A stretch of 64,000 bases of DNA from Flavobacteriales bacterium (lineage in GTDB: Bacteria; Bacteroidota; Bacteroidia; Flavobacteriales_F; PHOS-HE28). Location of the stretch: assembly GCA_016717305.1 (NCBI GenBank), contig JADKFY010000041.1, forward strand, positions 878 through 64,877, written 5' to 3'. The translations under genes were made by a program, and so were the position numbers. The notes beneath the pieces are model-generated. The model was not told the DNA's origin. It saw only the letters and a list, made by a program, of their open reading frames with translations, and did no database searches. The number at the start of each line of letters is the position of its first letter. Position 1 is the stretch's first letter. Positions 1 through 64,000 of this stretch are shown piece by piece.

Positions 1-1
1 C

Positions 2-166
2 TACTTCGTGGATCCGCGCGGCCAGATCTTCGCACAAGCATCACGCGATGACGATGAATTGCTGATCGCGGAGTTCGACCTGGACATGATCGAGGAGGTG
101 CGTAGCACTTGGCAGTTCTTCCGGGATAGGCGGCCGGAGACGTATGGTAGGTTGGTTGAGCTCTAG
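2..166 (+). CDS. Carbon-nitrogen hydrolase (nitrilase superfamily, beta-ureidopropionase-like), C-terminal fragment; 5' end outside window
   Basis: In-frame translation YFVDPRGQIFAQASRDDDELLIAEFDLDMIEEVRSTWQFFRDRRPETYGRLVEL* matches the conserved C-terminus of CN-hydrolases. Genomic context is a pyrimidine reductive catabolism cluster. Confidence 0.55.
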   Translation, partial: YFVDPRGQIFAQASRDDDELLIAEFDLDMIEEVRSTWQFFRDRRPETYGRLVEL

Positions 167-303
167 CGCACAAGGTCGGCGCGCGTTGTCGGTTGTTGGT
201 TTGGACCGTCGCACAACGCCAGCGCACCCCATGAACCCGCCGAACGCGCGTGGCCTGCGCGACAGATGAACCAACAACAGACAACCGAAAACTGAGCAGC
301 CCA

Positions 304-1621
304 ATGGCAGAATACAAGAAACCAACCACCGAAGCCGAGTTCGCCAAGAACTTCCACCGAAGAAGCCGTTGATGACGGACACGGAAGCCTACTACGAGCT
401 CCCGCTGCCTTTACTGCTACGATGCGCCGTGCATCAACGCGTGCCCCACCGGGATCGATATTCCGCAGTTCATTCGGCAGATCAACAGCGACAACAAGGA
501 CGGTGCCGCCAAGACGATCTACGACAGCAACTGGATGGGATATGCGTGCGAGCAGGTGTGCCCTACGGAAGAGCCCTGCGAAGGAGCCTGCGTGTACAAC
601 CACAGCGACGTGAAGCCGATCGAGATCGGGCGCTTGCAGGCACATGCGACTGAGAAGGTGATCCGCACGAAGAAGAAATTGTTCCGAACGGGCAAGGACA
701 CCGGAAAGAAGGTGGCGGTGATCGGGGCCGGACCGGCGGGGGTCTCGGCGGCTTGCGAGCTACGGATGCTCGGTCATGCGGTGGACGTCTTCGAAGCGAA
801 GGCCAAGCCTAGCGGACTGTGCGTCTATGGTGTTGCACCGTACAAGCTCACCAACGACCAAGCGCTGGACGAGATCGGCTACCTACAAGATCAGTTCGGT
901 TTCAACGTACACTACAACAAACCCGTGAGCGGCCGCGCCGACTTCGATAAGCTGGAGAAGGACAACGACGCGATCTTCATCGGTGTGGGTCTGGGTGCCA
1001 CGTCATCATTGGGTATTCCTGGTGAGGACAAGAAAGGCGTGATCGGCGCACTTGAGTTCGTGGAGTACTTGCGCGAGCATCACCACGAAACGCCGATCGC
1101 GAAGCGAGTGATCGTTCTAGGTGGCGGGAACACAGCTATGGATGCAGCGAGCGAAGCCTGTCGGATGGGCGTGGAAAGCGTAACGATCGCCTACCGCCGC
1201 GGACCTGAGGAAATGGGCGCGTACAGCTTCGAATACGACCTGGCGAAGAAGAGTGGTGCCAGATGCTGTTCCATGTTTCGCCCATTGAAGTGGTCGGTGA
1301 TAAGGAAGTGGAAGGCGTGAAGTTCATCCGCACCGAATTGGTGAACGGAAGCTCAGAACATTGCAGGTAGCGAATTCGTCGAGCCATGCGAAGGCGTGTT
1401 GCTCGGGACCGGCCAAGGCAAGCCAGACCACGTTCCTTGAAGCGTTGAAGGAAGTGAAGCTGGATGCGAAGGGCCGGATCACGGTGAATGAGAACTACCA
1501 GACCAGTAACCCGAAATGCTTCGCTGCCGGTGATGCAATGAATGGTGGGGTAGAAGTGGTGAACGCGGCTGCAGAAGCGAAGAGGGCCGCACACGGAATC
1601 GATCGATACTTGAAGAAATAG
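304..1621 (+). pseudogene. preT: NAD(P)-dependent dihydropyrimidine dehydrogenase subunit PreT / GltD-like oxidoreductase, interrupted by about 5 frameshifts
   Basis: Pieces in three frames together span a PreT-like protein. They are MAEYKKPTTEAEFAKNFH (from 304); MTDTEAYYE (369 frame); ...CYDAPCINACPTGIDIPQF...VAVIGAGPAGVSAACEL... (535..~1262); MLFHVSPIEVVGDKEVEGVKFIRTELVNG (1263-1370); EAQNIAGSEFVEPCEGVLLGTGQGKPDHVP (1348-1440); and ...FAAGDAMNGGVEVVNAAAEAKRAAHGIDRYLKK (to 1621). A 4Fe-4S motif and a Rossmann GxGxxG are visible. Confidence 0.7.
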
Positions 1622-1624
1622 GCC

Positions 1625-2974
1625 ATGGCAGATCTGAGAACGAACCTCGCCGGTATCAAAAGCCCGAACCCATTTTGGCTGGCTTCAGCTCCGCCTACGA
1701 ACAGCGGCTACCAGATCATGAAAGCCTTCGATGCGGGCTGGGGAGGTGCCGTGTGGAAGACCCTCGGCGTACCCGTGGTGAACGTGAGCAGCCGCTACGG
1801 CGCATTGAACTACCGTGATAATCGCATGGTCGGCTTCAACAACATCGAGCTGATCACAGACCGCCCACTCGCAGACAACCTCCGGGAGATCTCCGAAGTG
1901 AAGAAGCGCTTCCCGGATCATGCTGTGATCGCGTCTTTGATGGTGGAGAACCGTGAGGAATGGCACAACATTGTACGGGATGTGGAGAACGCCGGCGCAG
2001 ATGGAATCGAGCTGAACTTTGGTTGTCCGCATGGAATGTGCGAGCGCGGTATGGGCAGTGCCGTCGGCCAGGAACCCAAAGTGTTGCAGATGATCGTGGA
2101 ATGGGTGAAGGAGGTTGCCAAGATCCCCGTGATCACGAAGCTCACGCCGAACATCTCGGATATCACCCGACCTGCACGTGCAGCGAGAGCGGGTGGTAGC
2201 GATGCGATCTCGTTGATCAACACGATCCAAAGTGTGATCGGTGTCGACCTCGATACGTTCGTGCCAATGCCGAACGTGGATGGTAAAAGCACCAACGGTG
2301 GTTATTGTGGCCCAGCCGTGAAGCCGATCGCCTTGAACATGCTCAAGAACTGCGCGCAGGATAAGCAAGTGGGCATCCCTATCAGTGGCATCGGTGGCGT
2401 GGAGAACTGGCGCGATGCAGCTGAATTCATTCTGCTCGGCGCGACCTCCGTGCAGGTGTGCACTGCCGTCATGCATTACGGCTTCGGTATCATTCGGGAC
2501 CTGAAGAGCGGCCTGGAGCGGTACATGGACGAGAAGGGCTTCAAGACCATCGAGGACTTCCGTGGCAAGGCGCTGCCGAACATCGTGCATTGGGAAGACC
2601 TCAACCTGAAGTACAAGGTCGTCGCAGAGATCAACCCCGACAAGTGCATCGGCTGCCAACTCTGCTACACCGCCTGCGAGGACGGCGCGCACCAAGCCAT
2701 CGGACTATCCAGCGATCCATTGATCCGCGTACCGAGCATCATTGAAGAGAACTGCGTTGGCTGCAACCTGTGTTCCATCGTTTGCCCGGTGGAAGATTGC
2801 ATCACCATGGAACGTCGCGATGATGGCAAAGAGCAAGTCACATGGGCTGATCGCACCCGCGATGGGAACATCCCGAAGACCTTCGATGACGAACTCGCTG
2901 GTGGGCGTCACCATTGGGTGCCGGAACCTGCGGCGGCGTTGGTGACGAAGAAGCCGAGACATTACAGGGGATAG
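1625..2974 (+). CDS. preA: Dihydropyrimidine dehydrogenase subunit PreA (DHOD-like TIM barrel with C-terminal 2x[4Fe-4S] ferredoxin domain)
   Basis: Intact 449-aa ORF with a DHOD/DHPD fold and a C-terminal CIGCQLCYTACEDGA...CVGCNLCSIVCPVEDC double ferredoxin motif. It starts 4 bp after preT. Confidence 0.85.
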   Translation: MADLRTNLAGIKSPNPFWLASAPPTNSGYQIMKAFDAGWGGAVWKTLGVPVVNVSSRYGALNYRDNRMVGFNNIELITDRPLADNLREISEVKKRFPDHAVIASLMVENREEWHNIVRDVENAGADGIELNFGCPHGMCERGMGSAVGQEPKVLQMIVEWVKEVAKIPVITKLTPNISDITRPARAARAGGSDAISLINTIQSVIGVDLDTFVPMPNVDGKSTNGGYCGPAVKPIALNMLKNCAQDKQVGIPISGIGGVENWRDAAEFILLGATSVQVCTAVMHYGFGIIRDLKSGLERYMDEKGFKTIEDFRGKALPNIVHWEDLNLKYKVVAEINPDKCIGCQLCYTACEDGAHQAIGLSSDPLIRVPSIIEENCVGCNLCSIVCPVEDCITMERRDDGKEQVTWADRTRDGNIPKTFDDELAGGRHHWVPEPAAALVTKKPRHYRG

Positions 2975-2991
2975 AAAGATCCTTCTTGGGC

Positions 2992-3290
2992 ATGGATAAG
3001 AAAGTGATCACGGAGCAGGTCAACGATATTCTGGATGAGTGGGACCCGATCGGAGCGAACCACTTTCAGGGGATGCGAGGTAATGAGTACATCATGCATG
3101 TGCCTCGTGTCATTGGAAATTATCTTTCTGCCATTCCTACATATCACTTTACGCTCTGCAGGTGGAGTTGATCGACAACTCGAGTAAAGAGATGATCGTT
3201 GCAACTCAGCAAGCGGCTCGTGCGATTGATACTCTCATGAATAGCTGCGAGAAGGCAGAGTTGCGTAGGCTCTTTAACTGATACTGAAGC
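2992..3290 (+). CDS. Small hypothetical protein (MDKKVITEQVNDILDEWDPIG...), possibly frameshifted near 3160
   Basis: ORF 2914..3171 with an internal ATG at 2992. A second frame continues VELIDNSSKEMIVATQQAARAIDTLMNSCEKAELRRLFN* to 3290. No recognisable family. Confidence 0.25.
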
Positions 3291-3299
3291 AGTCGAGGT

Positions 3300-3740
3300 A
3301 TGATGCCATTGGACCCACATATGCAAGCCGCCATCGACGAAGCCCGCTTGGGCCGTTCACAAGGTGGCATTCCCATAGGATCGGTGCTGGTGCGCGACGG
3401 CAAGGTCATCGCCCGTGGGCACAACAAGCGTGTGCAGGAGAAGAACCCCATCCTGCACGGCGAGATGGACTGCCTGAACAACGCGGGCCGCATCGGTAGC
3501 TACAAAGGCACCACGATCTACTCCACGCTAATGCCCTGCTACATGTGCGCGGGCACCATCGTGCAGTTCAAGATCAAGAAGGTGATAGTGGGTGAGAGCC
3601 GGACCTTCCCCGGTGCCAAGGAATTCATGTTGAGCCACGGCGTGGAGGTGATCGACCTGGATCTGCCGGAGTGCGTGGAGATGATGGAGGAATTCATCGC
3701 TGCCGAGCCAGAGTTGTGGAACGAGGATATTGGGGAGTGA
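3300..3740 (+). CDS. Cytosine deaminase, yeast Fcy1-type (CDA-fold zinc deaminase)
   Basis: 146 aa with HGEMDCL...PCYMCAGT zinc-binding motifs. The C-terminus FIAAEPELWNEDIGE matches the yeast Fcy1 terminus (...WFEDIGE). Confidence 0.8.
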   Translation: MMPLDPHMQAAIDEARLGRSQGGIPIGSVLVRDGKVIARGHNKRVQEKNPILHGEMDCLNNAGRIGSYKGTTIYSTLMPCYMCAGTIVQFKIKKVIVGESRTFPGAKEFMLSHGVEVIDLDLPECVEMMEEFIAAEPELWNEDIGE

Positions 3741-3838
3741 TCAACTACCCACAAAGGGGGATAAATGGATAATTCCTTCCTCCAAATGGGTTTTCGGATC
3801 CAGGGCCGGGATATCTTCGTTACAAATCAACAGAAACC

Positions 3839-4912
3839 ATGAAGCACAGATACAATTTCGTCCTGGCCGCAATGGTTGTAGCAAGTGTTGCGCAAGCACA
3901 GCCGGGGCCTTTCTTGCAGGCAGACCTTCAGTTCGCAACGATCGTTTGTTCTGACACATTGTATTCCTTGGCCGGACAGCAAACCGGAATGGGAGACGTG
4001 GATGATCTGGATGTGTCCAACCATGGTTGCCAAGTAGGTAACGAGCGACAATCCGCGTGGATGCACTTCTCGGCGGCTACTGGCGGAACGATCGGTTTTA
4101 CGATCCAACCTACGATTACAGCAAGTGATTACGATTTTGCAGTATGGGGCCCTTTTTCCGACGTTCCACAGAGTTTGACTTCCGTTCCAGTGCGTTGCTC
4201 TTACGCAGCAGGCACCGGTGGAACTGGACTTAACTCCTCATCATCGGACTTGAGTGAAGGGGCAGGAGGCGATCGATTCGTGCGGAGCCTTGACGTTCTT
4301 TCTGGTGAGCGATATGTGCTCTTGGTCAACAACTTTTCCCAGAACGGCATCGACTTCACCTTGGTCTGGGACTTGCAAGATGGCGCTACGTTGGAATGCC
4401 TGCCGCCAACTGAAGCCGCTTTTTCAATTTCCGAAAACCTCATTCAACCCGGTGGTACAGTGGATCTAGTTGACCTCTCCACGAACTTCCCTTACGCTTG
4501 GGTTTGGGACCTTCCCGGTGGTTCGCCTGCAACGAGCTACGATCAGAACCCGCAAGGTGTGATGTATGCCGATCCGGGTTGTTATGATGTCAGCCTCACT
4601 GCGTACAATGCGGCTGGAGAAAGCACATTGTCAGCGGTTTGCCTAGTTCAGGTGGAATCGACCACTGGTCTGAGAGCGAGCGATCAGGACCATTTTCAGA
4701 TCACACGCCAAGGTGAGCACTGGGTGATCATCCCAACTTCGAATGCGCGATACGCAGCCCGACTGTTGGATGCTACCGGGCGCATTATTCAACAGATCCG
4801 TTCACGCGGGATCATTGAATTGGTAACCACCGATCTTCCGGTAGGAGCCTATTTGGTGGTCATCGAAGATCCATCGACCAGGATCGTTCGGCGCTTGGTA
4901 AAAGTGGAGTGA
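3839..4912 (+). CDS. Secreted protein with PKD-like domain and T9SS type-A C-terminal sorting domain
   Basis: Signal peptide MKHRYNFVLAAMVVASVAQAQ. Internal PKD-like segment. C-terminal ...GAYLVVIEDPSTRIVRRLVKVE resembles the Por_Secre_tail beta-strand pattern. Confidence 0.6.
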   Translation: MKHRYNFVLAAMVVASVAQAQPGPFLQADLQFATIVCSDTLYSLAGQQTGMGDVDDLDVSNHGCQVGNERQSAWMHFSAATGGTIGFTIQPTITASDYDFAVWGPFSDVPQSLTSVPVRCSYAAGTGGTGLNSSSSDLSEGAGGDRFVRSLDVLSGERYVLLVNNFSQNGIDFTLVWDLQDGATLECLPPTEAAFSISENLIQPGGTVDLVDLSTNFPYAWVWDLPGGSPATSYDQNPQGVMYADPGCYDVSLTAYNAAGESTLSAVCLVQVESTTGLRASDQDHFQITRQGEHWVIIPTSNARYAARLLDATGRIIQQIRSRGIIELVTTDLPVGAYLVVIEDPSTRIVRRLVKVE

Positions 4913-4982
4913 GAAGGATCTCAAATGAACGATCACCCGTACTAAGCTCGCAGAACAAGATGACGACGCGGGGAGAGTACTA

Positions 4983-5766
4983 TTACTCCCGTTCCAGCTT
5001 CAAGATCGAGGTGTGCAGAATGGTTCCGGCTACCTCTGCACGTACTAGATAGATCCCGGAAGACAGGGCGGATAGTGGCAACACCACCGCGTTCACGCCA
5101 TCGCCAACAGCCTGCCCTGTGGTGTGTACAACGCGACCTTGCACATCATGTACTGAAATGTTGACCCAACCATCCGCAACCCCGGTAACGCTGATCTTAG
5201 TGGCATCCACGAAAGGGTTTGGATATGCATGTAATGTGGCATCGGCATCCCTGAAAAAGGCCGTGATGGTACCGTTCATGGCAAACGAACGTTGAATGAC
5301 TTCCGAGGTGGAGGTGAATTGCTCCTCAGCGTATTCCCAATGATCGAAGATGAATCCCTCTTCAGCGAATGCGGATAGATCGATCGCGTTGCCATTGAAG
5401 TAAGTGCCTGTAAATGGGAGTTCCGGTTGCAAGCTGTTCAAGTGGATAGTACCTGCCCCTTCCGGGAATGCCGCGAATCGAAGTTCGGCCATGTTCGGAA
5501 GATCGTACCATTCCAAAACATCTTCACGCACAAGGTCCTGTCGTACCTCAGCGAACTGCGGAATGATCGTATATGCATGTTCTTGCCAATACCACTGGTC
5601 GCAGTTCCAACGCGCATAATGGCGCTCCATCTCTGGCGCTAGGAGTGACGTTCTTGGAACAAACCTCGCTGATCATAAGCTGTGCCTTTACATCGAACAC
5701 GCCGTAAACCATCACAGTGATGATCGCCTTTAGAAGCAACGCTCGGTATGGGTGTGGCTGGGACAT
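4983..5766 (-). pseudogene. Remnant of a CotH-like / T9SS type-A CTD protein (two overlapping frames)
   Basis: ORF 5548..5766 encodes an N-terminal piece (…VFDVKAQLMISEVCSKN…). ORF 4983..5630, in another frame, encodes a C-terminal piece ending with a T9SS-type CTD (…GIYLVRAEVAGTILHTSILKLERE). The combined length is far shorter than intact homologues. Confidence 0.4.
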
Positions 5767-5925
5767 GGATCCGTACCGCTAGACGTACAAATGTACCGGT
5801 ACGCTGTCCACAGCCTGTGCGAATTGTTGTGGTTCCGAGGGACGGGGTTGATCGGCACCTTACCGGCAACAATACGCTCTAAAACCGTCTTTGGAAGAGA
5901 TCGTCCAACACAGGTAGATCCCGCT

Positions 5926-7635
5926 TTAGATCCTCGCCTGATACGTGTACAGATCGAAATAGCGGCCTTCTTTCGCGATCAATTCATGGTGCGTGCCGCG
6001 TTCAGCGATCTTGCCATGTTCGATCACGAGGATCTCCGTGGCTTGCCGAATGGTGCTCAAACGGTGTGCGATCACAAAGGTGGTCCGGTCCTTCACTAGC
6101 TCGTTCAAACTTTTCTGGATCAAGGCTTCGCTCTCGGTGTCCAAGTTGCTGGTGGCTTCGTCCAAGATCAAGATCCGCGGATCAGCAAGCATGGCACGGG
6201 CGATCGCTACGCGCTGACGTTGGCCACCGCTCAATTTCACCCCGCGCTCGCCGATCACCGTGTCCAAGCCCAATTCGAAACGGTCCGTGAATTCATGTAC
6301 ATACGCTCCTTCAACCGCTTTGCGCAGTTGCTCTTCATTTGCATCCGGGCGTGGAAAGAGAATGTTCTCGCGGATCGTTCCTTCAAAAAGGAAGTCGTCC
6401 TGCAACACAACACCGAGGTGCTTTCGGTAGCTTGCTAATTGGATCTTACTAAGGTCCTGACCATCGATGGTGATCGTTCCAGTGGTAGGTGTAAGGAAGG
6501 TTGCCGCAAGACTGGCGATCGTGCTTTTGCCTGATCCCGAAGTGCCCACCAAGGCGATCACACTGCCTCTATTCGCATTGAAGCTGATGCCATGTAGTAC
6601 GGGCTTGCCTTCTTCATACTCGAAGGTCACGTCCTTGAAGGCAATGTCGCCATGCATCTTCTCCAGCACCACCGGCCGTTGGTCCGGATGGTCCTCCGGA
6701 TCCATGTTCATGATCTCCTCGGTACGGTCCAGCCCTGCGAAGGCCTCGGTGAATTGACTACCGATGTTGCTCATTTGCACGATCGGCGCGATCATGAAGC
6801 CAAGCAATACCGTGAATTGAAGGAAATCTCCGGTGGTCAGTTTATCGTCCACCATCATTGTAGCGCCGATCCCCATGATCCCTGCACTTGCCAAGCCGAG
6901 CAGCAAGGTGGACATACTGCTGATAAAGGAAGTGGCCGTGAGGCTTGTCTTCACATTCTCGAACAAACGTTCCACGCCCAGCTCGAAAGCCTTGTTCTCT
7001 TGTTCTTCCGCACCGAATCCCTTGATCACCCGCACACCATTCAAGGTTTCCGTTAGTCGCCCGGTCACTTCGGCATTGATCACGCCACGTGTACGGAACA
7101 CGGGCCGGATCCGCGCGAATGCCTTCATGGCCAAGAATGCGAAGATGCCTACAGGTACCAAGGTGAAGAGCGTCATCCACGGACTGATATGGATCAACCA
7201 GATCAGTGATGCCACAGCCGTAAGGATGCCGCCGACCAGTTGGACCAGCCCTGTGCCAACGAGGTTCCTCACGCCTTCCACATCCGTCATGATCCGGCTC
7301 ACCAGAGCACCGCTCTTCGTATTGTCGAAGAACCCGATCGGTAGTGAAAGTATCTTGCGTTGTACTTGGGTTCGAAGTTGACTGATCAAGTGTTGGGCCT
7401 CCACGCTGAGCAATTGGGTAAGTACATAGCTCGTAACACTTTGTACGATCAACGCGACCACCACCGCGATCAGCAGGATCTTGAGCATGCCCAAGTCGTG
7501 GTTCGCGACCACATCGTCCATCAAGTATTTCGTGGAACCGGGAAGTACCAGTCCCGCAGCTCTGCTCACGATGATCAGCAACAATCCGATGAACACGTGC
7601 TTGCGTCTCGGCCAAATGAACTGACGGAACGCCAT
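5926..7635 (-). CDS. ABC transporter, fused permease/ATP-binding protein (MsbA-like exporter)
   Basis: Six-TM N-domain, Walker A GTSGSGKST, LSGGQRQR signature and Walker B ILILDEAT. The maximal ORF extends to 7794, but its charged N-extension is not typical. The likely start is M54 at 7635 (MAFRQFIW...). Confidence 0.85.
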   Translation of the reverse strand: MAFRQFIWPRRKHVFIGLLLIIVSRAAGLVLPGSTKYLMDDVVANHDLGMLKILLIAVVVALIVQSVTSYVLTQLLSVEAQHLISQLRTQVQRKILSLPIGFFDNTKSGALVSRIMTDVEGVRNLVGTGLVQLVGGILTAVASLIWLIHISPWMTLFTLVPVGIFAFLAMKAFARIRPVFRTRGVINAEVTGRLTETLNGVRVIKGFGAEEQENKAFELGVERLFENVKTSLTATSFISSMSTLLLGLASAGIMGIGATMMVDDKLTTGDFLQFTVLLGFMIAPIVQMSNIGSQFTEAFAGLDRTEEIMNMDPEDHPDQRPVVLEKMHGDIAFKDVTFEYEEGKPVLHGISFNANRGSVIALVGTSGSGKSTIASLAATFLTPTTGTITIDGQDLSKIQLASYRKHLGVVLQDDFLFEGTIRENILFPRPDANEEQLRKAVEGAYVHEFTDRFELGLDTVIGERGVKLSGGQRQRVAIARAMLADPRILILDEATSNLDTESEALIQKSLNELVKDRTTFVIAHRLSTIRQATEILVIEHGKIAERGTHHELIAKEGRYFDLYTYQARI

Positions 7636-8049
7636 GCCCCATGTCACGCGGGATCTGGCTTTGGGAAGTTCGCCAGCAGCAGCTCGCATTTTGGCTCTAG
7701 GCCCGTTCATGCTGCGTTCAGCACGCGATGTGGACAATGGTCTTGCACTCAAATCAGTTGGTTTGGATGGTGCGCTGGGCAAGAGACGGGCCACACTTGG
7801 AAGTCGGTCGGATCGTCAGTTGTAGCGGCTGAGTGTTATAGGAATTGATCTTGGTCCAGATCCGTAGCGATGCCGAACGGCTCCGATGATCTTGCTTTCC
7901 GGCTTTGTCTTCTCACAGATCCCTGTATATTTCAAATCCTGTAACTACGCAAATCCCACTCTCCAACCATGGATGCGCACTTTAAGACACCGGCCATTTT
8001 ACGTATTTCCCGTTCAGGGAATTCTCATGCTCTCGTTAATGATCCAGTC

Positions 8050-9389
8050 ATGGGTCAAGACCATAAGAGCAAGTTGATCTGTCTCGGGCTCTGCGTCTTG
8101 CTCACCGCTTGCGCTGTGGACCCAGCGACAGTGGTGAACAAGCACGCAGCAGAGGATCTGCGCCGTGCTGATCGACATTTGTTGGAAGTGGTGATGGAGG
8201 ATGTCTTCAGCCCACCAGTGGCATCGCGAGTATACATGTATCCGCATATCGCGCATTATGTGACCCTTCACCAGTTCTTCCCGGATAGTTTGCCCGACCT
8301 GGCAGGTAGTTTGAAAGATTGGCCCGGTCCAGCACCCGCTGCCGAACCGAATGCGGATCCAGAGCTGGCCGCTTTGCTCGCCTTCTGCGCGGTGGGCCGA
8401 TCACTCGTGTTCACTGAAGCTGCCATGGACTCACTTTCCGAAATGTTCGTTTTGGAGGCGCAGGACCGAGGACTTTCCAAGGAACGGATCCAAGCATCCC
8501 GGCGAACTGCCAGTTCTGTAGCCGCCCACATGAAACCTTGGATGGCGGAGGATGGCTATGTCCGGACACGATCTTGGATCGTTTTACGAGCAGTATTGAG
8601 CCTGGCCATTGGATCGAAACTTCACCCGATTATAGTGGAGCGCTAGAGTCGCATTGGAAGGAAATGCGTCCACTTCTGATCCCTAGTGCTTCGTTCTATG
8701 AGGTGCCGCCACTACCAACGTATTCCACCGATACGGGATCCGTGTTCCACAAAATGGTCATGGAGGTCTACAATGCTTCGAAACAACTGAGCGATAGTAC
8801 CCGGAGCATGGCTTTGTACTGGGATGACAACCCGAATATCTCGACCCACCGTGGTCATTTGGTGACCATGGAACATCGGATCTCGCCTCCCGGCCATTGG
8901 TTGAACATCGTAAGCACGGTTAGCCGTGCCGAGAAAGCCGATCTATACACTACGACCAAGGCTTACACATTGGCATCGATCGCGATGTACGATGGCGGTA
9001 TCGCATGTTGGCACGAAAAGTTCAGGACCGACCTCGTACGACCGATCACTTACATCCAAGAGTACGTTCAACCAGATTGGAGCACCTTGATCCAAACCCC
9101 ACCTTTCCCCGAGTTCCCGAGCGGACATAGTGTTACTTCCGCAGCCGCCGCAACGGTGTTGAGCGGTATATTCGGTGAGGATCATTCGTTCGTCGATTCA
9201 ACAGAAGTGCTGTTCGGTCAAGGTGTCCGCCGGTTCAATAGTTTTCAGGATGCCGCATGGGAAGTGAGCCTCAGTCGCTTCTATGGCGGGATCCATTACA
9301 TGTCCAGCATAAGAGAAGGAAACTCACAGGGCAAGGCCGTGGGTCGTGTTGTTCTGGAACGGATCAACGGCACTGACCATGGGAAGTAG
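8050..9389 (+). pseudogene. PAP2 / vanadium-haloperoxidase-like lipoprotein, split by a frameshift near 8540-8640
   Basis: ORFs 7969..8646 and 8538..9389 overlap in different frames. Lipobox LLTAC after MGQDHKSKLICLGLCV. C-terminal PAP2 motifs PSGHSVTSAAAATVL ... SRFYGGIHYMSSIREG. Confidence 0.6.
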
Positions 9390-9411
9390 GAAGTGTGAAT
9401 TGGTTGTTGGG

Positions 9412-12400
9412 ATGATCCATTGGGTCCGGCTTGCCGGGTTCCTCATGATCGTCTCGTGTGCTGCCCCCAACATTTCCAACGAAGAGGGTCCGGGAACACC
9501 CGATCTTCCCTTGTTCACGCTTTTGGACAGTTCATTAACGGGAGTAGGTTTCGTGAACGTGTTGGAGGAAAGAGAGGATTGGAACATTCTGCAGTATGAA
9601 TATCTTTTCAATGGAGGCGGAGTTGCTGCCGGGGATATCAATAACGACGGGCTGGTCGACTTGTATTTTGTTTCCAACAGTGGAAGTGATCATCTCTACC
9701 TTAACAAAGGTGGATTCAAGTTCGATGATGTTTCAACGGCGGCCGGAATAGATGAAGCGCGGGGCTACAAGACCGGCGTGGCCATGGCCGATATCAATGG
9801 TGACGGACTGCTCGATATACATGTCTGTCGAGATGCATTGAGTGATCCCGAACTACGGCGGAACTTGCTGTACATCAACAATGGTGATCTCACCTTCACA
9901 GAACGTGCAGAACAGGTCGGACTGGATGACCCCAGTTATTCCACTCAAGCCCATTTCTTCGACATGGACCTGGACGGAGATCTGGACATGTACCTCATTA
10001 ACCACCCTGCGAGCATGGTGGAAGCGAACAACATAAAGGTCATGATGTCCCCTTCTGGAAAATTGGAGGTCGTCTTGCCTGCAGACCTGACCTACATCAG
10101 CGATCGTTTGTACCGCAATGATCGTGGCGCCTTCAAGGACGTGACGAAGTCCGCAGGTTTATTGAACGAGGCTTTTGGATTAAGTGCCTTGATCGATGAC
10201 TTCAATGGAGATGGGCTTCCGGATATCCATGTCTGTAACGACTATGTGAAACCGGATCAACTCCTGATCTCTCAAGGTGATGGAACATTCAAGGATGAAT
10301 ACGATGCGTACTTTCCACATGGATCCTATTCTTCCATGGGTTCGGATATGGCGGATATCAACAATGATGGCTTGCCAGATCTAATGACCTTGGACATGAC
10401 GGCACGTGACCATCATCGTTATCATACCCTTGGTATGGCAACCAATTTGGACAAGTACAACAAGATCCTTTCAGTGGGTCTGGGTGCGCAATTCCCAGCG
10501 AACACGTTGCAACTCAATAACGGGAATGGCTCCTTTAGCGACATCTGTTTTCTTTCCGGAATGGCTTTTACCGATTGGAGCTGGAGCCCGTTGCTAGCTG
10601 ATCTGGACAATGACGGATGGAAGGATGCTTGGGTCTCGAACGGATATGTGCGCGACGTGACCAACGATGATTACCAGCGCTATGAAATGAGCAAGCTGCA
10701 ACAGGAGTTGACAGCTGGCCGGTTGACCATTGTCGAATGGTTGAAGTCCATCCCCAGTGTCAAGGTCGCATCATTCTTGTTCCGCAATGAAGGTGACCTT
10801 ACTTTCAGTGATCGTTCATCCCAGTGGAACAGCGGCCCTCCGGCTTTCTCCAATGGTTCGGCAAGTGTGGACCTGGACAACGATGGATACTTGGATATCG
10901 TGACGAACAACATCAACGATGTCGCCTTTGTACTTCGGAACAATGGTGCGGAACAAGTGGGTAATAATTTCGTTGATCTACGCCTTCTTCCTGTGAAGGG
11001 ACACACCGCCATTGGAGCAAAGGTGGTCCTGCGTTTGGATGATGGGACTCAGCAATTGGAACAGGTGCGTACTGCCCGTGGCTTCCTGTCCAGCTCCGAT
11101 GCAACTGTCCATTTTGGATTGGGCACGTCAACAAAGGCTGAGCAGGTGGAGATCACATGGCCCGATGGTTCCTTCCAAGTGGAACATGGACTTGCGATCA
11201 ATACAAAGCACGATATCAAACAGCTTGTGAACCTGCCGAAAGCACCGCACGCGTCAGGATCGCAGTCCGTGTTCGTCGATAGGTCCAGTACTCTGCCCGT
11301 TGAATTAGCGCATGCCGAGAACGTCTACGATGACTTCAAACGCGAACCACTCCTCTACCATAAGCTGAGCCAAACAGGCCCTGCAGTGGCGATCGGCGAT
11401 GTGGATGGCAACGGGACCGATGACATTTATCTGGGTGGTGCAATGAATGCATCTGGTAAATTGTTTCTACAAAAGCCCCCTGGTTCGTTCATTGAGACAT
11501 CCGTGTCCGACTTTGTGAACGATCGCATCCACGAGGATGTTAGTGCGTTGTTATTGGATGTGGATCGGGATGGTGATCTAGACCTGTTCGTGGGTAGCGG
11601 TGGAAATGAACGCCCTGCTTCAGACGCGGCTTATGTGGACAGACTGTACATGAATGACGGGACTGGAAATTTCGCTCGGGCAAAGGATGCTTTGCCGGAA
11701 GCCAGGAACAGCAACTCCTGTGTTTCTGCATTCGACTTCGATGGCGATGGCGATCTGGACCTCTTCGTTGGGTCGCGTTCCGTGCCAGCCAAGTATCCCG
11801 TTAGCCCTGCCCAGCAATTGTTGCGCAATGATGGCGGACGCTTCGTTGATGCAACGGACCAATGGTCCAAGGACTTGAGATTTGTCGGAATGATCACCGA
11901 TGCAGAGTCCGCAGATCTGGATTTGGACGGTTCGCCGGAATTGGTCTTGGCCGGCGATTGGATGCCGATCACCGTGTTCAGCAAGCGTAATGGCCGTTTA
12001 GTGAATGTTACAAAAGAACTCGGACTGAACGAGCAACTCGGCTGGTGGTGTTCCGTTGCTATTGGCGATCTGGACGGCGATGGATATCCGGAGGTCATCG
12101 CTGGAAATCGAGGCCTCAATTCGGGGCTGAAGGCTTCTGTGGAGCAGCCTATTTCATTGTATTACAAGGATTTCGATGGCAATGGAAGTATGGATGCCGT
12201 GCTTTGCGAAGTGGTGAATGGAAAGGACTCCCCGGTGCAATTACGCGATCGGCTTTTGGACCAAATGGTCATGCTCAAGAAACGGTTCCTTCGCTACGCT
12301 ACCTATGCTGATGCCACCATCACCGACATGTTCACACCGGAAGAACTGCAACAGGTCGGTGTGCTGCATGCCAATACGTTTGCGCACACTCTTTTTTGGA

Positions 12401-12771
12401 ACAAGAGGAAGGAAGGTTTCGTAGCGCAGGTGCTGCCGAACGGAGCGCAGCTTTCCATGGCCCAAGCTGTCCACATCACCGATGCCGATGGTGACGGTAA
12501 CATGGATGTGATCGTAGCGGGAAACTTCTATGGCACCGATACCCAATTCGGCCGCTACGATGCCAGCATTGGTTCCTTTCAGAAAGGTGATGGACGTGGT
12601 GGTCTTATTCTGCAACCTGCCACGAAAATTGGAACGATCGCCAGTGGGAACGTCCGCCATTTGGCCCCGATCACTGTGCAAGGAAGACCTTGCCTGTTGG
12701 TGGTCCGTAACAACGATCAATGCGGGCTCACGGAACTATTGAGGCCGGAACTACAAGCCGCGAAGGAGTGA
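9412..12771 (+). CDS. CRTAC1-family protein: FG-GAP/VCBS repeats plus ASPIC/UnbV domain, probable lipoprotein
   Basis: Repeated DxNxDGxxD FG-GAP motifs (DINNDGLVDLYF, DINGDGLLDIHV, DLDNDGWKDAW, DLDNDGYLDIV ...). UnbV_ASPIC-like segment GHTAIGAKVVLRLDDGTQQLEQVRTARGFLSSSD...VEITWPDGS. N-terminal MIHWVRLAGFLMIVSCAAP. Confidence 0.75.
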   Translation: MIHWVRLAGFLMIVSCAAPNISNEEGPGTPDLPLFTLLDSSLTGVGFVNVLEEREDWNILQYEYLFNGGGVAAGDINNDGLVDLYFVSNSGSDHLYLNKGGFKFDDVSTAAGIDEARGYKTGVAMADINGDGLLDIHVCRDALSDPELRRNLLYINNGDLTFTERAEQVGLDDPSYSTQAHFFDMDLDGDLDMYLINHPASMVEANNIKVMMSPSGKLEVVLPADLTYISDRLYRNDRGAFKDVTKSAGLLNEAFGLSALIDDFNGDGLPDIHVCNDYVKPDQLLISQGDGTFKDEYDAYFPHGSYSSMGSDMADINNDGLPDLMTLDMTARDHHRYHTLGMATNLDKYNKILSVGLGAQFPANTLQLNNGNGSFSDICFLSGMAFTDWSWSPLLADLDNDGWKDAWVSNGYVRDVTNDDYQRYEMSKLQQELTAGRLTIVEWLKSIPSVKVASFLFRNEGDLTFSDRSSQWNSGPPAFSNGSASVDLDNDGYLDIVTNNINDVAFVLRNNGAEQVGNNFVDLRLLPVKGHTAIGAKVVLRLDDGTQQLEQVRTARGFLSSSDATVHFGLGTSTKAEQVEITWPDGSFQVEHGLAINTKHDIKQLVNLPKAPHASGSQSVFVDRSSTLPVELAHAENVYDDFKREPLLYHKLSQTGPAVAIGDVDGNGTDDIYLGGAMNASGKLFLQKPPGSFIETSVSDFVNDRIHEDVSALLLDVDRDGDLDLFVGSGGNERPASDAAYVDRLYMNDGTGNFARAKDALPEARNSNSCVSAFDFDGDGDLDLFVGSRSVPAKYPVSPAQQLLRNDGGRFVDATDQWSKDLRFVGMITDAESADLDLDGSPELVLAGDWMPITVFSKRNGRLVNVTKELGLNEQLGWWCSVAIGDLDGDGYPEVIAGNRGLNSGLKASVEQPISLYYKDFDGNGSMDAVLCEVVNGKDSPVQLRDRLLDQMVMLKKRFLRYATYADATITDMFTPEELQQVGVLHANTFAHTLFWNKRKEGFVAQVLPNGAQLSMAQAVHITDADGDGNMDVIVAGNFYGTDTQFGRYDASIGSFQKGDGRGGLILQPATKIGTIASGNVRHLAPITVQGRPCLLVVRNNDQCGLTELLRPELQAAKE

Positions 12772-12831
12772 CCCCGGAGCTGAACGTGCTGCTTTTTCGC
12801 CATGATCCATGTTTTCTGATGAACTTGCGCC

Positions 12832-13518
12832 ATGAAGATGCGCATCAATAAACTGTTGGACAGGGCACAGATCCCGGACAATGGTGGCGAATTATTGTTC
12901 TACCAGCGGGACAATGACTACACGATCGAAGTGGTAGGAATTATGGGAGAACTGATGACCACTGCGCATCACGGTTCCGAAGATGCTTTGGCCGAATTGG
13001 CGTTGAAGCGGATCAAGAATTCGAAGGAAGCACATGTGGTGATCGGAGGCCTTGGCATGGGTTTCACGCTGGCTACGGTATTGAAGCTGGTCGGAGACAA
13101 AGGCAAGGTGATCGTGGCGGAGTTGGTCCCGGAAGTGATCAAATGGAACCAAGGCCCTATGGGTGAACGATCCGGTAACCCGCTGAATGATCCGCGAACT
13201 ATTGTACACCAAGGCGATGTATTGGAGCTGATCCGGAGTGGAAAAGGGAAGTACGATGCGATCCTGCTCGACACCGACAACGGCCCAGAAGGGTTGACCC
13301 AAGCCCGGAACAACAGACTCTATTCACACCGAGGTCTGCGGTCCGCTTACGATGTTCTTCGCCCCAACGGCGTTCTCGCAGTCTGGTCCACGCATTCAGA
13401 TGCTCCGTTCACAAGGCGTTTGGGCATGGCCGGTTTCAAGGTGCAAGAGGAGAAGGTCTATGCACATCGCGACAAAGGAACCAAACACCATCTGTGGTTC
13501 GCCCAGCGGATCGGTTGA
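12832..13518 (+). CDS. Spermidine synthase-like / class I SAM-dependent methyltransferase-fold protein
   Basis: 228 aa with VVIGGLGMGFTLATVL (GxGxG-type) and the ILLDTDNGPEGL motif typical of the spermine/spermidine synthase family. Confidence 0.5.
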   Translation: MKMRINKLLDRAQIPDNGGELLFYQRDNDYTIEVVGIMGELMTTAHHGSEDALAELALKRIKNSKEAHVVIGGLGMGFTLATVLKLVGDKGKVIVAELVPEVIKWNQGPMGERSGNPLNDPRTIVHQGDVLELIRSGKGKYDAILLDTDNGPEGLTQARNNRLYSHRGLRSAYDVLRPNGVLAVWSTHSDAPFTRRLGMAGFKVQEEKVYAHRDKGTKHHLWFAQRIG

Positions 13519-13605
13519 AGGAAGATCAGTGCATCGGTACTCTCGCACCGCTCCAGATCTCACGCCGTGTTCAGTTGACTTCGGCAGAAAGGTCTTGGCA
13601 GAGCA

Positions 13606-14034
13606 CTACTTCGGAAGTGGACTTCCAACAGCCACGGCGCAATCGTGACCCGGCTCACCATGTGGTGGGTTCATTCCGGGCGCAGTAACAGTTCCGGCTC
13701 CCGGCGCTGTAATAGTTGGCTGTATCGGCATGGCCGAAATACTTGGGTCCGCAGTGATCATGGGCCCTCCAGCTCCTGGAGCGGGTGCTGTGGAAAGCGA
13801 AGCGCCCACAGGGATCTCACAAATATGTCCGGGTTCACCATGTGCTGGATTCGGATCAGTGACCACCCCGGAAGGTCCAGTGGCATCTGTCGGCGCAGCG
13901 GAATTGGTGAATGCAGGGACCTCCGGTCCTGGGGAGCTTTTTACATCGGCCTTTTTTTCCGGTGTGGAACAATTGGCCAGAAGCATTGATCCGCCCAAGA
14001 CGATGGAAAGAACGGAGAAGTGAGGAAATTTCAT
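13606..14034 (-). CDS. Lipoprotein with two tandem NP(A/P)HGEPGHxC motifs (putative metal-binding)
   Basis: Signal/lipobox MKFPHFSVLSIVLGGSMLLANC. Repeats NPAHGEPGHICEIPVGASL and NPPHGEPGHDCAVAVGSPL, separated by a Pro/Ala/Thr-rich linker. Confidence 0.5.
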   Translation of the reverse strand: MKFPHFSVLSIVLGGSMLLANCSTPEKKADVKSSPGPEVPAFTNSAAPTDATGPSGVVTDPNPAHGEPGHICEIPVGASLSTAPAPGAGGPMITADPSISAMPIQPTITAPGAGTVTAPGMNPPHGEPGHDCAVAVGSPLPK

Positions 14035-14127
14035 GTGTTGGGCTAGATGGGAATATCGGATGAAGGTACGGACTAGCTGATAGGCCATCCTTCATTTGGT
14101 TGCGATGGTGGTTTCGACCAAGGCCTG

Positions 14128-14382
14128 CTAATGCTTGAATCGCACGAACAACCGTCCGAAGTTGTCGCTGTCCTTGTCGATCCGGTGGTACAGCTTCTTC
14201 ACATGCGATTGCTGCAGATACCGGATCACCTTCTTCTTCAATTGCCCTGAACCTTTTCCGGGGATGATCTCCAGAATAGGGATGCGACGGTCCACACAGT
14301 GTTCCATCGCTTCGTCCAAGGCCCGGTCGATCTCTTGGCCTTTGTTGAAGATGTCATGAAGGTCTATTTTATGTTTGGACAT
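14128..14382 (-). CDS. Smr-domain protein (small MutS-related)
   Basis: 84 aa. IDLHDIFNKGQEIDRALDEA ... EIIPGKGSGQLKKKVIRYL fits the Smr consensus. Confidence 0.65.
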   Translation of the reverse strand: MSKHKIDLHDIFNKGQEIDRALDEAMEHCVDRRIPILEIIPGKGSGQLKKKVIRYLQQSHVKKLYHRIDKDSDNFGRLFVRFKH

Positions 14383-14392
14383 ATTGCAAGGT

Positions 14393-15874
14393 TCAATTAT
14401 TCACCTCGTAAACGTACCATTGGTCCGTGCGCTCCAACCAACCGTTGAAGTTGAAGTGCTTCACCCAAGCGGGTAGTGATGCGAATACAAGTTCGTGTTC
14501 TGGCCAGCGGTCCAACACGTCTGAAGGGTTCATGGTTGCGATCAAGATCGGCCGTTCGGAGGTGATCCGTGTGTTATCGGTGATCGTTCCGCCATGCTCA
14601 AGTCCCGGTCGGCTGTAGAAGTTGATCTGCTCTACGCGGTGGTATGGGTCTTCGCCGAAATTGTACATCGTGATCGGGTCAGGATAGTTGTCGTGGATCG
14701 TCTTGTACAAACCGATCTGTGCGTCCGCAGGCTTGACCATCACGACACCCAGTAGCACCAAATTCGCTACCCAGAGGAGTTTCACTGTCCCATTAAAGAT
14801 CCGCGATCCCGTTAGCCTAGGCAACCATTTGGTTCGGACAATATCGATCGCGATGATGATCATGATCGGTAACAAACCAACGATCGGGAACAGGAACCTT
14901 AATTCCTTATGGCCGATCATACAATGCACCAACAAGAATGGAGCGAATACCCAGACCAACACACTCTTCGGCTTGAAAAGGACCAAGATCAAAGGCGCCA
15001 AAACAAAGATCAAACTGAAGGGCGGAAGGGTGACCATGACGGTATCCACGAAGTACGCGTACCATGGCTGCGTTCCGAATGCTGCGGCCTTTCCTTGCAG
15101 CATGTTCGCATCGAAATAATTCAGCACCGTGAGTGTCCATTCACCGTAGAACCACCGGTCGATGCAAATGCCGAGAGCAACCGTGATCAAGGTGCCACCT
15201 GCCATCGCAACTAGTTTGCGCCATGGTTCTCGTTGGATGATCAGCAGCCAGGCGAACAACCCGCCGGTCATCAACGCGGTTTGCATTCGGAAGGTGAATG
15301 CAAGGCCAAAGAGCAAGCCAGCGGTCAAATAGGGTCCAAGGCCATTTCGTTGCTCTTTTCTGATCACCAATGCCAAGCCGATCATGAACAAACTGCCCGA
15401 CCAATTCTCCGAAGAAAAGCGGACAGCATTATAGACCGAGAACCAAAGGAAGAAGGAGAGCAAAGCGAACCACTTCCGTGATCGGGGATCATGAACTGAA
15501 GGCATAAAAGCCTGCAACATCAGTATGGTCGCCATATACCACAGTGCCGCTGAAATAGCACGCAATACGAAGGTGATCACGAACGGATCAACACTCCCGA
15601 ACAAACCCATAAAATGATGCACCTGCACCACGATGAAAGGCTGGATCGCTGGGCGTATCCGTGCAGCGAACTCCCACGGGAGATCCTGCACAGGGCTTAG
15701 GCCAAGTTTCCAACCAGCAAACTCCAGCACTTGGAAATGTTCGTCCCAGTGATGGAATCCGGTGGAGAAAATGGCGGTGATCATGAACACAAGGGCCGCG
15801 ACAAGTTGGATCCGCCCCAACCTATGAACACTTGCCCCTAATTCAGTACTACCTACTCTGATCGCCTGCCGCAT
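14393..15874 (-). CDS. Glycosyltransferase family 22 (Alg9/PIG-B-like mannosyltransferase), polytopic membrane protein
   Basis: N-terminal motif GFHHWDEHFQVLEFA (the HxDEHFQ signature of GT22) and multiple TM helices. The start is uncertain (ORF reaches 15967; M32 at 15874 chosen). Confidence 0.65.
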   Translation of the reverse strand: MRQAIRVGSTELGASVHRLGRIQLVAALVFMITAIFSTGFHHWDEHFQVLEFAGWKLGLSPVQDLPWEFAARIRPAIQPFIVVQVHHFMGLFGSVDPFVITFVLRAISAALWYMATILMLQAFMPSVHDPRSRKWFALLSFFLWFSVYNAVRFSSENWSGSLFMIGLALVIRKEQRNGLGPYLTAGLLFGLAFTFRMQTALMTGGLFAWLLIIQREPWRKLVAMAGGTLITVALGICIDRWFYGEWTLTVLNYFDANMLQGKAAAFGTQPWYAYFVDTVMVTLPPFSLIFVLAPLILVLFKPKSVLVWVFAPFLLVHCMIGHKELRFLFPIVGLLPIMIIIAIDIVRTKWLPRLTGSRIFNGTVKLLWVANLVLLGVVMVKPADAQIGLYKTIHDNYPDPITMYNFGEDPYHRVEQINFYSRPGLEHGGTITDNTRITSERPILIATMNPSDVLDRWPEHELVFASLPAWVKHFNFNGWLERTDQWYVYEVNN

Positions 15875-16197
15875 ACCGCGCGAAGGTCGGTTGTTCGCGC
15901 GGTATGCATGGCTTGTTGAACCCCCGACCTCAAGAACATATCGGATCATGATGTTGCACGTGAGCAACTCCGAGGCTCCGCCCCGACCGATCAGATCTGC
16001 TGTCGATCAATTCAGGACGATCCGTTCGGTGGTTGGGGCTCCAATACCTTCGACTTGCACCAATTTGCAGCCACGCGGACATGTACTTACATGAATTGAA
16101 ATCGGGTCCATCGAATCATCGCTTAAGCGGTTCTAAAGCACACGCGATCATATCACATCCATGGCAGGTATGTCCTCGGTCGTGGCCGTGCGAATGT

Positions 16198-17520
16198 TCA
16201 TCGAGTTCCTATCCGAGTCAAATGCAACCCAGCGATCGCCGCCACCTGCTTCGCATCCACCTCCGCCTTCTTCGCGCACTTCTTCCACGTCTTCACGCCC
16301 GCCACCACCTCGTCGATGATCGCTTCGGCCTTCTTGATGTTCATCTCCTTCGCCACCGCCAGCAGATCCGCGCGCGAGATGTCCAGCCGCTTGCCGTTGA
16401 TGCTCATCTGGTGCTGCTTCAGCCACACGTTCTTCGGATCGTACGCGAAGGTGATGTCGTAGGCCGGGCTCAGGTGCCACACACCTTGCGGATCCATCAG
16501 GAACGACGTGTTCTTCGTATGGTCGTCCAGGTTGCGGGCCACCACGTTGAAACACATGCGACGGAACATCTCCACCGCATCGGGGTAGGGTAGGCCCAGC
16601 AGGCGCATCATCGCGAAGGCATCCTCGTAGCTGTAGCGCAGCGGGTCGTTGAAATCGAGGTGACCCAACCCGCAGAGCGTGGCCATGTGCAAGCGCACCT
16701 GCTCGCCGGTCTTCGCATGTTGCACGCGATCGAAACGCTGCGTCAGGAAGTGCGCACGACCATGTTCCTCCAGCAAGGTGCTCGGCATCATGCTGATCCC
16801 GCTCGCCACCGCCATCAGGTGGTACGCGTACTCGATGCGACCATAGCCTTTCGGATCGCCCAAGGCCGTGTTCGTCACGCCATCGAACTTGATCAGGCAG
16901 TAGGTAAAACCTTCCAGCCCATCGATCTGCCCGCTGCGCACCTCGCCCGTCTTCGCGTTGAACGCCACAATGGCCTTAGCCCGCGCGCCACCGGCGCTCG
17001 TGCCCACTTGGATGATGTCCAGCAGCGCTTCCTGCTCGCCCTTCTTGCGACTCGTCTTGAACGCTTCCTTCTGCGTCATCACGTCACGTGCCACGCGCAC
17101 CAGCTCATCGATCTGCAACGCCTCGCTGCTCGCCTCCAGTTCGCCGTGACTGGGTTCGAACTCCAGCGCGCCCATGCCGCGATGCCCCAAGTAGCACAGC
17201 TTCTCCACAGGATTCGCCGACCCCGCATCGCGCTTCTGCCCGCGCAACCACGCGTTCAGCAGCGTATCGCCGAAACGGTCCGGCAGGCAATCGGCCAACA
17301 GGCCCGGCAGCCCCTTGAAGGTCTCATCGCGCAAATTGCCGAAGCTGAACACCTCCTCGCCGCCGCGCGCCTTCGCCAGCGGCATCATCACCGGCGCCAC
17401 ATCCAGCCCGCTGCGCGTGAACGAGCGGTCGAACTGGAACGTGGCCGTGTGCAGTTGGTCGTCCCACACCACCAGGCCAACCGTCTTGCCCCACAACAAC
17501 ACTTTCGCATGCGTTACCAT
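16198..17520 (-). CDS. hipA: HipA-family serine/threonine kinase toxin (type II TA)
   Basis: 440 aa with HipA N- and C-terminal domain arrangement. Overlaps the upstream HTH gene by 7 bp. Confidence 0.85.
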   Translation of the reverse strand: MVTHAKVLLWGKTVGLVVWDDQLHTATFQFDRSFTRSGLDVAPVMMPLAKARGGEEVFSFGNLRDETFKGLPGLLADCLPDRFGDTLLNAWLRGQKRDAGSANPVEKLCYLGHRGMGALEFEPSHGELEASSEALQIDELVRVARDVMTQKEAFKTSRKKGEQEALLDIIQVGTSAGGARAKAIVAFNAKTGEVRSGQIDGLEGFTYCLIKFDGVTNTALGDPKGYGRIEYAYHLMAVASGISMMPSTLLEEHGRAHFLTQRFDRVQHAKTGEQVRLHMATLCGLGHLDFNDPLRYSYEDAFAMMRLLGLPYPDAVEMFRRMCFNVVARNLDDHTKNTSFLMDPQGVWHLSPAYDITFAYDPKNVWLKQHQMSINGKRLDISRADLLAVAKEMNIKKAEAIIDEVVAGVKTWKKCAKKAEVDAKQVAAIAGLHLTRIGTR

Positions 17521-17879
17521 GTGCTTTTGGGTTTAGGCGGAGCCACATCTGGCTGCTTACGCCCCGCGCGTTTGCGTTGCTTCTTCAGGTACTTCTCCTG
17601 CGCCTCCACCAGCATGTAGGGCGTGGGCTGCGGCTCCTGGTGGAAGGCATCGAGCAGTTCCAGCCGGTCCATGGCGCGCAGCACCTGCACCACGGTTTGC
17701 AGCGTAGCGGCGCGACCGGCCTCCAGCTTCACCACCGTGGTGCGGTCCAAGCCCGCGCGCTCGGCCACCTCGGCCTGGCTCTGGTTGCGCTCCAGCCGCA
17801 TGCGCCGCAGTTCTTTTCCCAGTTGCGCCACCACAGCGGCATCGTTCATGACCTTCCAGTTGATGTTGCTTGTAGCCAT
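17514..17879 (-). CDS. hipB: HipB-like XRE-family HTH antitoxin/repressor
   Basis: 121 aa. XRE HTH segment LRRMRLERNQSQAEVAERAGLDRTTVVKLEAG. Overlaps hipA start. Confidence 0.75.
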   Translation of the reverse strand: MATSNINWKVMNDAAVVAQLGKELRRMRLERNQSQAEVAERAGLDRTTVVKLEAGRAATLQTVVQVLRAMDRLELLDAFHQEPQPTPYMLVEAQEKYLKKQRKRAGRKQPDVAPPKPKSTW

Positions 17880-17958
17880 CGTAAACGGTGTTTTAGTTCA
17901 ATAACGCGGCTTTCACCCCACAAGTATACTCATTTTCTCCGATTCTGTTCCATCCAAA

Positions 17959-17976
17959 TGATGCCCATGAGCATCA
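17959..17976. promoter_or_regulatory. Palindrome TGATGC-N6-GCATCA about 80 bp upstream of hipB; candidate HipB operator
   Basis: Perfect 6-bp inverted arms. A second imperfect IR, TTGCTAACAG-TGATGC-CTGTGAGCAA, lies at about 17990-18015 and shares the TGATGC core. Confidence 0.25.
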
Positions 17977-18206
17977 TATAGGCAAGAAGTTGCTAACAGT
18001 GATGCCTGTGAGCAACACAATGGGTGCCGCCCTGAGCTTGCCCCGAGCGGAGCCGAAGGGTCGGAGGGCGAGGTGAGAAGGAGGCGTTCCGGCTCGAAGA
18101 CTCGCCGTCGGGCCATTCGCTACAAGTCCTCGCCGAAGACGGCTCCGGGCTTTCCGCTGCTGTCCCTAACGCGAAATGCCGAGCCTGCGGTATCCAGTAT
18201 CCGGAG

Positions 18207-18677
18207 TCAGTGTTCTGCTCGCTTCAGTTCTGTCCGGATAGCTCCGCCAGCCACGATTTTCCAAGTGACAGTGTAGACACCTGCACCATCGGAGAATCCG
18301 CCGGTGAGTATGTGCCCACCTTCACAAGGTTTGATCTCGAATTGGCCATCATGGATGGACAGGTCCCAACTCACATTGAACATGCCTGTGACATCCAAAG
18401 CTGTGCGCTTCCCACTGATCTCGATCATCAACGATCTGAAGTGATTACGCGGCATGCGGTAATCGAGGTCGGACCCGAAATAGGGTTGGCCATCAATGAG
18501 ACAGATCGGGTCATCTTGCCAATCCAGCACCTTGCAGTGCGTGACCGCGTGTGCTGTGGAATCAAACGGGACAACCTCTCCAGTGAGCTTGATATCATAG
18601 CCGAGGTCAATTGTCTGCCCTGCACTGGACATGACCAGCATCAGCAGATTCATTAGGGTGACCGCACGTCGTTTCAT
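18207..18677 (-). CDS. Secreted hypothetical protein (about 156 aa) immediately downstream of rayT
   Basis: Signal peptide MKRRAVTLMNLLMLVMSSAG. Its start codon overlaps the rayT stop (ATGA). No recognisable domain. Confidence 0.45.
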   Translation of the reverse strand: MKRRAVTLMNLLMLVMSSAGQTIDLGYDIKLTGEVVPFDSTAHAVTHCKVLDWQDDPICLIDGQPYFGSDLDYRMPRNHFRSLMIEISGKRTALDVTGMFNVSWDLSIHDGQFEIKPCEGGHILTGGFSDGAGVYTVTWKIVAGGAIRTELKRAEH

Positions 18678-19234
18678 CGCCAGTTCGATGGATTCTCCGC
18701 AATGTATTGCGCGATGCGCCCATATTCGCCGCCTTGTTGGCGGATGGCACGTTCGTAATACCCCGGTTGCCACAGGCGTTGCCCGGTGATTCCGTTCAGC
18801 CGGTTGATGCGTTTGGTCGTTTCCGATTTGAACGCCGCGATGATCGCGCCCAACGAACCGGGAACAGGTCCACGCGGTCTGGCCGGAACATCGTCCATCG
18901 CACGGTCATCGTCCAATGCACCCGTAGCGTCGACCCACTGGGTCGACCCATTGCCCACCGGCGGTACCAACGCAATGATCGCATGCAGATGATCCGGCAT
19001 GACCTGCGTTTGGTCCAATCGCGCGTGCTGGAAATGACCCGGTATCGCGCGCCAGCATTCATCCACCATGCGGCCCACGTCGTTCAATTCCATCAGCGCA
19101 TCCGTTCCGTCGCCTACGATACGCCCGAACAATTCCTGCCGCTGTGCGGTGCACAACGTCACGAAATACGCACCCTGCCGGTAATCGTTTCCACGCAGGC
19201 GAATGTGTTTGTGGTATTTCGGCGGTTGGCCCAT
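18674..19234 (-). CDS. rayT: REP-associated tyrosine transposase (RayT / TnpA_REP, IS200-like HuH Y1 family)
   Basis: N-terminus HKHIRLRGNDYRQGAYFVTLCT, HuH motif PDHLHAIIAL, C-terminal catalytic-Tyr region RLWQPGYYERAIR. It also carries a 27-nt REP-like insert encoding [11 protein letters not shown]. Confidence 0.8.
   Translation of the reverse strand: MGQPPKYHKHIRLRGNDYRQGAYFVTLCTAQRQELFGRIVGDGTDALMELNDVGRMVDECWRAIPGHFQHARLDQTQVMPDHLHAIIALVPPVGNGSTQWVDATGALDDDRAMDDVPARPRGPVPGSLGAIIAAFKSETTKRINRLNGITGQRLWQPGYYERAIRQQGGEYGRIAQYIAENPSNWR
18924..18950 (+). repeat. REP-like 27-nt palindromic element, copy 1 (inside rayT coding sequence, in-frame)
   Basis: GTAGCGTCGACCCACTGGGTCGACCCA. The core GTCGACCCA-C-TGGGTCGAC is a perfect 9+1+9 palindrome. 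Confidence 0.6.
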
Positions 19235-19238
19235 CGCA

Positions 19239-19963
19239 TCACGGGTCGACCCAGTGGGTCGACGCTACGTCGGCGTTGATCAGGATCCACGTTCCATCAA
19301 TCGCCTCAATGATCCCCTTCGCCGCCACCGGGATCTTCGTCCCCGGCCCGTACACATCAAAACACCCGGCCTGCTTGAGGAAGTCGTAGTCGTTCGGCGG
19401 GATCACGCCACCGGCCACCACGAGGATGTCGGGGCGCTTGTAGGTCTCGCGCAGTTCCTTGATCACCTCGGGCACCAAGGTCTTGTGGCCACCGGCGAGG
19501 CTGCTGATGCCCAGCACGTGCACGTCGTTCTCGATGGCCTGCTTGGCCACTTCCTGCGGCGTCTGGAACAGCGGACCGATGTCCACGTCGAAGCCGATGT
19601 CGGCGAAGCTGGTGGCGATCACCTTGGCGCCGCGGTCGTGCCCGTCCTGGCCCATCTTGGCCACGAGGATGCGCGGGCGGCGGCCTTCCGCCTTGGCGAA
19701 TTCATCGGCGAGGCGCATGGCCTCCTTCATCTCGGGGTCCTGCATGCTTTCCGCTGAGTAAACACCGCTGATGCTGCGGATGGTGGCGCTGTAACGGCCG
19801 AAGGCTTTTTCGAAGGCGTCGCTGATCTCCCCGAGGGTAGCTCGGTGGCGGGCGGCGATAACGGCGAGTTCCAAGAGGTTTGCCTGAGCTCGGTTGGCTT
19901 GTCGTCGCTCGTGGCTCGTGGCGTCAAGGCTCGCGGCCGCAGTCAACGCCTGCAACGCCTCCT

Positions 19964-19967
<4 letters not shown>
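19239..19967 (-). CDS. Methylmalonyl-CoA mutase C-terminal cobalamin-binding domain (continuation of upstream ORF after frameshift at about 19965)
   Basis: [65 protein letters not shown] is the canonical DxHxxG B12-binding domain. The N-terminus MKEALQALT... aligns with the MutB linker. A 4-bp overlap with the preceding ORF implies a single gene with a frameshift. Confidence 0.7.
19242..19268 (-). repeat. REP-like 27-nt palindromic element, copy 2 (inverted, between rayT start and MCM 3' end)
   Basis: Reverse complement reads GTAGCGTCGACCCACTGGGTCGACCCG, 26/27 identical to copy 1 and in opposite orientation. Confidence 0.6.
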
Positions 19968-22510
<2,543 letters not shown>

Positions 22511-22689
22511 TGGTGCGAAGTTCGGGGTTGGGGATGGATCACAGCATGTTCATGAAGGATCTGGCCATCTCCGAAGTGCGATAGGTAAGTGGTGAAGTGG
22601 ACAGCCTCACTTGAATAGTGATGGCTTACATTCTGGCACGATAATTGAACTTCGCGCACACACGATCAACCAAAATCAAACGCAATAAC

Positions 22690-23127
22690 ATGAAGAAGTT
22701 CTTGACCATCGTTGCCCTCCTAGGCACATTCGGCATTGCCACTGCACAAACCTCCACCGAACCCGTTGCCCCTGTAAAGGAAGCCGCTGTTGACGGTGTG
22801 AAAGCTACAGAAGCTGGTACAATGGATGCCAAAGAAGCTGTAGGAACAACGAAGGAAGAAGCCGCCAAGGCGGGAGAGGCCGCTAAGTCGGAAGGTGCCA
22901 AGGACGCAAAGGCCGCTGGTTGCTGCGCAGGTAAAGGAAAGGATGCCAAGTGCGACCATGCTAAAGCTGGTGCAGGGGACGGTCACGGACATGCCGACGG
23001 ACATGGACATGATCACGCAAGTGCCAAGGCACACGTTTGCACGGATGCCTGCAAAGGTGACGCACACGCATTGGCGTGTGGTGAAGAAGGGCACAAGTGC
23101 GCTGCCGATTGCCACGCGAAGAAGTAA
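22690..23127 (+). CDS. Secreted Ala/Lys/Glu-rich protein with His/Cys-rich C-terminus (putative metal-binding protein)
   Basis: Signal peptide MKKFLTIVALLGTFGIATAQ. C-terminus CCAGKGKDAKCDHAKAGAGDGHGHADGHGHDHASAKAHVCTDACKGDAHALACGEEGHKCAADCHAKK. Confidence 0.55.
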   Translation: MKKFLTIVALLGTFGIATAQTSTEPVAPVKEAAVDGVKATEAGTMDAKEAVGTTKEEAAKAGEAAKSEGAKDAKAAGCCAGKGKDAKCDHAKAGAGDGHGHADGHGHDHASAKAHVCTDACKGDAHALACGEEGHKCAADCHAKK

Positions 23128-23146
23128 TTCGTTCCAATGGATCTGA

Positions 23147-23183
23147 AGCCCTGCTACCGTTCGGTAGCAGGGCTTTTCCTTTT
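23147..23183 (+). terminator. Rho-independent terminator
   Basis: AGCCCTGCTACC-gttc-GGTAGCAGGGCT (12-bp perfect stem) followed by TTTCCTTTT. Confidence 0.6.
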
Positions 23184-23310
23184 GGAGAATAGCTCCATTC
23201 CTGATATTCCGGTCGGCTGGAATACTGCCGATCCGGTTTTGGTAATTTAGCCGACCAAACCACGGCCGCGGACCTATAACCTACAGGGTCCCCGCAATTT
23301 TGAATTTACC

Positions 23311-23796
23311 ATGCAGATCAAGAAGAATTCCGTTGTCTCCTTCCATTACACCCTCAATGATCCAGATGGCAAATTGCTGGATACCAGCGAAGGGCGTGAG
23401 GCGTTCGCGTACATCCAAGGTCAAAGTATGATCGTACCGGGACTGGAACGCCAGCTCGAAGGCAAAAAGGCTGGCGACAGTGTAAAGGCAGTAGTACCCG
23501 CTGCCGAGGGATACGGTGATCTTGATCCGACCTTGGTGCATAAAGTCCCATCCGACCGTTTTGGTGATCAAACGATCGAGCTTGGCATGCAATTCCAAGC
23601 AGGCAATGAAGATGGCGGCGAAATGGGCGTGTTCACAGTCATCGGCGTTGAGGAAGGACTCGTGGTACTGAACGGGAACCACCCATTGGCCGGTGTTACC
23701 CTTCATTTCAATGTGGACATCAAGGATGTGCGTGATGCAACCGAAGAGGAACTGAGCCATGGCCATGTGCATGGCGAGGGTGGACACCACCATTGA
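23311..23796 (+). CDS. slyD: FKBP-type peptidyl-prolyl isomerase SlyD with His-rich C-terminal tail
   Basis: 161 aa with FKBP and IF-flap layout. C-terminus EEELSHGHVHGEGGHHH. Confidence 0.8.
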   Translation: MQIKKNSVVSFHYTLNDPDGKLLDTSEGREAFAYIQGQSMIVPGLERQLEGKKAGDSVKAVVPAAEGYGDLDPTLVHKVPSDRFGDQTIELGMQFQAGNEDGGEMGVFTVIGVEEGLVVLNGNHPLAGVTLHFNVDIKDVRDATEEELSHGHVHGEGGHHH

Positions 23797-23840
23797 GCAC
23801 GTTCCTGTGGCATATTTCAGGATGATGTAATTGTGGTTGA

Positions 23841-24965
23841 ATGAAACATCAGTTTCATTGGGTCCAGTTGCTATTGTGTGTCGGTTGGAACCTTGTTGGG
23901 GTCGGAAATGCGCTAGCCCAAGATCCAGCTCCTATCGATTCCACCAAAGCCTTGAAGAATGCGGCTGAAGTCAATGTTTCGGCTTACGTCGAAGTCTATT
24001 GCGCTTATGATTTTGGCAAGCCCACCTCCGGGGATCGACCCTTCTTGTACAATTTCAACAGGCACAACGAAGTTGCGCTCAATTTGGGCCTCGCTAGGGT
24101 GGACTACACGAACAACAGGGTGCGGCGCGTTCGCATTGATGGCCGGAACCTATCCACAAGCCAACTTGGTGCACGAACCCACCCTGTTGAGGAATGTGTT
24201 CGAGGCCCATGTGGGCATTAGGCTGAGCCGGAACAAAGCGATCTGGTTGGATGCAGGGATCTTGCCTTCGCATATCGGCATGGAGAGCGCCTTGGGCATG
24301 GACAATTGGACCTTGACCCGATCTCTGAACGCAGAGAATTCGCCGTATTACCTCAGTGGGGTGCAGGTTTCCTGGGATCCATCAGAGAAACTTAAGATCG
24401 CAGCACTTTATGTGAACGGTTGGCAACGCATGCGCCGGGTCCAGAACAATACACCGTGCTTCGGGACACAAGTTCATTGGACTCGAACAAAAGAATGAAA
24501 CTGAATTGGAGCACCTTCCTCGGAAGCGATACACCGGATAGTCTTGGCTTATATCGCATCTTCAACAGTGCTTGGTGGAGCTGGGAAGGCGAGAAATGGG
24601 GTGCCAAGGTGGCCGCTGACATCGGCATACAAGAAATGGCCACGTCCACAAAATGGAATTTGTGGGCCGATGGGGTGATAGTGATCCATAGGCGACTGGG
24701 GAAGCAGCTATTCGCTACGGCGCGGGGCGAGTACTATTACGATCCGCATCAAGTTATCGTGTACATCGCTCCTCCTATTATTGGAAGTCCGAGGGGGCTT
24801 ACCGCAACGGGTTATTCGCTCGGACTGGACTATCACATTACTTCCAATTCAACTGTTAGGCTGGAAGGTCGGTTGCTTCGTTCCACGTTCTATGTTTTCG
24901 AATTTCAGGATAGAGCAACACAGGACAATACCTCCGTAACCGTTTCGATCGCGGCAAAATTCTGA
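23841..24965 (+). pseudogene. Outer-membrane porin-like beta-barrel protein, split across three frames (2 frameshifts)
   Basis: ORFs 23841..24221, 23959..24498 and 24420..24965 overlap in successive frames. Signal peptide MKHQFHWVQLLLCVGWNLVGVGNALAQ. Alternating hydrophobic beta-strand pattern and a C-terminal aromatic residue (…SIAAKF). Confidence 0.45.
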
Positions 24966-25041
24966 TCGCTTTCTTTCCAAACGGATTTTCAGGGTACCCA
25001 TTACTTTCGCCCCGTTCGTTCTCCGGTCCTGTCCAGTCGTA

Positions 25042-26463
25042 ATGCTTTTCCCCTCCTTTGCGTTCCTCCTTTTTCTGCCGCTGGTATACTGGCTTTACTG
25101 GTATGTCTTTCCGAGCAGGTTGAGGGTGCAGAATGCATTCATGCTGCTTGCCAGTTTTGTGTTCTACGGTTGGTGGGATTGGCGCTTCCTAAGTTTGCTC
25201 ATCTTCAGCTCCTTCGCCGATTTCTTCATCGGTTGGGCACTGGCGAACACGACTACAGCATCCAAGAGGAAAGCCTACGTGTGGCTTAGTTTGGTTATCA
25301 ATCTGGGTCTGCTCGCCACCTTCAAGTACTTCAATTTCTTTGTCGATGGCCTTTCCGATATCCTGCTCACCTTCGGTATGCAACCGGACTTTCCCACCGT
25401 GGGGATCCTGCTGCCGATCGGGATCAGTTTCTACACTTTCCAGTCGTTGAGCTATTCGATCGACGTCTATCGTGGCCAGATCAAGCCCACTCACAACGGG
25501 GTTGCCTTCCTTGCTTTTGTGAGCTTCTTCCCACAGCTGGTGGCGGGCCCCATAGAACGTGCGGCGAGCCTGCTGCCCCAATTCCTGGCACCGCGAACGT
25601 TCGATGTGGAGCAAGCCAAGGATGGTCTCCGCCAAATGCTCTGGGGTTTCTTCAAGAAGATCGTGGTGGCCGATGGCTGCGCTTCCATCGTGAATGGCAT
25701 CTTCGAAGGCGATGTGCAGCAAACCCCCGGTGTAACACTGTTCTTCGGTGCCTTCTTCTTCGCGTTCCAGATCTACGGCGATTTCTCGGGCTATTCTGAT
25801 ATCGCCATCGGTTGCGCACGTCTTTTTGGATTCAAGCTCAGTCGCAATTTCGCTTATCCCTATTTCTCGCGGAACATCACCGAGTTCTGGCGCCGGTGGC
25901 ACATTTCCTTGAGCACCTGGTTCCGCGATTACGTGTATGTACCCCTTGGCGGATGGCGTACCAAGACCGGTAGGTTCCGCAATATCATGATCACATTCGG
26001 GGTAAGCGGGCTGTGGCACGGAGCCAATTGGACCTTCGTTACATGGGGTATTTTACACGGGCTCTATTACATCCCCGATATTTTCCGTAACGCCAAAGCC
26101 AGCCGTAATGAGCCCACCTTGAAGGATTGGCCCCAAATGGTCACCACGTTCCTCTTGGTGTTGGTCGCATGGGTGTTCTTCCGATCTTCTTCGGTGCATA
26201 CCGCCGTGGCCTACTTGTATTATTCTGTCGCCAACATCACCATGTCACCAGGTGCAGTTCTGGTTTGGACCTTCCGGTCGGAAATGGCGTGGATCCTCTT
26301 GATGCTGGTGGTGGAATGGTTCGCCCGAAAACAAGAACATGCACTTCAAGTTATGCCGGCGGCCATGGCATTGCGTTGGGCCATCTATTTACTGATCACG
26401 ATCGAGATCATGCTACACACCGATCTGCAGACCTCCCACGAATTCATCTATTTCCAGTTCTAG
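25042..26463 (+). CDS. MBOAT-family membrane O-acyltransferase (AlgI/DltB-like)
   Basis: 473 aa, polytopic, with the conserved MBOAT His region (…WRRWHISLSTWFRDYVYVPLGG…GLWHGANW). Confidence 0.85.
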   Translation: MLFPSFAFLLFLPLVYWLYWYVFPSRLRVQNAFMLLASFVFYGWWDWRFLSLLIFSSFADFFIGWALANTTTASKRKAYVWLSLVINLGLLATFKYFNFFVDGLSDILLTFGMQPDFPTVGILLPIGISFYTFQSLSYSIDVYRGQIKPTHNGVAFLAFVSFFPQLVAGPIERAASLLPQFLAPRTFDVEQAKDGLRQMLWGFFKKIVVADGCASIVNGIFEGDVQQTPGVTLFFGAFFFAFQIYGDFSGYSDIAIGCARLFGFKLSRNFAYPYFSRNITEFWRRWHISLSTWFRDYVYVPLGGWRTKTGRFRNIMITFGVSGLWHGANWTFVTWGILHGLYYIPDIFRNAKASRNEPTLKDWPQMVTTFLLVLVAWVFFRSSSVHTAVAYLYYSVANITMSPGAVLVWTFRSEMAWILLMLVVEWFARKQEHALQVMPAAMALRWAIYLLITIEIMLHTDLQTSHEFIYFQF

Positions 26464-26467
26464 TGAG

Positions 26468-27421
26468 ATGACACCTGCCACCTTCTTTTTCAGGGCAGTG
26501 GGGTTCGCATCCATCGTACTGGTGGTCCTGTTGCTTTGTGCTTGGTTCGGTCCACATGCGTCCCGAGTGGATTATCTGGAAGTATCCGGTGCTAAACAGG
26601 CGCTTTTGAGAGCCACGATCTCGCCAAAAGTGATCATTGTAGGTGGTTCCAACGCCACCTTCGGGATCGATAGTGAAGTATTGGAGAATGCGCTGTGCAT
26701 GCCGGTGGTGAACATGAGCCTGCACGCCAGCCTCGGGTTCCGGTTCATGGTCGATGAAGTGAAGAATTCTCTCGGAAAGGGCGATCTTGTCATTGTTTCC
26801 CTGGAGCATTCAGGATACTCCACACCGGAAAAGGACAACGATATCCACATCCTTACAGTGGACCGTGTTCCCAGTGCCATCCAATTCATCCCTTGGTATT
26901 CTCGGCCGCGCGTGCTCATGGGCGTTATGCTCATGCGCATGCAAGCTTTGTACAAAGTCTTCACCGGGGCTTGGAAGAATGCTTCAGAGGACAAGGTCTA
27001 TCGCGCAAGTGGCTTTAACGAGCGGGGAGATATCGTGAGCCACATTGGACTTCCCCACCGGGACCCTGCACGCATTGAAAAAGTGGTGTATGCGACAAAG
27101 ACCGTTTCAGATGATTTCTACCCCATTGCCCAAGATCTGATCGATCATGCCAAGAACAGTGGTGCAGATGTGGTGTGGACTTGGCCAGTGATCGCGACGT
27201 CCAGTTTCAGGCAGGGCCGGAACGACACGATAGCCCAAGTACTAGCAACACACGACATAGAACTCTTGGGGAATTCCGTGGACCTCGTCTTGCCGGATAC
27301 CGCGTTCTACGACACACACTACCACCTTAGGGCAGTTGGCCGGCAAATACGCACCCGCCAGTTGATCAAAGACTTGTGTGGTAAGGGAATGGTGAAGTGT
27401 TGCGGGGGGCAACCAAAGTGA
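26468..27421 (+). CDS. MBOAT partner protein (AlgJ/DltD-like, N-terminal TM anchor)
   Basis: 317 aa with a single N-terminal TM helix. Position immediately 3' of the MBOAT gene mirrors algI-algJ/dltB-dltD arrangements. Confidence 0.4.
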   Translation: MTPATFFFRAVGFASIVLVVLLLCAWFGPHASRVDYLEVSGAKQALLRATISPKVIIVGGSNATFGIDSEVLENALCMPVVNMSLHASLGFRFMVDEVKNSLGKGDLVIVSLEHSGYSTPEKDNDIHILTVDRVPSAIQFIPWYSRPRVLMGVMLMRMQALYKVFTGAWKNASEDKVYRASGFNERGDIVSHIGLPHRDPARIEKVVYATKTVSDDFYPIAQDLIDHAKNSGADVVWTWPVIATSSFRQGRNDTIAQVLATHDIELLGNSVDLVLPDTAFYDTHYHLRAVGRQIRTRQLIKDLCGKGMVKCCGGQPK

Positions 27422-27425
27422 ATGG

Positions 27426-27731
27426 TCACTTTCTCTCAGGCACCAGCACGAAGATGTCTTCGTTGTCCCGCTTCATCAAATAGCGCTCGCGAGCGAATTT
27501 CTCCAGCAGTTCCTTATTGCTTGAGATCTCGTTCAGCTGCTCCTTGGTCCGCTGGATCTCTGCACCGTACCATTCCTTCTGCTCCTCCATTCGGCCCAGC
27601 TCACGGCGGTTCTTGATGGTGGTCCACGCATCGTTCTGGTCGAACAAGAGCACCCAACCAACCACTGCCAATACGGCTATGCTGTACCTGTTGCGCAAGG
27701 GTAGAGGGATCTTGGAAATGAGCTTTTTCAC
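27426..27731 (-). CDS. Septum formation initiator family protein (FtsB/DivIC-like)
   Basis: 101 aa with an N-terminal TM helix followed by a coiled-coil (…KNRRELGRMEEQKEWYGAEIQRTKEQLNEI…). Confidence 0.6.
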   Translation of the reverse strand: MKKLISKIPLPLRNRYSIAVLAVVGWVLLFDQNDAWTTIKNRRELGRMEEQKEWYGAEIQRTKEQLNEISSNKELLEKFARERYLMKRDNEDIFVLVPERK

Positions 27732-27853
27732 GGGAACGAATGTAGCGGCCTGAATGAGCGAAAATTATGGCCTTTAGGGTCGTATTCCACGATCGATCGT
27801 TGGTTGTGTCGACCCGGAAGGAACTTTTGCGCTGGGGCAAGTTCGTCCTGCGA

Positions 27854-28390
27854 TCACCGCCCGTTTCCTTCCTCGAGGAGGGACTGATCGATCTGCCCGC
27901 GTGCTCCAAGTTCCACCACCTCCAAGTCCTTCACCGAACCTTCATTCAGCGAGAACCGGAGCAGTGTTCGCACCTTGTGCCAACCATGCCGACCCGCAGC
28001 ACCCGGGTTCATGTATAGACAGTTGACCTTAGGGTCGAATTGCACCAAGCAAATGTGCGAATGTCCACAGATGAACAGGGTGGGTGGGTCACTTCGCAAT
28101 TCCGCCAGAACCTCCGGTGTGTAACGGGGCGGTCTTCCTCCGATATGCGTCATCCAGACCCGTGCTCCGCCCATGGTGAAACGTTGATGTTCCGGGTGTT
28201 CCCTGCGGGAAGGACCATCGTCGATATTCCCGTACACGGCACGTAGCGGTTTCCAGCGTGCCAGCTGTTCTGTTATGGCAAGCCCGCCGATGTCGCCGGC
28301 ATGCCAGATCTCGTCGCACTCCGTGAAATGGACTTCTACGCGAGGGTCCAGCCAACCATGCGTGTCGCTGATCAATCCAATGCGGGGCAT
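27854..28390 (-). CDS. Metallophosphoesterase, YfcE/MJ0936 family
   Basis: Motifs GLISDTHG, HAGD, GNID, GHSH. Confidence 0.75.
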   Translation of the reverse strand: MPRIGLISDTHGWLDPRVEVHFTECDEIWHAGDIGGLAITEQLARWKPLRAVYGNIDDGPSRREHPEHQRFTMGGARVWMTHIGGRPPRYTPEVLAELRSDPPTLFICGHSHICLVQFDPKVNCLYMNPGAAGRHGWHKVRTLLRFSLNEGSVKDLEVVELGARGQIDQSLLEEGNGR

Positions 28391-28455
28391 GCCGCAAAGA
28401 AAAGTCGAAATGCGTGGCCCCGTGCGGCCTTTACCTTTGCGCGCTTTCCCGGTGA

Positions 28456-29238
28456 ATGGAGATCATGCCTCGTTACTTCCTCGAACTCGCCTATGATGGT
28501 TCGCCTTATCGCGGTTGGCAGCGCCAGCTGAAGGACCCCAGTGTGCAAGAAGTTGTGGAGCGCGCCCTGCGCACCGCTCTTCAGTTGCCGGAACTGTACG
28601 TGGTGGGCTGCGGAAGAACCGATACTGGTGTGCACGCTACGGAGTATTTCCTGCATTTTGATGCCCCGCCCGATCGCCGTGTTGATGAACGCTTCGCCTT
28701 CAGCATAAGTGCTATGCTTCCCGATAGCATCGCGGTGAAACGCGTGATCTCCGTGGCCGATGATGCGCATGCCCGTTTCAGTGCAACAGAACGCGGCTAC
28801 AAATATTTGATCCACCGCCGCAAGGATCCATTCCTCACCGGTCGTTCGCATTTGCTTTACCCACCCTTGGATGTGGATGCCATGAACGAGGCTTGCAAAG
28901 CCCTGATCGGAAAACAGGATTTTTCAAGTTTCTGCAAAACAGGAAGTGATCAACGCACCATGATCTGCGATGTGCGCCACGCCGAATGGGAGCACATCGA
29001 GAACGGATACCGCTTCCGGATCCTTGCGGATCGCTATCTGCGTAACATGGTGCGCGCGATCGTGGGTACGTGCATGCGTATCGGTAAGGGTGATGCATCC
29101 GCCGCATCCATGCTCGAAGTGATCGCCGCCAAAGACCGCAGCAAAGCCGGGAAAAGCGCACCTGCCCGTGGCCTCTACTTGGAACGCGTGGTGTACCCGT
29201 TCATTCCAACTAACTATACCCCGTTGGAGCGCCCATGA
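28456..29238 (+). CDS. truA: tRNA pseudouridine(38-40) synthase TruA
   Basis: YFLELAYDGSPYRGWQRQ ... VVGCGRTDTGVHA catalytic Asp motif. Confidence 0.9.
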   Translation: MEIMPRYFLELAYDGSPYRGWQRQLKDPSVQEVVERALRTALQLPELYVVGCGRTDTGVHATEYFLHFDAPPDRRVDERFAFSISAMLPDSIAVKRVISVADDAHARFSATERGYKYLIHRRKDPFLTGRSHLLYPPLDVDAMNEACKALIGKQDFSSFCKTGSDQRTMICDVRHAEWEHIENGYRFRILADRYLRNMVRAIVGTCMRIGKGDASAASMLEVIAAKDRSKAGKSAPARGLYLERVVYPFIPTNYTPLERP

Positions 29239-31142
29239 CGACGGCGACCCCAGCACCTCCAGTGGCAAAGGCCGAAGAAAAGTCCAAGAAGACCGTTCAA
29301 GGAAAAGCCTTCGACAGAAAGCTCTTCGCGCGTGTGTTCGCCTTTACTGGCCCGTATCGCGGGATCTTCCGGTGGACGGTCTTCCTAACGATCGTCCTCA
29401 GCATCGTGGGTGTGGTACGTCCGATCATGCTCGGCTGGCTCATTGACGTTGCCGCCACGGATTACACCGCCTTATTCCACCTCGATGCCAACTCCAACTG
29501 GAACGCGAGGAGCATTGCATGGATCGCCAACGTGGTGCAAAACCTCGTGGGTGTCGGCACAATGACCTTGGTCTGGTCGATCACCATTTCAGTTGCAGTG
29601 CTTCTTTTGGTGGAGACCGTGGTGCAGTATTTCCAGTCCTATTGGACAAGTTGGTTGGGGCAAGCCGTCACCTTCGATCTGCGACAGAAGTTGTATTCAA
29701 AGATCCTCGGCTTCAAGCTTCGTTATTTCGACAAGACACCTATTGGAACACTGGTCACCCGTGCGATCAGCGATATCGAGACCATCGACGACATCTTCTC
29801 ACAGGGGCTGCTCTCGATCATGGGCGATATTCTCAAACTTGTCGTGGTGGTCGTGGTCATGTTCGTCTACAACTGGAAATTGGCATTGCTCAGTATGGTG
29901 CCGATCCCGCTCTTGCTTTGGAGCACCAACATCTTCAAGAACAGCATCCAGAAGAGCTTTCAGGATGTGCGCACACAGGTTTCCCGGTTGAACGCATTCG
30001 TACAGGAACACATCCAAGGCATGGCCGTGGTGCAGCTCTTCGGACGGGAAAAGCAGGAATACAACAAGTTCCAAGCGATCAATAGGGAACATCGGAAAGC
30101 ACACGTCCGTAGCATTCTTGCTTACAGCATTTTCTTCCCGGTGGTGGAGATCCTGAGCGCGGTCTCCTTGGCGTTCCTCGTTTGGTGGGGCGTGAAGGAT
30201 GTACTTGAAGGAGTGGCCACCCTCGGAGACATTTTTGCCTACATCCTGTTCATCAACATGCTGTATAGACCGATACGCCAACTCGCGGATCGTTTCAATG
30301 TCCTGCAGATGGGCATGGTGGGCAGTGAACGGGTGTTCGCGGTTTTGGACACGGATGCGGACCTGAAGGACACAGGATCGCGCACAACCGAAAACCTTCG
30401 CGGCGATATCGTGTTCAAGAACGTGTGGTTCGCTTATGGTGATCTTGAACCTGGAGAGGAACCGGACTGGGTGCTTCGCGATATCAGTTTCCAAGCGAAG
30501 GCAGGGGAGATGATCGCCTTGGTAGGGGCCACCGGTTCCGGGAAGAGCACAACGATCAATATCCTGAGCAGGGCTTACGAATTCCAACGCGGTGAGGTGC
30601 TCTTGGACGGACATGATATTCGCACGTACACACTTTCTGATCTTCGGAAAAGCATCTCGGTGGTCCTACAGGATGTATTCCTCTTCAGTGATTCGATCCA
30701 CAACAACATCACGCTTGGAGATCCGACGATCTCACGCGATGCAGTGATCGCGGCTGCAAAAACCGTTGGTGCGCACGACTTCATCATGCGCTTGCCCGAT
30801 GGATACGATATGTCAGTGCGCGAACGAGGTAGTATACTGAGCTTAGGCCAACGGCAATTGATCGCATTCATCCGCGCAGCTGTTCACCAACCGCGCGTCC
30901 TCATACTGGACGAAGCCACCAGCAGTGTGGACAGCATGAGCGAGCAGTTGATCCAGCAAGCAACGGAACGCATCACAAAGGACCGCACCAGCATCGTGAT
31001 CGCACACCGCTTAAGTACCATCCAGAAGGCCGATCGTATCATCGTCCTTGGCAAGGGCCGGATCCTGGAGCAGGGAAACCATCAGGAGCTGCTAGCATAC
31101 AATGGGGCGTATCGGAAGTTGTATGACCTGCAATTCAGGTGA
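29235..31142 (+). CDS. ABC transporter, fused permease/ATP-binding protein (exporter type)
   Basis: Six TM helices, Walker A GATGSGKST, signature LSLGQRQL, Walker B LILDEATS. Overlaps the truA stop. Confidence 0.85.
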   Translation: MTTATPAPPVAKAEEKSKKTVQGKAFDRKLFARVFAFTGPYRGIFRWTVFLTIVLSIVGVVRPIMLGWLIDVAATDYTALFHLDANSNWNARSIAWIANVVQNLVGVGTMTLVWSITISVAVLLLVETVVQYFQSYWTSWLGQAVTFDLRQKLYSKILGFKLRYFDKTPIGTLVTRAISDIETIDDIFSQGLLSIMGDILKLVVVVVVMFVYNWKLALLSMVPIPLLLWSTNIFKNSIQKSFQDVRTQVSRLNAFVQEHIQGMAVVQLFGREKQEYNKFQAINREHRKAHVRSILAYSIFFPVVEILSAVSLAFLVWWGVKDVLEGVATLGDIFAYILFINMLYRPIRQLADRFNVLQMGMVGSERVFAVLDTDADLKDTGSRTTENLRGDIVFKNVWFAYGDLEPGEEPDWVLRDISFQAKAGEMIALVGATGSGKSTTINILSRAYEFQRGEVLLDGHDIRTYTLSDLRKSISVVLQDVFLFSDSIHNNITLGDPTISRDAVIAAAKTVGAHDFIMRLPDGYDMSVRERGSILSLGQRQLIAFIRAAVHQPRVLILDEATSSVDSMSEQLIQQATERITKDRTSIVIAHRLSTIQKADRIIVLGKGRILEQGNHQELLAYNGAYRKLYDLQFR

Positions 31143-31276
31143 TTGATTATTTAGTCGCTTACGAGCGTCTGGGATCTTGTGTTGAAGGGTCGCAATGGAT
31201 AGCATGGTCACCGATCGTGCAGGCAACGACCGTAGCCAACATTGCGTCTATTCCATACTCTAAGTTATTCTGGGAC

Positions 31277-34200
31277 ATGGCATCAGCGCGTACACTTTTT
31301 TCGGGGTTGTTTTTCACATTGTCTGCAATGTCCGCTGTGGCTGCGGTGACCAATGAACCGGATGCCCACGATCACGGACCAGTGAAGGTTCGGTTCACCC
31401 AGAATAAGGGCCAATGGGATGCCAACGTTCTGTTCCGCACGGGGGTGAATGGAGCCACTGTATTCATGGAGCGGAACGGCTCTTCATGGGTGAAGTTTGC
31501 GGACGATGTGGATGGCGCGATGCACGACGCCATGGAAATGTCGAAAGAGGAACGCGCCGCCACGATACTTCGCGGGCATGCGTGGCGCTTACGCTTCCAC
31601 GAACCGCAAGGCGATCTCACCATTCAGGCAAAGTCGGTGTTACCAGGTTACGAGAACTTCTTCTTTGGCAACGACCCTTCAAAATGGAATGGTCATGTGC
31701 AAGGCTATGGGGAGCTGGTGTATAAAGGCGTTTGGGAGGGCATTGATGTTCGCTATCATGCCACCAATGGGAATTTGAAGTACGATGTATTGTTGGCCGC
31801 TGGCGCCGATGCGGAGAATGTTGCTTTCCGTTACGAAGGGATCGACGGTTCATCGATCTCCAAGGATGGTCGTTTGGTGCTGTCGACCTCGGTCGGTGAA
31901 GTCATCGAGCTTCAGCCTGTTGCGTTCTATTCCGATGGAGGCCAAGAGCCTTTGGCGTGCTCATACCAGCTACGGAATGGCGTGTTACGGTTCGTGCTCC
32001 CCGTCAATTATGATCATTCACGTCCTGTAACCATTGACCCCATTTTGATCGCCAGTACACTGAGCGGGGCAACGGGTGCAAGCAACTACGGACACTGTGC
32101 TACTTATGATAGCAATGGGAACATTTATTCCGGTGCCCGCAATTTCGGACCCACCTACCCGGCAACAACAGGCGCATTCCAAGTTGCCATGGGCGGGGGA
32201 TATACCGATATGTCATTCAGTAAATACAACCCGGATGGAAGTGATCTGATCTGGGCCAGCTACTTAGGTGGGGATGATGGAGAGAATCCGCACAGCATGA
32301 TCGTCAATAGCCTAGGGGAACTTTGCGTTCTTGGCTCCACTAGTTCGGCCAATTTTCCGACCACAGTTGGTGCGATCGACAACACGTTGGGTGGTGAAGC
32401 GGACATAACGGTAACACACATCAGTGCTGATGGGACCACGCTGTTGGGTTCTACGTTCTTGGGTGGAGCCGCAAGTGATGGGCTGAACGACATGTACGCG
32501 AACTATGGAGAACAATATCGCGGAGAGATCTTCTTGGACGGAGCCAACAATATCCTCATCAGCACGTGCTCATCGTCTTCTGATTTTCCAGTTACCCCTG
32601 GTTGTTTCCAGACCACGTTGGGAGGCGGCCAGGACGGGATCGTTGCTTCTATTTTACCGGATTGTTCAGGCTTGGTGTATAGCACCTACATCGGTGGTAC
32701 ATCGGATGATAATGCCTTGGGGATCAGGCTTGCATTGAACGGTGATATACTTGTGACCGGTGGTACCGAGAGCACGGACTTCCCGGTCACAGCGAGTGGA
32801 AATGTGAGTGCATCCATTGGAGGGCGCGATGGATATGTGGTAAGGCTTACGCCGAATGCGAGCAATATGGTGGTTGGTACGTACTTCGGAACTACGGATG
32901 ATGATGGTTCATACTTCTTGGATACCGACTTCAATGACGATGTTTGGATCTACGGTCAATCGGATGGCACCATCCCCATTCTTCCGGCCTCTACGTATGG
33001 CCAAGCGACTGGGCCTGTTTTCATAGCCAAGTTGTCCTCGGACCTCAGTACCGTTCTTCTCACCACAACGATTGGTCCCAGCGGAGGCGGCTTCGGTGGT
33101 GCTGTACCCGTCGCGTTCCTCGTGGACGTGTGTGACAATATCTACATCTCCAGTTACAATTCCACGCCAGGCCTACCTACTACACCGGACGCGTTGTATA
33201 CCAATGGCTCATTTTACTTGGCAGCGTTCGAACCTGACATGACCAATATCCTTTTCGGAACCTACTACGGAGGTAGTCACGTTGATGGTGGGACCAGTCG
33301 ATTCGATAAGAACGGTATCGTTTATCAAGGCGTTTGCAGCGGGACCGGTAGCTTGCAGACCACCGCATGGGCATGGGCCACCGATCAATCCATTGGATGG
33401 GATATCGGTGTGTTCAAGATCGATTTTGGCGTGGCTGGCGTTAATGCCGCAGGTGCCTCCGCGATAAACACGGGTTGTGCCCCTATTCAAGTTGATTTCT
33501 CGAATGAAAGCTCCGGTGACACCTGGAGGTGGGATTTCGGTGACGGATCCCCACAAGTGGAAGCATTCGAGCCAAGCCACTTATACTCTGAACCAGGTGA
33601 TTATCTGGTTCGGCTTATCGCACAGGATTCGTTGGCCTGCAACTTGGCCGATACCGTTTATTTTCCGATCCAGATCGGCGCGCAACAACCCATCCAGGCC
33701 GGTTTGGATTGGGAACAGGTGCAGGATTGTACCGAATTGCGGATAACAGCAGTGAACACCAGCATAGGTGCACCGTTGGATCATACGTGGGTGCTTAGCG
33801 ATGGCACAGAGTACACCACGGATTCCATTTCCCATGTGTTCAGCGACGAAGGGACCTATGATGTGTCCTTGATCGCCACTGATCCTACCGGTTGTTCCCA
33901 AAGTGATACGATCACGACCTTGGTCACCGTTGCGCCCATTGTGTTCAACTTTGACTTGCTCGATCGTATGCTGTGCGCAGATGTATCATCTGTACCATTG
34001 GACGCGAGTGTCGTAGTTGGCGACTATACGTGGAGTACCGGCGAAACAACCGCCACCATTCAAGCCTACGAGGTCGGAACGTATTGGGTCACTGTTACCA
34101 ATCAAGCAGGTTGCATTGGCACGGATACGGTCCAGGTCATTGAACCGAACATTTTGGAACTCGCATTCGAAGTGGAAACATGCCCTGGCATCGACGCCGC

Positions 34201-34645
34201 GTTGCGCATACCCCTTGACAATGCAACATCATATCTATGGGACAATGGTTCCACATCCCGAAACCGCGAGGTGGAAGGCATAGAGGGCTTTTATGCCTTT
34301 ACTGTGATCGATGCTAATGGATGTGCTCATGTGGACAGCGCATCGGTAACACTTTACGATAGTGACACACAGCTCTTTGCACCCAATGCATTCACTCCCA
34401 ATGGTGATGGCATAAATGACACGTTCCAATTCACAGGATACGGTGATCGTACACTTGACATGACCATTTTCGATCGATGGGGTGAGCAATTGTACCAGAC
34501 CGGGTCCATGGCCACGCCGTGGGATGGTTCCTATAAAGGAAAACCTGTCGCCAACGATGTTTACGTGTATGTGTTGAAGTATACCGGCCTTTGCACTGGC
34601 CAAGAAGAATTCCAACACACTGGCCACGTTACCGTGGTGCGTTGA
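31277..34645 (+). CDS. Large secreted protein: SBBP beta-propeller repeats, PKD domains and T9SS type-B (gliding motility-associated) C-terminal domain
   Basis: Signal peptide MASARTLFSGLFFTLSAMSAVAAV. Repeated ...NYGHCATYDSNGNIYSGARNFGPTYPATTGAFQ...-type SBBP units. C-terminus PNAFTPNGDGINDTFQF...TIFDRWGEQLYQ...VYVYVLKY = CHU_C-type CTD. Confidence 0.75.
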   Translation: MASARTLFSGLFFTLSAMSAVAAVTNEPDAHDHGPVKVRFTQNKGQWDANVLFRTGVNGATVFMERNGSSWVKFADDVDGAMHDAMEMSKEERAATILRGHAWRLRFHEPQGDLTIQAKSVLPGYENFFFGNDPSKWNGHVQGYGELVYKGVWEGIDVRYHATNGNLKYDVLLAAGADAENVAFRYEGIDGSSISKDGRLVLSTSVGEVIELQPVAFYSDGGQEPLACSYQLRNGVLRFVLPVNYDHSRPVTIDPILIASTLSGATGASNYGHCATYDSNGNIYSGARNFGPTYPATTGAFQVAMGGGYTDMSFSKYNPDGSDLIWASYLGGDDGENPHSMIVNSLGELCVLGSTSSANFPTTVGAIDNTLGGEADITVTHISADGTTLLGSTFLGGAASDGLNDMYANYGEQYRGEIFLDGANNILISTCSSSSDFPVTPGCFQTTLGGGQDGIVASILPDCSGLVYSTYIGGTSDDNALGIRLALNGDILVTGGTESTDFPVTASGNVSASIGGRDGYVVRLTPNASNMVVGTYFGTTDDDGSYFLDTDFNDDVWIYGQSDGTIPILPASTYGQATGPVFIAKLSSDLSTVLLTTTIGPSGGGFGGAVPVAFLVDVCDNIYISSYNSTPGLPTTPDALYTNGSFYLAAFEPDMTNILFGTYYGGSHVDGGTSRFDKNGIVYQGVCSGTGSLQTTAWAWATDQSIGWDIGVFKIDFGVAGVNAAGASAINTGCAPIQVDFSNESSGDTWRWDFGDGSPQVEAFEPSHLYSEPGDYLVRLIAQDSLACNLADTVYFPIQIGAQQPIQAGLDWEQVQDCTELRITAVNTSIGAPLDHTWVLSDGTEYTTDSISHVFSDEGTYDVSLIATDPTGCSQSDTITTLVTVAPIVFNFDLLDRMLCADVSSVPLDASVVVGDYTWSTGETTATIQAYEVGTYWVTVTNQAGCIGTDTVQVIEPNILELAFEVETCPGIDAALRIPLDNATSYLWDNGSTSRNREVEGIEGFYAFTVIDANGCAHVDSASVTLYDSDTQLFAPNAFTPNGDGINDTFQFTGYGDRTLDMTIFDRWGEQLYQTGSMATPWDGSYKGKPVANDVYVYVLKYTGLCTGQEEFQHTGHVTVVR

Positions 34646-34680
34646 TCTCCAACTCATCTTACTCGATCCACAGTTTACCG

Positions 34681-37600
34681 ATGAATCAAGCTCTTTCAAT
34701 TGCTCTTGCACTCTTTGTCGCTACTCCGGTCATCGCGCATACGCACAGCGAAGGGGAAGCTCATCCCCAGACGAAGAACAGTTATTCCTTCGTGGAGAAC
34801 CTAGGCCAGTGGCCCTCAGCCGTTCTCTTTCGCACCCATGTGAATGGTGCTGCCCTGTTCGTGGAAGAGAATTCATGGACATGGTCCAAATTGGAAGGAT
34901 CCTCGGTGGACCAGATGCACGACATCGCAATGCTTTCCAACACCGAGCGGGACTCACTTCGGTTCAATGGTCATGCGTGGCGGATGCAATTCGTTGGAGC
35001 ATCAAAGGAACGACCAAAGGGGATGATCAAGTCCGACCACTACGAGAATTACTTCATGGGCAACGATCGCTCACGTTGGCGCGGCCATGTGGGTGCATAC
35101 GGTGCATTGGAACAGAAAGAAGTATGGCCGGGCATCGATGTGTTGATGAAGACCATTGATGGCAACTTCAAATACGATGTGGTGCTTCATCCTGGAGCCA
35201 ATAGGAATTTGGTCGCAATGGCCTATGAGGGATTGGAGGGCATGTCCATTGGGGAACAAGGCGAATTGCGCTTGAAGACAAGCGTTGGGGATGTGATGGA
35301 GCTGGCGCCGTTGGCCTTCTACGCCGATCAGGAAGGTGAGCGCATTCCATGCTTCTTCGTTTTGGAAGGCAGTACGGTACGTTTCGATTTTCCGAAGGGT
35401 TATGATGCCAAGCGTACGGTGGTGATCGATCCCGTCCTTATTGCAGCAACCTATTCCGGAGCCACAGGATCGAGCAACTACGGACATTGCGCGACTTACG
35501 ATGATGCCGGTAATATCTACACCGGTGCCCGCAACTTCGGGCCTACCTATCCGGCTACGTTGGGCGCTTTCCAGACCACGCCGGGTGGCGGCGGAACGGA
35601 CATCTCACTAAGCAAGTACAACCCCGATGGCAGCGACTTGATATGGGCAGCGTATCTCGGTGGAAGCAGTGGGGAGAACCCGCACAGCCTTATCGTGAAC
35701 GCATTGGGAGAACTCGTTGTTCTTGGTTCCACGGATTCCGATGATTTTCCCGTAACGGTCGGGGCGTTCGATGAGGAACACAATGGAGATACTGATATCG
35801 CCTTGGTACATATCGCTGCCGATGGTTCATCGTTGATCGGCTCTACCTACATCGGAAGCACTGGATCGGATGGCATCAACGACATGTATGCGAACTATGG
35901 GGAAGCATACAGAGGTGAAGTGTATTTGGATACGGAGGGCAATATCCTCGTCGCATCATTCACAAGTTCGGCGGCTTTCCCGATGACTTCCGGTGCGTGG
36001 CAGCCCGAATTGGCAGGAGAGCAGGATGGCGTGTTGTTGAAAATGGATCCAACCTGTTCCCAAATGCTGGCCGCCACGTTCGTAGGAGGCTCCATGTCGG
36101 ACAATGCAATGGGATTGAGGATCGCCCAGAATGGCGATATCTACGTGATCGGCATTACCGAAAGCACGGATTTGATCTTCCCAAGCGGTGGGCTCATGAG
36201 CACGTATCAAGGTGGAGGTCGTGACGGTTATGCCATACGCCTTACAAGTGATCTTTCGACCATTGTCGCCGGTACCTACTTCGGGACACCGGATTCCGAC
36301 GGGGCGTATTTCATCGATACGGATACGGACGACAACGTGTGGATCTTCGGGCAAAGTGATGGCGATGTTCCGATCTACCCAGTTGGAACCTATGGTTCCG
36401 CAGGTGAGATCTTCTTGGTGAAGCTCGCACCACAGCTGAATGAAGCGTTGATCACCACGATGATCCCCGGTAATATGGCGCCAGTGGCCTTCTTGGTTGA
36501 TGTGTGTAACCACGTCTATATATCAGGGTACAATACAGGAGGAAGTTTGCCTACCACAGCAGATGCCCTTTATACCACCGGGGGGTTCTACCTCGCTGCA
36601 TTTGATGTGGATATGACCAGTATCCTCTTCGGCAGTTTCTATGGTGGAAGCCACGTGGATGGCGGTACGAGCCGCTTCGACAAGAATGGGATCATTTATC
36701 AAGGTGTGTGTAGTGGAGGCAATAGCATGCAAAGCACCGATTGGGCTTGGCGGACCACCAACGCCATTTCATGGGATATCTCGGTGTTCAAGATCGATTT
36801 TGCCGTTGCCGGAGTGCAAGCGAATATCTATTCCACCTCCACGACCGGCTGCGTTCCAGCGACGTTCACATTGAACGCGGTCGGCCAGGCCACATTGTTC
36901 ACCTGGAACTTCAATGACGGATCACCATTGGCCACTGGGAACGAGGTGTCAATTACCTACGAAACACCTGGTGCTTATCTGGTAACATTGATCGGCACCG
37001 ATCCCAATTCATGCAACCTTGCCGATACGACCTACATCACGCTGAACGTTTATGACCCCAGCGAACTACTGGCCCAATTCAGGCCAACACCAGTGAGTAG
37101 TTGTGACGGTTACTTCCTTGAAGTGGAGAATAGCTCTGTGGGTGGCACGCAGTACAATTGGAACTTCGGTGACGGGTCCAGCTCGGTCGCCTTCGAGCCT
37201 GTGCACGAGTACGCAGGTCCAGGTACCTATACGGTCTCCTTGGAAGTGCGCAATACGGTGTGCGCTGACACTGCCATGGTCGATCTTCCGATCACCTTCG
37301 TGGTTCCGCAGTTGCCTTTCGATCCACCAACCCCGATCCCGCTATGTCCAGGAAGCAGTGCGGTCCTGTCGGCAGGTACAGGTTTCGATTCCTATGCATG
37401 GTCCACCGGAGGAAGTGGCAGTTCAATTACCGTGGATGAGCCCGGATATTATCTGATAACGGTAACTGACGGTGCATGTGAGGCGCTGGATAGCATTCAA
37501 GCAATTGTGGCCCCGCTACACCCTCCAACGCCCGATGTTTACAAGTGTGCTGGATCAAGTGTTGCGATATCGCCCGGCTTCACTGTTTCTTCCATTCTGT

Positions 37601-38016
37601 GGTCCAACTCACAGACCGTACCCATTATCAACGTCGAGGAGAACGGTCTCTACAGCTTCACGGGGGTGGATGGCGTAGGGTGCAATGTTACCGGCACCGT
37701 TCTGGTGATAGAAATACCCGTTACTCGCGGCGACAATTTCATTCCGAACGTGTTCACACCGAATAATGATCAGATGAACGACCAGTTCCAGATCGTGGGA
37801 GAAGGGTTGCAAGACTTCAGTATGGAGATCTATGACCGTTGGGGGTTGAAGATGTTCGAGACCATATCCCAGACCAACGGATGGAATGGAGGACTCGATA
37901 ACACCCTTGCCTCTGCAGTGCCGGATGGTACGTATTACTACATCATCACGTTCAAGGACCTCTGCAGTACGGAACCCATTACCACACATACCGGTCACGT
38001 GACCGTGCTGCGTTGA
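34681..38016 (+). CDS. Paralogue of the preceding gene: SBBP/PKD protein with T9SS type-B CTD
   Basis: Signal peptide MNQALSIALALFVATPVIAHT. N-terminal 300 aa are about 55-60% identical to the upstream gene. C-terminus PNVFTPNNDQMNDQFQI...IYDRWGLKMFE...TYYYIITF. Confidence 0.75.
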   Translation: MNQALSIALALFVATPVIAHTHSEGEAHPQTKNSYSFVENLGQWPSAVLFRTHVNGAALFVEENSWTWSKLEGSSVDQMHDIAMLSNTERDSLRFNGHAWRMQFVGASKERPKGMIKSDHYENYFMGNDRSRWRGHVGAYGALEQKEVWPGIDVLMKTIDGNFKYDVVLHPGANRNLVAMAYEGLEGMSIGEQGELRLKTSVGDVMELAPLAFYADQEGERIPCFFVLEGSTVRFDFPKGYDAKRTVVIDPVLIAATYSGATGSSNYGHCATYDDAGNIYTGARNFGPTYPATLGAFQTTPGGGGTDISLSKYNPDGSDLIWAAYLGGSSGENPHSLIVNALGELVVLGSTDSDDFPVTVGAFDEEHNGDTDIALVHIAADGSSLIGSTYIGSTGSDGINDMYANYGEAYRGEVYLDTEGNILVASFTSSAAFPMTSGAWQPELAGEQDGVLLKMDPTCSQMLAATFVGGSMSDNAMGLRIAQNGDIYVIGITESTDLIFPSGGLMSTYQGGGRDGYAIRLTSDLSTIVAGTYFGTPDSDGAYFIDTDTDDNVWIFGQSDGDVPIYPVGTYGSAGEIFLVKLAPQLNEALITTMIPGNMAPVAFLVDVCNHVYISGYNTGGSLPTTADALYTTGGFYLAAFDVDMTSILFGSFYGGSHVDGGTSRFDKNGIIYQGVCSGGNSMQSTDWAWRTTNAISWDISVFKIDFAVAGVQANIYSTSTTGCVPATFTLNAVGQATLFTWNFNDGSPLATGNEVSITYETPGAYLVTLIGTDPNSCNLADTTYITLNVYDPSELLAQFRPTPVSSCDGYFLEVENSSVGGTQYNWNFGDGSSSVAFEPVHEYAGPGTYTVSLEVRNTVCADTAMVDLPITFVVPQLPFDPPTPIPLCPGSSAVLSAGTGFDSYAWSTGGSGSSITVDEPGYYLITVTDGACEALDSIQAIVAPLHPPTPDVYKCAGSSVAISPGFTVSSILWSNSQTVPIINVEENGLYSFTGVDGVGCNVTGTVLVIEIPVTRGDNFIPNVFTPNNDQMNDQFQIVGEGLQDFSMEIYDRWGLKMFETISQTNGWNGGLDNTLASAVPDGTYYYIITFKDLCSTEPITTHTGHVTVLR

Positions 38017-38065
38017 GCTTCTGCTGGTATTGTCCAAGCTCAGGACCGAAGGGCGTTTGAACCTA

Positions 38066-40924
38066 TTACCGAACACCCAGGTGGTGTCCAGTATAGCTCG
38101 TCGCGATCTGTTCGATCCCCTCTGGAGGACCTTCATAGAGCACGTTACCACCACCTTCACCGCCTTCCGGGCCAAGGTCGATCAGATGGTCCGCACATTT
38201 GATCACCTCCGTATTGTGTTCGATCACCAACACACTGTGGCCGTTCGCCAGCAACATGTCGAAGGCCTTCAACAGCTTTGCGATGTCGTGGAAGTGTAGT
38301 CCCGTGGTCGGTTCGTCGAAGATGAAGAGGGTTGGCTTTTCATCCTGGCCTTTCGTTAGGAAACTCGCCAGTTTGATGCGTTGCGCCTCCCCGCCGGACA
38401 GCGTGCTACTGCTTTGGCCCAATTTCACATAACCCAAACCGGTTTCCTGGAGCGGTAACAGTTTATTCACGATGCGTTGAAGGATCGGCTTATCCTTCAT
38501 TTCTGCTTGGAAGAACGCGATGCCATCATCCACCGTCATGTCCAAGAGATCGGAAACATCCTTGCCGGCGAATTTCACCTCCAGGATCTCCTCCTTGAAC
38601 CGTTTGCCATGGCACTCCTCGCAGGTGAGGTTGATGTTGGCCATGAATTGCATTTCGATGTGTACTTCACCTTCGCCTTGGCATACTTCGCAACGGCCTC
38701 CATCCACGTTAAAGCTGAAGAACGCCGGTTTGTAGCCACGCGCTTTGCTCAACGGCAGTTCGCTGTAGAACGAGCGGATCTCATCCCATGCCTTCACATA
38801 GGTGACCGGATTGCTGCGCGAACTGCGGCCGATCGGGTTCTGGTCCACCAATTCCACCGCACGAATGCGATGCAGGTCGCCCGTCAAGGAACTGAAGTCG
38901 CCAGGCCGCTCGCTAAAGCCGTCCAGTTCGCGCTTCAAAGCAGGGTAGAGGATGCGCTTCACCAAGGTGGTCTTGCCACTACCGCTTACTCCGGTCACGA
39001 CCGTAAGGATGTGAAGCGGAAAGGCCACATCGATATTTTTCAAATTGTGTTCTCGCGCTCCGTGCAACACCAGCTTATCCTTGACCGGTCGGCGTTTTTC
39101 CGGTACCGGGATCTGTTCACGGCCGGTTAGGTAACGCGCTGTGAGGCTGTCACTCTTCACCAGATCGGCATGGGTTCCACTGAAGACCACTTCGCCTCCG
39201 TGGCTACCCGCCATGGGGCCCATGTCGATGATGTGGTCCGCCGCGCGCATCACCTCTTCATCGTGCTCTACAACGATGACCGTGTTACCTAGGTCGCGCA
39301 ATTGTTTCAAAACCTCGATCAAGGCCAAGGTGTCACGTGGGTGAAGACCGATGCTGGGCTCATCAAGAATGTACATACTGCCCACCAAACTGCTGCCCAA
39401 CGAGGTGGCCAGATCGATCCGCTGCGTTTCTCCACCGCTCAAAGTGTTGCTCCTGCGCTCCAGAGTTAGATAGCCAACGCCCACATCATGGAGATAGCGT
39501 AGCCTGTTCCGGATCTCCTTCAACAAACGCGATGCGATCCGTTCATCCTGTGCGTCAAGTTCCAGTTCATTGAAGAACGTTAGGCACTTTGTGATCGGTA
39601 ATGCGGCGAGCTCCGTGATGTCCTTGCCCGCTATTTTCACATAACGTGCTTCGGGTCTTAATCGCGTGCCATTGCACACAGGACATTTGGTCTTGCCACG
39701 GTAGCGGCTGGCCAACACCCTGTATTGGATCTTGTAGCTCTTCTCTTCTACGTATTTGAAGAAGCGGTCGATCCCCGAAACGCCTTTCGTTCCTTTCCAA
39801 AGCAGGTCCTTTTGCTCTTCCGAAAGTTCGTTGTATGGCCTGTGTAAAGGGAAATCAAGTCTAGCGGTGTGTTGGATGAAGTCGTTCTTCCATTCGCTCA
39901 ACTTCTCTCCTCGCCAAGGTGCAACGGCATCGTCATACACGCTCAAGCCCTTGTTCGGGATCACCAGGTCGCGGTCTATACCGATCACATTGCCGTGACC
40001 TTCACATTTGGGACAAGCACCCAACGGGTCGTTGAAGCTGAAGAGATTTGGGCTTGGTTCTTCGAACGTGATCCCGTCCAGTTCGAACCGATCACTGAAG
40101 CCCATTTGGAGCTCTTTCCCGCTGGCGTCCTCGCCCAACAGGATCAATTCACCCTGCCCCTCGAAGAAACCGGTTTCGGCACTATCGGCTGCACGACTCT
40201 CGTTCTCCTCGTCCCCTGGGGTCACAGAAAGTCGATCCAGAACGAGGAACCACGTGCCTTTGCGCGCTTTCTTCTCCGCCAAGAGATCTTCCAACCGGTG
40301 GACATCCGTGCCATCGTGCACGCGTGCAAATCCTTGTTGGTGCAACACATCAAAATGCTGCTGCAAGGTGCGCCCCGTTGGAACCTTCAAAGGCGCAAGC
40401 ATGAGCACCTTACTTCCTTCCGGATAGCTGTTCACTCCGGCCACCACGTCTTCGATGCCGTCGCGCTTCACCTCTTGGCCACTTACCGGTGAAAGGGTGT
40501 GTCCAGCACGAGCGAACAACAATTTCAAATGGTCGTAGACCTCCGTACTCGTACCAACCGTGCTACGCGGATTGCTGGTTAGTACTTTTTGCTCGATGGC
40601 GATCGCTGGGCTGATCCCGATGATCTTGTCCACATCCGGTTTCTCTAGTCTCCCCAAGAACTGACGTGCATAGCTGCTCAAGCTTTCCACATAACGGCGC
40701 TGACCCTCGGCATACAACGTATCAAAGGCCAAGCTGCTTTTGCCACTACCGCTCAACCCTGTGATCACCACCAGTTTACCGCGAGGTATGTCCACACTGA
40801 TGTTCTTCAGGTTGTGGACACGCGCACCCAGCACACGGATAAAGCCCTTTGCGGCCTTACTTGGTGATGGGGACTGGCCGCGTTGGCCAGTAGAGGTGGG
40901 GATTATGGTACGGGAGTTCGCCAA
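38066..40924 (-). CDS. uvrA: Excinuclease ABC subunit A
   Basis: 952 aa with two ABC ATPase modules ([20 protein letters not shown]), zinc-finger Cys pairs and LSGGEAQR signatures. Confidence 0.95.
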
Positions 40925-41232
40925 GGGGGCGCAAATTTAGCCTTAAGCAGAGCAGGAATGAAGATCCTTATTGACCTCCCGATCGGGGTGCGGTGCTTTT
41001 GGGCCAAGCACCGGTCCGTTCACCTTGGACCGGTTTCCTATCTTTGCAATGTCGCCATGGAAAAGTTTGGAGAGGGCGCACAATGATCCGGGTCAAGGCA
41101 ACGTTTGCACTCCGGATAGCGTCTACCTCCCAATAGCCACCTTGGCATTCATCTCACCGAGCACCTAAAACACTACGGCATAGCTAGGACCATTACCCGT
41201 TTGTTTCGATCCGTTAAGGACCTAAAACCGGA

Positions 41233-41829
41233 ATGTCCATGCTTACCAAAGTGCTCAACGACCAAGAACTTGTGCGTCAATACCTCGAAGGCAATGAAAA
41301 GGCCTTTGAACTATTGCTGGCCCGCCATAAGCGGAAAGTCTGGTCCCACATCTATCTGCTCGTTCGCGATCGCGAGTTGACCGAGGACTTGTTCCAGGAC
41401 ACGTTCATCAAGGTGGTCCATACCTTGAAGAGCACCAATAAATACAACGAGGAAGGCAAATTCCTTCCTTGGGTCATGCGGATCGCCCACAACTTGGTGA
41501 TCGACCATTTCCGCCGCGTAAAGAAGATGCCTTTGACGCGGAGTAAGGACGACCACGATGTGTTCGCCACACTTTGCCAAACCGATAAGAACGTGGAACA
41601 GCGCATGGTGAACGTGCAGATCGATGCGGATGTGCGCAAGCTGATCGATACGCTACCACCTGAACAACGAGATGTGGTCATGATGCGGACCTACCTGAGC
41701 ATGAGCTTCAAGGAGATCGCGGACCATACCGATGTGAGCATCAACACCGCATTGGGCCGTATGCGCTACGCCTTGATCAATATGCGCCGCATGATCAAAG
41801 AGAACGAGATGGTATTGGAAAGAGCATAG
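41233..41829 (+). CDS. ECF-type RNA polymerase sigma-70 factor
   Basis: Sigma70 region 2 (…FLPWVMRIAHNLVIDHFRR) and region 4 (…DVVMMRTYLSMSFKEIADHTDVSINTALGRMRYAL). No adjacent anti-sigma gene. Confidence 0.8.
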   Translation: MSMLTKVLNDQELVRQYLEGNEKAFELLLARHKRKVWSHIYLLVRDRELTEDLFQDTFIKVVHTLKSTNKYNEEGKFLPWVMRIAHNLVIDHFRRVKKMPLTRSKDDHDVFATLCQTDKNVEQRMVNVQIDADVRKLIDTLPPEQRDVVMMRTYLSMSFKEIADHTDVSINTALGRMRYALINMRRMIKENEMVLERA

Positions 41830-42180
41830 GTGATCGATAATTTGGGAAATGTGGAAGTGCGGCGATGCTGCATCTCCACATTTTCTCATTTCCGCACTTG
41901 CTCAATAGGGTCGATTTTTCCGCACCCACACAATACGGGGTATAAGGGCCGCGTTGACCAGACATTGATAACAACCTTACCCTCCATTAATGGCAAATTC
42001 TACCCTTCGCAAGAAGAACACGCGTAACACCGGAAAACCCATGATCACCAAACCTTCCATGGGTCCGCGCGAAGCCTCGATCCAGTTCATTCTCGGTTAC
42101 TCCCGAGCATTGCGTGTTGTGGATGCCCCGCCGATCGGGCAAGTGGATATCATCCTGAATTAGGTTTTAACGGGTAAAGA

Positions 42181-42240
42181 GTACAGGGTATGGAGTACCT
42201 AGTATCGCTCCGTGCGTACTAGGTACTCCATACCCTGTAC
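42181..42240. repeat. Perfect 24-bp inverted repeat (hairpin) with 12-nt loop; probable terminator or REP-like element
   Basis: GTACAGGGTATGGAGTACCTAGTA-tcgctccgtgcg-TACTAGGTACTCCATACCCTGTAC. Ends 11 nt beyond the desaturase stop codon. Confidence 0.6.
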
Positions 42241-42251
42241 CGATACTACAA

Positions 42252-43247
42252 CTACCCCTTCCAACCCATCTCCCGGAACCCGATCATCTTGCCCTTAACG
42301 GGATCCCAGACCTTCAAACGGAGGCAACGGATCATTTCACCGGGCATCAAGGAGGTGGTCTTCGCCATCTGTAATTCGGGTATGGAACGCAATACCTCCG
42401 GCAAGCGGTAGAACGGAATTCGCGCATTCAGGTGGTGGATATGGTGGTAGCCGATGTTGCCAGTGAACCAATGCATCAAACGGCTCATACGCATGTAGCT
42501 ACTGCTTCCCAATGCCGCGTTCACATAGCTCCATCCTTCCTTTTCTGCGAAGGTGGCCGAAGGGAAGTTATGCTGGGCATAGAACAGGTAGGCACCCAAT
42601 CCCAAGGAGATCATCGCTGGGGCAATAAAGCCGAGCCAAAACGCCGTCCAGCCAAGCAGCCAGATGATCAGAATTCCCATCCCGATATGTATCCCGATGG
42701 CGAGCAGTGAATCCCAATGTTTGCTACGGTTGTTCATGAATGATCGGACGCACATGCCATAGAAGAAAACGAACACGTATCCGAATGCGATCGTAAGCGG
42801 GTGTCGGATGAACAGGTAGACCGCCCGCTCCTTTTTGGTGAATGTATTGAACTTCTCGACCGTTACGATCGGGTAACTTCCGATACTACTGGTGTACAGC
42901 TTACTGTTATGGGTATGATGATGGTCGTGGCTGCGCTTCCAAATGCTGGACGGGGCCAGGATGAAAATGCCCCAAATGGTCATCAGGACATCCGCCAATT
43001 TGGAGTTCTGTAGGATCGCCTTGTGCTGGTGATCGTGGTAGATGATGAACATCCGGGCGATGGTCAAGCCGGCCAGTATGCTGAAGATGATCTTCAACCA
43101 AAGTGGAGTGGTAGGCCAGAATATGCCAAAATACCAACCGGCCAGCAGCACACCGGTGGATACCAAGTGCCACCAACTCTTCCAACGCACTTCTTTTGCG
43201 TAGGGCTTGGTGGCCAGGATCAGTTCTTTCTCAGTTCTCGCGTCCAT
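42252..43247 (-). CDS. Membrane fatty-acid desaturase (di-iron, three His boxes)
   Basis: His boxes HDHQH, HDHHHTH and HHIHH. Four TM helices. Confidence 0.8.
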   Translation of the reverse strand: MDARTEKELILATKPYAKEVRWKSWWHLVSTGVLLAGWYFGIFWPTTPLWLKIIFSILAGLTIARMFIIYHDHQHKAILQNSKLADVLMTIWGIFILAPSSIWKRSHDHHHTHNSKLYTSSIGSYPIVTVEKFNTFTKKERAVYLFIRHPLTIAFGYVFVFFYGMCVRSFMNNRSKHWDSLLAIGIHIGMGILIIWLLGWTAFWLGFIAPAMISLGLGAYLFYAQHNFPSATFAEKEGWSYVNAALGSSSYMRMSRLMHWFTGNIGYHHIHHLNARIPFYRLPEVLRSIPELQMAKTTSLMPGEMIRCLRLKVWDPVKGKMIGFREMGWKG

Positions 43248-43256
43248 GTATCTACT

Positions 43257-44126
43257 TCAGGGCTTTCGATGCTTCCAGCGCCGATGGGTCCAGAGCCAAA
43301 GGTCGGGATAGTTCCTTATATCTCGCTCCAAACGTTTCGTATGGATCTCGGTTATCTCTCCAATGGCAGTATCCATAGGGGTTTCTACCAAGGTCTCCAC
43401 CTCCATCCGGTAATGCCCACGACGTGGCCGGGTGATGGCAATGTACACAATGGGCCTTCTCAGCTTCCGTGCAAGGGTTTCGGTGCCTTGGAATACCGGT
43501 GTTTCTTGGTTGAGGAACGTGGTCCAATAAGCCCGTTCCGGAGCAGGCGTCTGATCCGCTATGAACGCGGTTGCAGTTAGTTCGTCCTTGTCACGGATCA
43601 TCGCCCTGCTCGTTTCCCGCATCGTATACAATCCGGTGCCATGTCTTGTTCGCATCCGTGTCATCAATCGATCAAAATGTTCGTTCACCAAAGGGTGGTA
43701 GATCACGATAAGAGGTGGTACACCCCTCTCTGCACTGTATCGCGCCCCTGCAAGTTCCCAATTGCCGAAATGGCCTAGGACTATGATGATGCTCTGTCCT
43801 TTAGCGGCATACCCACGAAGTATTTCCGCGCCTTCCAACGATACCCGCTCACGCACTTTGTCCGGCGAGATCGTCAACGTCTTGATCGTTTCCAGCGCGA
43901 GGTCGCAGAACCACTGTTGGAACTTTCTGGCTATCGCCTGGATCTCGTGTTCGCTCTTTTCCGGAAAACTCTTGCGAAGGTTGGTCAATACCACGTCCTT
44001 TCTATAGCCGATCACCCTGAACACGATAATGTACATGAGATCGGAAAGCAAGTACAGCAGCGGGAACGGCAACAAGGAAACACCGTAGATGAAAGGTAGC
44101 GCTATGTAGTAACCAAGGGTGCCCAT
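43257..44126 (-). CDS. Lysophospholipid/lipid A acyltransferase, LpxL/HtrB family
   Basis: 289 aa with an N-terminal membrane anchor and the HFGNWE acyltransferase motif. Nine bp upstream of the desaturase. Confidence 0.7.
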   Translation of the reverse strand: MGTLGYYIALPFIYGVSLLPFPLLYLLSDLMYIIVFRVIGYRKDVVLTNLRKSFPEKSEHEIQAIARKFQQWFCDLALETIKTLTISPDKVRERVSLEGAEILRGYAAKGQSIIIVLGHFGNWELAGARYSAERGVPPLIVIYHPLVNEHFDRLMTRMRTRHGTGLYTMRETSRAMIRDKDELTATAFIADQTPAPERAYWTTFLNQETPVFQGTETLARKLRRPIVYIAITRPRRGHYRMEVETLVETPMDTAIGEITEIHTKRLERDIRNYPDLWLWTHRRWKHRKP

Positions 44127-44163
44127 GGAAGGGGCGCAAAATTACGGCCGATGGAAGGCATAG

Positions 44164-44799
44164 TCACCGGAACAAGTCCTTCCGCCCGATCACACTGCAG
44201 ATCGGACATTTTAATGGATCATGCCGCTGGGCTGGGCAGTGTTCCCTTCCGAAGTAAATGATGCGCAAATGCAACGCGTTCCACATGTCCTCTGGAAAAA
44301 GGCGCTTCAGATCTGCTTCTGTGCGCTCTACATTTTTGCCTGTGCTAAGTGTCCAGCGGTAAGCCAAACGATGAATGTGCGTATCCACCGGAAAAGCTGG
44401 CACACCAAAAGCTTGGGACATCACAACGCTCGCCGTCTTGTGGCCTACGCTCGGCATGCGTTCCAAAGCGGCCATGTCCTCGGGCACCACACCGCCATGT
44501 TCTTCAACAATAAGTTTCGAGAGCCCATGGATCCCTTTGGATTTCATCGGCGACAGACCACAGGGCCGAATGATGTCCCGGATCTCTTCCACGCTCAACT
44601 TCATCATCTGCTGCGGCGTACGTGCCTTCGCGAAGAGCAACGGCGTGATCTCGTTCACCTTCTTGTCCGTGCACTGCGCGCTTAGCAACACAGCCACCAA
44701 CAAGGTGAACGGATCCTGATGGTCCAGCGGGATCGTGATGCGCGGGTACAACTCGGCTAGTTTGGTGGCTGCGAAGGCTGCTTTCTGTTTCTTGGTCAT
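44164..44799 (-). CDS. nth: Endonuclease III (HhH-GPD, [4Fe-4S])
   Basis: LLSAQCTDKKVN, HhH-GPD and C-terminal CxxxxxxCxxCxxxxxC cluster (CPAQRHDPLKCPIC). Confidence 0.9.
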   Translation of the reverse strand: MTKKQKAAFAATKLAELYPRITIPLDHQDPFTLLVAVLLSAQCTDKKVNEITPLLFAKARTPQQMMKLSVEEIRDIIRPCGLSPMKSKGIHGLSKLIVEEHGGVVPEDMAALERMPSVGHKTASVVMSQAFGVPAFPVDTHIHRLAYRWTLSTGKNVERTEADLKRLFPEDMWNALHLRIIYFGREHCPAQRHDPLKCPICSVIGRKDLFR

Positions 44800-45608
44800 C
44801 GTGGCAACCAGTGTTGTTGGATGAGTTGGGGAAAACGGGTTACTCCCAAACGCCCATTCGCATCGAAAAGGAATTTCTCTACATCGGTGGCCATGGCTTC
44901 CATATCAAGTTGTCCGCATCGGTCCAGAAGGGTCTTGGCAAGTTCCTCTGTGGTTGTGATCCCCATTTTCTGCTCGGTGTACTTGAGGTCCGGTTCCGTG
45001 TTCATGCCGAGTAGGAAGGACACGTCAAAAAAGTCTCGACCCTTGGCTCGTTTCCGGTCCATGATCGCATGGCATTTCTGCGCGAGCAATAGCGGTCGTG
45101 GACAGCAACGAATGTCTTGCCGCACATCCCAACGGGAAATGAACCAAGGCTCTGGATCATACGCGTACCGCTGCGGCTCGGTGTCCAGTTGAATGAGGAT
45201 GGTCTGTTCCTTATTGCCTGTGAGGCCGTGGTGGAATAGCAAGCCAGGCAGACGTACGAGACAACGGAACGCGTTGATCCCGGCCATTTCGACTTTTACC
45301 TCGTAGCCCTCACGTTCCAGTTCTCGCTTTACCAAAGCACCTATTTCTGCGAATTCAGGTTTGGTGAGTCCTAGGTTGTCGAAATCCAGATCCTCACTGA
45401 AGCGTCGGTTGCCGTGTACGATCCGCAAGCAAGTGCCACCCAAGAACACCAATCGTGTTGCATATGGGGAGGTGAAAATGATGCCCAAGATCCTGTATTG
45501 AAGGTATTCCCGTAGTAAGAATCCTTCATGCTCATGGAGCATTTCGGGATAGACTTTCTTGATCTCAGCGAGCGTGATCATTGAGCCAGCGTTGGAAGGC
45601 TTTTGCAC
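44796..45608 (-). CDS. AbiEii/AbiGii-family nucleotidyltransferase toxin (type IV TA)
   Basis: 270 aa. N-terminal NTase-fold motifs (…FLGGTCLRIVHGNRRFSEDLDFD…). Its stop overlaps the nth start (ATGA). Confidence 0.75.
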   Translation of the reverse strand: MQKPSNAGSMITLAEIKKVYPEMLHEHEGFLLREYLQYRILGIIFTSPYATRLVFLGGTCLRIVHGNRRFSEDLDFDNLGLTKPEFAEIGALVKRELEREGYEVKVEMAGINAFRCLVRLPGLLFHHGLTGNKEQTILIQLDTEPQRYAYDPEPWFISRWDVRQDIRCCPRPLLLAQKCHAIMDRKRAKGRDFFDVSFLLGMNTEPDLKYTEQKMGITTTEELAKTLLDRCGQLDMEAMATDVEKFLFDANGRLGVTRFPQLIQQHWLPR

Positions 45609-46188
45609 GGGTATGCAATGCCTTGTTGTTGGAAAGCGTCAATTGGTCGTTCCACACGTTCTGTTGAATGGCTTTTCGAATTCCGACCCGGTCCAATCGA
45701 AGGCTTTCGAAATCGTCCGGCCCGGCCAGTTCCCGGTCAAGGTGAAGTAGATCCAGCAATGCTTTCTCTGGAGTTGCCATCCGGACCGGGATCCCACCGT
45801 TCTGATCAATGGTGTACCCTAGGAACCATGCAGGTTTGACCTGCCTGTAGAAGTATCGCACTCCATCCATCTCAAAAGTCTGTGCATGGCGCGTGGTGAT
45901 GCTGGTTACATGGAATACACCTTCAGGAATGAAACCGTAGTGACCGAGTGCCGATTGCAACGAAATATAGGATGGGGCATAAACAGTATTCGCTACTGCA
46001 TGGCGCTCCGGTAAATTCCAAGGACGATCTGCGACCCGGTAATATGGGCGGCGCAAAGATCGGACCCATCCCCTTTGTTGCCAGTAGTGCAATTGTCGGT
46101 CGTCGAATGCAGGGAATCTCAGTGTGACATCCCGAACAGTGAAACATGGCCGTTCCGAAAAGACTGAATGAAAGTCCTTGAAGCGCAT
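45565..46188 (-). CDS. AbiEi-family antitoxin/transcriptional regulator
   Basis: 207 aa. N-terminal wHTH-like segment (…FTVRDVTLRFPAFDDRQLHYWQQRGWVRSLRRPYYRV). Overlaps abiEii by 44 bp. Arrangement typical of abiEi-abiEii. Confidence 0.7.
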   Translation of the reverse strand: MRFKDFHSVFSERPCFTVRDVTLRFPAFDDRQLHYWQQRGWVRSLRRPYYRVADRPWNLPERHAVANTVYAPSYISLQSALGHYGFIPEGVFHVTSITTRHAQTFEMDGVRYFYRQVKPAWFLGYTIDQNGGIPVRMATPEKALLDLLHLDRELAGPDDFESLRLDRVGIRKAIQQNVWNDQLTLSNNKALHTRAKAFQRWLNDHAR

Positions 46189-46234
46189 ATTTGCGTCGTA
46201 AAGGGGATAAAAATATCCCTTTCCTGACGCAAAT
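46189..46234. promoter_or_regulatory. Composite inverted repeat abutting the abiEi start codon; candidate AbiEi autoregulatory operator
   Basis: ATTTGCGTC-gt-AAAGGGGATA-aaaa-TATCCCTTTcc-t-GACGCAAAT (outer 9-bp and inner 9/10-bp arms). Confidence 0.3.
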
Positions 46235-46293
46235 GCAAGTCCGTATGCAAGGTTGTGAAGGTCCGGTCAGCCAATTTCGGGACTCTGATCAAC

Positions 46294-46977
46294 TCACTTT
46301 GACTTGAAATCAAAATGCATACACCGCCCGTGCGATTTCTCAATGTGCTGGTAGTCTTGCGGCTTCGGCCAGCGGCCACCCCACGACCAACCGCGCCGTT
46401 CCAAATGCTTCAGGATGTTCGCATGCGTCAATGTGCCGGAACGACCTTTCTCGTATCGACCAGCCGCAGGTAATACGGTCGTATTCCCGCCTTCTCGCCT
46501 CATCATTGGGTTGAACAACGGATTGAAATCTATGGCCAAACCCATGGCGTGCTTGGAAGGGTCGGTTGAAACGCTCTTGCTCCGGTAGTTGAAGGCAGAG
46601 GTATTATTGTCCGCCATGGAGGCCATGTCATCCCAACCAGTGGTATCCGCATTCAGTCCGTAACGGTTGATGGGGATCACTTTCGCGATTGGAAAAGTGT
46701 CCCGGCGCAGTCCATCGAATATCGCTTGAACATCAGCGACCACGCAGGCATGAACGATCAAGATCCCGGAGTAGAGCGTCTTCGTGTCCACCTGTGTGTA
46801 TGCCGGATCGGCGAAGGAATAGTACTGCACTTCGATCGCCTTCAACTGGTCGCAAGCCTTCAATGGTCCCAGCTTCGTCTCGATCCACCGCAGATCTTTT
46901 GCAAATCCTATCGTATCAGCCAAGGTGCTCTTCGCGATCTGAGCATTCGCTGTTGAAACAACGTTGATCAACATCAT
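46294..46977 (-). CDS. Peptidase M15 family (VanY-like D-Ala-D-Ala carboxypeptidase), secreted
   Basis: Signal peptide MMLINVVSTANAQ. Zinc-ligand motifs H…D (…KHAMGLAIDFNP…) and C-terminal …WGGRW…H…. Confidence 0.7.
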   Translation of the reverse strand: MMLINVVSTANAQIAKSTLADTIGFAKDLRWIETKLGPLKACDQLKAIEVQYYSFADPAYTQVDTKTLYSGILIVHACVVADVQAIFDGLRRDTFPIAKVIPINRYGLNADTTGWDDMASMADNNTSAFNYRSKSVSTDPSKHAMGLAIDFNPLFNPMMRREGGNTTVLPAAGRYEKGRSGTLTHANILKHLERRGWSWGGRWPKPQDYQHIEKSHGRCMHFDFKSK

Positions 46978-47027
46978 TCCCGCTAAAAACCTGCCGTAAC
47001 AATTCGCGGCATGGAACAAGGAATGCG

Positions 47028-47510
47028 TCATTCAATATCGAATTCGCGCATCCCAACGCCTCGCAGGAAATGATGCGTTATCACCCTTCCTCCGCTTTCC
47101 AAATGAACGATGTTGTCCTGTTCCATGAACACATCCTGCAACAAGCTATTGGAAACGGAGATCCCACCGGAATCCTTCACGCTATCCACCTCTAAATAGC
47201 AGAACATATTCTCACCTTCCATTTCGCGGCCGACCCAACGCCAGTTCAACGGCTTGTCCTCTATGGAAAGATGCAGATGATCCACGAAATAGGCGTTGAT
47301 CAAACTATCGGCTTTGGGGTGCTCATGGACCGAATTCAATTTCAATTCGGCAATGTTCGAGAGCGCGTGTTCCAAGTCGTGCGCGGTGATCTGCCAGGTA
47401 AGGTCCAAGGTCTGCTGCACGGCATTGTGCCGAATGGTCAGGATGGAAATAAAGAAGTCGTGTGGTACCAGCACCGCCGATAGCAACAGCACGAAAAGCG
47501 AAAACTTCAT
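47028..47510 (-). CDS. Secreted hypothetical protein
   Basis: 160 aa with signal peptide MKFSLFVLLLSAVLV. No recognised motifs. Four bp overlap with the M15 peptidase gene. Confidence 0.4.
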   Translation of the reverse strand: MKFSLFVLLLSAVLVPHDFFISILTIRHNAVQQTLDLTWQITAHDLEHALSNIAELKLNSVHEHPKADSLINAYFVDHLHLSIEDKPLNWRWVGREMEGENMFCYLEVDSVKDSGGISVSNSLLQDVFMEQDNIVHLESGGRVITHHFLRGVGMREFDIE

Positions 47511-47547
47511 GCTGCAAAGTTCACCGATCCGATCTTCTCGGCGCTTT

Positions 47548-49239
47548 TTAGCGCAACACCGTGATGGAACCCGTGTGTTCCTGATCGATCACTGCACCGC
47601 ATGAGGCACGATAGGCCACCGTGTAATAGTACGTGCCGGCTGCGGCATCCCGCGCATTCCACGAGCGCTCACCTGCACCTTCGGCCTCATGCATCAATTG
47701 TCCCCAACGGTTATAGACCGTAAGTGAGTAGGCCTCGAACAAGTTGGTGATATCCAATTCCGGGTCACTGAGAAGGAATGGGCGCCAAACATCGTTCTTG
47801 CCGTCACCATTAGGGGAGATCACCGTGGGAAGTAGTATCGAGCTCAGGTCCACAGTGGGGACGGACGTGGGTGCGATCACCACGGATGCTTCGTCCGTGC
47901 AACCACTGATCGGTTCGGTCACCAACACGGTGTAAAGCCCTGACTGACCCACTTCGGGTGCAGGACTTGTGCTGAAAGTAGGGTTGGTGCCGGACTCCGT
48001 AACGGCCGTCCATGAATAGGAGACCGTCTGTGCAGGAACCACCTCCAGCCCTTCGATCGTGATAGATGACTGCGAACATGAGAGGCTGTCCTGATCCTGC
48101 GGAAGCTGCACTTGGAGCAAATGATCCGGAATGATGACCTGTTGGAAGACCTGGCAACCGATCGAGTCCACTACGTTCAGGAAGTAGGTTCCAGGGGTCA
48201 GTTCCTCCGCAGTTCCCGTCGGTAGAACTGTTCCCGCGAGTGTGTAGGTTATTGGTTCTGCGCCACCCCTATGTGCAGCCACAAGACCACCTCCAGCGCC
48301 GTTGCACGCCGTGTTCACGTCCACACTGAAATTGAGAGGTTCGACCACATTGAATTGCAAAGTGGTGTCCACGACGATGTTCCCGCACGGGTCTTCCACA
48401 TTATCTGAGACCAACGTGACCACCAGGGTATACATCCCCGTTTCCAACAAGGGGGTCGGGAGCACGAGATCGAATCCGATCTGGGCAAATGCAGTGGGTT
48501 GATCGGGACTTACGGATGCCACAACAACGGAGCCCCCGGAAGGAGTGGTGATACTGAAGTCGGTCGCCTGAACGGTGCTTGTCACGATATTCTCACTGAA
48601 GGTCAATTGCAACGTTTCGTTGGTACAGTCCGCTACAACGGAGATCGGTACGGGTGGGGTCTGGTCATAGAGCGATGCGGAACTCTGCGTGAAATCGATC
48701 GTGTAACCGTCCAAGCTGCCGGACCAGTTCATCACCACCAGGGCATAGGTCTGTCCAACTTCTACAGGAAGGTCGGCATTGAACACAGGACCGTTGAGAT
48801 CGCCCGGCCCATTGGATGTGCCCGTTCCTCCGTTCGTTGAAGAGATCCCGGTCGGTCCGTTCTGCACTAACGACCCGTACGAATTGCAGTTCACTTCCGG
48901 CGAAGTCCCATCCTGCGCAGTGATCCCCGGGCAACCGCCATTGGTGATATCGAACAAGCCCCAGTCGTAGTCATCGGCATCGTTGGCCGGGTCCAGTACA
49001 AAGCTCAGATCACCCGCTTCCTGCACGGTAAAGGTGTACCACAAGCTCGCCGTTTCGTTATTCTGGTTGCACGTGCCTGTGAATTCATAGACCGAACCCG
49101 TACCAAGCGGAGCGGTCGTTTCCGTAAAAATGCCACCGCAGAGTTCGATCGCGCCCGCACAATCACTGGTGCTGGTTTGCGCGTAAGAGTTGGCCGTGCA
49201 TGCCACGCCGAGTATTACGAGGGAACGAAGGTTCATCAT
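47548..49239 (-). CDS. Secreted protein with T9SS type-B (gliding motility-associated) C-terminal domain
   Basis: Signal peptide MMNLRSLVILGVACTANSYAQ. C-terminus …ISPNGDGKNDVWRP…LTVYNRWGQLMHE…TYYYTVAY…. Confidence 0.7.
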   Translation of the reverse strand: MMNLRSLVILGVACTANSYAQTSTSDCAGAIELCGGIFTETTAPLGTGSVYEFTGTCNQNNETASLWYTFTVQEAGDLSFVLDPANDADDYDWGLFDITNGGCPGITAQDGTSPEVNCNSYGSLVQNGPTGISSTNGGTGTSNGPGDLNGPVFNADLPVEVGQTYALVVMNWSGSLDGYTIDFTQSSASLYDQTPPVPISVVADCTNETLQLTFSENIVTSTVQATDFSITTPSGGSVVVASVSPDQPTAFAQIGFDLVLPTPLLETGMYTLVVTLVSDNVEDPCGNIVVDTTLQFNVVEPLNFSVDVNTACNGAGGGLVAAHRGGAEPITYTLAGTVLPTGTAEELTPGTYFLNVVDSIGCQVFQQVIIPDHLLQVQLPQDQDSLSCSQSSITIEGLEVVPAQTVSYSWTAVTESGTNPTFSTSPAPEVGQSGLYTVLVTEPISGCTDEASVVIAPTSVPTVDLSSILLPTVISPNGDGKNDVWRPFLLSDPELDITNLFEAYSLTVYNRWGQLMHEAEGAGERSWNARDAAAGTYYYTVAYRASCGAVIDQEHTGSITVLR

Positions 49240-49562
49240 CAAGACAAGTTGCTTTACGGAACAAGGACGGTTCAACGGCGATGGGCGGTGCCTGAGGAAT
49301 GGGCAGGGGTCAAGGTGGGCCAAGATAAGTGCAGTAGGAACTCAGGGCTTCGACAAGGTACTTCGAAGTTCAGCTATTTGGACTGGAACTTGCGTTGCAT
49401 CATCACTTCTTATCGGAAGTGGCTTTCCAAATGCAATCACTTTCGGTTACCGGTCCCGATCTGAAGAGTACCGATCGCCGTTCGAATATCGACTAGTGGC
49501 TGGAACATCCTCCGAATTCCAGCATGTGACGAACCGCGCTCCTTCTCCGTATTTTCGCCTCC

Positions 49563-51923
49563 ATGTCCCGTTCCCTTTTTACCGGTGTTGTGCTGCTACT
49601 TGCGTTGGTGGCAACCGCACAAGACTCCCAGCGCTACGGCCGCGATAAGTTCCGCCAGTTGGACCAAGAACTGCCAACGCCCAATGAACAACGTACGGCA
49701 AGCGGTGCTCCAGGCCATGCCTATTGGCAAATGAAGGCCGATTACGATATCAAAGTCGAGATCGATGATGCGACCCAGAAATTAACGGGGACGGAAACCA
49801 TTACGTACCACAATCAAAGCCCTGACAAGTTGCAGTACCTCTGGTTGCAGTTGGATGGCAACATCTTCGAACCCGGGAGCGATGCCAATTTGATCCGCAC
49901 CGGAACGATAGGCGATAGCGTTTCAATGAAGCAGTTGAAAAATTGGGTGGAGCCCTTTGACGGTGGCTTCCGAATTACCAGTGTTACCGATGCGAGTGGC
50001 AGTGATCTGAAGCACACTATCAACAAGACCATGATGCGCATTGACCTGCCCAAACCATTGGTGCCGGGTGCGGTCTACAGTTTCAAGATCGGTTGGTGGT
50101 TCCCGATCAATGATCGCATGAAGGTGGGTGGCCGCAGCGGCTATGAGTATTTCGAAGAGGAGGACAATTACCTCTACACCATCGCACAGTTCTACCCACG
50201 CCTGTGCGCCTACATGGATTACTCCGGCTGGATGCACAAGCAATTCCTAGGGCAAGGCGAATTCACATTGGACTTCGGGGATTATAACGTGAGCATTACG
50301 GTGCCAAGCGATCATATCGTTGGTGCGACCGGCGTGCTTCAGAATGAAAGTGCCGTGCTTTCCACCGACCAACGCAGCCGCTTGGCCAAGGCCCGCAAAG
50401 CCGATATGCCCGTGATGATCGTAACTCCCGAAGAAGCGGCTAAAGCAGAGAAGACCAAGGCAACAGGTAAGAAGACATGGGTGTTCAAAAGCCAGAACGT
50501 GCGTGATGTGGCCTTTGCCAGCAGCCGTAAATTCATTTGGGATGGGCAGAACCAACCGGTCGGTACCCCGGGCTCTTCGGCCGGGGTGACGAACGTTCTA
50601 TGTATGAGCTATTACCCCAAGGAAGGAAATCCACTGTGGGAGCAGTACAGCACCAAAGTGGTGGCGCATACGATCAAGACGTACAGCAAGTATACCTGCG
50701 ATTACACGTATCCAGTGGCCATCAGTGTACACACGGATCGTATCGGCATGGAGTATCCCATGATCTGTTTCAACGGTGGAAGGCCCGAGAAGGACGGCAC
50801 CTATAGCGAGCGGACCAAATATGGCATGATCGGCGTGATCATCCACGAGGTGGGCCACAATTTCTTCCCCATGATCATCAACAGTGACGAGCGCCAATGG
50901 ACGTGGATGGATGAAGGACTGAACACCTTCACACAATTCCTCACCGAGCAGGAATGGGATAAGGATTATCCGAGCTGGCGCGGCAAACCACGCAATATCG
51001 TGGGCTACATGAAAGGCGATGTATCCGGATCAAAGGAGGGTGTCGAGCCGATCATGACCAACAGCGAGAGCATTACGCAATTCGGCAATAACGCGTATGG
51101 AAAACCGTGTACGGCACTGAACATCCTTCGTGAAACCGTCATGGGTCGTGAACTCTTCGACCATGCCTTCAAGACCTACGCCGACCGCTGGAAGTTCAAA
51201 CACCCGACACCGGCCGATTTCTTCCGCACCATGGAAGATGCCAGCGGCGTGGATCTGGACTGGTTCTGGCGCGGCTGGTTCTATACCACGGACCATGTAG
51301 ACCTTGAAATTGCGGACATGATGTACAAACGGATCGATCCAAAGGACCCAGCTCTTGCCGAACAGTTGAAGCGACAGGACAAGGACCGCGAAGTCGCCGA
51401 CCTGAGCCGACAGCGCAATGTGGACATGAACATTCCGTTCGTGGTGGATCGTGACCCGAGCACCAAGGATTTCTACAACAGCTACGACCCGCTAACTGCA
51501 ACAGCGCGTGAGAAAGCGCGGTTCGAAAAATGGAAGTCCACAATTGGGCCGGATGAGCTGGCTTTGCTGGATGCCGACCTGCACGTTTACGAGTTGCAGA
51601 TGAAGAATATCGGAGGCTTGGTGATGCCGGTGATCCTGCAGTGGGAATACCTTGATGGGACCAAAGAGGTGGACCGCATTCCAGCCGAGATCTGGAAGAT
51701 CAGCGATGAGGTATCGAAGGTCTTCGTGAAAAGAAAAGAAGTGAAGTCCGTAACTCTGGATCCATTCCTTGAAACAGCGGATTGCGACTTGAACAACAAC
51801 AGTTGGCCACCGCGGTTGGTACCGACTAGATTCGATGTGTTCAAGGAAAAGGATCGGGAGCGTCCGAATCCCATGCAGATCGAACGGAAGCAAATGGAAG
51901 GTGGAGAGTTGAAAGGGGAGTAG
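49563..51923 (+). CDS. M1-family zinc metallopeptidase (aminopeptidase N / LTA4-hydrolase fold), secreted
   Basis: Signal peptide. HEVGHNFFPMIINSDERQWTWMDEGL = HExxH-(18 aa)-E gluzincin motif. 786 aa. Confidence 0.8.
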   Translation: MSRSLFTGVVLLLALVATAQDSQRYGRDKFRQLDQELPTPNEQRTASGAPGHAYWQMKADYDIKVEIDDATQKLTGTETITYHNQSPDKLQYLWLQLDGNIFEPGSDANLIRTGTIGDSVSMKQLKNWVEPFDGGFRITSVTDASGSDLKHTINKTMMRIDLPKPLVPGAVYSFKIGWWFPINDRMKVGGRSGYEYFEEEDNYLYTIAQFYPRLCAYMDYSGWMHKQFLGQGEFTLDFGDYNVSITVPSDHIVGATGVLQNESAVLSTDQRSRLAKARKADMPVMIVTPEEAAKAEKTKATGKKTWVFKSQNVRDVAFASSRKFIWDGQNQPVGTPGSSAGVTNVLCMSYYPKEGNPLWEQYSTKVVAHTIKTYSKYTCDYTYPVAISVHTDRIGMEYPMICFNGGRPEKDGTYSERTKYGMIGVIIHEVGHNFFPMIINSDERQWTWMDEGLNTFTQFLTEQEWDKDYPSWRGKPRNIVGYMKGDVSGSKEGVEPIMTNSESITQFGNNAYGKPCTALNILRETVMGRELFDHAFKTYADRWKFKHPTPADFFRTMEDASGVDLDWFWRGWFYTTDHVDLEIADMMYKRIDPKDPALAEQLKRQDKDREVADLSRQRNVDMNIPFVVDRDPSTKDFYNSYDPLTATAREKARFEKWKSTIGPDELALLDADLHVYELQMKNIGGLVMPVILQWEYLDGTKEVDRIPAEIWKISDEVSKVFVKRKEVKSVTLDPFLETADCDLNNNSWPPRLVPTRFDVFKEKDRERPNPMQIERKQMEGGELKGE

Positions 51924-51924
51924 G

Positions 51925-52254
51925 ATGATCCGCGTTAGCTTGGGGACTCTTTTCCTATTGCTCCTGCTACTAGCTTCGGCATGTAACGATTTCGAGAATG
52001 AGGCATTCAACCGAAATAAGTGGGCGAAAGGTGACTACCATGTTCGAGGTCGGATGTATTACGACTTCTTGATCAATCATCAATTGAACGGGATGACAAG
52101 AGAAGAAGTTGCGTATTGGTTAACGATCCCCAGCGACACTTTGAAGTGCTTGTGGACTTACCACCTTGATCTTGGTTGGACCGCTCTTTTCCACATGGAG
52201 GTTCAGTATGACAGTCTTTCGCAACGTGTTGATTCGGTGAGGGTATGGGACTGA
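51925..52254 (+). CDS. Hypothetical lipoprotein
   Basis: MIRVSLGTLFLLLLLLASAC lipobox. 109 aa. Confidence 0.4.
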   Translation: MIRVSLGTLFLLLLLLASACNDFENEAFNRNKWAKGDYHVRGRMYYDFLINHQLNGMTREEVAYWLTIPSDTLKCLWTYHLDLGWTALFHMEVQYDSLSQRVDSVRVWD

Positions 52255-52356
52255 TCACAGAACTGTTCGTGATTACTCTTTATGGATCCAATTTTCAGTG
52301 AAGAACCCTCAATTTCGCGACAAGTCGGCCTTATCTTTGAATATCACTTGAACACA

Positions 52357-52593
52357 ATGAGCACCTCCGAACTCAAACTCAACCTTCTGGAACGTCTAGC
52401 CCTTGTTCAGGATGCTGGCTTACTGCAGCGTTTGAAGCAAGTCTTCGACCAGGAGCTTGCCGAGTCTGATGATTTCACGGATGATGAATTGGCCGAGCTG
52501 AATGAGATCGATCGGCGACGGAAGGCTGGTTTGGATACCTACCTCTCTATGGAAGATGCCATGCGCATGATCCGAGAAGGCCGTGCTGCATGA
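52357..52593 (+). CDS. Putative addiction-module antitoxin (ParD/Phd-like small acidic protein)
   Basis: MSTSELKLNLLERLALVQDAGLLQRLKQVFDQ…DDELAELNEIDRRRKAG. 4-bp overlap with the downstream RelE/ParE-like gene. Confidence 0.5.
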   Translation: MSTSELKLNLLERLALVQDAGLLQRLKQVFDQELAESDDFTDDELAELNEIDRRRKAGLDTYLSMEDAMRMIREGRAA

Positions 52594-52879
52594 GCTATTC
52601 GGTGTTAGTTCGTGCTGCCGCTCAAGTCGAAGCCGCAAAAGCGTTCTTGTGGTATGAACAACGAAGCAGAGGTCTTGGTGACCAATTCGCCGATTCGTTG
52701 AGGATATGCTTGGATCAATTGGCGAAGAACCCTAAATTACAGGTCCAAAAGAACGATTTCGCTACGATCTCCTAGAGAAGTTCCCCTATCGTGTTGTCTT
52801 CGTGATCGAGGGCACTACGGTTTATGTTTACCAGATCCGTCACACAAACCGCAAGCCCAGCAAGCGATTCGGACCCTAG
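52590..52879 (+). pseudogene. RelE/ParE-family toxin, interrupted by a frameshift near 52750
   Basis: N-terminal frame MSYSVLVRAAAQVEAAKAFLWYEQRSRGLGDQFADSLRICLDQLAKNPKLQVQKN. The C-terminal part, in the +2 frame, reads RFRYDLLEKFPYRVVFVIEGTTVYVYQIRHTNRKPSKRFGP* (canonical ParE C-terminus). Confidence 0.55.
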
Positions 52880-52984
52880 TTATAGCTTACTTAACTTTCG
52901 GTCCGAACCCAATGCGAATGGAACTGAAGCAGGTGGTGGGTGGTCGGTCAGAATAGTACACCAGTACAGATCACTCCCTGACAG

Positions 52985-53665
52985 ATGCAAGAGATCACCG
53001 ATCAGATCAAAGCTTGGCTGGATGCCGAACCGGATGCACCTTTCAGCAACTTCAGCCATGCCGCGCATGCCTTGTTGACCGATGGCGCCAAGGTGAGATC
53101 ACTGAATGATCTTGTGCGGAGCCAAAACACGGAGTGGCTGCTTGGCATTGTTGGCTGGCCCGAAGATGAATGGGTGATCGGTGAAGATGGAAGAGGAGCA
53201 TACTATTTGGTTTCCGCTTCAAAGAAATACGACGGGGTCGCTTACTACGATCATGAGACCAAGACCATCGAACCCTTCCAGCCCAGTCTGCGGGCGTTCT
53301 ACGAGTATTGCATACACGTCGATGGATCCAGCAAAAGGGTACATGCCCAGTTCCGAGAAAGTCTGTTGACCTACGTAGCGGAACAGCTGCACTTCAAACC
53401 GACGTTGAAGACCAAATTCTTCCGGGATATGAAGGTCGCCCAAGCGGATGCTGAACAATTCATGCGCGACTTTGCAAAGGAATTCGAGGTGGACCTTTCC
53501 GCTTTCGACGGCAAGCTCTATGGCATTGGTGAAGGTGCCCAGCCGAGCGGATTGCGAGGGTTTATCGATAAACTCACCGGCAATCACCCGAACCAGGGCT
53601 ATTTCACGATCGACCATCTAGTGGACGTGCTCCATACAAAGAATTGGTTCGATCCGGTGCGGTGA
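52985..53665 (+). CDS. Hypothetical two-domain protein
   Basis: 226 aa with no signal peptide. Weak resemblance of the C-terminal region (FMRDFAKEFEVDLSAFD…YFTIDHLVDVL) to small DUF families. Function unknown. Confidence 0.4.
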   Translation: MQEITDQIKAWLDAEPDAPFSNFSHAAHALLTDGAKVRSLNDLVRSQNTEWLLGIVGWPEDEWVIGEDGRGAYYLVSASKKYDGVAYYDHETKTIEPFQPSLRAFYEYCIHVDGSSKRVHAQFRESLLTYVAEQLHFKPTLKTKFFRDMKVAQADAEQFMRDFAKEFEVDLSAFDGKLYGIGEGAQPSGLRGFIDKLTGNHPNQGYFTIDHLVDVLHTKNWFDPVR

Positions 53666-53684
53666 TCGACTTGGATTTTCCAGA

Positions 53685-54551
53685 TCACACCACCACCCAT
53701 AGCCGCTCCTTTTCCAAGCGGAAGCGAACGACATTTCCCACTTCAACCGGTTCGCCATCCAAATGGGCCAGCGTTCCTGATTGTTGAATGGTGGCTTCCG
53801 TGGCGACCAAGTTCCGGATGTACTCGCTTTTGTCGGCCTTGTGCGTGTAGATCTGGATGAATGCCTTGATCAACGGGAAAAAGGACGGCTTACGGACCAC
53901 ACGTATTTCCGCCAGCCCATCATCCGGTCTGGAGCCCGGACTGATCACAGCACCATTGCCGAATTCGCGTGTGTTACAGAAGACCACCATCAGCACATCG
54001 TCGTCGATCCGTTCGCTATGTACTTCACCTGTAACGTGCATGGGTGGCGTTCCAAGGATCTCTTGGAAAATGATCTTTGCGTAGCCAAGCATGCCTCGGC
54101 TTTTGCTCTTGTCGAAACGATACGCTACCCGTGCATCGAACCCGATACCGGCGGTTCCCAAGAACGGCATGTCGTTCAAAAAGCAGATGTCCATCCTCTT
54201 CTTTTCACCGGTGAAGGCACGGTGCAATGCCGCTTCCGCATCCAAAGGCAAACAAAGAGATCGGGCGTATCCGTTCCCACTGCCCATGGCAACAATACCC
54301 AATGCCACATCACTACCCAAGAGGCCACTTGCAATTGAATTCAATGTGCCATCGCCACCAGCTACGATCACCAAGGAAATGCCGTTCCGAACGGCTTCCA
54401 TTGCGAGTTCCTTGCCATGGCCGTGACCCTCGATCGACCGCGTTTCCAGATCGTAGCCATGAGTTGGTGCAATGCGTTGCGCGATCTGCACAACGGACGG
54501 GGCGCGGCCTTTTCCCGATCGTGGATTGATCACCAACAAGGCGCGCTTCAT
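53685..54551 (-). CDS. Diacylglycerol/lipid kinase, YegS/DgkB-like catalytic domain
   Basis: LLVINPRSGKG … VIVAGGDGTLNS … GSGNGYARSL motifs of DAGK_cat. Confidence 0.75.
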   Translation of the reverse strand: MKRALLVINPRSGKGRAPSVVQIAQRIAPTHGYDLETRSIEGHGHGKELAMEAVRNGISLVIVAGGDGTLNSIASGLLGSDVALGIVAMGSGNGYARSLCLPLDAEAALHRAFTGEKKRMDICFLNDMPFLGTAGIGFDARVAYRFDKSKSRGMLGYAKIIFQEILGTPPMHVTGEVHSERIDDDVLMVVFCNTREFGNGAVISPGSRPDDGLAEIRVVRKPSFFPLIKAFIQIYTHKADKSEYIRNLVATEATIQQSGTLAHLDGEPVEVGNVVRFRLEKERLWVVV

Positions 54552-56419
54552 TACTTCGCCACAAGTTCGCCACGGACCAAGTGGCCATTGAATTGCTGGA
54601 TCGCGGCTTGGAAGCTGCGGAACATATCGTCCGTGCCAAGGTCGGATGTTCCGATCTGCGCAGCGGCGAACGTGCTGTCCAACGGCAAAGCTTGGAACTT
54701 ATTCGTGCCATCGTATTGCATGTGCCATTGCGTACTGATGGCTTGGTAGATCCCATTGCTGGACATGATCGCAAGGTCCGCGGCCTCTTTCCGCAGAGCG
54801 CTATGCCCAAAACTGAAGAACTCCTTGTCGTATCCCAGCAAGTCCAGTATTGTGGGCAAAATATCGATCTGTTGTGTTACACGGACTTGATCCAGGGGTT
54901 CGATCGCGCCTGGTGCGAAGTAGAAGAGCGGCACCCAATAGTCCGTGGCCCTGTTGTAGGCTTGGCCGGTCCGGTCGATGTCAGCCGTATGGTCCGCCGT
55001 GATAACGAAAAGTGTGTTCGTATACCAGGACATGCCGCGCGCAGTTTCGAAGAATTGCCGAAGGGCATCGTCGGTGTATCGCAACGTCGGGTGAATGTCC
55101 TGCGTGCCGCCCGCGAACTTTTCCTTCTCCTCCGGTGGTAATTCGTAGGGATGATGCGAACTCAAGGTGAACACCGTACTGAAGAAGGGAGCTGGTTCTT
55201 TGGCCAGTTCATTCGCCCAGTAGTGCAGGTAGGGCCTGTCCCGCACCCCCCAATGGCCGTCCTGGTCCGCGGCCGGTCCCGTGTATTCATTCAGCCCAAC
55301 ATAGCGTTGGAACCCTGCGGAACGCGTGAATCCATCGAAACCCATGGTGCCGTTCCTTCCGCCGTGGTAAAAGCTCGTGCTGTATCCTTCACCTGCAAGG
55401 ACATTGGCCAAGGAAGTAAATGGCAAGCTGGCGTAAGGTGATGTGATGAAGGCCTCGTCCATGAGCTCCGGAATACTGGCAAGGATCGCGGGGATCCCAT
55501 CGATGCTGCGCCGACCGTTCGCGTAGGCCCTGGTCATGTTCAAGCTGGCACCCATCAACGAATCGAGAAAGGGCATGTAGCCGACATCTCCGGAGAGCTT
55601 GGCGCTATAGGCTGCTGAAAAGCTTTCCAAGATCACGAGTACCACGTTGGTTCGCGGCTTCAGGTTGAAGGTGTCCGCGTATTGGTGATGGACGGGCCAG
55701 AGTGCATCGGCCTCGGCTTCGGTCATGTAGTGCTTTTCGCTCAAGGTCGGTTTGCCAACACTGGTCATGATAGTGTAAGGCGTGTTCAGCGTTACCGGAA
55801 GGTTCTCCGCTCCACCATAACGAGCTGCATCCAACACTTGCAAAGGGATCAACTGCACGCCACCACGCGATGCGATCAACAGTCCTGCAATTGCTATAAA
55901 CCGCCAACCGATCCGCCAAGGCCACTTCTGCAAAGGATCTCCTGAAACGCGTTCCGCCAAGCGATATGCTTTCGCCAGAACGAAAAGTGCGATGAGGTAA
56001 AGAACCAATATGTACCAGTAGTCACGAATGAAAACAGGAGCAAGGTTTGCGGTGTCGTTCCCGGTGGTCATGATCCGGAAGAGGTCCGCAGTGCTTCGTT
56101 TCAGCGTGAATGTGTAGTACTCCATATCCACGAACTGGAAAAAGAGCGCGATCGCATTCACGACAAGAAAGACCCCTAGTTGGATGCGGCGGAAGACGCT
56201 ATTCGTAGGGCTCGGATGGATCAGGACCAGGAGGATCCAGGGCAAATTCGTCCATGCGATCGCGAAGGCATCGAAGCGCATTCCGCCAAGGAACGAGGAG
56301 GGGGGAACAGCAGGGAAAAGATCAGCGTTGAACCACGTGAACAGCACACGCGTGAGCGTGTAGATCACGCCAACAGCGCCCAAGCGAAGCAATAGAACGG
56401 TGAGCGGCCCGCGGATCAT
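54551..56419 (-). CDS. LTA-synthase / sulfatase-family phosphotransferase (LtaS/MdoB-like, alkaline phosphatase superfamily)
   Basis: N-terminal 5-TM domain plus extracytoplasmic sulfatase-like catalytic domain (…YTNTLFVITADHT…). ORF maximal start 56482; M22 at 56419 preferred. Its stop overlaps the kinase start by 1 bp. Confidence 0.75.
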   Translation of the reverse strand: MIRGPLTVLLLRLGAVGVIYTLTRVLFTWFNADLFPAVPPSSFLGGMRFDAFAIAWTNLPWILLVLIHPSPTNSVFRRIQLGVFLVVNAIALFFQFVDMEYYTFTLKRSTADLFRIMTTGNDTANLAPVFIRDYWYILVLYLIALFVLAKAYRLAERVSGDPLQKWPWRIGWRFIAIAGLLIASRGGVQLIPLQVLDAARYGGAENLPVTLNTPYTIMTSVGKPTLSEKHYMTEAEADALWPVHHQYADTFNLKPRTNVVLVILESFSAAYSAKLSGDVGYMPFLDSLMGASLNMTRAYANGRRSIDGIPAILASIPELMDEAFITSPYASLPFTSLANVLAGEGYSTSFYHGGRNGTMGFDGFTRSAGFQRYVGLNEYTGPAADQDGHWGVRDRPYLHYWANELAKEPAPFFSTVFTLSSHHPYELPPEEKEKFAGGTQDIHPTLRYTDDALRQFFETARGMSWYTNTLFVITADHTADIDRTGQAYNRATDYWVPLFYFAPGAIEPLDQVRVTQQIDILPTILDLLGYDKEFFSFGHSALRKEAADLAIMSSNGIYQAISTQWHMQYDGTNKFQALPLDSTFAAAQIGTSDLGTDDMFRSFQAAIQQFNGHLVRGELVAK

Positions 56420-56447
56420 GGGCGCGAAGATGGGGATCCCGTCACAT

Positions 56448-57935
56448 TCATTCGTCGCGGGCCAGGATCGTACGGCCAGCAACTGATCGAACCGGGACCC
56501 AACCGGTGTAGGTGCTGTCCAAGAATGTTATCGGATATTCCGGATGATCGGTGACCACGAATCGAACGGTCCCATCGCGCATGGCCTTGTGAAATGCGGC
56601 ATAGTCGTACAACCTGTCGGTGCTGAATTTGACGATGTCGTGCTGTTTCATCACGCTCTGTTGCACTAGAAAATGGTCCAAGTAGTCGCGGTAGGTAACG
56701 AAGATGTGCTCGTTCGGTTCCAGGTCCAATTCGTTCAACAGCACATCGCGCACGGCTATGTCAGCTTGGTATTCGGCCACGCGAGCAGAATCGGGATCGT
56801 CGAAATGTGCCCAGTTTTCCGTGCTCTTGGTGCGGAATGCCATGAAGATCAACCCGTAGCATGCAAAAGCCCAACCCGTAAAGTTCTTCCAGCGGAACGG
56901 CTTACCGGTACCCAGAAGGATCGCAGTGCCCACGAACGTGAGCGTTAACCCTTCATGCAAATAGTTCAGCCGGCTACCGGATTTCAGACCTGTGAGTAGA
57001 CCAAATGCGACCGCCAACGGAACGGCCAATGCGAAGAAATGGAGCACGGGTCCATTCCCCCGAAAGCCTTGCACCAAAAGAACGAGTGCGAGTATGTGCC
57101 AGCCAATGAAGTATTTGTAGGTGGCCGGTTCGAAGAGTTCACCCCACATCATGGTGCTGTACCCATTGGCCAAACCTTGCACCGTGTTTTGCCAAAGTGC
57201 CCATGGCGTGGTGCCCAAGAGGATGAGCACAAAACCAATGAGAAGGAAGAACAGGGTAGCCGCAGAATAGAGACCGAATGCCTTCCAGTTCCCCGTTAGA
57301 ACTAGGTACAGCGCGGGCACTCCGATCATCAGCGCCCCGGACTGTTTTGCGAAGAAGCCGAACACTGCGAAGCTTGCACAGAGAGTCAAGATCCTCCAAT
57401 TCGGAGCGCGAAGCCAACGGGTGAAGAACAGAACTGCCGTGAGCGATGCGAAGGATTGAAGCGCATCGGGACGCGCGTAGAAGTGCTCCGTGTAACTGCA
57501 AAATACCAGTCCAGTGGCCAACGCGGCGGACCAGGTCTCTGCTCCATTCTCCTTGCAGATCCGATAGACCACCCAGCAGGTCAACAAGGTCAACGACAAT
57601 GCAATTATCCGGCTGAGCAGGAATACTGATCGAGCGTCTTCCCCGGAGATGCCGACGACTTTACCAACTGTTGCGCACGCTATGAAATACGCCGGCGTGT
57701 ATTGGATCACATCAAAGGGAACCTGTTCCGGGTCTTGGTAAAGGGGTATGTCCAGGAGTAGTTTCTGGATGGCATGCACGGAGTTGTGCTCTACCCCGCC
57801 CAGTTCGGTGCGGTACTGCGGAACCATGTATAACCGCAAGGCCAAATGCACCAACGCGATCAGGAGCACAGCGAGCGTTACCCACGATCGTGCGGGTAAG
57901 CCAATGACCTTGGTGGTCCCAAGCGCGGGCAGCAT
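56448..57935 (-). CDS. Polytopic membrane protein, ArnT/PMT-like glycosyl/phospho-transferase fold (putative)
   Basis: 495 aa with more than 10 TM helices. N-terminal loop with conserved acidic/aromatic residues resembling GT-C enzymes. First gene of the minus-strand operon with the LtaS-like and kinase genes. Confidence 0.45.
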   Translation of the reverse strand: MLPALGTTKVIGLPARSWVTLAVLLIALVHLALRLYMVPQYRTELGGVEHNSVHAIQKLLLDIPLYQDPEQVPFDVIQYTPAYFIACATVGKVVGISGEDARSVFLLSRIIALSLTLLTCWVVYRICKENGAETWSAALATGLVFCSYTEHFYARPDALQSFASLTAVLFFTRWLRAPNWRILTLCASFAVFGFFAKQSGALMIGVPALYLVLTGNWKAFGLYSAATLFFLLIGFVLILLGTTPWALWQNTVQGLANGYSTMMWGELFEPATYKYFIGWHILALVLLVQGFRGNGPVLHFFALAVPLAVAFGLLTGLKSGSRLNYLHEGLTLTFVGTAILLGTGKPFRWKNFTGWAFACYGLIFMAFRTKSTENWAHFDDPDSARVAEYQADIAVRDVLLNELDLEPNEHIFVTYRDYLDHFLVQQSVMKQHDIVKFSTDRLYDYAAFHKAMRDGTVRFVVTDHPEYPITFLDSTYTGWVPVRSVAGRTILARDE

Positions 57936-58114
57936 GGCGGTGAAGGTAGGCGTGGTGCATATGTACGCCTGAGAGTCGGAGTTCTGCTTCCCGCACTTTT
58001 ACCCACTTTCGATGGTGTGCATTCCACACCTGATCGGGTGTCCCGGAACCATACCGCCACAATACCTTTGACCCACCTGTTCGGCCTCCCGGATAGCTAT
58101 TTCATTACTTCCAC

Positions 58115-60205
58115 ATGCCCACGCTGACCACCGAAGACCGTCAACTCCATTTCGAACGCGGTACCCATTCCAATGATTTCCTGATCGGTGCCTACGTACG
58201 GTTGGTGCGGCCACGGATCATCGAGGAAAAGATGTTGAGCCTATTGCGTCAAGGTAAGATCAGCAAATGGTTCAGCGGGATCGGTCAGGAAGCGATCAGT
58301 GTAGGTGCCGCCATGGCCCTGCATCCGGATGAGTACATCCTGCCCATGCACCGCAACTTGGGTGTTTTCACCACGCGCGATATGCCTTTCCGGAAACTAT
58401 TCGCCCAATGGCAAGGCAAGGCGACGGGTTACAGCAAAGGACGTGAACGCAGTTTCCATTTCGGGAGCCAAGAGCACAAGATCGTGGGCATGATCAGCCA
58501 TTTGGGTCCCCAGTTGGGTATCGCGGATGGCATTGCCTTGGCCCATAAACTGAAGAAGGAGAACCGCTGCACGATCGTCTTTACCGGCGATGGTGCCACC
58601 AGTGAAGGGGATTTCCATGAAAGCCTTAACGTGGCGGCGGTGTGGGAACTGCCCGTCCTCTTTATCATTGAGAACAACGGCTACGGATTGAGCACGCCTA
58701 GTCGCGAACAGTTCCGCATGGAACATTTCACCGACAAGGCCATTGGTTACGGCATGGAGACGGTGCAGATCGCAGGCAACAACATCTTGGAGGTGTACAA
58801 CAACATTGCGCGCTTGGCCGATAGTGTTCGCGAGAACCCGCGCCCGATCCTAGTGGAATGCATCACCTTCCGCATGCGTGGCCATGAAGAAGCCAGTGGC
58901 ACCAAGTATGTGCCCAAGGAACTGTTCGAAGTGTGGGGCAAGAAGGACCCCGTAGCCAATTACGAAGCCTGGCTGATCAAGCAGGGGATCCTTTCCATTG
59001 AAGAACGCGATGCTATTCGTCATGGGATCAAGGACGGGATCGAAGAGGACATCAAGCACGCCTTCGAAGAACCCGAACCGGAACCGGTGCAGGAGATCGA
59101 AATGGGGGATGTATATGCAGTAGCGCCGAATTCCACCTTTGGCACCGGTAGCGTCGACCCACTGGGTCGACCTACGGAGAACAGTGGCGCACAACCCGAA
59201 AAGCGATTCATCGATGCCATCCAAGAAGCCATGTTCCAAAGCATGGAACGCTACCCGCAATTGGTGTTGATGGGGCAGGACATTGCCGAGTATGGCGGTG
59301 CGTTCAAGATCACCGAAGGATTCGTGGAACGCTTCGGAAAGGACCGCGTTCGCAATACGCCACTGTGCGAAAGTGCGATCGTGGGCGCAGCATATGGACT
59401 TAGTGTGAAGGGCATGAAGGCCATGATGGAAATGCAGTTCGCCGATTTCGTGAGCGAAGGCATGACGCAGATCTGCAATGTGCTTGCGAAGAGCCACTAC
59501 CGCTGGGGCCAGAACGCCGATGTGGTGATCCGGATGCCTACAGGTGCTGGAGTAGGAGCAGGACCCTTCCACAGCCAGAGCAACGAAATGTGGTTCGTGA
59601 AAACCGCAGGATTGAAAGTGGTGTACCCGAGCAACCCGTTTGATGCGAAGGGCTTGCTCATGACCGCTTTCGAAGACCCCAATCCAGTGATGTTCTTCGA
59701 GCACAAAGCGATGTACCGAAGTGTGACCGGTCCTGTGCCAACGGAGCCGTACAGCATTCCTTTCGGCAAGGCACGTGTGGTGCGCGAAGCAGAAGCGACC
59801 CGTCACGACAGCCCTGTTTCCCTAAGCGTGATCACCTACGGCATGGGTGTACATTGGGCCACGGAATTGGCAGCTTCACTGGCGGATCGTTCGGTGGAAG
59901 ACGGAGGACCGATCGATATGGAGATCATCGACCTGCGCACCTTGGTACCGTTGGATCTGGATACGATCATTGCGAGCGTGAAAAAGACCGGCAAGGCATT
60001 GGTGTTACACGAGGACACCTTGACCGGCGGTTTCGGAGGTGAATTAAGTGCGCTGATCAACGAACATTGCTTCGATCATTTGGATGCACCTATCGTTCGT
60101 GTGGCGAGTTGGGATACGCCTGTGCCATTTGCCATTCCGTTGGAGAAAGGATTTCTGCCGAAGACGCGGTTTTGGGAAGCGGTGGAACGGTTGGCTGGGT
60201 TTTGA
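58115..60205 (+). CDS. TPP-dependent 2-oxoacid (pyruvate/branched-chain) dehydrogenase E1 component, fused alpha and beta subunits
   Basis: 696 aa. Alpha-domain TPP motif GDGATSEGDFHESLNVAAVW…, linker, then beta/transketolase-like domain. Contains the in-frame REP-like insert GSVDPLGRP. Confidence 0.85.
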   Translation: MPTLTTEDRQLHFERGTHSNDFLIGAYVRLVRPRIIEEKMLSLLRQGKISKWFSGIGQEAISVGAAMALHPDEYILPMHRNLGVFTTRDMPFRKLFAQWQGKATGYSKGRERSFHFGSQEHKIVGMISHLGPQLGIADGIALAHKLKKENRCTIVFTGDGATSEGDFHESLNVAAVWELPVLFIIENNGYGLSTPSREQFRMEHFTDKAIGYGMETVQIAGNNILEVYNNIARLADSVRENPRPILVECITFRMRGHEEASGTKYVPKELFEVWGKKDPVANYEAWLIKQGILSIEERDAIRHGIKDGIEEDIKHAFEEPEPEPVQEIEMGDVYAVAPNSTFGTGSVDPLGRPTENSGAQPEKRFIDAIQEAMFQSMERYPQLVLMGQDIAEYGGAFKITEGFVERFGKDRVRNTPLCESAIVGAAYGLSVKGMKAMMEMQFADFVSEGMTQICNVLAKSHYRWGQNADVVIRMPTGAGVGAGPFHSQSNEMWFVKTAGLKVVYPSNPFDAKGLLMTAFEDPNPVMFFEHKAMYRSVTGPVPTEPYSIPFGKARVVREAEATRHDSPVSLSVITYGMGVHWATELAASLADRSVEDGGPIDMEIIDLRTLVPLDLDTIIASVKKTGKALVLHEDTLTGGFGGELSALINEHCFDHLDAPIVRVASWDTPVPFAIPLEKGFLPKTRFWEAVERLAGF
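59148..59174 (+). repeat. REP-like 27-nt palindromic element, copy 3 (in-frame inside the E1 alpha-beta linker)
   Basis: GTAGCGTCGACCCACTGGGTCGACCTA, encoding GSVDPLGRP between the alpha and beta domains of the fused E1. Confidence 0.6.
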
Positions 60206-60378
60206 ACAGCTATGTGACCAATCGAGTCTCCCGTACCTTCGTCGACAGTTTTGCGCCTAAAGCAACGTTCCTCCACCCTCAGCCGTCCACTTATCACCAA
60301 CTTTTGGACACTGCTTGTTCTGTGTGTAGTGTTCCGATCGTCTACTTTGTCACCACTTAACCAGTCAGCTCCATCATC

Positions 60379-62340
60379 ATGAAACGAATTCTACCCATTG
60401 CTGCCCTTGCTCTTGCTCCAATTGCCGCGAGTGCACAGAGCAGTTGTTACACGGCACAGTTGGTCTCGGAAGGGATCTACACCACCGGCGTGGTGAACGG
60501 AACGGCCCCAGCGACACCGTGCATCGGCGCAAATGTTGCTACCAACGGCTTGTGGTACCGTTTCACTTCGGCGGTTGATACCACCATTCTCGTATCCACA
60601 CATGTTGACGGGTACACGGATCGAGACACCCGTGTGCATGTTTACACAGGGATCTGCAACTCCTTGGTATGCTATGCTGGTGATGACGATTCGGGTCCAG
60701 GAAATACATCACAAGTTTCGTTCCCGGTTACGGCCGGTGCTTACTACACCATAGCATTCGACAACCAATGGAACAGTGAGGCCTTTACCTTCCAGATCTC
60801 TGCCTTGTACGTTCCACCTCCTCCCGAAGGGATCGTGAACTTTATCAGCACGGGTCTTCCAGGTGGGAATGCCATGGGCATTGTGGACATGAACGATGAC
60901 GGACTGGATGATGCGGTGTATCCGGGTTCCAGTAGCTTCAACATTTCCTACCAATTGCCGGGCGGTGGATTCAATCAGGTCAACTTTCCTACGACCCCGG
61001 CCCAGAATACGGCATCTTGGAGTTTCGCGATCGGGGATTGGGACAGCAATGGTTTCAGGGACCTGCTCTACGGTGGTGGTCAAGGAGCAACCTTCATGAA
61101 CGCCGATGCCACCGGAGCGAACTACTCGCAGGTGACATTCCCACAGTACATCTTCTGCCAGCGCACGAATTTCGTGGATGTCAACAATGATGGTCTTCTC
61201 GATGCATTCAGTTGCCACGACGTGGATGCCAACGTGGCGTTCATCAATGATGGCAATGGGAACCTCGTTTTCACACAAGGTGGCTACGGCACTACCTGCG
61301 GGAACTATGGCAGCATTTGGACCGATATTGATAACGATGGCTCGATGGATCTTTTCGTTGCGAAGTGCGGGTGCGATCCAACGGACCTGCTCATGCTGAA
61401 CGATGGATCCGGGGTCTTTAACAACGTAGCCCCTTCCTTGGGTTTGAACGATAGCCACCAAAGTTGGAGCAGTGCTTGGGGCGATTTCGACAACGATGGC
61501 GATATGGACGTTTTGATCGGTGCAAGCAGCAGCGGATACCATAAGCTCATGCGGAATGAAGGGGATGGAACATTCACCAACGTCACTCCGAACAGTGGCA
61601 TGGATACGTTCAATGGCCAAAGCATTGAATGGACCGCGCACGATTTCAATAACGACGGCTACGTCGATATCATGGGTGGTGGTGCGATCCATTACAACAA
61701 TGGCAACATGACCTTCAGCCATGACCCTACGGCACCAGGCAACAGTGCGATCGGTGACCTGAACAACGATGGTTTCCTCGATGTGATCGGCGGTGGTGGT
61801 TATATGCGCAACAGTGGCAATAACAACAACTGGATCAAGATCAAACCAGTTGGGGTAACAAGCAACAGGGATGCGATAGGAGCACGGGTGTACGTGACCA
61901 GCGCTTTGGGTACGCAGATCCGGGAAGTGCGCAGCGGAGATGGATTCCGTTACATGAGCTACATCGGAGCGTATTTCGGACTTGGACAAGATGCTGAAGT
62001 GACCGAGGTGCGGGTCGTTTGGCCGAATGGGAACGAAGACATCATCGAAGGTCCAGCGATCAACGGGTCCATCGAAGTAGTGGAAGGTGTATCAACAGGT
62101 GTTGCTGCACTCAACACTTCGGACTTCGGCGTGTATCCCAATCCGGCAGTGGACCAGATCACTGTTACAGGAGCAGCATTGAATGCACAGCTCGAGGTGT
62201 TCGATGCCACTGGAAAACTCGTGTTGGCGGATCGTATGCAAGGTGGTCGTCTTTCTGTGGCCAGTCTGATCCCCGGTGTTTACCAAGTTCGGGTGATCGA
62301 AGCCGGTGAAGTACGTCAGTTGCGCTTTAACAAGCAGTAA
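60379..62340 (+). CDS. CRTAC1-like FG-GAP/ASPIC protein with T9SS type-A C-terminal sorting domain
   Basis: Signal peptide MKRILPIAALALAPIAASAQ. FG-GAP motifs (DMNDDGLDD, VNNDGLLDAF, DIDNDGSMDLFV, DFDNDGDMDVLIG, DFNNDGYVDIMGG, DLNNDGFLDVIGG). UnbV/ASPIC segment NWIKIKPVGVTSNRDAIGARVYV…VRVVWPNGNED. C-terminal Por_Secre_tail (…GVYQVRVIEAGEVRQLRFNKQ). Confidence 0.75.
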   Translation: MKRILPIAALALAPIAASAQSSCYTAQLVSEGIYTTGVVNGTAPATPCIGANVATNGLWYRFTSAVDTTILVSTHVDGYTDRDTRVHVYTGICNSLVCYAGDDDSGPGNTSQVSFPVTAGAYYTIAFDNQWNSEAFTFQISALYVPPPPEGIVNFISTGLPGGNAMGIVDMNDDGLDDAVYPGSSSFNISYQLPGGGFNQVNFPTTPAQNTASWSFAIGDWDSNGFRDLLYGGGQGATFMNADATGANYSQVTFPQYIFCQRTNFVDVNNDGLLDAFSCHDVDANVAFINDGNGNLVFTQGGYGTTCGNYGSIWTDIDNDGSMDLFVAKCGCDPTDLLMLNDGSGVFNNVAPSLGLNDSHQSWSSAWGDFDNDGDMDVLIGASSSGYHKLMRNEGDGTFTNVTPNSGMDTFNGQSIEWTAHDFNNDGYVDIMGGGAIHYNNGNMTFSHDPTAPGNSAIGDLNNDGFLDVIGGGGYMRNSGNNNNWIKIKPVGVTSNRDAIGARVYVTSALGTQIREVRSGDGFRYMSYIGAYFGLGQDAEVTEVRVVWPNGNEDIIEGPAINGSIEVVEGVSTGVAALNTSDFGVYPNPAVDQITVTGAALNAQLEVFDATGKLVLADRMQGGRLSVASLIPGVYQVRVIEAGEVRQLRFNKQ

Positions 62341-62356
62341 CGGTCAGTGAATGATC

Positions 62357-62397
62357 TCCTGAAGGGGCTGCCTCAACCGAGGTGGCCCCTTTTCGTT
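62357..62397. terminator. Possible bidirectional intrinsic terminator between convergent genes
   Basis: GAAGGGGCTGCCTC-aaccg-AGGTGGCCCCTT imperfect stem followed by TTTCGTTTG. Confidence 0.35.
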
Positions 62398-62423
62398 TGT
62401 CGCGGCGGAGAATGATCTTCTCC

Positions 62424-63203
62424 CTACTGGTGCGATGGACCTTGGAACAGATAGTTGAGCTTAGGTTCGAACGCACGTTCTTGTTGCTCTCTTGCGTGCA
62501 GGAATTTCACGGTATTGAAGAACTTGTAGTACATGCTGCGGAAGAACTCGGTGCGCTCCACGCCACCGGCCTTCAGGGCTTTTTGGTGCCCGAACCAGAT
62601 CGCGTGGATGGTGCCGAAGAATAGAACGGAGTAGAGGAGGAGTGAAAGCGCTTTGTTGTAAAAGCCCTTCTCTTGGAAGATCATCCACAGCCGCTCGTTC
62701 TGGAACTTGATATGGTGCGCCTCATCGATCAGGATGTCCTTGCAAATGGATCGTAACAATGGACATTCCGTCGCATCGTGCAGCGCTTGGTAGAAGACCT
62801 GTGCTGCACTTTCAACAATGATCACGGCGATGGTCCAGAGTTCCATGCTTGTATTCAGGTACCTCACTTTTCTGAACAGTGTGTCACCCCAATCCTTTTG
62901 TACACGTTGTTCATTGATCCGGTCGATGTAGGCACCTAGATTCCGTCCGTGCTTCTGTTCTTCCTTAATGAAGAGCTTCACCGCTTCCACGTAGTCAGGA
63001 TCACCGATCCGGGTGGCGTACCTGCGGGCTGCAGCCAACAGATGGTGTCCATCACTGGTCTCACCCAATTGCCATGCCTTGAGCGAATAAAGGATGGCTG
63101 CCCTTTCCGGTGAGGTGAGTCGCGGTTCCACATCATGGTCTACGCGTTGTATCTTAAGGTTGTGCTGGAAATGCTGCTTCCAGAATGCCGAGGAATGGAT
63201 CAT
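62424..63203 (-). CDS. Ferritin-like di-iron carboxylate protein (function unknown)
   Basis: ExxH motifs (KEEQKHG, IDEAHH) in a predicted four-helix bundle. 259-266 aa. Confidence 0.5.
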   Translation of the reverse strand: MIHSSAFWKQHFQHNLKIQRVDHDVEPRLTSPERAAILYSLKAWQLGETSDGHHLLAAARRYATRIGDPDYVEAVKLFIKEEQKHGRNLGAYIDRINEQRVQKDWGDTLFRKVRYLNTSMELWTIAVIIVESAAQVFYQALHDATECPLLRSICKDILIDEAHHIKFQNERLWMIFQEKGFYNKALSLLLYSVLFFGTIHAIWFGHQKALKAGGVERTEFFRSMYYKFFNTVKFLHAREQQERAFEPKLNYLFQGPSHQ

Positions 63204-63353
63204 GTGGTCGGGTGGTTTGTTCAATGACGATCAACTCGCCCATCGATAGCTGTATTGTACCTCGAGCCGAAGCTTTAACCTTCTTTCACGCGTCTATCCT
63301 TAGCGTATTCCTTCATGTCCGGTGGATCTTTCCGAACTTCGACCAGAACAACG

Positions 63354-63725
63354 ATGGCCCAATTCCCAATCCTCGAAGAACGGATCAACAAGGCGCTCCT
63401 CGTCGAAGAAATTGTTGCCGAGCCCAAGAAGATGTTCGGTGGCGTGGCCTTTATGGTGAATGGTCACATGTGCGTTGGTATCACCAACAAAGACGATTTC
63501 ATGGTACGTGCAGCACCCGGTCGATATGATGCGTTGTTGGAAGAACCCGGCGTGCGCGTGATGGAGTTCACCGGAAGACCGATGAAAGGGTTCCTATTCG
63601 TGGAACCCGAAGTGGTGAATGATCAGAAGGGCCTGGCCAAATGGGTCCGGATGTCCTTGGATCATGTGCGAACCCTTCCCCCAAAAGTGGCCAAAAAGGC
63701 TGCCGCAAGGAAGAAGAAGGGTTGA
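63354..63725 (+). CDS. TfoX/Sxy N-terminal domain-containing protein
   Basis: …KKMFGGVAFMVNGHMCVGITNKDDFMVR… typical of the TfoX_N family. Lys-rich C-terminal tail. Confidence 0.6.
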   Translation: MAQFPILEERINKALLVEEIVAEPKKMFGGVAFMVNGHMCVGITNKDDFMVRAAPGRYDALLEEPGVRVMEFTGRPMKGFLFVEPEVVNDQKGLAKWVRMSLDHVRTLPPKVAKKAAARKKKG

Positions 63726-63749
63726 GTCCATCGTACTTTGCAGGACCGC

Positions 63750-64000
63750 ATGGAGCAGTTCGAAGTTGAGATCAAGAGCACCGCATTTGTCACTCCGGAC
63801 GTGAAACGATTCGAACTCACGCGGCCCAAAGGATTCCGTTTCAAACCTGGCCAAGCGGCCATGGTAGCGATCGATAAGGATGGTTGGCGCGATAAATGGC
63901 GACCACTGACCTTCACCTCCTTGACCACCGCGCGATCCTTGGAACTTGTGGTAAAGATCTATGATGCACACGGCGGAGTTACCCAACAAATGGGCCTGCT
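63750..64000 (+). CDS. Ferredoxin-NADP reductase-like oxidoreductase, N-terminal FAD-binding beta-barrel (3' end outside window)
   Basis: MEQFEVEIKSTAFVTPDVKRFELTRPKGFRFKPGQAAMVAIDKDGWRDKWRPLTFTS… with the RxYS/T-like FAD-binding pattern (RPLTFTS). Confidence 0.5.
   Translation, partial: MEQFEVEIKSTAFVTPDVKRFELTRPKGFRFKPGQAAMVAIDKDGWRDKWRPLTFTSLTTARSLELVVKIYDAHGGVTQQMGL

What the first reader, a model, noticed from the sequence alone, without database searches (positions are those of the whole stretch)
18674..19270. RayT transposase with its own 27-nt REP-like palindrome inserted in-frame in its coding sequence and an inverted copy just upstream
The element GTAGCGTCGACCCACTGGGTCGACC(C/T)(A/G) occurs at 18924-18950 and, inverted, at 19242-19268. 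Its core is a 9+1+9 perfect palindrome. Copy 2 sits in the 7-bp-flanked gap between the rayT start and the MCM 3' end, which is classic REP/RayT topology. Copy 1 lies inside rayT. There it encodes [13 protein letters not shown] in a loop between the HuH motif (HLHAIIAL) and the catalytic Tyr region (QPGYYERAIR). That loop is about 20 aa longer than in E. coli RayT. A transposase carrying a copy of its own substrate within its ORF has, to my knowledge, not been described for REPtrons.
Basis: partly seen in the sequence, partly recalled or inferred. Interest (0 to 1): 0.75.

Follow-up and report, generated by a model that had tools for sequence, protein, structure and literature searches.

The report
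RayT gene carrying its own REP
A domesticated transposase gene (rayT) in an uncultured Flavobacteriales genome carries, in frame in a surface loop, a copy of the short DNA hairpin (REP) it acts on; this is real and conserved, but the arrangement was already described for this transposase subfamily in 2018.

Summary
The 25-mer GTAGCGTCGACCCACTGGGTCGACC lies at 18924-18948 (+) and 19244-19268 (-). The element is a classical GTAG-headed REP and occurs in more than 118 loci, nearly all from Flavobacteriales MAGs. ORF 18674-19234 (-) is a Y1 HUH transposase of the RayT/TnpA-REP type.

The in-gene REP is not a recent 9-codon insertion. All 28 aligned orthologues, and 103 of 113 distinct orthologue loops, keep it at the same site. 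Its synonymous sites are almost frozen, and its stem changes together with the upstream copy. Some subclades carry second or third in-frame REPs in other RayT loops. Distant RayT relatives often carry their own, unrelated REP in the same loop after the HUH motif.

This architecture is published. Quentin et al. [quoted passage not shown] The novelty claim therefore fails.

Verdict: a new member of a known kind. The modest new point is evidence that the in-gene copy is actively maintained.

The parts
18674..19234 (-). rayT (TnpA-REP-type Y1 HUH transposase), 186 aa. HUH is H82-L-H84. The GTAG-recognition motif is W155-Q..R165. The catalytic Tyr is Y177 (QYIAENP).
   Evidence: Pfam Y1_Tnp scores 23.5 bits (cut-off 23) and NCBIfam REP_Tyr_transpos 51.6 bits (below its cut-off of 80); only the C-terminal half aligns. 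The AF2 model's 30 best Foldseek hits (ranks 1-30) are all Y1 transposases: ISDra2, IS608, IS200, a Sulfolobus tokodaii transposase and 4ER8. There are 647 homologues, some named RayT by JGI.
18924..18950 (+). In-gene REP, antisense to rayT. The head GTAGC is at 18924-18928, the 9-bp arms at 18929-18937 and 18939-18947, and the loop base at 18938. It is read in frame as GSTQWVDAT (residues 96-104) in the loop between strand beta3 and helix alphaC.
   Evidence: It is conserved at this site in all orthologues. Synonymous third-position diversity is 0.07 against 0.54 elsewhere. The AF2 model has pLDDT below 50 for residues 92-121.
19242..19268 (-). Upstream REP, in the sense orientation relative to rayT, 7 nt before the ATG. 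Ancestrally it lies in the MCM-rayT spacer; here it is read as the last 9 codons of the frameshifted MCM ORF.
   Evidence: An upstream REP was found in most orthologous loci that include upstream flank.
59148..59174 (+). Third REP copy, in the sense orientation and in frame (GSVDPLGRP), in the linker between the E1 alpha and beta halves of the fused 2-oxoacid dehydrogenase ORF 58115-60205.
   Evidence: Among 120 orthologues the insertion is present in some and absent in others, and P0274 has two copies.
19239..19967 (-). C-terminal B12-binding part of methylmalonyl-CoA mutase. It is split from the 848-aa N-terminal part (19964-22510) by a frameshift. A second frameshift extends its C-terminus through the REP.
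18207..18677 (-). Downstream 156-aa hypothetical protein with a signal-peptide-like N-terminus. Its ATG overlaps the rayT stop (ATGA). The order MCM-rayT-hypothetical is conserved in L199 and L200.
   Evidence: no Pfam hit.

Best explanation
The locus is a REPtron of the type Quentin et al. 2018 call TnpA-REP subclass 2.4 (equated with Bertels' group 4 in their Table 1). It is a single-copy, vertically inherited rayT gene sitting downstream of MCM.

Its cognate REP has the form CCYGTA[G/C]C-GTCGACCCA-N-TGGGTCGAC. One copy lies immediately upstream of the gene. A second, inverted copy lies in frame inside the gene, in the disordered loop between the HUH strand (beta3) and helix alphaC.

Shown:
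- The element is a GTAG-headed REP spread through related Flavobacteriales genomes. About half the sampled copies are intergenic and about 40% lie in predicted coding sequence.
- The in-gene copy is ancient and orthologous across the clade.
- It retains head and stem, and it co-varies with the upstream copy.
- Additional REPs have entered other RayT loops in subclades, and also linkers of housekeeping proteins such as E1.

Inferred mechanism: RayT cuts and joins REP hairpins on single-stranded DNA and acts mainly on DNA near its own gene. REP copies are therefore repeatedly deposited in and around rayT. Only copies that are in frame and fall in permissive surface loops survive. Five of the six reading frames of this REP are open and encode Gly/Pro/Ser/Thr/Asp-rich peptides. 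Because the in-gene copy remains a bona fide RayT substrate, it is kept matched to the upstream copy and the genomic REP family. This would occur by RayT-dependent recopying or gene conversion, or by selection. The encoded 9 residues are a tolerated passenger in the protein.
For: REP identity:
- GTAG/GTAC head plus hairpin in 114 of 134 sampled copies (131 in the genome loci plus the 3 in the window); more than 118 loci, nearly all Flavobacteriales MAGs.
- REPIN-like doublets with heads pointing outward and 24-33 nt spacers.

RayT identity.

Conservation of the in-gene copy:
- Present in all 28 aligned orthologues, and in every intact orthologous locus of at least 56% identity except L131, with the head retained in most.
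- 103 of 113 distinct RayT loops keep the stem-encoding pattern. In the E1 linker only 19 of 84 are intact, with 15 weaker, partial matches to the pattern.

DNA-level constraint: third-position diversity in REP codons has a median of 0.07, against 0.54 elsewhere (Mann-Whitney p=5e-4).

Co-variation of the two copies:
- The GTCGAC versus GCGAC stem type agrees in 25 of 25 loci.
- The full stem type agrees in 17 of 25 loci, against 6.8 expected.

Recurrent insertion:
- A second in-frame REP occurs in P0024, P0030 and P0032, confirmed at DNA level in L199:3133-3160.
- A third site occurs in P0044, P0049, P0089 and L130.
- The E1 linker shows presence/absence polymorphism.

Same site in distant RayTs: homologues with unrelated REPs carry their own REP in the same loop (L161, L163, L172, L174, L175, L177, L185, L190, L192, L195, L196).

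Published precedent: PMC6006769. Intragenic REPs in general: PMC3733652.

Loop disorder: pLDDT below 50 for residues 92-121.
Against: - A pure passenger should decay. REP remnants in the E1 linker do decay, but the rayT copy stays intact across a median of 59% aa identity. Some maintaining force is therefore needed, and I cannot tell homogenisation from selection.
- Cis-preference of RayT is inferred, not shown.
- Subclass assignment rests on motifs and nearest relatives. The window protein has DHLH/WQ/YIAENP rather than the published NH[IFV]H/WQ/YIxNNP. The authors' HMMs were not available.
- NCBIfam REP_Tyr_transpos is below its cut-off.
- No REP lies downstream of rayT, unlike the canonical REPtron.
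Confidence: 0.7

Rival explanations
1. The in-gene REP and the upstream REP form a selected cis-regulatory device that limits RayT expression. One version: the two inverted copies pair in the mRNA into a long duplex of about 30 bp that encloses the start codon and the N-terminal half of the ORF, acting as a translation block or RNase III target. Another version: RayT binds its own REPs on the DNA or transcript and represses itself.
For: - The minimum-energy and centroid RNA folds of the 391-nt 5' region pair the two REPs with each other rather than locally (z = -3.67).
- The heads-outward inverted orientation is conserved in the Flavobacteriales-clade loci that have both copies.
- Synonymous sites in the stem are frozen while the unpaired loop base varies.
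- The stems of the two copies co-vary.
- The rayT copy is far better preserved than the REP copies in the E1 linker.
- rayT is tightly packed between MCM and a downstream gene, with no promoter-like site found by the sigma-70-type scan (which does not cover other promoter types), so post-transcriptional control is plausible.
Against: - Any two inverted REPs in one transcript would give the same predicted duplex, and local hairpins form first during transcription.
- REPs also enter other RayT loops and unrelated proteins, which fits promiscuous insertion.
- Relatives with a short loop and only flanking REPs exist (L164, L169, L184, L187, L189, L191, L194), so the in-gene copy is not essential to the family.
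- There are no expression data.
Confidence: 0.25
2. It is an ordinary conserved protein loop. The peptide STQWVDAT is what is selected, and the palindromic DNA is incidental.
For: The peptide is conserved in all orthologues.
Against: - Four-fold degenerate third positions in the REP codons are nearly invariant, unlike the rest of the gene.
- The same 25-mer with a GTAG head occurs elsewhere in the window and in more than 118 other loci, in other reading frames and in intergenic DNA.
- Two orthologues read the same DNA in another frame (SGDPVG.., DPMGRD).
- Distant homologues have unrelated REPs at the same site.
- The loop is predicted to be disordered.
Confidence: 0.02
3. It is a recent, lineage-specific self-insertion of a REP into rayT, representing an undescribed phenomenon.
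For: The in-gene and upstream copies in the window are identical over 25 nt.
Against: - The copy sits at the same site in orthologues down to about 56% identity, from independent assemblies.
- The phenomenon was published in 2018.
Confidence: 0.03

Closest known systems
TnpA-REP subclass 2.4 (equated with Bertels' group 4 RAYTs in Quentin's Table 1) with REPs inserted inside the gene (Quentin, Siguier, Chandler, Fichant 2018, BMC Genomics 19:475; PMC6006769)
   Same: [quoted passage not shown]
- The HuH-Y spacing is variable and long: 95 aa here, against a published median of 88.
- The subclass is reported as abundant in Bacteroidetes.
- The nearest 150 representative relatives mostly carry NH[VLIF]H / WQ / YIxNNP.
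   Different: - The window protein has DHLH and YIAENP.
- Its REP is short: a 9-bp stem with GTAG 1 nt from the foot. That is how the paper describes subclass 2.5 REPs, whereas subclass 2.4 REPs are 'long' or 'double foot'.
- This REP sequence is not in their Table S1.
- The paper reports the insertions descriptively. It does not report orthologous conservation, synonymous-site constraint or co-variation with the upstream copy.
E. coli RayT/TnpA-REP with REP/BIME (PDB 4ER8; Messing 2012, Ton-Hoang 2012)
   Same: Both have the Y1 HUH fold, the HUH motif, the WQ..R GTAG-recognition motif and the Y-I-x-x-N-P catalytic helix. Both are single-copy genes associated with GTAG-headed hairpins.
   Different: - Sequence similarity is only marginal (E = 0.86).
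- The E. coli gene has REPs on both flanks and none inside.
- The HUH-to-WQ segment is about 38 aa shorter in E. coli.
Intragenic REPs and Rickettsia palindromic elements (Di Nocera 2013, PMC3733652; Ogata 2000, as cited there)
   Same: Short palindromic repeats are inserted in frame in functional protein genes, often in linkers or loops and sometimes twice in one gene. The E1 linker and the MCM 3' end here are examples.
   Different: - According to Di Nocera 2013, the intragenic R. conorii repeats are CGTC-type (RPE-4/RPE-6) and CGTC repeats are not associated with transposase genes. RPE-1 elements are described there only as longer palindromic insertions.
- Here the host gene is the cognate transposase itself, and the element is a 27-nt GTAG REP.
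REPIN-RAYT systems (Bertels & Rainey 2011; Bertels 2017)
   Same: Both involve a single-copy, vertically inherited RAYT. Inverted REP doublets with 24-33 nt spacers occur in related loci. The pair at rayT has the same heads-outward polarity.
   Different: The two REPs at rayT are 293 nt apart and enclose the 5' half of the gene. That unit is not repeated elsewhere in the sequences held.

Membership tests
RayT / TnpA-REP (REP-associated Y1 HUH transposase) | HUH motif and a catalytic Tyr in a Y-I-x-x-N-P helix, plus the W-Q...R GTAG-recognition motif | tested here: met
   H82-L-H84, W155-Q156..R165 and Y177 in QYIAENP align to 4ER8 residues 91-120. These columns are invariant or nearly invariant in 29 sequences.
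RayT / TnpA-REP (REP-associated Y1 HUH transposase) | Curated profile score above threshold | tested here: inconclusive
   Pfam Y1_Tnp scores 23.5 against a cut-off of 23.0, which is just met. NCBIfam REP_Tyr_transpos scores 51.6 against 80, which is not met. Only the C-terminal half aligns, because the loop insertion splits the domain.
RayT / TnpA-REP (REP-associated Y1 HUH transposase) | IS200/IS605-type Y1 transposase fold | tested here: met
   AF2 model has pTM 0.67. The 30 best Foldseek PDB hits (ranks 1-30) are ISDra2, IS608, IS200 and Sulfolobus tokodaii transposases and 4ER8.
RayT / TnpA-REP (REP-associated Y1 HUH transposase) | Gene flanked by GTAG-headed REP hairpins that are repeated in the genome | tested here: met
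   An upstream REP lies 7 nt from the ATG, and the same 25-mer occurs elsewhere in the window and in related genomes. No REP lies downstream; the second copy is inside the gene instead.
RayT / TnpA-REP (REP-associated Y1 HUH transposase) | Single copy and vertically inherited, not IS-like | tested here: met
   There is one copy in the window. The MCM-rayT(-hypothetical) synteny is conserved in L001, L003, L018, L038, L081, L119 and L199 among others.
RayT / TnpA-REP (REP-associated Y1 HUH transposase) | Binds and cleaves its REP on single-stranded DNA | not testable with these tools
   This needs purified protein and oligonucleotides.
REP (GTAG type) | A 5' GT[AG]G tetranucleotide at or near the foot of a 20-40 nt hairpin | tested here: met
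   All three window copies have GTAG-C followed by a 9-bp stem. A GTAG or GTAC head is present in 114 of 134 sampled copies.
REP (GTAG type) | High copy number within one genome | tested here: inconclusive
No whole genome could be counted.
REP (GTAG type) | Extragenic location | tested here: not met
   All 3 window copies lie inside ORFs. Across 114 head-bearing copies, 62 are intergenic, 45 lie in predicted CDS and 7 overlap a CDS end. These calls come from my own codon-model gene caller. Intergenic DNA is still enriched relative to its share of about 16% of the sequence.
TnpA-REP subclass 2.4 (Quentin 2018) | Key motifs NH[IFV]H / WQ / YIxNNP | tested here: inconclusive
   The window protein has DHLH / WQ / YIAENP. 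Among its 150 nearest representative relatives, NH[VLIF]H occurs in 90, YIxNNP is the commonest Y motif (41) and WQ occurs in 105.
TnpA-REP subclass 2.4 (Quentin 2018) | Long, variable HuH-Y spacing (median 88 aa) caused by an insertion domain between beta3 and alphaC | tested here: met
   The spacing is 95 aa here and 95 aa (median) in the relatives. The insertion lies between strand 82-89 and helix 128-146.
TnpA-REP subclass 2.4 (Quentin 2018) | [quoted passage not shown] | tested here: met
   The published statement is quoted.
TnpA-REP subclass 2.4 (Quentin 2018) | Match to the authors' subclass HMM or placement in their tree | not testable with these tools
REPIN | Two inverted REPs separated by a short spacer, and the whole doublet repeated in the genome | tested here: not met
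   The rayT pair has REPIN polarity, but it is 293 nt apart, contains coding sequence and is not found repeated. True doublets with 24-33 nt spacers exist elsewhere.

The most novel reading that the evidence does not exclude
The in-gene REP is not a mere tolerated passenger. It would be a selected component of RayT control. Together with the upstream REP it brackets the start codon and the N-terminal half of rayT. The pair could act as a long-range RNA duplex or as RayT-bound hairpins. Either way it would give the domesticated transposase a built-in sensor of its own substrate that throttles its expression. That would explain three observations: the copy keeps head and stem over deep divergence, it co-varies with the upstream copy, and it recurs at the same loop in distant RayT lineages with unrelated REPs.
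Probability: 0.25. Interest if true: 0.6.

Novelty: new member of a known kind. Interest (0 to 1): 0.3.

Why it matters
As found, it is an additional, well-documented example of a published architecture, in uncultured Flavobacteriales from activated sludge and freshwater.

What could matter is the comparative evidence that the in-gene copy is actively maintained. Its synonymous sites are frozen, its stem changes match those of the upstream copy, and it is much better preserved than REP copies in a housekeeping gene's linker.

REP/RayT systems are a leading case of long-term coexistence between a domesticated transposase and its non-autonomous elements, and how RayT activity is kept in check is not known. 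A self-embedded substrate would be a testable candidate mechanism.

The polymorphic second and third insertions in rayT, and those in the E1 linker, also provide natural filled and empty sites for working out how REPs insert.

Tried and rejected
- An Rfam scan of the whole window found no family at gathering score.
- A sigma-70 promoter and intrinsic terminator scan of 18400-19600 found nothing. That scan does not cover Bacteroidetes-type promoters.
- A sequence search of the PDB gave only a marginal 4ER8 hit (E = 0.86). The fold search was needed to confirm the Y1 fold.
- I looked for a downstream REP that would complete a canonical REPtron. None was found within 3 mismatches in the window.
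- I considered that the REP pair plus the rayT 5' half might be a mobile REPIN-like unit. tblastn over all held loci found no extra partial rayT copies, so I rejected this.
- I considered assigning the protein to subclass 2.5, because of DHLH and the short REP with an offset GTAG. The long HuH-Y spacing and the motif spectrum of the nearest relatives point to subclass 2.4 instead. This is left as inconclusive.
- I considered an assembly artefact. I rejected it because the same arrangement occurs in dozens of independent assemblies.
- Corneloup 2021 (PMC8266576) says nothing about in-gene REPs or autoregulation.
Full report
**1. Observation**

Reading the window and searching it confirm the 25-mer GTAGCGTCGACCCACTGGGTCGACC at 18924-18948 on the + strand and at 19244-19268 on the - strand. 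None is expected by chance. The core is a perfect 9+1+9 palindrome, and as single-stranded DNA each copy folds into a hairpin of -8.3 to -12 kcal/mol.

All three copies lie inside open reading frames:
- Copy 1 is in ORF 18674-19234 (-), read as [13 protein letters not shown].
- Copy 2 forms the last codons of ORF 19239-19967 (-), read as ..[11 protein letters not shown].
- Copy 3 is in the middle of ORF 58115-60205 (+), read as [12 protein letters not shown].

**2. The genes**

ORF 18674-19234 is a Y1 HUH transposase of the REP-associated type.
- Pfam Y1_Tnp is just above its threshold. NCBIfam REP_Tyr_transpos is the best named family but falls below its cut-off. In both cases only the C-terminal half aligns.
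- The alignment to E. coli TnpA-REP (4ER8) places the HUH at H82-L-H84. It places WQPGYYERAIR on the segment WQPRFWEHAIR, the GTAG-recognition residues listed in Fig. S11 of Quentin 2018. It places Y177 of QYIAENP on the catalytic Y115.
- An AlphaFold model built from 29 orthologues (pTM 0.67) has strand 82-89, a stretch with pLDDT below 50 from 92 to 121, and then helix 128-146. Its 30 best PDB matches (ranks 1-30) are all Y1 transposases, including 4ER8.

The neighbouring genes are as follows.
- Upstream lies a methylmalonyl-CoA mutase.
- Downstream lies a 156-aa hypothetical protein whose ATG overlaps the rayT stop.
- ORF 58115-60205 is a fused E1 alpha/beta 2-oxoacid dehydrogenase, and copy 3 sits in the linker between its two halves.

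**3. The element is a REP**

Nearly all are Flavobacteriales or Bacteroidetes MAGs.
- The copies share an asymmetric head, with consensus CCYGTA[G/C]C-GTCGACCCA-Y-TGGGTCGAC. This is the GT[AG]G-at-the-foot signature of classical REPs.
- REPIN-like doublets with heads pointing outward and 24-33 nt spacers also occur.
- I classified copies with a self-trained codon-usage gene caller. Of 114 head-bearing copies, 62 are intergenic, 45 lie inside predicted coding sequence and 7 overlap a gene end.
- Intergenic DNA is strongly enriched, but in-frame intragenic copies are common. They are read as SVDPLGRP, (A/P)[24 protein letters not shown] or VDPLGRRY. Only one of the six reading frames contains a stop: the TAG of the GTAG head.

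**4. The in-gene copy is old, orthologous and maintained**
- All 28 aligned orthologues (58-91% identity) carry the segment at the same place.
- The DNA of orthologous loci from the genome and metagenome scans shows the same arrangement: rayT downstream of MCM, a sense REP just upstream, and an antisense REP 35-66 nt after the HUH codons. Intact clade loci of at least 56% identity have the in-gene copy, with L131 the one exception, and most retain its head.
- In 29 distinct coding sequences (median pairwise identity 59%), third-position diversity at four-fold degenerate codons has a median of 0.54 across the gene. In the REP codons it is 0.00-0.10 for four of five codons, with a median of 0.07 (Mann-Whitney p = 5e-4). 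The unpaired loop base varies.
- The stem evolves in step with the upstream copy. Lineages with GCGACCC stems have them in both copies (25 of 25 loci concordant for GTCGAC versus GCGAC). Lineages with a T-A instead of an A-T ninth pair usually have it in both. Overall, 17 of 25 loci are concordant against 6.8 expected under permutation. These changes are shared by clades, so they represent a few events, but each event altered both arms of both copies.
- At the protein level, 103 of 113 distinct RayT loops keep the stem-encoding pattern, and two more read the same DNA in another frame. In the E1 linker, 19 of 84 distinct linkers keep it and 15 more give only a partial match to the pattern (6 with one mismatch, 9 with two).

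**5. Insertion into rayT and other genes recurs**
- One subclade (P0024, P0030, P0032) has a second in-frame REP after residue 40. It is confirmed at DNA level, with its head, in the complete genome CP064979.1 (L199:3133-3160).
- Another subclade (P0044, P0049, P0089, L130) has a REP in a third loop.
- Among 120 E1 orthologues the linker either lacks the element, has one copy with a variable loop codon (VDP[L/P/Q/A/M/S]GR), or has two copies (P0274).
- At the MCM 3' end the stop codon normally lies 1-43 nt before the REP core. In L001 the TAG of the REP head is itself the stop. In the window a frameshift makes the ORF read through the REP.

**6. The same site in distant RayTs**

Many RayT homologues of only 31-41% identity, with entirely different REPs, also carry their own REP in the loop after the HUH motif. 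Examples of those REPs are GTAGGGGCACGGCGCGCCGTGCCCCTAC, GGGGCGAAT....ATTCGCCCC, GGGCGGTTCACGAACCGCCC and GGGCAGAGACAAGCTCTGCCC. The in-gene copy often matches copies in the flanks (L161, L163, L175, L177/178, L185, L196; also L166/167, L172, L174, L190, L192, L195). Other homologues have a short loop and only flanking REPs (L164, L169, L184, L187, L189, L191, L194).

**7. What is already known**

Di Nocera et al. 2013 (PMC3733652) documented intragenic GTAG REPs in several species, and REPs overlapping the ends of RAYT genes.

Quentin et al. [quoted passage not shown] In the searchable library this is the only paper that makes the statement.

The window protein has DHLH/WQ/YIAENP rather than the published NH[IFV]H/WQ/YIxNNP. 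However, its HuH-Y spacing (95 aa) and the motif spectrum of its 150 nearest representative relatives fit subclass 2.4. Its short REP, with GTAG one base from the stem, resembles the published description of subclass 2.5 REPs. The specific REP sequence is not in the paper's table.

**8. Mechanism**

Shown: the anatomy, the REP identity, the orthologous conservation, the DNA-level constraint, the co-variation and the recurrent insertions.

Inferred, as my preferred reading: RayT works mainly on DNA near its own gene, so REP copies are repeatedly placed in and around rayT. Only in-frame copies in permissive, disordered loops survive. The in-gene copy remains a RayT substrate and is kept matched to the upstream copy by RayT-dependent recopying, conversion or selection. 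The nine encoded residues are a passenger.

The main rival is that the pair is a selected control device. The predicted RNA fold of the 5' 391 nt pairs the two REPs into a long-range duplex of about 30 bp around the start codon and the N-terminal half (z = -3.67). The superior preservation relative to the E1 copies also fits this. Against it, any inverted REP pair would give the same prediction, and short-loop relatives do without an in-gene copy. I put this rival at about 0.25.

**9. Verdict**

The locus is a new member of a known kind. Interest is modest (0.3). The one point worth following up is the evidence that the self-embedded REP is actively maintained.

Noticed in passing
window 59148-59174 (in ORF 58115-60205): A third exact REP copy lies in frame in the linker between the alpha and beta halves of a fused E1 2-oxoacid dehydrogenase. 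Among 120 orthologues the element is absent, present once with a variable loop codon, partly decayed, or present twice (P0274).
   Followed up: yes
E1 orthologue linkers (P0285, P0287, P0307, P0316, P0277, P0279, P0319, P0327 and others; alignment): The same E1 linker carries other repeated peptides in other lineages, such as SQLSV(L/V)S..PLTTDNQQLTT and GLEPLATSHELEASGSKLA. They look like in-frame readings of other palindromic repeat families. If so, the linker is a general landing site for hairpin repeats.
   Followed up: no
window about 19960-19970 and about 19290-19310: The methylmalonyl-CoA mutase is a single polypeptide of more than 1,060 aa in relatives (L018, L199). Here it is broken by a 1-nt frameshift in a short G run (..RDEVR* / VKEALQ..). 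A second frameshift replaces the last 7 or so residues (..RLMERGS* in L119) with a 22-aa tail that reads through the REP. This indicates either assembly indel errors or a decaying gene.
   Followed up: partly
L001 and L018 (MCM 3' end): In these relatives the MCM stop codon is the TAG inside the GTAG head of the upstream REP (..ALMDRSS*). The REP therefore supplies the stop of the preceding gene.
   Followed up: partly
L199:3133-3160 (CP064979.1); P0024, P0030, P0032; also P0044, P0049, P0089 and L130 at +506: Additional in-frame REP copies occur in two other loops of RayT in particular subclades, after residue 40 and between helix alphaC and the WQ strand. Together with orthologues lacking them, these give natural filled and empty sites for studying REP insertion.
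   Followed up: partly
L161, L163, L172, L174, L175, L177/178, L185, L190, L192, L195, L196, L166/167: RayT homologues of 31-41% identity from other lineages carry their own, unrelated REP (often a long 'double-foot' GTAG...CTAC hairpin) in frame in the same loop after the HUH motif. L185 has two in-gene copies.
   Followed up: partly
L062, L071, L072, L079, L113, L115: REPIN-like doublets occur: two REPs in inverted, heads-outward orientation separated by 24-33 nt.
   Followed up: partly
window 16198-17879 (-): A HipA-like kinase toxin (HipA_C and Couple_hipA domains, 440 aa) is preceded by an overlapping 121-aa HTH (Xre-type) protein. This is a HipBA-type toxin-antitoxin pair about 800 nt downstream of the rayT block.
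   Followed up: partly
window 23146-23175: A perfect 14-bp inverted repeat with a 2-nt loop (AAGCCCTGCTACCG cg CGGTAGCAGGGCTT) lies between two convergent ORFs (22645-23127 + and 23281-23793 -). It is probably a bidirectional terminator-like hairpin and is unrelated to the REP family.
   Followed up: no
L003, L038, L081, L122: Several orthologous rayT genes are frameshifted or have lost the second His of the HUH motif (HLP in L122). All four still have a REP-like hairpin at the in-gene site, and L003, L038 and L081 also keep the upstream REP; in L081 the in-gene hairpin has point changes, and in L122 the upstream stem is degraded.
   Followed up: no

Follow-up and report, generated by a model that had tools for sequence, protein, structure and literature searches.

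A GTAG-footed REP palindrome in frame between the alpha and beta domains of a fused E1 dehydrogenase from uncultured Flavobacteriales

Our findings identify a short palindrome within a fused E1 alpha/beta 2-oxoacid dehydrogenase gene as a REP with GTAG foot. The repeat family in question is dispersed, linked to a rayT gene and carried by a clade of uncultured Flavobacteriales. The copy lies in frame in the linker between the two halves of the enzyme and has probably been inherited in this permissive stretch as tolerated selfish DNA without a function of its own. The window, by which we mean the whole stretch of 64,000 nucleotides that was analysed, is part of a Flavobacteriales contig (JADKFY010000041.1), and its relevant features are collected in Table 1.

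Table 1. Coordinates of the E1 gene, its linker, the REP copies and rayT in the window
Feature	Position	Strand	Basis
Fused E1 alpha/beta 2-oxoacid dehydrogenase ORF, 696 aa	58115..60205	+	Pfam domains, 120 intact orthologues
Interdomain linker, residues 325-365	59087..59209	+	Gap between Pfam domains; length and content highly variable among orthologues
REP element, 33-nt 'double-foot' hairpin	59145..59177	+	CCGGTAG-C-GTCGACCC-ACT-GGGTCGAC-CTACGG; folding
Palindromic core GTCGACCCACTGGGTCGAC	59153..59171	+	Perfect; 3 window copies against 0.04 expected by chance
rayT, tnpA-REP-like Y1 transposase, 186 aa	18674..19234	-	HuH motif DHLH 81-84, WQ 155-156, YIAENP 177-182
REP copy inside rayT ORF, antisense	18918..18947	+	Foot GCACCCGTAGC and core
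REP copy upstream of rayT	19245..19268	-	Core and GTAGC foot, 10 nt before rayT ATG

The initial annotation of this DNA had seen a REP-like palindrome in frame in the alpha-beta linker of a fused E1 ORF, and by palindrome, reading frame and position in the gap between Pfam domains this is borne out. The 27-mer GTAGCGTCGACCCACTGGGTCGACCTA (59148-59174) falls within the E1 ORF and contains a perfect 19-nt palindrome, GTCGACCCA-C-TGGGTCGAC. The element is, however, longer than the 27 nt assigned to it: what folds is a 33-nt hairpin with GTAG...CTAC feet, made of an 8-9 bp GC-rich stem and the paired feet, with energies of -12.1 kcal/mol as DNA (z = -3.8) and -20.9 kcal/mol as RNA (z = -3.5), and with the size of the short (20-40 bp) stem-loop palindromes that REPs are. 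The 5' consensus of the family, GCACC, moves the start of the E1 element further out to 59142, giving 36 nt and residues G343-T354. Nor does it contribute exactly nine codons as had been claimed, since the 27-mer begins at codon position 2 and the insert comes to about 11-12 codons; in its 36-nt form it reads GGC ACC GGT AGC GTC GAC CCA CTG GGT CGA CCT ACG, i.e. 12 residues with no stop and a length that is a multiple of three. A search of Rfam (E <= 1, 58900-59400) returned no known structured RNA.

The host is a fused E1 in that Pfam places E1_dh (34-324) ahead of Transket_pyr (366-535) and Transketolase_C (570-683) in a single ORF. It gives partial matches to PDH E1 alpha and beta models, and some of its orthologues are named 'dehydrogenase E1 component subunit alpha/beta' or '2-oxoisovalerate dehydrogenase E1 component' in their sources. 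The REP (residues ~343-354) occupies the gap between E1-alpha and E1-beta, outside both Pfam domains, and this linker is the only hypervariable stretch in the orthologue alignment. An AF2 model leaves residues 319-366 at pLDDT < 50 and 334-364 without secondary structure but, being weak overall (mean pLDDT 64), lends only weak support to a disordered linker.

Searched at up to three mismatches, the window holds exactly three copies of the 27-mer, at 18924-18950 (+), 19242-19268 (-) and 59148-59174, and 100 dinucleotide-preserving shuffles of the window hold none. An identity of 27/27 had been reported for them; in fact the E1 copy differs from the first by one mismatch and from the second by two (26/27 and 25/27), and it is the 19-nt core GTCGACCCANTGGGTCGAC alone that is perfect in all three. 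Each copy has GTAG one base ahead of its stem, that is, a conserved 5' foot of the GT[AG]G type. The two copies remote from E1 (by about 40 kb) bracket rayT, with one REP just before the ATG and one inverted REP ~316-480 nt on, inside the ORF, a layout that the window shares with 15 other loci. The upstream copy doubles as coding sequence for the last residues (..ASTHWVDP and stop) of a methylmalonyl-CoA mutase B12-domain ORF (19239-19967). As to the transposase itself, HuH motif, conserved W and catalytic Y follow each other in the right order. Its best profile match is NCBIfam NF047646 (REP_Tyr_transpos) at 51.6 bits, below the curated cut-off of 80, and removal of the REP-bearing loop raises this to 55.9 bits with an end-to-end alignment, still short of that cut-off. 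The match to Pfam Y1_Tnp is marginal (23.5, cut-off 23), and the only PDB match, a weak one in which the HuH and WQ regions align, is E. coli TnpA-REP (4ER8). We treat RayT as a divergent relative and not as a certified equivalog.

Copies with a perfect core number at least 124 and come from no fewer than 49 species-level Flavobacteriales/Bacteroidota MAGs, with up to nine loci in a single MAG among the matches listed. From 133 feet among these matches we derive the consensus G-C-A-C-C-Y-G-T-A-S-C, i.e. GCACCYGTA(G/C)C, whose two-way position S is filled by G 63 times and by C 51 times, so that ~40% are GTAC and depart from the textbook GT[AG]G; again among the matches listed, 85 are single-foot and 24 double-foot. 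Most of the 124 copies listed (77, ~62%) are intergenic or unclassified, the 3' ends of genes hold 19 (15%) and another 28 fall within coding sequence, the last count being approximate as the codon-usage classifier has 75% frame accuracy on 150-nt windows and at least three of its coding-internal calls (L052, L062, L001:3696) look spurious on inspection. In frame within real genes are about 20% of the copies listed. A scan for in-frame copies elsewhere, which the initial annotation had proposed as a check, adds about 20 in genuine genes of related genomes, where Pfam domains flank or span the insert; hosts confirmed in this way are PIF1 helicase, two DNA polymerase III alpha genes, a histidine kinase (HATPase_c), LpxK, a UPF0176/TrhO-like protein, GatB, allantoicase and a copper P-type ATPase (CopA).

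The other check proposed, an alignment of E1 orthologues, reveals the expected indel. Among 120 orthologues of 75-99% identity many are without the segment (e.g. P0006, P0018, P0021) and others have T(R/G)(S/T)VDPxGR(P) at the same site; in more distant ones (60-64% identity) the linker is 11-13 residues shorter and the gap falls exactly over the 12-residue insert. REPs within E1 linkers occur in part of the 75-99% group only, with a shallow and patchy distribution. Had REP-free genomes shared the segment, its origin from a REP would have been in doubt; the orthologues bearing it are from REP-bearing genomes, such as the MAG of L055, which is also the source of L070, L071, L084, L091, L098 and L109. 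Between them, the orthologue indel and the other in-frame hosts support the earlier idea that REPs are tolerated in linkers as mini-insertions of 3n length, albeit not at the size then given.

Among close relatives the E1 linker may hold a single REP or a pair of them, a REP in decay or one into which another palindrome is nested, or else a palindromic repeat of another kind. Thus the closest relative (L128, 91% nucleotide identity) has a GTTGTC-heptad palindrome, itself a dispersed repeat, in place of the REP, and a second close pair (L124 and L131, 89% nucleotide identity) shows the same switch from REP to GTTG-type element; a GTTGTC-type insert also occurs in one distant orthologue (L177), the sole one among L155-L203. 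Long hairpins (-50 to -62 kcal/mol) fill the linkers of L123, L135 and L137, and those of the L123/L135 type have no copies outside E1 linkers in the DNA searched. Replacement of one palindrome type by another (REP, GTTGTC-heptad, 70-nt hairpins) is seen between genomes ~9-11% apart in nucleotides. An empty-site allele, sought to define the insertion ends, was not found in nucleotide-alignable form: at that site L128 has its other element, and the REP-free linkers of L119 and L121 do not align. All in all, the E1 linker is a permissive site of fast turnover, and presence and absence of the REP, duplicate copies and a nested insert are indirect signs, read from sequences, that it may have moved in the past.

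In the scenario we favour, a REP copy would have landed in the E1 fusion gene at a place where the protein is probably a mere tether between two folded domains. Because the length of the copy is a multiple of three and its frame is free of stops, the E1 gene stayed intact, and the copy would have been passed on as ~11-12 extra linker residues rich in Gly, Pro and Ser, a peptide that we infer to be translated and neutral. Linkage to the cognate rayT gene, bracketed as it is by two further REP copies, suggests that RayT mobilised the E1 copy, and by analogy with HuH enzymes of the IS200/IS605 type the enzyme may have cut a single strand beside the GTAG foot to do so. At the E1 site the REP most likely serves no purpose of its own; the linker acts like intergenic DNA, where palindromes have been gained, duplicated, degraded, interrupted or swapped among close relatives.

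A different view would see the E1 linker as a recurrent target or selected position for DNA or RNA hairpins, where permissiveness alone does not suffice, and we grant this broader view a small though real chance. If it were right, insertion would be directed by hairpins or a target (compare the REP of L143, which is split by a nested palindrome) or the structure would function at the domain boundary, for instance in co-translational pausing, and throughout the clade, elements of the REP type would regularly give rise to peptides in the loops and linkers of housekeeping proteins. That the hairpin owes its presence to selection for a role at the alpha/beta boundary, be it in mRNA (a translational pause for folding of alpha, protection from decay) or in DNA, with palindromes recruited or retained for it, seems unlikely to us. 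It would account for the presence of at least three unrelated palindrome types (REP, GTTGTC-heptad, long hairpins) in the same linker of different lineages, and for paired changes that keep the REP stem perfect in L147 (GTCGACGC...GCGTCGAC) and L124 (CCCT.AGGG). Likewise, the palindrome of the window copy has stayed perfect, although the copy is older than the divergence from L126 and L130; the flanks of these two can be aligned to the window, and their copies are decaying. L055 has a perfect core, too, yet its flanking linker has diverged strongly from that of the window. Hence, the intact window copy and the paired stem changes would allow for a degree of constraint on the hairpin. Against a function, however, many orthologues do without any palindrome (among them L119, the L121/L138 clade and all those of 60-64% identity), stems are broken in many others (both copies of L126, L130, L141, L153, L134), the L143 copy is interrupted by its nested insert, and the same REP inhabits loops of many unrelated proteins, which a filter for permissive sites explains better. 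Quite improbable, to our minds, is an actively targeted hot spot that goes beyond permissiveness and is marked by a target motif, an existing hairpin or a rayT beside E1. It could draw on element states that are interleaved across an NJ tree of E1 proteins, on the REP-to-GTTG-type switches in the two close pairs, on double copies (L124, L129, L126, L127), on the palindrome nested in the L143 REP and on rayT directly downstream of E1 in eight related loci. But the NJ tree of these 76-89% identical proteins is poorly resolved and the number of events uncertain; the two close-pair switches, drawn from nucleotide identities, are secure. Loci with rayT beside E1 show no correlation with a linker REP (L135, L137 and L146 carry other elements), and several elements are also piled up at other permissive sites (DnaE-like ORFs of L025 and L045, CopA of L096), as selection alone predicts.

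Two further readings we reject. REPs are common between co-directional genes (PMC3733652) and the element lies exactly at the alpha/beta junction, so a relic of an intercistronic REP between once separate E1-alpha and E1-beta genes, captured at their fusion, might come to mind. Yet all 49 distant orthologues (60-64% identity, L155-L203) are fused, have short linkers and lack a REP (0/49); together with the shallow and patchy distribution of the REP this indicates that the fusion long predates the insertion, and leaves the relic exceedingly improbable. We give just as little credence to the peptide SVDPLGRP as a conserved motif with a role at the protein level, or to chance or an assembly artefact. 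(T)(R)(S/T)VDPLGR(P/H) does recur in many proteins, but the DNA is identical, down to synonymous positions and the untranslated-looking foot, in intergenic, other-frame and other-strand copies: the same ~30 nt of REP DNA are found in intergenic DNA and in three reading frames besides that of E1, four in total, one of which yields the peptide RPIGST. Chance is at odds with the shuffles (0/100), and an artefact with an independent JGI metagenome contig (L125) that has the same gene and the same insert at 99% identity and with a database cluster that draws on NCBI, JGI and ENA sources.

The principle is not new, as Rickettsia palindromic elements (RPEs) in 2000, intragenic REPs in 2013 (PMC3733652) and REPs inside tnpA-REP genes in 2018 (PMC6006769) precede it. 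Among the closest cases are the intragenic GTAG REPs of Di Nocera, De Gregorio and Rocco (2013, BMC Genomics 14:522, PMC3733652), who proposed that such inserts are tolerated 'in flexible linkers or loops'. There as here, a short palindrome with GTAG foot is RAYT-linked and, in our case among the copies listed, mostly extragenic, a minority sits entirely within coding sequence and in frame, with genes for DNA replication and repair (dnaE and dnaE2 among them) as frequent hosts, and the TAG of the foot sometimes is a stop codon. In contrast to that survey, which assigned GTAG repeats to Proteobacteria, Cyanobacteria, Chloroflexi and the PVC group and found only CGTC repeats in Bacteroidetes, we see a GTAG/GTAC-foot family in Flavobacteriales MAGs; its intragenic share (~20% of the copies listed) looks high, and neither an E1 linker as host nor turnover of palindrome families at one site is described there. 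The CGTC repeats, including RPE-4 and RPE-6, are apparently without a dedicated transposase (PMC3733652), whereas the element described here is 33-36 nt long and has a linked rayT. RPEs in general (Ogata et al. 2000, in the account of PMC3733652) are in-frame inserts in many housekeeping genes. As far as that account goes, the resemblance is a functional one, palindromic in-frame inserts adding extra peptide segments to proteins that probably still function, and we do not file our element as an RPE. RPEs reside in obligate intracellular alpha-proteobacteria, unlike the Flavobacteriales host here. At ~100-150 bp they are also longer than the 33-36 nt element. REPIN-RAYT systems (Bertels and Rainey 2011, PMC3116915; Nunvar et al. 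2010, PMC2817692) share with ours a dispersed REP family, common to related species, that occurs alongside a rayT bracketed by inverted REPs; classic REPINs, however, are inverted extragenic doublets, while most copies listed here look like singlets and a good part of them lies in coding sequence.

What our data add is that small selfish hairpins can live in metabolic and housekeeping genes that are conserved, in environmental bacteria with a free-living lifestyle, and lengthen linkers and loops there, and that GTAG-type REP/RAYT systems together with intragenic REPs extend to Bacteroidota, from which the 2013 survey had only the CGTC type. For those who annotate or model proteins of Flavobacteriales MAGs, segments of 10-25 residues such as 'VDPLGRP', 'STHWVD' or 'QLSVV..TDNQQ' are to be expected as repeat-derived and not as functional motifs. 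With several element families in one linker and copies that range from intact to decayed, E1 offers a natural experiment for the rates of REP gain, decay and replacement.

The REP inside rayT brings to mind subclass 2.4 of the tnpA-REP genes (Quentin, Siguier, Chandler and Fichant 2018, BMC Genomics 19:475, PMC6006769), which contain REPs, have an enlarged HuH-to-Y spacing and are associated with some REPs of 'double foot' type (5' GT[AG]G ... C[TC]AC 3'), as is our E1 copy. In the window rayT the copy is likewise in frame between HuH and Y, being read as residues 96-105 between DHLH and YIAENP. The motifs themselves are not those of subclass 2.4 (NH[IFV]H and YIxNNP); compared by published motifs, DHLH, WQ and YIAENP are closer to subclass 2.5 (DH[LF]H, WQ, YI[VI]ANP). 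The in-ORF copy is conserved in intact rayT orthologues (L018, L001, L050, L124, L137, L143, L146, L153).

Our data show that the palindrome in the E1 linker is real: allowing up to three mismatches, we count three instances of the 27-mer in the window and none in 100 shuffles, and the copy under study lies in frame between the Pfam domains of the alpha part and those of the beta part of its host. Since E1_dh, Transket_pyr and Transketolase_C all fall within one ORF, the host is a fused E1 alpha/beta 2-oxoacid dehydrogenase. The initial annotation had, however, put identity among the copies at 27/27, whereas the other two match at 26/27 and 25/27 and it is the 19-nt core alone (GTCGACCCA-N-TGGGTCGAC) that is perfect in all three (expected 0.04). 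Nor does the insert amount to exactly 9 codons, as had been claimed: the 27-mer begins at codon position 2, the insert comes to about 11-12 codons, and the unit that folds is 33 nt, with hairpin energies of -12.1 kcal/mol as DNA (z = -3.8) and -20.9 kcal/mol as RNA (z = -3.5). Together with the 5' family consensus, the REP (repetitive extragenic palindrome) spans 59142-59177 (36 nt), encodes 12 residues and is open in five of its six reading frames. Once corrected for insert size, for the claim that the gene is essential and for the role given to the transposase, the earlier interpretation is supported.

Features of the window and linker states of E1 genes in related loci (L-numbers); coordinates are those of the window unless a locus is named
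Feature	Position	Strand	Details
Host ORF (fused E1)	58115-60205	+	696 aa
E1_dh, host ORF	residues 34-324		Pfam
Transket_pyr, host ORF	residues 366-535		Pfam
Transketolase_C, host ORF	residues 570-683		Pfam
27-mer copy 1	18924-18950	+	1 mismatch
27-mer copy 2	19242-19268	-	2 mismatches
27-mer copy 3 (query, E1)	59148-59174	+	reference; GTAGCGTCGACCCACTGGGTCGACCTA
Folding unit, E1 REP	59145-59177		33 nt; CCGGTAG-C-GTCGACCC-ACT-GGGTCGAC-CTACGG; GTAG/CTAC feet paired
rayT	18674-19234	-	186 aa; DHLH 81-84, WQ 155-156, YIAENP 177-182
Methylmalonyl-CoA mutase ORF 1	19964-22510		848 aa
Methylmalonyl-CoA mutase B12-domain ORF	19239-19967		242 aa
GTTGTC-type sites	~185-210; L034 2600-2730; L117 7630-7720; L006 ~5350-5410; L098 ~7040-7780		intergenic in several loci
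GTTGTC type in E1 linkers	L122, L128, L146
Linker, L125			99% identity; identical to window
Linkers, L126, L127			window's flanks shared; two degenerate REP copies
Linkers, L130, L120			same copy, mutated tip
Linkers, L124, L129			two perfect copies of variant GTCGACCCTCAGGGTCGAC
Linker, L147			compensated-stem variant GTCGACGC-ATC-GCGTCGAC
Linker, L143			15-nt palindrome nested in REP arm, frame kept
Linkers, L141, L153, L134			single stem mismatches
Linkers, L119, L121, L138			no element

Among 120 E1 orthologues (75-99% identity), the linker is the sole hypervariable stretch. Many of them have T(R/G)(S/T)VDPxGR(P) at the same site, orientation and frame and others lack the segment (e.g. P0006 and the P0018/P0021 clade), so the indel that the initial annotation expected from an orthologue alignment is indeed seen. 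More distant orthologues (60-64% identical) are all fused, and their linkers are 11-13 residues shorter with the gap exactly over the REP's 12 residues, so the E1 fusion is old and the REP, some 11-12 codons, was added later. A relic of an intercistronic REP captured at fusion is ruled out, as fusion on this comparison predates the REP.

REPs share this linker with other palindromes. The closest relative, L128 (91.1% nucleotide identity, linker masked), has no REP and carries a GTTGTC-heptad hairpin in its linker, and the same contrast between REP and GTTG type is seen for L124 versus L131 (89.2%). The GTTGTC type is a second dispersed palindromic repeat, in which GTTGTC(N) heptads pair with GACAAC(N) heptads, and is read in frame as SQLSVV...TDNQQLTT. 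Hairpins of a third type, imperfect and of ~70 nt (-50 to -62 kcal/mol), fill the E1 linkers of L123, L135, L137, L140, L144 and L151, where they read as LEPLATSHELEASG.. or LSPLATGPLEGRASSQW..; outside E1 linkers, none was found in the related loci searched. Linker states are interleaved on an NJ tree of E1. Because the flanks in L126 and L130 are alignable with those of the window, the window-lineage insertion is older than the split from both, and another element took its place in L128. In L143 (6030-6053), the REP left arm contains the nested 15-nt palindrome TCCGATATGCATCGG, which contributes five further in-frame codons (VRYAS); the related loci searched held no other copy of it.

To our minds, the REP in the E1 linker is best read as tolerated selfish DNA. 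A REP copy would have landed in the tether between two folded domains, mobilised probably by RayT - as its linkage suggests - through single-strand cleavage at the foot (the conserved stretch 5' of the stem), as in IS200/IS605-type HuH enzymes; selection would then spare only frame-keeping inserts in loops and linkers, today's copies being the filtered remainder. That the linker is unconstrained is supported by its position outside the Pfam domains and by its hypervariability, and residues 319-366 have pLDDT values below 50 in an AF2 model that is weak as a whole (mean pLDDT 64). That three types of palindrome recur at the E1 linker, together with the compensated stems, might instead speak for a hairpin selected for some function where the two domains meet or for active targeting of this site, yet we regard both as minor possibilities given that many E1 orthologues are element-free, many copies are decayed and similar pile-ups occur at other permissive sites.

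An exact-match scan for the 19-nt core, using one genome per species, gave at least 118 loci; among the matches listed, about 107 are from 49 MAGs labelled 'Flavobacteriales bacterium' or Bacteroidota, and the remaining listed ones (Rhodococcus, Acidobacteriota, other taxa) have no foot and are read as chance. Aligned contexts share an asymmetric foot, G-C-A-C-C-Y-G-T-A-(G/C)-C, on the 5' side of the stem, and the 124 listed Flavobacteriales copies have one foot (85), both (24, 'double foot', the class of the E1 copy) or none (15). Published work gives a GT[AG]G-type foot beside a GC-rich hairpin as the hallmark of the REPs that REP-associated tyrosine transposases recognise (PMC3733652, PMC6006769). 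Location was classed by a spanning-ORF test and a codon-usage test. The latter calls the frame correctly in 75% of 150-nt windows, which makes the following counts approximate: 77 copies are intergenic or unclassified, 19 are at gene 3' ends (the foot TAG being the host's stop codon in some) and 28 are in frame inside ORFs, ~5 of which are rayT copies and ~3 look spurious.

In-frame copies in other genes, for which the initial annotation had proposed to look, are found in related genomes, with Pfam-confirmed hosts in which domains flank the insert on both sides or span it: a PIF1-type helicase, two DNA polymerase III alpha genes, the HATPase_c domain of a histidine kinase, LpxK, a UPF0176/TrhO-like protein, GatB, allantoicase and a copper P-type ATPase. 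Orthologues of different species have insertion sites in common (L077/L085/L110, L011/L060, L096/L102). In loci L011-L112, the foot is 5' on the sense strand in 19 of 21 well-supported intragenic copies, which read VDPLGR (14) or STHWVD (5); peptide tolerance, or strand-specific insertion plus gene-strand bias, could cause this bias in orientation and frame. In a polymerase III alpha-like (DnaE-like) ORF of L045, with a REP at 5836, two peptides derive from REPs; the ORF also has a stretch of the GTTGTC type and, surrounding a run of N, the 13-aa sequence GLTRRREGAKGAE repeated in tandem. This is either an extreme repeat load in coding sequence or an assembly problem.

Intragenic REPs (PMC3733652) and REPs within tnpA-REP genes (PMC6006769) have been described before, and the general principle put forward in the initial annotation is therefore already published. 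In Di Nocera et al. 2013, REPs of the GTAG and CGTC types were found entirely within ORFs, many of them in replication/repair genes including dnaE and dnaE2, and foot TAGs were described as stop codons. The authors suggested that such inserts are neutral in 'flexible linkers or loops' and drew a link to Rickettsia RPEs; in their survey, Bacteroidetes had CGTC repeats only (PMC3733652). Our literature searches for closer precedents turned up nothing more specific than these two papers. New here are a REP/RAYT family with GTAG/GTAC feet in uncultured Flavobacteriales, a share of intragenic REP copies that is fairly high, and a well-resolved case of a single protein linker, that of E1, in which several families of palindromes have been dumped and have replaced one another between close relatives.

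As for the transposase, the best NCBIfam match of the window rayT product is REP_Tyr_transpos at 51.6 bits (curated cut-off 80), and with a long loop removed it aligns end to end at 55.9 bits against the same cut-off; Pfam Y1_Tnp is barely over its cut-off and the sole PDB match, E. coli TnpA-REP 4ER8, is weak. We regard the ORF as a divergent RAYT. Two REPs go with it, the first 10 nt upstream of the rayT ATG, and this layout is present in every rayT orthologue recovered, whether intact (L018, L001, L050, L124, L137, L143, L146, L153) or frameshifted (L003, L038, L081, L135, L140), the latter perhaps in part through assembly error. The second REP, within the ORF (18918-18947), supplies residues 96-105, between DHLH and YIAENP, and is inverted relative to the upstream one; the loop sequences of the two co-vary in several genomes (e.g. 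L153, L140). Quentin et al. 2018 described tnpA-REP genes that carry an in-frame REP between their HuH and Y motifs, with double-foot REPs, as subclass 2.4, a layout abundant in Bacteroidetes (PMC6006769). Our rayT resembles subclass 2.4 in its in-gene REP, but its motifs better fit the pattern of subclass 2.5.

There are two alternative conserved rayT neighbourhoods, E1 and methylmalonyl-CoA mutase. The REP-bracketed rayT is directly downstream of E1 (~50-500 nt past the stop) in L124, L135, L136, L137, L140, L143, L146 and L153, and behind the mutase gene instead in the window, L003, L018, L001 and L038. In the window the two mutase ORFs overlap by GTGA (19964-19967) in different frames and the small one aligns with residues 508-715 of one NCBIfam MCM model of 721 aa; the split may be genuine or may stem from a frameshift or a sequencing error. 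The REP upstream of rayT encodes the final residues of the B12-domain ORF (..ASTHWVDP*; 19239-19268), and in L018 the homologue has as its stop codon, instead, the TAG within the GTAG foot of the REP. C-termini are thus remodelled by REPs as well.
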